20,000 nucleotides of DNA from an uncultured virus (IMG/VR IMGVR_UViG_3300042569_001792) (IMGVR_UViG_3300042569_001792), one strand, 5' to 3'. Shown: positions 1 through 20,000, counted from the stretch's first letter. The notes: generated by a model from the letters alone, not told the origin. Made by a program: numbers and translations.

Positions 1-1
1 T

Positions 2-331
2 GGAAGTATAGCGCATTGGGTAAAAGACGTTGAAACAGAGGAGCTATTTAAATGCTCGTCGAACCATCACCAAGCAATTGACCAATTAGCTGATGGATTC
101 TTAATCACTGCGGTTGGATACCCTATTACTAATGACAATAAAAAGGGAGCTATACTTGATCCAAAGTCTAAGCAGCTAGAAATTGAAGGGATTCGCCACG
201 CAAATCTACCTATTAGAGCAGTTCAATTTCATCCAGAGAAGAATTTTAATGGAAAGTCTTGTATCAAGATTAATGACAAGTTTGTTGAGCCGCAAATACT
301 AGAACTTCTTAACTATCAAAAACCACAATGA
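2..331 (+). CDS. Class I glutamine amidotransferase / peptidase C26 (PuuD-like), 5'-truncated by the window edge
   Basis: Manual frame-2 translation gives ...CSSNHHQAIDQLADGF...LEIEGIRHANLPIRAVQFHPE..., with the HHQA and VQFHPE (catalytic His-x-Glu) motifs. Stop TGA at 329-331 overlaps the next ATG. Confidence 0.85.
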   Translation, partial: GSIAHWVKDVETEELFKCSSNHHQAIDQLADGFLITAVGYPITNDNKKGAILDPKSKQLEIEGIRHANLPIRAVQFHPEKNFNGKSCIKINDKFVEPQILELLNYQKPQ

Positions 332-912
332 GACCACCTTATTTAACATTTATTCATTATAAATATGATGACAACGAAGACTTTAAAAGAGTAACTTGTT
401 TTGCTGGCATGGATCTATCCTCACTAAAATCTGTTAGATTTTATATAGATGATTGTTTAGGTCGATCAGATGTAGATAAATATTTTGATTTTCTAAAATC
501 CGTATTTGATATTGAATTTGGATTTGTATTTAATACAGCCCCAAAAATCGTTAAGAACGGGAATATGGAAAATGTAGTAGATGTTTCTTTGGACTTATCT
601 TCATATAGTCGAGTACAGTGTCTAACTATACTAACATTACTAAGATATGTTCAGGAATTTCCCGAGATAGTGGAAAAAACAACAGAAAATGAGGCGAATT
701 GGGAATCTTTTAAAGATGGCCATAAACACTGGAATGAAATTAGAAAGGGTACGGAAACAAAAGTTAAGTACGATAATGCTTATGGACATGGAATAGCTTG
801 TACTGACTATACCAAAGGTCATTTCATGCAAGATAATTTCTGTTCATTAGAAAAGTTTAAATTAAACTTTAGTAAAGCTCTAACAGGGTATGTTAAAAAC
901 CTTTTCCAATAA
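328..912 (+). CDS. Hypothetical phage protein
   Basis: 194-aa ORF coupled to the GATase by an ATGA overlap; no recognised domain. Confidence 0.75.
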   Translation: MRPPYLTFIHYKYDDNEDFKRVTCFAGMDLSSLKSVRFYIDDCLGRSDVDKYFDFLKSVFDIEFGFVFNTAPKIVKNGNMENVVDVSLDLSSYSRVQCLTILTLLRYVQEFPEIVEKTTENEANWESFKDGHKHWNEIRKGTETKVKYDNAYGHGIACTDYTKGHFMQDNFCSLEKFKLNFSKALTGYVKNLFQ

Positions 913-919
913 AAAACTC

Positions 920-947
920 TTGACTTCTTTAAAAACTGTGCTATAAT
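920..947 (+). promoter_or_regulatory. Sigma70-type promoter with extended -10
   Basis: TTGACT (920-925), 16 nt, TATAAT (942-947), with TG at 939-940; intergenic. Confidence 0.85.
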
Positions 948-995
948 TACAAATCGAAACAATCCACAACAAACCAACAATAGAAAAACAAAAAT

Positions 996-1325
996 ATGAA
1001 TAAGACACTAACTACAAAAATCATCAATAAAAACGGTAAGCGGCTTGGATTTATGGTCGCTACAAAAAACGAGAATAATGAAGTCCTGCTTGGATTTTCG
1101 CTATGCTGCAAGAAAGATAAGTTTAATTATGATCGCGGTCTTCATATCGCTACAAACCGCTCTTTCAAGGGAGTAACAAAATTCCCTCATAGTCTAAAGA
1201 GTAAGGTGGCTAATTTCCATGGTCGTTGTGTTAAGTATTTTAAGGATGCTGCGGTGCCATCTATGGAAATGTTTACATTTGTAAATACGAAGGAAGAAAA
1301 CGAAGAAGAAAAACAAGGCGAATGA
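996..1325 (+). CDS. Hypothetical phage protein
   Basis: 109-aa ORF after a promoter and an A-rich leader; contains GFSLCCKKDKFNYDRGLHIATNR, which resembles a motif seen in small phage proteins; function unknown. Confidence 0.75.
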   Translation: MNKTLTTKIINKNGKRLGFMVATKNENNEVLLGFSLCCKKDKFNYDRGLHIATNRSFKGVTKFPHSLKSKVANFHGRCVKYFKDAAVPSMEMFTFVNTKEENEEEKQGE

Positions 1326-1726
1326 AATTAAATATCTCTGTCGAGGATCGACTTACTGCGGGCATAATCCTATTCGGCCCGGAAGTTAAGCCTATAATGG
1401 ATAACGAATTTGATATTAAAGGCTCCTACGCTTTTATTAGAAATAACCAGTTATTTATCATTGGTATGCACGTTCGTCCGTATAAAATGACGGATGGATT
1501 CAGTAAAGTCGATCCTCGCAGGGATCGTAACTTAAAAGTTACAAAATCCGAACTAAGATTCTTAAAAGAGAAACATAAGAAAGGTTTCTCGATTATTCCA
1601 GAATCTGTGGAATATATTAAAGGCAAGTTTAGAGTGATTCTAGCTATTGGCAAACCATTGAAAAAATGGGATAAAAGATCAAAGGAAAAGGAAAGAGAAT
1701 CCGAAAAAGAAATGAAGGAGTATTAA
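1322..1726 (+). CDS. smpB: SsrA-binding protein SmpB (divergent, shortened)
   Basis: AGIILFGPEVKPI matches AGxxLxGxEVKS; also SYAFI, MHVRPY, DPRRDRNL (DPxRxRKL), KGFSIIP and KKWDKR (KKxxDKR). A tmRNA lies 1.9 kb downstream. Confidence 0.92.
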   Translation: MKLNISVEDRLTAGIILFGPEVKPIMDNEFDIKGSYAFIRNNQLFIIGMHVRPYKMTDGFSKVDPRRDRNLKVTKSELRFLKEKHKKGFSIIPESVEYIKGKFRVILAIGKPLKKWDKRSKEKERESEKEMKEY

Positions 1727-1728
1727 TT

Positions 1729-2484
1729 ATGGTATATTTTTTTCAAGTTGATAAGGACGGTGATGTTTTAAATTGGGATGATGTTGAATGGGATGATTGT
1801 GATGATTCAGATCATCTAAAAGAAGATAGTTGTAGAGCTAGAAGGCACCAACTTATCTTTAGATATATGAATTCTAATAGTAAGAAACTTATAAAGACCA
1901 AAACAGTCTTGGGTATAACAACTAATAGCTCAGAAGCGGATATTAAAAGATGTGTCAAAATTCTTAATGAGTTAGAGGAGAAAGTTGGTTTAAGTAAAAC
2001 AACTTATAAAAAGTCTGCAATAAGCAATAAACAGTTTGTAGTTAAAGGCGAGGTCTGGAAAAGATATATCTTTACTGGAAGTAAATTATGGAGTATTGCG
2101 CCGCCAACTCATAGCCTTTATACGTTACTAATTAGATTGTTGGTCGATGGTGGTGAAAAAATGCCAGCTAATTTTAAGATAGGGGTATCAGAATTACTAT
2201 ATGATTTTCGTTTTTTGACTGACCACTGTGAATATAACAAGATCTATAATGAAATTATCCCCTTCACCTCTAGTATTGGAGAAATATTCGGGTCTAGTAT
2301 AACTAGAAATTACAAGATAAATATTAATAATTTGAATGATGAGGATATCTATAATTTTGAATGGGATATTCATAATTTTGGAATTCAATCATTTTTGTAT
2401 GAGTATTACCCAGACGACAATGAGAAATTCACAAAAAAAGCAAAAAAATGGTTCTCTAAATATAAACAAATAATAAAACAATAA
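1729..2484 (+). CDS. Hypothetical protein, paralog A1
   Basis: 251-aa ORF sharing CRARRH, W.IAPP.HSLYTLLIRLL and IHNFGI blocks with 2486..3211. Confidence 0.8.
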   Translation: MVYFFQVDKDGDVLNWDDVEWDDCDDSDHLKEDSCRARRHQLIFRYMNSNSKKLIKTKTVLGITTNSSEADIKRCVKILNELEEKVGLSKTTYKKSAISNKQFVVKGEVWKRYIFTGSKLWSIAPPTHSLYTLLIRLLVDGGEKMPANFKIGVSELLYDFRFLTDHCEYNKIYNEIIPFTSSIGEIFGSSITRNYKININNLNDEDIYNFEWDIHNFGIQSFLYEYYPDDNEKFTKKAKKWFSKYKQIIKQ

Positions 2485-2485
2485 C

Positions 2486-3211
2486 ATGGACACTTACTTT
2501 TACTACTTTACAATTGACAAAGATAACGGAATTCTGCCTTTTTACTACAGTGATAAAGAATACCCAGGCTTAAATAAAAATACCTGCCGGGCAAGGCGGC
2601 ATGAAATTTACCATTACTATTTCAAAAATGATATTAAAGATGTATCAATTAAAGATACTCTGGTTGGTATTGGAACGCCAAGTGTGAATTTAGAAAATGT
2701 GATTTCCAATCTACATAGATTTGAAGATATCGTTGGAATAAGGAGATCTAAAATTGAAAAATTTGAAAATGGTGGCTCCCCACTTACTCCAGATTGTGTT
2801 CAATATAAAGTTACGGGTAGCTATTGGTGGGGAATTGCCCCGCCGATTCATAGTCTTTATACTTTGCTAATTAGACTTTTAGTTAGGATTGAACAAAATA
2901 TTTCAGGTAAGGTATTTAATATTGGTGAAGACGATCTTGATTTTATTATTACAAATGATAAAGCGGAGTATGATAGAATTAAATCGCGTATCCTACCATT
3001 AATGAAAAACGTAAAAAAGATCTTTCCTAAAAATAAGAAAGAGAATTATGTTTATTCAACTAACGAAAGTGCCCAAGGTAACATACATAATTTTGGTATA
3101 GAAATTTTTATGAGAGATAGTCCTCCTGCATATTTCTTAAAGGAGGAAAGAGATAAAATAAAGGAATTACAAGATAAATTTAAAGAAGTTCTTGACTTTC
3201 ATCAGAAGTGA
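2486..3211 (+). CDS. Hypothetical protein, paralog A2
   Basis: 241-aa ORF; tandem paralog of 1729..2484. Confidence 0.8.
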   Translation: MDTYFYYFTIDKDNGILPFYYSDKEYPGLNKNTCRARRHEIYHYYFKNDIKDVSIKDTLVGIGTPSVNLENVISNLHRFEDIVGIRRSKIEKFENGGSPLTPDCVQYKVTGSYWWGIAPPIHSLYTLLIRLLVRIEQNISGKVFNIGEDDLDFIITNDKAEYDRIKSRILPLMKNVKKIFPKNKKENYVYSTNESAQGNIHNFGIEIFMRDSPPAYFLKEERDKIKELQDKFKEVLDFHQK

Positions 3212-3219
3212 TGTATAGT
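3192..3219 (+). promoter_or_regulatory. Sigma70-type promoter, probably leaderless
   Basis: TTGACT (3192-3197), 16 nt, TATAGT (3214-3219); ATG at 3225. Confidence 0.7.
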
Positions 3220-3224
3220 ACAAC

Positions 3225-3587
3225 ATGTCAAGAAAAGATCATCTACAGAAACTAATTTCGTGGGCCAAACATCATAAAGAGTTTTTGCAAATGAGACGGC
3301 AGTTTCATGTTGCCGCAATTTATAAAAGAAATAAACTAATATCTATTGCGACGAATAGTTTGAAAAGTCACCCATTAATGGCTGGATTTTATCCAGACTA
3401 TCCAGGAATGGGATTGCACGCAGAACTTGCGGCGATTATTCAAGCTGGAATTGACGGCGACTTCACGAAAAAAAGTCTTTATGTGATTAGAATTGACAAT
3501 AATGGAAATCTGGCTAATAGTAAACCGTGTATATATTGCCAGAGATTGATAGATAAACTAAAATTCAAAAGTGTAGAACACTCATAA
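3225..3587 (+). CDS. Zn-dependent cytidine/dCMP-deaminase-fold protein
   Basis: HAELAAI (HxE) and SKPCIYC (PCxxC) zinc motifs. Confidence 0.85.
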   Translation: MSRKDHLQKLISWAKHHKEFLQMRRQFHVAAIYKRNKLISIATNSLKSHPLMAGFYPDYPGMGLHAELAAIIQAGIDGDFTKKSLYVIRIDNNGNLANSKPCIYCQRLIDKLKFKSVEHS

Positions 3588-3596
3588 ATTTAACAC

Positions 3597-3973
3597 GGGG
3601 GTGAATGGACAGATAATAAATACATACAAATAAGAACGCAAGCAGTGGATGATTCGTTGGCCACTTAAAAAATCGAATCAAAAAAGAAAAGACGAAACAA
3701 ACATTGATAGTCTTATGGCACAGGCTGAAGCGATCTTCGCTAATCCAGATGCCTATCTCGCCGAAAGCGAGGTTTCCGCTAAAACCGAGGCTTACGCTTT
3801 AGTTTGAGTGAAATAAATCTAAAGAAATTTCTCTTTATACTTTAGATTATTTAAAAGAGAACCCGCCTAGAAATAGGATATTCAGACATGAAGAAAAAAA
3901 TGTAAACGCTTGTAATTCGGTCTTATAGTTTTGTTTATTAAAAGGGGGGTTCGATTCCTCCCCACCTCCACCA
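3597..3973 (+). ncRNA. ssrA: tmRNA (one-piece, 377 nt)
   Basis: 5' GGGGGTG pairs with CACCTCC-A-CCA (3963-3973) with the G3:U70 Ala determinant. T-arm contains GTTCGATTC. Helix 2 pairings are 3614-3621/3933-3940, 3630-3635/3921-3926 and 3638-3643/3908-3913. pk1 pairs 3644-3648/3661-3665 and 3650-3656/3674-3680. The tag frame ends AYALV-TGA at 3807. Confidence 0.95.
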
Positions 3974-3987
3974 ATTTCAAAAACAGC

Positions 3988-4015
3988 TTGACTTTCTGTA
4001 AAGCTGTGGTATAAT
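3988..4015 (+). promoter_or_regulatory. Sigma70-type promoter with extended -10, leaderless
   Basis: TTGACT (3988-3993), 16 nt, TATAAT (4010-4015) preceded by TGn; ATG at 4022. Confidence 0.85.
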
Positions 4016-4021
4016 ACAAAC

Positions 4022-4912
4022 ATGCACAAATTATCTCTCTGTTGTATCCATAATGGTCTGTCCAAACAAGGCCACTCATTTAAGACAATGACCTTTAAAA
4101 AGTTTGCTTCTATGAATAGAAGTATGGCTATTAAAGAATTATCGTCTATTTATCTAAATAATCTTTCTGTAACTTGGCGGATTATTAATGAGTGTGTCGC
4201 TAATGGTTGGCATTATAGGGTAAGTAGTTCATTATTTCCATTACTTACATTTCCAGAGGCAAGTATTTGTCTTGAAGATATGCCCGGCTTTAATCAGATT
4301 CTAGTTCAATTAGAAAGAATTAGAAATACAGTAGTTAGCTCTGGCATTAAACTATCCTCTCATCCAGATCAATTTAATGTTTTAGCCTCTTTTAATCCTA
4401 AAGTAGTTAAAGCTACAGTTGATGAGCTTAGTTTCCATGGGTGGCTACTGACTATGATGGGCGGTGAATCGAACTATTCCTGCCCAATTAATATTCACAT
4501 GAATACATATAAAGGCGACCTAAAGGATATCGCCCGTAGTTTCAGAGATAATTTCAATCTACTTGACGATAGTGTCAAAAGTCGTTTAGTTCTCGAGAAC
4601 GAAGACAAACCTAATTCTTGGTCAACTAAAGAGCTTATTGACTGTCACGATATTCTAAAAGTGCCAATTACATTCGATAATCTACATTGGCAACTTAATC
4701 AAAAAGGTATGTCCGAGGAAGATGCCTTTCATTCTTCTTATCAAACTTGGGATACAGTTCCAAGATTTCACTTTAGCGGCAGCGAGGGTAAATTAAATCC
4801 TCGGGCGCACGCAGATATGCCAAGTAATACTCCAAATAATTTTGGGCGTGATGTTATATGGGATGTAGAATTTAAAGCTAAGGAACTTGCACTTAAATGG
4901 ATTCAAAAGTAA
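4022..4912 (+). CDS. uvsE: UV DNA damage endonuclease UvsE (UVDE)
   Basis: YRVSSSLFP, LSSHPDQFNVLAS, INIH, RLVLENEDK, VPITFDNLH, PRFHFS, AHAD and DVEFKAKELAL are the characteristic UvdE motifs. Confidence 0.95.
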   Translation: MHKLSLCCIHNGLSKQGHSFKTMTFKKFASMNRSMAIKELSSIYLNNLSVTWRIINECVANGWHYRVSSSLFPLLTFPEASICLEDMPGFNQILVQLERIRNTVVSSGIKLSSHPDQFNVLASFNPKVVKATVDELSFHGWLLTMMGGESNYSCPINIHMNTYKGDLKDIARSFRDNFNLLDDSVKSRLVLENEDKPNSWSTKELIDCHDILKVPITFDNLHWQLNQKGMSEEDAFHSSYQTWDTVPRFHFSGSEGKLNPRAHADMPSNTPNNFGRDVIWDVEFKAKELALKWIQK

Positions 4913-5340
4913 ATATAAAAGGGGGGGAGATTTTGTATAATCCACATTCTAATTTATTTTCTATGTATATAGAAAAAATGAATGGGTTTTATAGAATGAT
5001 ATCATTATTTGATAAGCAAGATGAAAATTCTCTTCATTTAGAAATAAATCACCAATACACTATCAGTAAATATCTCTTTGATGATCTATTAACTCTAAGT
5101 GAGATTAAAATTCCAAAGAATATTTATCTCTCCAATCATGCAGATAAGGGGATTTATCTTGGATTTAATAAGAATACAAACAATGCTTATTTAATAGCGA
5201 TTAGTTGTCCGGGAAGCCCACACCAATTAAATTATACAGTAAATCTTTTTGATAGATACATATTACATATAAGTAGTAGAAATTTAATTTCTGATTATTA
5301 TCAAATTGCGCCAAAGAAATTCAAATATAAAATAAAATGA
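4897..5340 (+). CDS. Hypothetical protein, putative paralog family B
   Basis: 147-aa ORF overlapping the uvsE end; C-terminus YQIAPKKFKYKIK resembles those of 5542 and 5940. Confidence 0.7.
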   Translation: MDSKVNIKGGEILYNPHSNLFSMYIEKMNGFYRMISLFDKQDENSLHLEINHQYTISKYLFDDLLTLSEIKIPKNIYLSNHADKGIYLGFNKNTNNAYLIAISCPGSPHQLNYTVNLFDRYILHISSRNLISDYYQIAPKKFKYKIK

Positions 5341-5540
5341 CCTTCAAAAGATTAAAAAGATTGTTGACAAGTGCTAAAATATGTGCTATGATACCAGTAG
5401 ACAAAGCACCGAAGGAAATAAAAGAACTTTATCCAGAATCTAAAGGATTTATTATCTGCCCAGTCGGTGAAGAGATAGATGAAGCGTTTAAGAAAGAATC
5501 AACCGTTCTGGATGGATTAGCAATATGGGGAGCAAAGTAA
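5337..5540 (+). CDS. Small hypothetical protein, start uncertain
   Basis: 67-aa ORF with an ATGA overlap; a promoter-like sequence lies within its 5' part. Confidence 0.5.
   Translation: MTFKRLKRLLTSAKICAMIPVDKAPKEIKELYPESKGFIICPVGEEIDEAFKKESTVLDGLAIWGAK
5364..5392 (+). promoter_or_regulatory. Possible internal sigma70 promoter
   Basis: TTGACA (5364-5369), 17 nt, TATGAT (5387-5392) preceded by TGn; lies inside an ORF. Confidence 0.5.
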
Positions 5541-5541
5541 A

Positions 5542-5943
5542 ATGAGATTAATCAAAAAAAAGGGTAGTGTCTATCTCATAGATTGTCTTGAGTATGGATT
5601 AAATATAAGTAAACATACCTTAGTTTTAAAACAAGGTAAAGACGGTTTATTTAGATTAGTTTTATTTAGTCGCAAACAATATGAAGATGTAGAATATGTC
5701 CCAGAATTGATAATATCAAACGATCAATGTGCAAATTTTAGGATTTGCTATAGTATCCACGGAAGCGTTCTTCTTATATTTAAAAGTCCAGAAGGAGAAT
5801 TGAAAAGTATAACTTTTTTTGAATGTAAAAGTTACACAAAAGAAGACCACCATTTAATTGTGAATAAATTGATGGATACTAATGCAATGACAGTTGCGCC
5901 AAATAAATTAAAGGTGAGGATACCAATACAAAATAACCTATGA
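5542..5943 (+). CDS. Hypothetical protein, putative paralog family B
   Basis: 133-aa ORF; C-terminus MTVAPNKLKVRI. Confidence 0.7.
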   Translation: MRLIKKKGSVYLIDCLEYGLNISKHTLVLKQGKDGLFRLVLFSRKQYEDVEYVPELIISNDQCANFRICYSIHGSVLLIFKSPEGELKSITFFECKSYTKEDHHLIVNKLMDTNAMTVAPNKLKVRIPIQNNL

Positions 5944-6398
5944 TTGATAAAATTAAAATTGGAGATATGTTTACATATTCTGATTTGAAAAATATATACA
6001 TGATTACTCACTTAGATTTAATATCTAAGAATATACAGGCAATGTATATAGGACATTCAGAAAAAGGTAAATATACATTAAAGAGCATACCTTATGTTAT
6101 GAGTCCAGTTGCGGCAATGATTTTTTGCAAAAAAGGAGAAGTTGAAATGGAAATAACTCAGGCCGAAAGAGAATCACAGTATGAAATACCACATATTTTG
6201 GATAAAAGATACCCCAAAATAGTATTCTATAAATTTAATGGAGATCCATTTCTAATGGTAAAAAATGCTCATCAAGGAAGCCGAATGTATAATATGATTT
6301 CATTATCAAATCCAGGAAATAATTTCATCTTGCCGGAGTCTCGAATGAACGACTATGAACTAGCACCATGTAACACAACATTAAAAATAAAAAGCTAA
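5940..6398 (+). CDS. Hypothetical protein, putative paralog family B
   Basis: 152-aa ORF; N-terminus IKIGDMF, C-terminus YELAPCNTTLKIKS. Confidence 0.7.
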   Translation: MIDKIKIGDMFTYSDLKNIYMITHLDLISKNIQAMYIGHSEKGKYTLKSIPYVMSPVAAMIFCKKGEVEMEITQAERESQYEIPHILDKRYPKIVFYKFNGDPFLMVKNAHQGSRMYNMISLSNPGNNFILPESRMNDYELAPCNTTLKIKS

Positions 6399-6404
6399 TA
6401 TACT

Positions 6405-6629
6405 ATGTACCAACCACCCACACCAGATAATCTAATACAACAACGGACAAATATTGACAAAGAAAGTCGCATAATAATCTGGCTTACTGGATGCCTATAT
6501 AAAAATCAAAAAGTGCGGACAACAAGTAAAAAGATAGCCGAGCTTTTTAACAAAAGGGGCTGGGATATTGAGGAACTAGGCGAAGAAGGTTATAATATAA
6601 AATATCCAGCAAAGTTTAATTTGGATTGA
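6405..6629 (+). CDS. Small hypothetical protein
   Basis: 74-aa ORF tightly packed between neighbours. Confidence 0.6.
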   Translation: MYQPPTPDNLIQQRTNIDKESRIIIWLTGCLYKNQKVRTTSKKIAELFNKRGWDIEELGEEGYNIKYPAKFNLD

Positions 6630-6630
6630 T

Positions 6631-7146
6631 ATGAAAAAACACGAAGACTATATCACCCATATTTCAAATAAAGAAGACGCTCCATATTTATATGGGAAGC
6701 ATTTTCCCGTAAATATGCGTTTATTCAAAACATCGCCAGAATACAAAGCAATTATTCTGAGTATGTGTTCTTATATTAGAGAGCTTTGCCTAGATGTTAA
6801 AGAGGGGTATAAAAAACCCCATGGAATGAGTTCAGCAAATGCTGGATTAGCATTTAATATCATCGGTATCACAAGAAATAGAAATTCTAAACAAGAATAT
6901 TGTGAAATAATGATAAATCCAGAAATTCTTGATTGCTCTAAAGATATGGTAGAATCTATGAGTAATTGTGGAAGTATTAATTTAGAAAAGCCTATTAAGA
7001 TAAAAAGATATTCAGAAGTTAAAGTGGGATATTTCAATGAAAACGGAGAATATCTTTGCAAGATATTTGATAGGGAGAATGGCTCTCTTACTATTCAACA
7101 TGAAATAGATCATAATTTAGGAATACTGATAACTGATAGAGTTTAA
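6631..7146 (+). CDS. def: Peptide deformylase (divergent)
   Basis: IMINPEIL, IKRYSEVKVGY and the metal motif IQHEIDHNLGILITDR. Motifs 1 and 2 are degenerate (HGMSSAN; SNCGS). Confidence 0.88.
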   Translation: MKKHEDYITHISNKEDAPYLYGKHFPVNMRLFKTSPEYKAIILSMCSYIRELCLDVKEGYKKPHGMSSANAGLAFNIIGITRNRNSKQEYCEIMINPEILDCSKDMVESMSNCGSINLEKPIKIKRYSEVKVGYFNENGEYLCKIFDRENGSLTIQHEIDHNLGILITDRV

Positions 7147-7171
7147 AAATAAAATTAGTTAAAAAAAGAAC

Positions 7172-7199
7172 TTGCACTCCTCTCGTTCTGTAGTAATGT
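7172..7199 (+). promoter_or_regulatory. Sigma70-type promoter, probably leaderless
   Basis: TTGCAC (7172-7177), 16 nt, TAATGT (7194-7199); ATG at 7206; same geometry as the other promoters. Confidence 0.55.
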
Positions 7200-7205
7200 A
7201 CTCAC

Positions 7206-8195
7206 ATGACAAAGTATCATCAAGCATTCAATTCAGTAGTTGGTCAAGACGAAGCTAAACAATTACTATCTCTCTCCATTCAGTCGGGCGTAAATAATGG
7301 GCGGATGTTGTCGCCTCTTATTGAGGCACCAGCAGGAGTCGGTAAAACAAAAATTTCAGACGCTTATATTCAAGCATTAGCGGATGAAGGTATTCCCACT
7401 CTACGTTATTCTTCCCCGGAAGAATTCAGATCAGAGGGCGAGGCTTATGACCAATTTGTTCATACTATCTGTAACGAAGAAAAATACGCTATCTTTATTG
7501 ATGAAATCCACCTGATTGATAATCGTAAAACAGTCAGAATGGAAAGAATTAAGGCTTTTCTTATGAAAGCTTTAGATAAAGAAAACAATGGTAAGCCAAT
7601 CCGATTCGATGAAGACAATATTGTCTATTTTGATAGGAGTCGCGGAAGTATCGTTCTTGCAACTAACTTTCCGCATAAATTGGATTCAAGCGGAGCGTTT
7701 CAAAGTCGCTGCGATTCAATTAGGCTAAAAACCTATTCAGAAGATGAATTGATTGATATTTTGCAACAAATGCTTGCAGATTCTGGAATGCACCCAGCTA
7801 ATCCAGAAACTTTAAGGGCTATTGCTCAAACTGGAAGAGGAACAGCAAGGCCAATGAAAAATATCATTGACCAAATTGGTCTTCAATTCCAAGCGCAGGG
7901 AATCGAAAAGAAAACAATCAATAAAAAAGATGTTTTCCAGGCACTAAAGATGTGCCGAATTTATCCAATGGGTATAACCCCTAATGAACTATTGATTATG
8001 GATTTCTGTAAAACTCCATATAAGGATAATGTAGTTACGGCGCGGTTTCCTCATTTCGATACGCAAACTTTTAGAAACTCTAAGAGTTATCTATTGTCCC
8101 TTGGTTTTATTGAGCAATCTAGTTCTGGGGTAAAGGTTACAAATAACGGTCTTCTATATATGAAGAAATTGAAAGAAATTAAACTTTTGGATTGA
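7206..8195 (+). CDS. ruvB: RuvB-like AAA+ ATPase (Holliday junction branch-migration family)
   Basis: VVGQDEAKQLL, Walker A APAGVGKT, Walker B IFIDEIH, VLATN (sensor 1), SRC (Arg finger), RGTAR (sensor 2) and a C-terminal wHTH-like region ending in VKVTNNG. Confidence 0.8.
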   Translation: MTKYHQAFNSVVGQDEAKQLLSLSIQSGVNNGRMLSPLIEAPAGVGKTKISDAYIQALADEGIPTLRYSSPEEFRSEGEAYDQFVHTICNEEKYAIFIDEIHLIDNRKTVRMERIKAFLMKALDKENNGKPIRFDEDNIVYFDRSRGSIVLATNFPHKLDSSGAFQSRCDSIRLKTYSEDELIDILQQMLADSGMHPANPETLRAIAQTGRGTARPMKNIIDQIGLQFQAQGIEKKTINKKDVFQALKMCRIYPMGITPNELLIMDFCKTPYKDNVVTARFPHFDTQTFRNSKSYLLSLGFIEQSSSGVKVTNNGLLYMKKLKEIKLLD

Positions 8196-8219
8196 CATTT
8201 CAAAAATCTAAGCTATACT
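8192..8219 (+). promoter_or_regulatory. Sigma70-type promoter
   Basis: TTGACA (8192-8197), 16 nt, TATACT (8214-8219). Confidence 0.8.
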
Positions 8220-8238
8220 ATCTACACAAACAAACAAT

Positions 8239-8655
8239 ATGCAAATCACACTATCTTATCAAGCGAAAGATCCAGATGAATTCGTTTCTCTTATTAACTG
8301 GCTGAAAGAACAGTCTATCCCTACAGTTTCATCAGTTATTCCTCCAGTAAAGCAAGTAACTGGTGTTAAAGTAATGGGTCCATTGGAAACTCTTTATGTA
8401 GAAAAGACTGGTAAGTCTATGCGGGCTTCCCCGGGACTTGATCGTGAAGAAGTAGCAAAAGAACGTCTAGCTGCTATTGGAGTTAGTCTAAATACAATTA
8501 ACACAGTAAAAAAACCAGAAGCATCACTTGAACCCGATAATGATAGTAGTGTTCTGGGGGCATTCGGTGATATTGGTGATGAGGATAGTGTTTATTACGT
8601 TGCGCCTGATTTATCAACAGATAGCTCGGAGGATGGCTCAGGAGAGCCTTTTTAA
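8239..8655 (+). CDS. Hypothetical protein with an acidic, probably disordered C-terminus
   Basis: 138-aa ORF; D/E/S-rich tail ending GEPF. Confidence 0.75.
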   Translation: MQITLSYQAKDPDEFVSLINWLKEQSIPTVSSVIPPVKQVTGVKVMGPLETLYVEKTGKSMRASPGLDREEVAKERLAAIGVSLNTINTVKKPEASLEPDNDSSVLGAFGDIGDEDSVYYVAPDLSTDSSEDGSGEPF

Positions 8656-8657
8656 TT

Positions 8658-9689
8658 ATGGGTGGCAATCTATTACAGAAATGGGAACTACCTCCTAAAC
8701 GGGCTTCTAGGGACGAATACATTGAGATTGAGAATATTCTTATTCGCGAGTTCTCTGGTAATTCATATATTGGGTTTCCAAGACAATTACCAGATAAGGA
8801 AACTTTTGGGGACGTAGATTTTGTCCTCTCTCCTCAATCTCATTTAGACAGTCAGGAGTTTAACTTATACTTCAATAGTCTAAAAGATTTTGTCCATGGA
8901 AAGTTTGGGTACAAGCCGCATGTAAACGGAAATGTAATTAGCTTTCCAGTTAATGAAATCCAAGTGGATTGTAATGTTTATGAAAATGATATGTTTCATT
9001 CTGCACTATCCTATGGAGATTTTGGTGACGTATCTAATTTAGTAGGCCGCATGGCTTATAAACTTGGATTACATCTTGGCCATAATGGTTTATCATACTG
9101 GTTGTCTAATTATCATTTCGATAAGGTAAATCAAAATTCACATGTAATTGAAAAGATAGTTTTAATCAAAGATTATCCAAGTATATTGAAATTCTTGGAT
9201 TTAGATAGTCAGAAATGGTTAAAAGGATTCTCATCTTTAGAAGATGTTTTTGAATGGATTATTCAGTCGAAATACTTTTCGCATGATCTATTTAAGATGG
9301 AGAATTTGAATCATGTAAATCGAAAGAGAAATAGTAAAAGATCTCAATATAATTACTTCTTGGAATGGTGTGAAAAAAATAAAGATAGATTTAAGCCGGT
9401 TGAATATCAATCTAAAGATATTTATCTTTACTGGTATATGGATCTCTTTCCATATCTTCGCCAGCGCATTGAGTTTCATAGGAAAAATTGGGAAAAGAAA
9501 CAGCTTGCAAAAAGTAAATTCAATGGTACATTGATCTTACAATGGCTCGGGTTGAAACAAGAGGATTGGTTGACTATTAAAAAATTAGTTGATCTTTTCA
9601 AAAGTCAAAACTCATTAGAAGGGTCATGGGAAGAAGTTAAACAAGATTTTCTTAAATTCTATGAAACATACCTGCAAAATCCCCAATAA
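8658..9689 (+). CDS. Pol-beta superfamily nucleotidyltransferase-like protein
   Basis: KETFGDVDF (GDxD) and a third Asp in IQVDC; MGGN N-terminus; C-terminal KFNGTLILQWLGL tail. Confidence 0.7.
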   Translation: MGGNLLQKWELPPKRASRDEYIEIENILIREFSGNSYIGFPRQLPDKETFGDVDFVLSPQSHLDSQEFNLYFNSLKDFVHGKFGYKPHVNGNVISFPVNEIQVDCNVYENDMFHSALSYGDFGDVSNLVGRMAYKLGLHLGHNGLSYWLSNYHFDKVNQNSHVIEKIVLIKDYPSILKFLDLDSQKWLKGFSSLEDVFEWIIQSKYFSHDLFKMENLNHVNRKRNSKRSQYNYFLEWCEKNKDRFKPVEYQSKDIYLYWYMDLFPYLRQRIEFHRKNWEKKQLAKSKFNGTLILQWLGLKQEDWLTIKKLVDLFKSQNSLEGSWEEVKQDFLKFYETYLQNPQ

Positions 9690-10281
9690 AATTACAATTT
9701 GTGTATCTGGTGGTGTCGATTCTGTCGCCGCCGCTTATTTACTCTCTAAACACAGAGGTAAAGATATTCAATTGTATCATTTTAATCACAGGACAAAGCA
9801 GGCAGATATAATGGAAGAAAAGGTAAGAGAGTTTGCAGAATTTCTAAATAAACCTCTTATTGTAAAAAGAGCAGAGACTGAATTGAGAACTGAATCAGAA
9901 TTTAGAGCCGCAAGATTTAAGTATTTTGAAACAGGTGAGTATAGAGATGTGGTTACAGCCCATCATCTAGGAGACTGTATTGAATCTTATTTGATGAACT
10001 GTTTTAAAGGGCATAATGATTGGAAAGTTCCAATTAGACCAACTAGCCTTCATGAAAACTTTGCGATCCTTCACCCATTTCTACTTTTTACAAAAGATAA
10101 CTTCAAACATCATTGCGTAAAGAATAATCTAATGAGATTTGTTTGTGAAGACGAAACCAACGAGCAGAATATTTGCAGGCGGAATTTTATTCGCAATACA
10201 ATCGTACCTCTATTAAATCAAGAGAATATCTTTATTGAGAAAGTAGTAAGAAAACAATACCTAAAATATATCAATGAGTGA
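9661..10281 (+). CDS. tilS: tRNA(Ile)-lysidine synthetase, catalytic domain only
   Basis: PP-loop SGGVDS, HFNHRT, RAARF, TAHHLGDCIES, PFLLFTK, EDETN and RRNFIRNTIVP. Confidence 0.9.
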   Translation: MKHTCKIPNKITICVSGGVDSVAAAYLLSKHRGKDIQLYHFNHRTKQADIMEEKVREFAEFLNKPLIVKRAETELRTESEFRAARFKYFETGEYRDVVTAHHLGDCIESYLMNCFKGHNDWKVPIRPTSLHENFAILHPFLLFTKDNFKHHCVKNNLMRFVCEDETNEQNICRRNFIRNTIVPLLNQENIFIEKVVRKQYLKYINE

Positions 10282-10459
10282 ATTAACAATCGTAGAAAAA
10301 TTAGTTAAGTTAAAGGAAACATACTTTAAATTAGTTAAAATCGAAAATGATAAGCGTATAAAAGACTTTGATAACAAATTGTCTAAACAAATAGACGAGC
10401 TAGAAGCGAAAATCAAAGAACTAAAAAAACAACAAGAAGAGGAATCTGAAAATTCTTAA
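10274..10459 (+). CDS. Small coiled-coil hypothetical protein
   Basis: 61-aa K/E-rich ORF overlapping the tilS stop. Confidence 0.65.
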   Translation: MSELTIVEKLVKLKETYFKLVKIENDKRIKDFDNKLSKQIDELEAKIKELKKQQEEESENS

Positions 10460-10468
10460 AAATAACCC

Positions 10469-10496
10469 TTGCTTTTTTCAAAATCTGTGATACTAT
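10469..10496 (+). promoter_or_regulatory. Sigma70-type promoter with extended -10
   Basis: TTGCTT (10469-10474), 16 nt, TACTAT (10491-10496) preceded by TGn. Confidence 0.7.
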
Positions 10497-10531
10497 ACTA
10501 AACAACAAGATCACCCCTAAAAAACAAAACT

Positions 10532-10693
10532 ATGAATAAACTATCTGTAAAATTTGATGACAATTACACCCAGCAGGATTTTTATCGCCAAATCCGTGAT
10601 AAGAATTGGCTCACTTCCTTTATGAAGGAACACAATATTACCGGCTGGCCAAGTGCCTATATCGTCGAAGGGACTGGATACTTCACTTGGTAA
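10532..10693 (+). CDS. Small hypothetical protein (53 aa, not in the ORF track)
   Basis: MNKLSVKFDDNYTQQDFYRQIRDKNWLTSFMKEHNITGWPSAYIVEGTGYFTW; follows a promoter and A-rich leader and fills the gap. Confidence 0.7.
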   Translation: MNKLSVKFDDNYTQQDFYRQIRDKNWLTSFMKEHNITGWPSAYIVEGTGYFTW

Positions 10694-10723
10694 GTGTATA
10701 ATTAAAAACAACAATAATAAAAA

Positions 10724-11446
10724 ATGAAACTACTCTCAATTATTCTCACAGCTACAATGCTGTTTAAAGCTACGAGTTCAGCGGCTTTTATGGCAACTCT
10801 TACTGGAATTCAAGGTTCCTCAGTATCTATTACAGATAATGATATCTATGATAATGATAAGACTCTTGGTATTATCTCTATTGGTGGAGATCAAAATAAA
10901 TTTGTCCTAGATGGCATCTCATTTGACACTTATATTGATTATGGTACCCAAGCCTCTGGATATTTCGTTAATTTGAATTCTAAGAATTCTGGAAATGGTC
11001 TTGGAAAGTTTTCGATTTATACAAGTTTCAGCGGATTGGATACTTTCGATTCTGATTCGGGTCGATTAGATTACAATGCGATTGGTCTATTTTTCTCTGG
11101 AACTGCAAAGAAAAATACAGCGGATATTACAGTTGGAAGTTTTGTAGATGAAGATAAGATTAGCACATCCGGTACTGGTTTTGCAGGTTTATCAGATTCA
11201 TTTAAACTAAAAAATGCGTATGATGTAACCGGTAGTAAACAAATCAACTTTAATGATAAATATTTTGCATTTAACAATTTTATTGAAGTGGATTTGACTG
11301 AAAAGTCTCATTATAATATGAATACAACATTGAGTTCACAGATTTATTTCTGTGCGCCTAATCCACAGCCTGTTCCAGAGCCGAAAAGTATTTTACTTCC
11401 ATTCCTCGTTATGGGTGTAATGATTATTTCAAGACGTAAGCGTTGA
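10724..11446 (+). CDS. Secreted PEP-CTERM sorting-domain protein
   Basis: N-terminal signal peptide (MKLLSIILTATMLFKATSSAA), S/T/G/D/N-rich body, and C-terminal VPEP + hydrophobic segment + RRKR. Confidence 0.9.
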   Translation: MKLLSIILTATMLFKATSSAAFMATLTGIQGSSVSITDNDIYDNDKTLGIISIGGDQNKFVLDGISFDTYIDYGTQASGYFVNLNSKNSGNGLGKFSIYTSFSGLDTFDSDSGRLDYNAIGLFFSGTAKKNTADITVGSFVDEDKISTSGTGFAGLSDSFKLKNAYDVTGSKQINFNDKYFAFNNFIEVDLTEKSHYNMNTTLSSQIYFCAPNPQPVPEPKSILLPFLVMGVMIISRRKR

Positions 11447-11456
11447 TTTAATATTC

Positions 11457-11535
11457 CTGTCGGTATCCGGTAATTGGCTTCCGACTGCTTTTGGGAAGCA
11501 GATTGATGCAGGTTCGAGTCCTGTCCGACAGACCA
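11457..11535 (+). tRNA. trnP: tRNA-Pro(TGG)
   Basis: Acceptor CTGTCGG/CCGACAG, A73, encoded CCA; anticodon arm CTGCT-TTTGGGA-AGCAG; T-loop GTTCGAGTC. Confidence 0.92.
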
Positions 11536-11544
11536 TTTTAGTAT

Positions 11545-11617
11545 GTGGCGGTGGTGCAACGGTTTAGCACATATCCCTTTCAAGGATAAGATGGGAGTTC
11601 GATTCTCCTCCGCCATA
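11545..11617 (+). tRNA. trnE: tRNA-Glu(TTC), CCA not encoded
   Basis: Acceptor GTGGCGG/CCGCCAT; anticodon arm TATCC-CTTTCAA-GGATA; T-arm GGGAG-TTCGATT-CTCCT. Confidence 0.88.
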
Positions 11618-11668
11618 CTAAAAAATATTTCCTGATAATTCAAAAAAAGAGTGTAACTTAAAAAACAT

Positions 11669-11747
11669 TGCGGGGTAGAGCAGTTTGGTCAAGCCCGTCG
11701 GTCTCATAAGCCGAAAATCGTGGGTTCAAATCCCACCCCCGCAACCA
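11669..11747 (+). tRNA. trnM: tRNA-Met(CAT), initiator-like
   Basis: TGCGGGG/CCCCGCA-A-CCA; anticodon arm TCGGT-CTCATAA-GCCGA; overall sequence close to bacterial tRNA-fMet. Confidence 0.9.
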
Positions 11748-11753
11748 ATTTAT

Positions 11754-11827
11754 TCCCATGTAGCACAATGCTGTGCAATTGTTTGTTACACAATAGGTTG
11801 TAGGTTCGAGTCCTACCATGGGAGCCA
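11754..11827 (+). tRNA. trnN: tRNA-Asn(GTT) #1
   Basis: TCCCATG/CATGGGA-G-CCA; anticodon arm ATTGT-TTGTTAC-ACAAT; T-arm GTAGG-TTCGAGT-CCTAC. Confidence 0.88.
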
Positions 11828-11842
11828 ATTTCAAAAATAAAT

Positions 11843-12568
11843 CTATTTAAGAGTAGATAAATCTATTCCATTTCTTGCCAAGAATTTCCTAATACTATTA
11901 TCGCTTCTATTTAGATCTCTACCGGCTTGACTAAAAGAAGAAGCCTTTACCATTGATATGATTTCCTCTATAGGCGGCCAACTTAATGTATTTTTTCCTC
12001 GGCGGGATAGATTTTCACATTTCCTACATTTAGTAGAATTTTTGCGAATAACTTCGTTGCAAATAGGGCAATAATCATATCTTTTTAATCTTTTGCCAGA
12101 AAAAGTATCTGTTTGACTATGGCAATTAGGGCATAAAAAACGAAGATTATCAATTCTATTATCATTTGATACTCCATTTAAATGATCTAATTGTAAAGAT
12201 AAAGGTTTTCCAAAATGTGTTCCATCATTACCACATATAGCACATTTATAATCTAAAATATTTAATTTTAATAGTTTTATTTTTATGTCATGACGACTAT
12301 TGTATGTGCTATTTTCACAGAATATATCATCGAATGGTCTTGATCTTTCAGGAAATTTAAGATTTTTTCTATGGAAATCTTTATTTTCATTAAATTTAGT
12401 TAAATCTATATTATCTTCTATTATTCGTATTTTTAATGTACGGTGATTTCCGTTATACGCATTTAATCCTATTTCTTTCAATATACCACAGAAAGTATAA
12501 TGACGATCAAACATATCTTGTAAATTCTCACGACTCATTTTCCATACAATGCTTTTTCTTCTACTCAT
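11843..12568 (-). mobile_element. Free-standing HNH homing-type endonuclease gene
   Basis: CAICG...LQLDHLNGVSNDNRIDNLRFLCPNCHSQT (HNH), a further Zn ribbon (CPIC...CRKC) and an HTH-like C-terminus. It is the only convincing minus-strand gene and sits at the tRNA cluster. Confidence 0.9.
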
Positions 12569-12595
12569 GTTATTTAATGTATAGTAATATTTACA

Positions 12596-12630
12596 CCAGT
12601 TCGAGAGTTCAACTTCTGTCTATCGCACCA
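12596..12630 (+). pseudogene. Probable tRNA 3'-half remnant (Leu-like)
   Basis: GAGAG-TTCAA-CTTCTGTC-TATCGC-A-CCA followed by TTTTC, like the 3' ends of the intact tRNAs; no 5' half is visible. Confidence 0.5.
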
Positions 12631-12648
12631 TTTTCAATAAAAAAATAT

Positions 12649-12927
12649 ATGGATACCCCATTACCACGAAGATTCCGGTTCAAAACAACTTTCAATTCGC
12701 TGGGTGTCGATCTTTCTTATATGATCTTGGATTTTATCAGGTTTCAACCAGAGCTTGCATCTGTTCAACTTAAACAACCACCATTTGACAGTAAAGGGCG
12801 AGAATTACCATGGAACGGTACTTTTTCAGCTTACCTTAGAAGCGTGGAAGAGGTAGATATAGAGGGTAATGTTATTGTTACCACCGAAGAAATTCTTGCT
12901 CGCTATAAAGCTGGGCGACTTGTATAA
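12649..12927 (+). CDS. Hypothetical protein (92 aa; true start probably 12649, not 12436)
   Basis: MDTPLPRRF... follows an A-rich leader; the longer ORF overlaps the HNH gene antisense. Confidence 0.65.
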   Translation: MDTPLPRRFRFKTTFNSLGVDLSYMILDFIRFQPELASVQLKQPPFDSKGRELPWNGTFSAYLRSVEEVDIEGNVIVTTEEILARYKAGRLV

Positions 12928-12947
12928 AAAGAAATTTTATAAAAATC

Positions 12948-12975
12948 TTGACTTTTCTAAAATTTGTAGTACAAT
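12948..12975 (+). promoter_or_regulatory. Sigma70-type promoter, leaderless
   Basis: TTGACT (12948-12953), 16 nt, TACAAT (12970-12975); ATG at 12982. Confidence 0.8.
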
Positions 12976-12981
12976 AAACCT

Positions 12982-13203
12982 ATGAGCAAAACTATTCTTC
13001 TTATATTTATTAGTCTCCCTGCTATATGGTACATCATTTTTATGATTTCTATTTACAAAGATAGGGGTTCCAGCGATTCATATAAAAAGGCTTATGAAGC
13101 CTGGATTAAACGAGACGGCAACGCCGAGAATTTAAGTTACAATGAATGGAGATCATTAATTGCTATTGATCCCCGCCTTGTATCGAAAGAAAAAAAGGAA
13201 TAA
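12982..13203 (+). CDS. Small membrane-anchored hypothetical protein
   Basis: N-terminal hydrophobic helix ILLIFISLPAIWYIIFMISIY. Confidence 0.7.
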   Translation: MSKTILLIFISLPAIWYIIFMISIYKDRGSSDSYKKAYEAWIKRDGNAENLSYNEWRSLIAIDPRLVSKEKKE

Positions 13204-13214
13204 AAATAAATACC

Positions 13215-13472
13215 ATGCAAGATCTAATTATCAAAACAAATACTCCTTCTGGTCCCATATTCTCCAAGGCTAAAGCGACCTCAAAAGAGGATTTTATAAA
13301 AGAGTTTAATGAAGCAATGGATATTATTAAAGAAAGGTATTTCCCGACACCCGCTCATATAATGATAGGAGGATGTAAAATTATATTAGATTATGATAGC
13401 GAAGTTTTTACACTAGGAGAATTTCTAAGATTTGCGGATGGTAAGAATGATCCATCGACTAAATTAAATTAG
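13215..13472 (+). CDS. Hypothetical protein
   Basis: 85-aa ORF in a packed operon. Confidence 0.65.
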   Translation: MQDLIIKTNTPSGPIFSKAKATSKEDFIKEFNEAMDIIKERYFPTPAHIMIGGCKIILDYDSEVFTLGEFLRFADGKNDPSTKLN

Positions 13473-13478
13473 CGATTT

Positions 13479-13805
13479 ATGGATAAAAAAGATAGAAATA
13501 AGCCTGTTTACGAATGGATAGAAGTAAATGCCGGGGAAGTATATTACAGATTATCCGCGCATTGTTTAGAGAATGAAGTGGAGTTAAATGGCTGGCCAGG
13601 ATTCTTTAAAGATGGGTACTATCGTCCAGTAGATATAAAAATAAAACCTAAAAAGTCTTTTAAAGTATATGCTCGGAAAATTAAAAACGGCTATACATGG
13701 AACGGATGGAATAGATGTTATATCAAAATTGACTATGACATTTCAGTAAATAAAAAGACTAGTTTTTCTCCTACATACGGAAGTAGAATTAAGATTCAAA
13801 GATAA
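13479..13805 (+). CDS. Hypothetical protein
   Basis: 108-aa ORF in a packed operon. Confidence 0.65.
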   Translation: MDKKDRNKPVYEWIEVNAGEVYYRLSAHCLENEVELNGWPGFFKDGYYRPVDIKIKPKKSFKVYARKIKNGYTWNGWNRCYIKIDYDISVNKKTSFSPTYGSRIKIQR

Positions 13806-13827
13806 AAAATCTAACTAAATTAACATT

Positions 13828-14202
13828 ATGGAACTCACAAAGGAAGAGGAAGAAATTATTTTAGCAAAACGGCGAAAAGAAGATGAATTTAAGCCTAAAA
13901 AAACAGGCATCCTAAAGCACGATCTATTCCCCTTGGGTATTAGAGGAAATGAGCTAAGATTTGACATATCTGATATTATAAAAGATCACGGCTGGTTTAT
14001 TACCAAACAAGTAGTTTTAGGAATTACTGGACAGGTTAAAAAACAATTACTAACCCAGATAATCCCAGAGGGTACTAAATTTCTATGCTATATCAGAGAT
14101 GGTGACGAATTTTGGTATGATGAGAACGACAATATATCCGAAATGGATTCTGAATGGGCTGATGAAAATCTAATAAATATAAAAACTGTCGGCAAAATTT
14201 AA
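13828..14202 (+). CDS. Hypothetical protein
   Basis: 124-aa ORF in a packed operon. Confidence 0.7.
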   Translation: MELTKEEEEIILAKRRKEDEFKPKKTGILKHDLFPLGIRGNELRFDISDIIKDHGWFITKQVVLGITGQVKKQLLTQIIPEGTKFLCYIRDGDEFWYDENDNISEMDSEWADENLINIKTVGKI

Positions 14203-14207
14203 ATCTA

Positions 14208-14453
14208 ATGAAAGAAAAACATCGTAAAGCTGCGGAGGTGACGATAAATTATATCATCCGCGATAAATTGATGGAGCTTCGCGCCTATCACACCTTATCC
14301 ATAGAAAATAGCGAGTGGATGAAAAATGGAGAAACAGAGCAACGTATAAAGGAACTTGAAGCGGATATTCAGGGGCAGCGAGATTCTATAGAAATCCTAG
14401 ACGAATATATAAGCAAATTTGAGGTGAAGAAATGTAATGAAGATAACCTTTGA
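14208..14453 (+). CDS. Hypothetical coiled-coil protein
   Basis: 81-aa ORF. Confidence 0.65.
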   Translation: MKEKHRKAAEVTINYIIRDKLMELRAYHTLSIENSEWMKNGETEQRIKELEADIQGQRDSIEILDEYISKFEVKKCNEDNL

Positions 14454-14595
14454 AATTCCTGAGTTTTTAGTAAATGGATATTTTTGGAGCGGCGTCGGAG
14501 CCGCTTCATTATTTTGGTTTTTACTTCTATATCTGGTACTAAATAGCTTAGGGGATTGTCTTTTAGGTATATTATCGAGTTGGTTTAGGCGTTAA
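14437..14595 (+). CDS. Small membrane protein (52 aa, not in the ORF track)
   Basis: MKITFEIPEFLVNGYFWSGVGAASLFWFLLLYLVLNSLGDCLLGILSSWFRR fills the gap and has a hydrophobic helix. Confidence 0.6.
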   Translation: MKITFEIPEFLVNGYFWSGVGAASLFWFLLLYLVLNSLGDCLLGILSSWFRR

Positions 14596-14609
14596 TCAAT
14601 CCAATAAAA

Positions 14610-14792
14610 ATGACTCCAGAAATTCCAATTAAACCATTTAGTCCAGCGCCGCGCCCCAACGCATATATTTGTAGATGTTGCGATAGACCTATTAAAGCGC
14701 ATTATTATCAGATAGGCGAAAAAATATATTGCCCGTCGTGTTACAGAGGATTACCACAAAATTACGATAAACCGCAATGGACAATGCCGTGA
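14610..14792 (+). CDS. Small Zn-finger protein
   Basis: CRCC...YCPSC cysteine pairs. Confidence 0.6.
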   Translation: MTPEIPIKPFSPAPRPNAYICRCCDRPIKAHYYQIGEKIYCPSCYRGLPQNYDKPQWTMP

Positions 14793-15013
14793 AAAAACAT
14801 AAAATAACCCCAGAATTAAAAGCGTATAAATACTATATAAAAAACTCTGAAAAATATTCAGAAGAAATAATTAAGTCATGGGGATCAGATGACGAGCATA
14901 TTATTTATAAGAAAATTGCGAGTAAATTCGGAGCGGATTATAAAAAGATGCTAGATCTTATTGATATTTCATACAATAGATATATAGATAGATCATTGGG
15001 GCGACAATTTTAG
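14777..15013 (+). CDS. Hypothetical protein
   Basis: 78-aa ORF overlapping the previous gene. Confidence 0.6.
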   Translation: MDNAVKKHKITPELKAYKYYIKNSEKYSEEIIKSWGSDDEHIIYKKIASKFGADYKKMLDLIDISYNRYIDRSLGRQF

Positions 15014-15025
15014 TGTAAACTCTCC

Positions 15026-15053
15026 TTGACAAAGTTGAATTCTGTGTTATAAT
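15026..15053 (+). promoter_or_regulatory. Consensus sigma70 promoter for tRNA-Thr and the downstream operon
   Basis: TTGACA (15026-15031), 16 nt, TATAAT (15048-15053) preceded by TGn. Confidence 0.88.
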
Positions 15054-15068
15054 AGAAAAAGAGAACAC

Positions 15069-15140
15069 TCCGGGTTAGCTCAGTGGAAGAGCAGGTTTTT
15101 TGTAAAAATCAGGTCGTCGGTTCAAATCCGACACCCGGAT
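15069..15140 (+). tRNA. trnT: tRNA-Thr(TGT), CCA not encoded
   Basis: TCCGGGT/ACCCGGA; D-arm GCTC-AGTGGAA-GAGC; anticodon arm GGTTT-TTTGTAA-AAATC; T-arm GTCGG-TTCAAAT-CCGAC. Confidence 0.9.
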
Positions 15141-15157
15141 CTCATTTAAATTAAATA

Positions 15158-15622
15158 ATGAATAGATTAAACACAGAGATTTTTGAAAATAAGAAATTTC
15201 CATTTGTGGCAAACATGCCATTTTATTATACGGAAGATTTCGAGGTAGTATTAGAGAATACAATTTGGGTTAGTATAAATGACCCAGGATATTACCTAGC
15301 CAAGATCAGCCCCTTTTTACTAGAAACTCCTAAAATACAAGTAAACTTTCATGATTTGACTGAGAATGAGGAAGAGGGAGATAGAGCGCCGACTTTAGAA
15401 GATGCGAAAAAGATAGTAGATTTTATTGTAAGTCATAAGGGTAGTAATATATTAGTTAATTGTGTTGCGGGTATTGGTCGCAGCGGTGCGGTCGCTAAAT
15501 TTTGCGAGGAAATTCTTGGTTATCATTGGATTCCCTATACAAAAGTGAATTCCGATCCCAATCCTACGTTATTTAATTTGATGAAAGAATACTATGAAAA
15601 TCAAGGAAAGACAATTAGCTAA
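15158..15622 (+). CDS. Cys-dependent (tyrosine/dual-specificity family) phosphatase
   Basis: VNCVAGIGRSGAVA (CX5R) and an upstream VNFHD loop. Confidence 0.88.
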   Translation: MNRLNTEIFENKKFPFVANMPFYYTEDFEVVLENTIWVSINDPGYYLAKISPFLLETPKIQVNFHDLTENEEEGDRAPTLEDAKKIVDFIVSHKGSNILVNCVAGIGRSGAVAKFCEEILGYHWIPYTKVNSDPNPTLFNLMKEYYENQGKTIS

Positions 15623-15905
15623 TTTCGAGAAATGCAAAAAGCATTTCGAGGGAATTAAAAGAACCGTTAATGAGAATATTAAATTCACTCTATCTCTTAG
15701 AGAAGGTGACTATGTATTAAAAGCCGCAGATGACAATGAATATGTAAGTGGATACCTTGGATTTGATAGTTTTGGAGGCCATTTATCTTTTGGCCGCAGG
15801 CAGGATGCTCTATGGATCAAAAGAGAAGAAATACCAGAGTTGAAGAAATACTTTAATGATTTTAAAGGATTTAAATTACTTAAATTAAGTAAGAATAAGA
15901 AATGA
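15594..15905 (+). CDS. Hypothetical protein
   Basis: 103-aa ORF overlapping both neighbours. Confidence 0.65.
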   Translation: MKIKERQLANFEKCKKHFEGIKRTVNENIKFTLSLREGDYVLKAADDNEYVSGYLGFDSFGGHLSFGRRQDALWIKREEIPELKKYFNDFKGFKLLKLSKNKK

Positions 15906-16471
15906 TAAACTATTTTATAATTCAAAAATCAATAGATTTCTATGATAAAGTAGGATTCACCCGAATAGAAACCCCTTGGTATGTATCAAAAAATGTCGCG
16001 GCTATTACAAAACCACCTAATTTAAGAGACGATGAATTTATATTAAATCACAACGATAAAAGATTGGTGGCAAGCGGCGAGCAGGGTTTTCTTTATCTAT
16101 ATCTAAAAGGTTTTCTTCCGAAAGGAAAATTCCAAACTGTAACTCCTTGTTTCAGATTTGAAAGTCACGATGAAACTCACACAAAAACATTCATTAAAAA
16201 TGAGTTGATTTCAACGTCCGATATATCAAAGACTACATTAGAATCTATAATTAGCAATTGTTATAACTATTTTAAATCTATTGGATTTGACAATAAATTA
16301 AATGTAGTGAAAACGGACATTGGATTTGATATAAATTACTTAGATACAGAGTTGGGAAGTTACGGAATAAGAGAAACTTCTTTCTTAAAGTATATTTATG
16401 CGACTGGTGTTAGTGAGCCAAGAGCATCCTACCTATTAAATAAATATGAGCTACCATACAAGGAAAATTGA
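15902..16471 (+). CDS. Stand-alone class II aminoacyl-tRNA-synthetase-like catalytic core
   Basis: Motif 1 GFTRIETP, LVASGEQ (TxE-like), motif 2 TPCFRFE...H...FIKNE, motif 3-like ELGSYG...ATGVSEPR; only 189 aa. Confidence 0.75.
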   Translation: MINYFIIQKSIDFYDKVGFTRIETPWYVSKNVAAITKPPNLRDDEFILNHNDKRLVASGEQGFLYLYLKGFLPKGKFQTVTPCFRFESHDETHTKTFIKNELISTSDISKTTLESIISNCYNYFKSIGFDNKLNVVKTDIGFDINYLDTELGSYGIRETSFLKYIYATGVSEPRASYLLNKYELPYKEN

Positions 16472-16688
16472 GAAGGGGAAGCTAGGCGAGTTTTCAAAAA
16501 TTAAGGAAGAATTTGAGGAATTAGAAGACGCAATTAACCAAGGCAATAAGGTTCTAGCTATTTGCGAATTGTGCGATCTTGTCGGAGCGATAAAACATTA
16601 CGGAGAAAAAATAGGAATATCTCTTGACGATATGGTCAAAATGATGTATGCTACGGAAAGAGCGTTCCTTTCAGGAAGTAGGAAATAA
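16446..16688 (+). CDS. MazG/HisE-like all-alpha NTP pyrophosphohydrolase
   Basis: SKIKEEFEELEDA...ELCDLVGAI (EExxE...ExxD). Confidence 0.7.
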   Translation: MSYHTRKIEKGKLGEFSKIKEEFEELEDAINQGNKVLAICELCDLVGAIKHYGEKIGISLDDMVKMMYATERAFLSGSRK

Positions 16689-16694
16689 CACTTT

Positions 16695-17477
16695 ATGACA
16701 TTGGAAAACCTTATTTACGAGTCTATACTATATTATCCAGGTTTGTTTTATTATCCAGATATAAAGACAAGTAGGATTGCGGTACTGAAACATTACTTTC
16801 TAACTCTTGGGAGCGGATTTGAATTTAATGAAAATGGGGAGTTGGAAAGAACACCTTCAAATAAAATAGACAATATTATTAAAGTAGACAATCTAAAAGA
16901 GAGAATCGACAGAGGCGAAAAGATTGTTCAAGTTTTCGAGAAAAAAAGCTTTAAGGTTAAAGATATTTTCTTTTTGACTGATTTAAAAGAAGGTTATATA
17001 GATAATTTGCCGGAAAATTACAAAGCAGAAATTTTTCCAGATGAAAATAGTGAAAGAAATGATCTCACCCCGTATCCATTTTATCTGTATTATTGTGAGT
17101 TTGTAAGAGTAAATCCACATTTTAAAAAATACACATACGATACTATCTCCAATATGACAGTTGAAGAATTGTCGGAAAGTAAGAATTTTATAAAACCTGA
17201 TTGCATAGAGGGTATTGTAGAAGTGTATCAGTGGGCGCATGATTGGTTTAATTCCACAAAGTATGATAATGATAGCTATTACAATCCTAAATGCTGGACA
17301 AATTCAAATGAATTAGAGGTGTATTCAGACTCGGATAAATTAGAAAGATTATCGAAATTTTCATTGCCAGAAGATATGATAGATAGCTCGGTAGAGGAGG
17401 TTAGAAAATTTCTTTCAAATAGAAGTCGGATGAGGTTTGTAAATAACTGCGTAAAAATAATAGAAGCATTTAAATGA
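16695..17477 (+). CDS. Hypothetical phage protein
   Basis: 260-aa ORF; no recognised motif. Confidence 0.75.
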   Translation: MTLENLIYESILYYPGLFYYPDIKTSRIAVLKHYFLTLGSGFEFNENGELERTPSNKIDNIIKVDNLKERIDRGEKIVQVFEKKSFKVKDIFFLTDLKEGYIDNLPENYKAEIFPDENSERNDLTPYPFYLYYCEFVRVNPHFKKYTYDTISNMTVEELSESKNFIKPDCIEGIVEVYQWAHDWFNSTKYDNDSYYNPKCWTNSNELEVYSDSDKLERLSKFSLPEDMIDSSVEEVRKFLSNRSRMRFVNNCVKIIEAFK

Positions 17478-17884
17478 AACTTTTTAAAACTGTTAAAGAA
17501 ATCAAATCTAGGAATGGCGAACTATATTTTCGTAGATTTGCTATTTTTGAAATCCCTAATATAATGAGTCTATATATCCACACGATATATAAGGCCGATA
17601 AAGATCCTTATCTACATACACATCCATGGAATTTCTGCGGTGTTATTCTAAAAGGAAAATATATAGAGAAAACAGATCGTGGGTTTAATCTTAAATCCCC
17701 CGGCTCAATCGGAATTGCTGGCAGGGATTACTGCCATAAAATCGAAGAAATTATAGAAGGTCCGGTGACTTCCCTTTTCTTTGTTTGGGGAAAATATAAG
17801 ACCTGGTTTTATTCACTTGGTAAAATTGGCAATGAGGAATACCGAAGGACTAAAAACAAGAACGATATTGATTATCAGCTATAA
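17474..17884 (+). CDS. Cupin-fold (double-stranded beta-helix) metalloprotein
   Basis: LHTHPWNFCGVILKGKYIE...CHKI gives an HxH...E...H pattern. Confidence 0.75.
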   Translation: MKLFKTVKEIKSRNGELYFRRFAIFEIPNIMSLYIHTIYKADKDPYLHTHPWNFCGVILKGKYIEKTDRGFNLKSPGSIGIAGRDYCHKIEEIIEGPVTSLFFVWGKYKTWFYSLGKIGNEEYRRTKNKNDIDYQL

Positions 17885-17900
17885 TTTTCTAAAAATCTCC

Positions 17901-17928
17901 TTGACTTTCTCTGATTCTGTAGTATAAT
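17901..17928 (+). promoter_or_regulatory. Sigma70-type promoter, leaderless
   Basis: TTGACT (17901-17906), 16 nt, TATAAT (17923-17928); ATG at 17935. Confidence 0.85.
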
Positions 17929-17934
17929 AAAAAC

Positions 17935-18138
17935 ATGAAGGTGAGCGACGAATACTGTGATAAGTGCGGCAAAACAAGACTTTTTCAAAATTCTAAATGT
18001 GTCGGCTGTAAAGAAAGAGAAAAGAAAAGAGAGGAAATTATTTGGGAGAATTCTTCATTAGAAGATAAGATTCAAGTTCTCTCCCAAAAAATAAAAGAGT
18101 TGGAGCTAAGAATAGCTGCTATAACAGCAACTTATTGA
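17935..18138 (+). CDS. Small Zn-ribbon plus coiled-coil protein
   Basis: CDKC...CVGC followed by a heptad-like region. Confidence 0.65.
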   Translation: MKVSDEYCDKCGKTRLFQNSKCVGCKEREKKREEIIWENSSLEDKIQVLSQKIKELELRIAAITATY

Positions 18139-18148
18139 AAGGTAAAGC

Positions 18149-18502
18149 ATGAAAAAGCCGGTACAACCGCAAGAATATACATGGGATTTAATGGAAGAGA
18201 GTGAGGAGGTTATTTTAAGTGATTATCCTTATGATGTAGGAAACGCCTCTGAATTTACTGAAATTCAAATTTTCGATGATCGCGGCAACAATATTGATAA
18301 AGTAACTATAAGTAAATCGAAGTATAAAAAAGTTAGGAATCCGAACTTTGAGGAAGAGAATGAAATTTATCTAAAAGCAATGGAGGTCTATGAAGGGGAA
18401 AATGCAAGGAGGTATCAAAAGTCGCTTGAAACAAAAATCAAAAACGCTAATGCAAAATTAGCGAAACTGCAAAGATCAAAAGGATTAAAAGGATTGAATT
18501 GA
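18149..18502 (+). CDS. Hypothetical protein
   Basis: 117-aa ORF. Confidence 0.7.
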   Translation: MKKPVQPQEYTWDLMEESEEVILSDYPYDVGNASEFTEIQIFDDRGNNIDKVTISKSKYKKVRNPNFEEENEIYLKAMEVYEGENARRYQKSLETKIKNANAKLAKLQRSKGLKGLN

Positions 18503-18528
18503 ATATTGTTCCATAGTTCATATACGGC

Positions 18529-18900
18529 ATGAAAATAAAACTCGCAAAATGTTGGGATAATTCCGCCTCTTCAACGGCAATGACCGCTTATAATCTAGGA
18601 ATGCTTCGTGTTGCGGCTGAAACAGAGAGTGTTATGTATATTCTAGCTAAGATTAATGAAATTTACGCCGGGGCTAAAAAAGACAATAAAACTGGTGGTG
18701 TGTACGCAATCCAATTAAAACTCCTTATTGACGATGTTGTGTATAAGCTACTTAGATTAGGTGTTTGTAAGTCTGATTTTAAAGGTTGGCCCACTATACA
18801 TGGTCCCAGGGCTGATAGATATATCCCTGATATTAGGACTATTAAGATTGAACGAGTTCATCTCATTAAGGCTCTAACTCCTACTCGTTATCTTCATTAA
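18529..18900 (+). CDS. Hypothetical protein
   Basis: 123-aa ORF. Confidence 0.6.
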   Translation: MKIKLAKCWDNSASSTAMTAYNLGMLRVAAETESVMYILAKINEIYAGAKKDNKTGGVYAIQLKLLIDDVVYKLLRLGVCKSDFKGWPTIHGPRADRYIPDIRTIKIERVHLIKALTPTRYLH

Positions 18901-19134
18901 ATGAGCAAATTACCATTAAAACTTCAGTTACAATGCTGGAAATCGGCGGGAATGTTTTTCGCTATGTACTCAAATCCTAAAAATAGAGGGCCTAATTTTA
19001 CTTGGGAGAATTTATCAAAAACAATTTCTAATTTAGCTACTTTGAATATTAACCCGCCAGAAAAACATAAAAAAGAAGTCAAAAAAGAAGTAGAGAGGAT
19101 ACTATCTTTTTTAGTGGAGGAAGCGACTGATTAA
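18901..19134 (+). CDS. Hypothetical protein
   Basis: 77-aa ORF abutting the previous stop codon. Confidence 0.6.
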   Translation: MSKLPLKLQLQCWKSAGMFFAMYSNPKNRGPNFTWENLSKTISNLATLNINPPEKHKKEVKKEVERILSFLVEEATD

Positions 19135-19144
19135 ATTTAAATAT

Positions 19145-19216
19145 TGTTTCGTAGCTTAATTAGAGCGATCCTCCGTTAAGGGATAGGTGTAAGTTTAAAT
19201 CTTACCGGAACAGCCA
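19145..19216 (+). tRNA. trnN: tRNA-Asn(GTT) #2, non-canonical
   Basis: TGTTTCG/CGGAACA-G-CCA; anticodon arm ATCCT-CCGTTAA-GGGAT; T-arm GTAAG-TTTAAAT-CTTAC; short D-loop without GG. Confidence 0.78.
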
Positions 19217-19240
19217 ATTTTAAGTGTAAGTATTTAACAT

Positions 19241-19331
19241 GGGAGATTAAGCGGGCTGGGCTTGCCTCTGTCTTGAAAACAGGTGGATCGAATAGTATTC
19301 GGTTGGGGTTCGATTCCTCAGTCTCCCGCCA
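19241..19331 (+). tRNA. trnS: tRNA-Ser(TGA), probable 8/4 structure
   Basis: GGGAGATT/AGTCTCCC-G-CCA; anticodon arm TCTGT-CTTGAAA-ACAGG; long variable arm ATCGAAT-AGT-ATTCGGT; T-loop TTCGATT. Confidence 0.88.
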
Positions 19332-19339
19332 ATTTCAAT

Positions 19340-19483
19340 ATGTCAAATTCCAAATCCCTCAGTAAAAAAGAAAAAGACTTTCTTAGACGAATAAAAAATT
19401 TGACTAAAGAGGAATTTGAACAATCTTTGTATGATGCGGGGATTATTACAAAATCAGGAAAATTAAGAAAGCCGTATAGATAA
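19340..19483 (+). CDS. Small basic hypothetical protein (47 aa; start 19340)
   Basis: MSNSKSLSKKEKDFLRRIKNLTKEEFEQSLYDAGIITKSGKLRKPYR lies between two tRNAs; the longer ORF-track start falls inside tRNA-Ser. Confidence 0.65.
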   Translation: MSNSKSLSKKEKDFLRRIKNLTKEEFEQSLYDAGIITKSGKLRKPYR

Positions 19484-19491
19484 AAAAACAA

Positions 19492-19581
19492 GGAGGAGAC
19501 ATAAATGTTGGGTTTTTATGGAGATTTGCTAAATCTCTGATCTGAAAAGGTCCGTGGGTTCGATTCCCACCTCTTCCGCCA
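19492..19581 (+). tRNA. trnS: tRNA-Ser(GCT)
   Basis: GGAGGAG/CTCTTCC-G-CCA; anticodon arm GAGAT-TTGCTAA-ATCTC; variable arm GATCT-GAAA-AGGTC; T-arm GTGGG-TTCGATT-CCCAC. Confidence 0.9.
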
Positions 19582-19593
19582 TTTTGCAAAATT

Positions 19594-20000
19594 ATGACAA
19601 AAAAACCAAAAGAACGGACAGTTGAATCTATTATAGATTATCTACCACCACGGAATTATAGTGATAATTATCCAGATAGAAGTGTTGAATATGCGGTCGC
19701 TTATGCCTTAAATAAAGCCGGTATAAAAACTTTACATTTCGGTTCTTGTGGCCCGCCAGGAAAGAAAAAAGCTCAATTCAATTCCTTTACAATTAAATGT
19801 AGTAAAAAAATAGGAGATGATATATTTCTATATGCTTTACTCCGTTTATTTAAAATACCTTTTAGCGGTGGCGCTAATTCAACGCATCAACAGGCTTCAT
19901 GGGGAAAACACGATGAAATTAGTAAAAATCCTTATGCTAACTATACCTCATTTTATTTTAGAACAGATGATTGTAGGGATTTTGCTCCAATGGTCAACGC
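19594..20000 (+). CDS. Hypothetical protein, 3'-truncated by the window edge
   Basis: Open frame MTKKPKERTVESIIDYLPPRNYSDNYPDRSVEYAVAYALNKAGIKTLHFGSCG... runs to the window end. Confidence 0.65.
   Translation, partial: MTKKPKERTVESIIDYLPPRNYSDNYPDRSVEYAVAYALNKAGIKTLHFGSCGPPGKKKAQFNSFTIKCSKKIGDDIFLYALLRLFKIPFSGGANSTHQQASWGKHDEISKNPYANYTSFYFRTDDCRDFAPMVN

Follow-up and report, generated by a model that had tools for sequence, protein, structure and literature searches.

Phages carry tmRNA more often than tmRNA and SmpB together, and the locus described here raises the question of whether two such divergent parts still work as a pair. The DNA analyzed is a stretch of 20,000 nucleotides from an uncultured virus (IMGVR_UViG_3300042569_001792; here, the window), in which an earlier note had pointed to a self-contained trans-translation pair with both components divergent. 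The core of that proposal, a phage-borne SmpB and tmRNA that both depart from the consensus, is supported by Pfam and Rfam matches, motif counts and a phage-like context. "Self-contained" stands for the two dedicated parts and does not extend to the remaining trans-translation factors, as the host must supply alanyl-tRNA synthetase, EF-Tu, RNase P and the protease. Overall, we think it probable that a large freshwater phage encodes a working pair here, with smpB in one unit with ssrA and the two partners having drifted together.

Organization of the smpB-ssrA region

Both genes are found within 2.7 kb on a single phage-like contig, and the spacing of 1.9 kb given in the earlier note corresponds to a gap of 1,870 nt on one strand (Table 1). 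The small ORF that overlaps the smpB start codon has no match in Pfam, PHROG or NCBIfam, and in the ESM Atlas each of the clusters closest to it is a viral hypothetical protein (features 0.91 to 0.92, 200 to 205 of them shared; structure TM 0.74). Three genes separate smpB from ssrA. The first two are paralogues (32% identity, E 1e-31 by BLASTP); the one nearest smpB has no family match in Pfam, PHROG or NCBIfam, and the only homologues found for the other are six unnamed metagenome proteins (35 to 100% identity). A weak ESM Atlas lead connects the 251-aa paralogue to AIPR (0.91, with only 148 shared features). The third gene codes for a deaminase-fold protein with HAE and PCxxC motifs in its translation, and its stop codon lies 9 nt ahead of the tmRNA 5' end.

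The two best promoter-like sites between positions 900 and 4300 bracket smpB and ssrA. Judging by its sequence, the upstream site is likely the start of a unit reaching the tmRNA, and the downstream one apparently marks the end of that unit, while promoter-like sites as a whole are not above shuffled sequence in number (19 in total versus 15.1, sd 4.5).

Table 1. Features of the smpB-ssrA region, with positions counted from the first nucleotide of the window.
Feature	Position	Strand	Remarks
Promoter-like site	920..947	+	TTGACT, 16 nt, TG-TATAAT; 11/12
109-aa ORF, function unassigned	996..1325	+	TGA stop overlaps smpB ATG (ATGA)
smpB, 134 aa	1322..1726	+	Pfam PF01668, SmpB fold
251-aa ORF between smpB and ssrA	1729..2484	+	Paralogue of ORF 2486-3211
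241-aa ORF	2486..3211	+	Paralogue of ORF 1729-2484
Cytidine/deoxycytidylate-deaminase-fold protein, 120 aa	3225..3587	+	PF00383, 27.6 bits versus cut-off 25
ssrA, one-piece tmRNA, 377 nt, CCA encoded	3597..3973	+	Rfam RF00023
Acceptor-stem 5' strand	3597..3603	+	Pairs with 3963-3969, giving G3-U70; then ACCA 3970-3973
D-loop analogue AAU-GG-ACA-GAU	3604..3614	+	Usual GG-NUUC-GAC; one base less, no U
PK1 candidate	3644..3679	+	Stem 3644-3648/3661-3665 interleaved with stem 3651-3656/3674-3679; complementarity only
Tag reading frame, end ...TEAYALV	3691..3807	+	UGA stop 3805-3807
Helix 2a 3' strand and T-arm	3932..3962	+	Helix strand 3932-3940; T-arm 3944-3962, loop UUCGAUU
Second promoter-like site	3988..4015	+	11/12, TG-extended; 15 nt past tmRNA, ahead of UvdE gene

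Genomic context

The window has a G+C content of 33.5%, and only 9 of its 41 ORFs reach a Pfam cut-off, the other 32 having no family above it. PHROG matches include a clamp loader, a DNA polymerase and an HNH endonuclease that adjoins the tRNA cluster (seven tRNA genes in the window), and the closest relative of ORF 8658-9689 is a gene of the 636-kb phage LR756504 (31.6% identity over 98% of its length). No phage structural gene was found in the window. A search of 185,579 species, each represented by one genome (GTDB species genomes), returned no member of the SmpB clade defined below. Besides the five possible-source runs, lake and freshwater metagenomes from 12 more studies also contain the smpB-ssrA locus. 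The case is circumstantial, but these genes suggest a context that is phage-like, not cellular.

A divergent SmpB under purifying selection

The smpB product matches PF01668 with 98.3 bits (cut-off 27; E 4.8e-28), residues 4 to 132 aligning to positions 10 to 138 of the 143 in the profile, and phmmer matched it to 15 solved SmpB chains, the best being 7ljp_A (E 6e-18). It falls below the NCBIfam equivalog cut-offs (98.3 versus 119.1 for TIGR00086 and 97.9 versus 130 for NF003843). The AlphaFold2 (AF2) model has a mean pLDDT of 83.9 and a C-terminal helix at residues 115 to 133; every one of the 20 Foldseek PDB matches listed first (down to rank 21) is an SmpB chain, with TM 0.73 to 0.81 for the best nine, and the model superposes on 2czj_C with an rmsd of 1.5 Å over 112 columns and on 4v8q with 1.4 Å over 113. 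The predicted structure shows the SmpB beta-barrel fold.

The gene is under purifying selection, with a dN/dS of 0.066 against its 93%-identical counterpart at locus L001 (29.5 synonymous and 10.5 nonsynonymous differences). Nine sequences form its clade, in which start and length are constant down to 52% identity. Among 1.84 billion representatives, nothing outside this clade is more than 41% identical to the phage protein; Patescibacteria, at up to 40%, are among its best matches from named cellular organisms, and in the tree the clade has a long stem (0.71) and belongs to none of the named phyla sampled.

We compared the nine clade members with 143 other representatives and 80 named cellular SmpBs (223 together), mapping E. 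coli residue numbers onto the phage protein via motifs. The absence of the N-terminal NKKAxxxY segment noticed earlier turned out to be more marked than claimed. The N-[KR]-[KR]-A..H-x-Y element is gone, and in each of the nine clade members the conserved Gly is preceded by 13 residues, versus at least 19 in 138/143 representatives and at least 20 in 80/80 cellular proteins; the remaining five representatives, with 0 to 3 residues, look like truncated gene calls. The clade proteins start about six or more residues later than all full-length SmpBs compared, and no in-frame ATG, GTG or TTG is found upstream of the phage smpB start. The phage protein is without about the first 19 residues (E. coli numbering), including the conserved N-K-R and His22, and the Tyr24 column holds Ile, versus Tyr or Phe in 131/143 representatives and 80/80 cellular sequences. 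In passages of PMC8363625, E. coli His22 and Tyr24 face the decoding center (A1493/A790) and the resume-codon leader.

Farther along, the RKLLL patch reads RNLKV; the Leu91 column is Lys or Cys in 9/9 clade members and Leu in 221 of the 223 comparison sequences (142/143 representatives, 79/80 cellular). The replacement of KGKKxxDKR by KPLKKWDKR was also borne out, although it is the Pro that is rare and not the Trp. At the Gly132 column the clade has Pro, whereas Gly occupies it in 201/223 sequences (121/143 representatives, a further 6/143 having Pro, and 80/80 cellular); in the column before DKR, Trp is not unusual (Y 64, H 25, F 17 and W 11 among the 143 representatives). Gly132 is stressed for rotation of the C-terminal tail by Rae et al., as cited in part of PMC8363625. 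The C-tail is indeed short, at 15 residues after DKR versus a median of 20, which places it at the short end of the range without making it unique (15 or fewer in 13/143; cellular range, 16 to 29). It carries five Lys/Arg and is predicted to be helical at low pLDDT. Other elements are retained: DKR is kept, the His136 equivalent is aromatic (Trp), and the Tyr55 equivalent, Tyr36, is invariant in the clade. As far as PMC4151336 goes into these positions, DKR is important and His136Tyr is tolerated. With the His22 and Tyr24 equivalents gone and Pro at the Gly132 position, full SmpB activity cannot be assumed.

A complete tmRNA with an atypical elbow

The tmRNA matches RF00023 over model positions 1 to 374 with 65.6 bits (gathering score 47; E 7.3e-24), below all 19 other viral tmRNAs scored (75.6 to 189.8 bits), and its minimum free energy has a z-score of -3.24. 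ARAGORN did not call it at the default threshold or at thresholds lowered to 60%. The discriminator A, CCA and T-arm are all present, and the acceptor stem contains G3-U70, the alanine identity element.

The D-loop reading GGACAGA had been singled out as atypical, and its spacer of 3 nt (ACA) between GG and GA is rare elsewhere: at least 4 nt in 21/21 parsed viral tmRNAs (3 nt in 0/21), and, in a set of 52 cellular tmRNAs, 4 nt in 50 and 3 nt in 1 of the 51 parsed. The U17 equivalent is A and that of C18 is absent; the linker ahead of the T-arm is A-only (AAA/AAAA) where GGAC is usual.

One freshwater metatranscriptome run yielded a 363-nt contig that lies wholly on positions 3610 to 3971, with 10 differences and 1 gap, and the flanking genes (2.2 kb) had no real cover in the same run. 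This contig comes from a 97%-identical relative, and contigs do not establish strand, RNA ends or transcription as such; it gives a hint that the tmRNA is present at the RNA level.

The tag frame and candidate resume sites

In-frame resume candidates are GAC 3691, AUU 3703 and GCA 3718, which would give tags of 38, 34 and 29 aa. YAL occurs within the last six residues in 19/85 distinct ARAGORN tags of our panel; the phage tag ends in Val, versus Ala in 83/85 and Val in 0/85 of these. The AYALV frame contains no match to the canonical resume signal, [UC]A[AG]N[UC] with G as the next base, and the only exact UAGUC motif (3708 to 3712) sets another open frame that leads to a basic peptide ending in RLTL. 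Nor does any in-frame site match the leader derived from 114 ARAGORN-called tmRNAs, which is partly built into ARAGORN itself; the best in-frame score is -1.49, where the training sequences scored between -2.4 and 13.

A putative pair and its alternatives

The changes in the phage SmpB and tmRNA fall on elements that are in mutual contact in the solved E. coli complexes, where, in the portion of PMC8363625 that deals with this contact, tmRNA G19 stacks on SmpB Leu90-92 and U17 is also contacted. Two other combinations show that the D-loop change does not require the SmpB changes: Kaiserbacteria locus L162 has an equally short cellular D-loop and an ordinary SmpB with NKKA and LLL, and in the huge phage LR756504 an odd D-loop goes with an ordinary SmpB N-terminus. 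Co-adaptation or orthogonality of the phage partners is a plausible hypothesis, and the counter-defence role suggested in the earlier note is hypothetical.

For the pair as a whole we infer a shared transcription unit, rescue activity, use of the tag, a partner preference and a benefit to the phage, as follows. The pair would sit in a block of translation-related genes of a large freshwater phage, with smpB and ssrA probably in one transcription unit running from the site at 920 through the small viral ORF, smpB, the paralogues and the deaminase gene to the tmRNA, which would be excised from the transcript like a tRNA. A host enzyme would charge it with alanine via G3-U70, the phage SmpB would bind it, and EF-Tu would carry the two to those ribosomes of the infected cell that have stalled because an mRNA is broken or has no stop codon. 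Translation would then switch to the tag frame and add a peptide of 29 to 38 residues ending in YALV, releasing the ribosome and marking the product for host proteases. The phage may benefit by keeping ribosomes available and amino acids recycled while host mRNA is destroyed or cleaved. At the surface where they meet, both partners appear to have drifted together away from the cellular consensus, and they probably prefer each other.

A more far-reaching version, which we regard as unlikely, is a naturally orthogonal rescue system, in which SmpB and tmRNA are remodelled to match, use a non-canonical resume site and add a long YALV phage tag, so that ribosome rescue or the marking of host nascent chains is independent of, or competes with, host tmRNA and SmpB. 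As the SmpB N-terminus, Leu patch and Gly hinge and the tmRNA elbow and resume site are all changed, the pair would, on this reading, work only together.

The same losses in SmpB (no His22 or Tyr24 equivalents, Pro for Gly132, a short tail) and a tag frame without a canonical resume signal might instead point to interference. On this view SmpB, which is without its decoding-center and frame-setting residues, the tmRNA or both would be decoys that occupy stalled ribosomes or the host's own tmRNA, SmpB or RNase R, or would sense how the host is translating, and tagging would not be completed. There are precedents in the sources, within the parts that touch on them: mycobacteriophage DS6A has a molecule consisting only of the tRNA-like domain, proposed to titrate SmpB (PMC4131195), and phage sensing of stalled ribosomes is mentioned in PMC7162821. 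A decoy, however, would need neither the full-length tmRNA nor the PK1 candidate nor the long open frame with its hydrophobic, YAL-type end right before the stop. DKR, the preceding aromatic residue and the predicted basic C-terminal helix are also kept, and smpB and ssrA are conserved together in one apparent unit. We consider interference quite unlikely.

It is very unlikely, in our opinion, that the genes are decaying passengers, that is, a host-captured pair that is drifting with one or both parts non-functional. The low scores of both components, the lost SmpB motifs and the missing ARAGORN call would fit such decay, but the low dN/dS, clade-specific SmpB changes that persist in clade members as low as 52% in identity, the intact acceptor stem and T-arm, a tag frame that is still open, the recurrence of the locus in 12 further studies and the RNA-library contig over the tmRNA all argue against it. 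Finally, ordinary housekeeping copies on a contig from a small-genome bacterium, e.g., a Patescibacteria-like one, are very improbable: smpB followed by ssrA on one strand is common in bacteria (ssrA within 2.5 kb in 52/80 loci), Patescibacteria are among the best named matches, and in their tmRNAs the tags are long and the D-loops odd, one of them with the only other 3-nt spacer, but against this stand the 32 ORFs without a Pfam family above cut-off, the PHROG-type replication genes, the HNH endonuclease by the tRNA cluster, the ORFs with only viral or huge-phage relatives, the three unrelated genes between smpB and ssrA, and a clade absent from the GTDB species genomes searched, on a long stem outside the named phyla sampled.

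Comparison with known systems

A phage-borne pair of this kind is not the first: tmRNA and SmpB in huge phages have already been published (Al-Shayeb et al. 2020, PMC7162821), and we re-found both genes in LR756504 (636 kb) and in Prevotella phage Lak-A2. Like the window, these phages combine both dedicated parts with many tRNAs and other translation genes, as far as that source describes them. The LR756504 tmRNA scores about as high (65.2 bits), shares the first nine bases, is likewise missed by ARAGORN, and its D-loop, which ends in GAU, is also non-canonical. In both huge phages, however, the two genes are more than 250 kb apart and not 1.9 kb in one apparent unit; their SmpBs keep N-[KR]-K-A..Y, the Leu patch and KGKK and fall elsewhere on the tree than the window clade; and in their tags the leader is canonical and the last two residues are AA (ARAGORN-called for Lak-A2, read from the sequence for LR756504). 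The pair as such is not new; what is new is a divergent variant of the huge-phage SmpB and tmRNA.

With the bacterial systems of E. coli and Thermus thermophilus (7ac7, 6q98, 2czj, 4v8q), the phage SmpB shares the fold, DKR and the C-terminal helix (predicted here), the tmRNA shares G3-U70, the T-arm, PK1 (a candidate here) and a tag frame, and the locus shares the order smpB then ssrA, whereas the phage tag is far longer, has Val as its last residue and is without the usual resume leader. The Bxz1 group mycobacteriophages, Bacillus phage G and the marine phage Melnitz have a complete ssrA and use the host SmpB, while the window has its own. Phage ssrA has been proposed, in sections of PMC4131195 and PMC9004378, to sustain hijacked translation or to tag host proteins for recycling. 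Shortened SmpBs also have a cellular precedent in Carsonella, Hodgkinia and hemoplasmas, where segments regarded as functionally important are lost and the beta-barrel is kept (Hudson et al. 2014, PMC4131195, in its passages on these genomes). There it is the central loop and/or the C-tail that is missing, as described in the same passages; the window clade keeps both and is without the N-terminal segment.

According to PMC9004378, a tmRNA was called in 402/18,146 phage genomes. In our own search, only 46/50,697 phage records had an SmpB-like gene matching the query, and several of the 46 resemble edges of a host genome or prophage. ARAGORN missed 6/19 Rfam-confirmed viral tmRNAs, in addition to those of the window and LR756504, so ARAGORN-based phage tmRNA censuses undercount.

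Phage SmpB plus tmRNA has so far been only a line in a gene census. The clade described here is a natural experiment on near-universal parts of SmpB, namely the N-terminal His/Tyr segment, the Gly hinge and the Leu patch on which G19 lies, and its partner in the same apparent unit is a tmRNA altered at the elbow that faces SmpB and at the resume site. A pair that works would show which of these contacts are dispensable or replaceable, and would also be a candidate, of compact size, for orthogonal tagging.

Identification of the pair

The window probably codes for a working phage trans-translation module within one unit. The smpB product matches the Pfam SmpB family over residues 4-132 (98.3 bits against a cut-off of 27) and 15 solved SmpB chains by sequence, the best being 7ljp_A (E 6e-18), and lies below both NCBIfam equivalog cut-offs. 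Its AlphaFold2 model (123 aligned sequences, mean pLDDT 83.9) has a beta-barrel, with a helix spanning residues 115-133 at the C terminus. Each of the first 20 Foldseek matches listed with this model (to rank 21) is an SmpB structure, and TM is 0.73-0.81 for the best nine (for example 2czj_C, rmsd 1.5 A over 112 columns). On the same strand, 1870 nt away, the full-length Rfam tmRNA model matches with 65.6 bits (E 7.3e-24), above its gathering score of 47. The phage SmpB and tmRNA that the earlier note had placed at 1322..3973 are therefore present, and their spacing and coordinates were exact.

Features of the window discussed in the text
Feature	Coordinates	Strand	Details
smpB	1322-1726	+	134-residue product
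Two paralogous ORFs	1729-2484, 2486-3211	+	32% identity, E 1e-31; between smpB and ssrA; no family match
Deaminase-fold ORF	3225-3587	+	HAE and PCxxC motifs
tmRNA (ssrA)	3597-3973	+	
Candidate resume codon GAC	3691	+	Favoured by the Rfam alignment, with low posterior probability
Candidate resume codon AUU	3703	+	CAAAC, a good leader, stands before it, but the codon does not start with G
Candidate resume codon GCA	3718	+	In-frame candidate
Peptide deformylase	6631-7146	+	PF01327, 60.8 bits
TilS N-terminal domain protein	9661-10281	+	206 aa; TIGR02432, 100.6 against a cut-off of 93.6; far shorter than whole TilS
tRNA, anticodon CAT	11669-11747	+	ARAGORN; 1.4 kb downstream of the TilS-like ORF
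HNH endonuclease	11843-12568	-	phrog_10822, 152.9 bits; only sizeable minus-strand gene
Class II aminoacyl-tRNA-synthetase-like protein	15902-16471	+	189 aa; phrog_4806, 131.9 bits

Divergence of SmpB

A HMMER search of 1.84 billion representatives with the window SmpB gave 2805 matches at E 1e-3 or better, but only P0007, a 53%-identical protein also of 134 aa, reached E 1e-30 or better, and the other matches listed were all at most 43% identical over the matched stretch. One of the hits, P0038 (1067 aa, about 11 tandem repeats, E 1.3e-15), looks like a spurious match resembling a translated satellite repeat. Close homologues and cluster members form with the window SmpB a clade of nine sequences sharing 52-99% identity, which we compared with two sets: 143 other representatives of 110-200 aa taken from the best 150 (eight longer rows were omitted, one being a spurious repeat protein), and 80 named cellular SmpBs, a set selected with one peptide pattern that leaves out whole phyla.

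SmpB positions in the clade and in both comparison sets; each cellular ORF was taken back to its first start codon, which makes the residue counts of that set upper estimates
Position	Clade	Representatives	Cellular SmpBs
Residues before the conserved Gly	13 (9/9)	At least 19 in 138/143; 0-3 in 5/143, resembling truncated calls	At least 20 in 80/80 (upper estimates)
Conserved Tyr column	Ile in the window's subclade	Tyr or Phe in 131/143	Tyr or Phe in 80/80
Middle Leu of RKLLL	Lys, or Cys in the P0007 branch (9/9)	Leu in 142/143	Leu in 79/80
Gly of KGKK	Pro (9/9)	Gly in 121/143, Pro in 6/143	Gly in 80/80
Residues after DKR	15 (9/9)	Median 20; 15 or fewer in 13/143	16-29 (upper estimates)

The lack of the usual N-terminal segment, claimed from the sequence alone, holds for the whole clade, and we found no upstream in-frame start for the window gene. 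The reading KPLKKWDKR stood as well. Pro in place of Gly is uncommon; the Trp is ordinary, as it precedes a DKR kept across the clade, in a column where aromatic residues are the rule. The C-terminal tail is short with respect to the median, but some representatives have tails as short or shorter. The gene seems far from decaying, as 29.5 synonymous and 10.5 non-synonymous differences separate it from a 93%-identical copy (L001), giving a dN/dS of 0.066; smpB is under strong purifying selection.

We mapped these residues onto the E. coli protein with our own alignments and the motif positions given by Guyomar et al. 2021 (PMC8363625) and by Miller and Buskirk 2014 (PMC4151336), which places the start of the phage SmpB at about E. 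coli position 20. His22, whose stacking partners are A1493 (A site) and A790 (P site) (PMC8363625), corresponds to Leu3. Tyr24 and Tyr55, which position the four bases 5' of the resume codon (PMC8363625), correspond to Ile5 and to the conserved Tyr36. Leu90-92 are stacked on by G19 of the tmRNA, U17 of which is contacted too (PMC8363625), and Leu91 is replaced by Lys72. Gly132, whose role in tail rotation was stressed by Rae et al. (as cited in PMC8363625), becomes Pro112, and His136 becomes Trp116. In E. coli, KGKK begins with residue 131 and DKR with residue 137, accommodation requires DKR and the helical basic tail, and the change His136Tyr is tolerated (PMC4151336). Natural SmpBs devoid of the central loop or the tail are known (Hudson et al. 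2014, PMC4131195); none of those listed in the available text of that paper is devoid of the N-terminal segment.

For the SmpB phylogeny that the earlier note proposed as a check, we used a rapid maximum-likelihood tree with 101 rows. There the clade forms one starred group of its own (SH-aLRT 95) on a stem of 0.71, outside every named phylum sampled and separate from the SmpBs of huge phages. The tree names no donor, because the cellular rows came from one peptide pattern and there were long-branch warnings; a lead to Patescibacteria was set aside for these same reasons.

Divergence of the tmRNA, with its predicted tag and candidate resume sites

The acceptor stem of the tmRNA contains G3-U70, ACCA is encoded, the T-arm loop reads UUCGAUU, helix 2a has nine pairs and a candidate PK1 consists of two interleaved stems. 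The MFE of the whole molecule was used for a z-score only, because folding reproduced neither helix 2 nor the pseudoknots. AAAA stands in place of GGAC before the T-arm, and the D-loop analogue reads GG-ACA-GAU against a model consensus of GG-AUUC-GAC. We compared it with 22 other viral tmRNAs, 19 of them Rfam-confirmed from IMG/VR (75.6-189.8 bits) and three from phage records. In the 21 parsable ones, the GG-to-GA spacer always has at least four bases and always includes U, so the three-nucleotide ACA behind the unusual GGACAGA noticed earlier is shorter than in any of them. In 52 cellular tmRNAs adjoining smpB, the spacer has 4 nt in 50 and could not be parsed in one; the only spacer of 3 nt, AUA, belongs to a Kaiserbacteria genome (L162). 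Both components are divergent, as the earlier note held; we place the changes of SmpB at its N terminus and at the Leu and Gly positions, and those of the tmRNA in its D-loop and before the T-arm.

ARAGORN does not call this tmRNA at default settings or with thresholds lowered to 60%, and the permuted tmRNA that it calls at 40% was discarded as implausible. It also fails on the tmRNA of the huge phage LR756504 and on 6 of the 19 confirmed viral ones (L053, L028, L026, L036, L091 and L096), and therefore phage tmRNA counts based on ARAGORN are underestimates.

Two of the three frames of the messenger part are open. One is rich in Ala and Glu, as in known tags, and ends in TEAYALV immediately before a UGA at 3805-3807; the other encodes a basic peptide with an RLTL end. 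In our judgement, the TEAYALV frame is very probably the tag frame. YAL occurs within the last six residues of 19 of 85 distinct panel tags, the final residue of which is Ala in 83 and never Val, as it is here. The usual resume leader has (U or C)A at -5/-4, a pyrimidine at -1 and G at +1. Of 114 tmRNAs called by ARAGORN, 112-114 show it, a figure that partly reflects ARAGORN's own model, but it has no match within the AYALV frame. The exact E. coli leader UAGUC, at 3708-3712, sets the other frame. Starting at the three candidate codons in the table, the tags would have 38, 34 and 29 residues, respectively, at least as many as all but one of the panel tags. An odd resume site next to an SmpB devoid of Tyr24 is suggestive at most.

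Gene context and nature of the contig

The window has a G+C content of 33.5%, its ORFs lie nearly all on the plus strand, and TAA, TGA and TAG are all in use as stops. Of 41 scanned ORFs, only nine score above a Pfam cut-off, and PHROG matches include a clamp loader, a DNA polymerase, an HNH endonuclease, a peptide deformylase and a class II tRNA-synthetase-like protein. The contig could have been cellular, a possibility that the earlier note had raised against itself, and several lines favour a large freshwater phage, though the call is circumstantial because the window contains no structural gene. Phage-collection matches of ORF 8658-9689 are large phages only (15 records listed, 156-735 kb), the best being the 636-kb LR756504 (31.6% over 98%); as the database holds only phages, this shows phage kinship without excluding cells. 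The stop of ORF 996-1325 overlaps the start of smpB, and its neighbors in the ESM Atlas, both by features and by structure, are exclusively viral. The clade alignment found no clade SmpB in GTDB (185,579 species, each represented by one genome), and neither the SmpB alone nor the clade alignment found close relatives in IMG/VR. The clamp-loader-like ORF 7206-8195 had no tblastn match among phage records. Excluding five possible source runs, the sequence appears in 12 lake or freshwater DNA runs from 12 studies, at 56-94% of sampled words. One run also contains a 228,596-nt contig that overlaps part of the window.

The best sigma-70-like sites within 900-4300 are identical, TG-extended and match at 11 of 12 positions (920-947 and 3988-4015). 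They bracket ORF 996-1325, smpB, the two paralogous ORFs, the deaminase-fold ORF and the tmRNA, whose 5' end lies 9 nt past the deaminase stop. We infer one transcription unit from ORF 996-1325 through the tmRNA, and only infer it, because promoter-like sites are not enriched (19 versus 15.1, sd 4.5). All homologs found for the paralogous ORFs were unnamed metagenome proteins, and an AIPR assignment for the first was rejected, as the Atlas score of 0.91 came with only 148 shared features.

ARAGORN and Rfam combined give seven tRNA genes. The two differ in some calls, with 19145-19213 found only by Rfam (52.6 bits) and tRNA-Pro and tRNA-Ser, at 11457-11535 and 19241-19331, only by ARAGORN. The TilS-like ORF and the CAT tRNA may form a phage lysidine/tRNA-Ile2 system. 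The HNH gene directly follows a four-tRNA cluster (11457-11827) and looks like a homing-type insertion.

Expression and strain variation

Our RNA evidence is a freshwater metatranscriptome (X20), leaving out other RNA rows of small share and the uncovered stretches of runs X12 and X15. A 363-nt contig of X20 lies wholly on 3610-3971 and shows 10 differences plus a single-base insertion, and the 2.2 kb of coding DNA upstream and the downstream flank have no real cover, only pieces of 36 and 41 nt with 5-6 mismatches. This hints at a stable RNA of tmRNA size without proving it, because the contig shows neither RNA ends nor strand and stems from a 97%-identical relative. A second, far deeper X20 contig shares only 3637-3685 before a different tag and was assigned to the tmRNA of another organism. 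More abundant tmRNAs of the same lakes, one at a depth of 898 in the RNA run, have at least 80% identity across this PK1 region alone and then short canonical tags; they may point to a donor or host lineage. A lake strain in run X17 differs at 68 of 835 bases in 2355-3189 (second paralogue) and at none of 765 in 3336-4100 (deaminase, tmRNA and promoter), which indicates mosaic divergence or a recent exchange of the tmRNA segment.

Relatives and comparison with other phages

In JGI metagenomes, the only relatives of the locus were the 1.2-kb L001, without a tmRNA, and a 35% relative (L002), and a search with the neighboring UvdE gene gave one 30% relative without a tmRNA nearby. For the clade members P0005, P0006 and P0007, the longest coding contigs have 14, 5 and 155 kb, respectively. 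A 17-nt pattern from the tmRNA 5' end had two chance matches in IMG/VR, neither at a tmRNA. The 121 IMG/VR loci with the same tmRNA 3' end have nothing else in common with it, save a 43-nt PK1-region match in L137, and two of them contain an SmpB gene (up to 3 kb of DNA on each side for 80 loci). Among IMG/VR contigs, a 70-kb one (L036) has a GOLLD RNA at 1025-1428 (338.5 bits), which is flanked by tRNA genes and precedes a phage tmRNA by 1.2 kb, and a 25-kb one (L072) has a dense array of 16 tRNA matches and a tRNA-Sec-model match (48.9 against 47 bits) within 4.2 kb.

A tmRNA was called in 402 of 18,146 phage genomes (PMC9004378) and the window SmpB matched 46 of 50,697 phage records, in line with the view that tmRNA alone is the commoner case in phages. 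Al-Shayeb et al. 2020 (PMC7162821) stated that huge phages have tmRNAs and SmpB; the 10 searchable supplement files of that paper contain no SmpB or tmRNA terms. We tested five phage records with an SmpB-like gene for a tmRNA. LR756504 and Lak-A2 also have one at Rfam level (65.2 and 58.2 bits), but over 250 kb separate it from smpB. LR756501 and LR756502 code for full-length SmpBs, and their best tmRNA scores under stricter filters (28.7 and 25.7 bits) are below the Rfam cut-off. In MT835488, an S1-domain gene, smpB and ssrA follow a bacterial layout, and this record is probably host DNA. Unlike the window SmpB, those of the four huge phages have all retained both the Leu patch and the motif at the N terminus.

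Both partners have thus changed at sites that lie opposite each other in solved complexes. Their co-evolution into an orthogonal pair is an attractive possibility that we consider rather unlikely; an altered D-loop accompanies an ordinary SmpB in two cases, L162 and LR756504, and we found no study of partner specificity in the literature on phage-encoded or viral SmpB and tmRNA. Pairs of SmpB and tmRNA were already known in phages, and what distinguishes this one is its altered residues.
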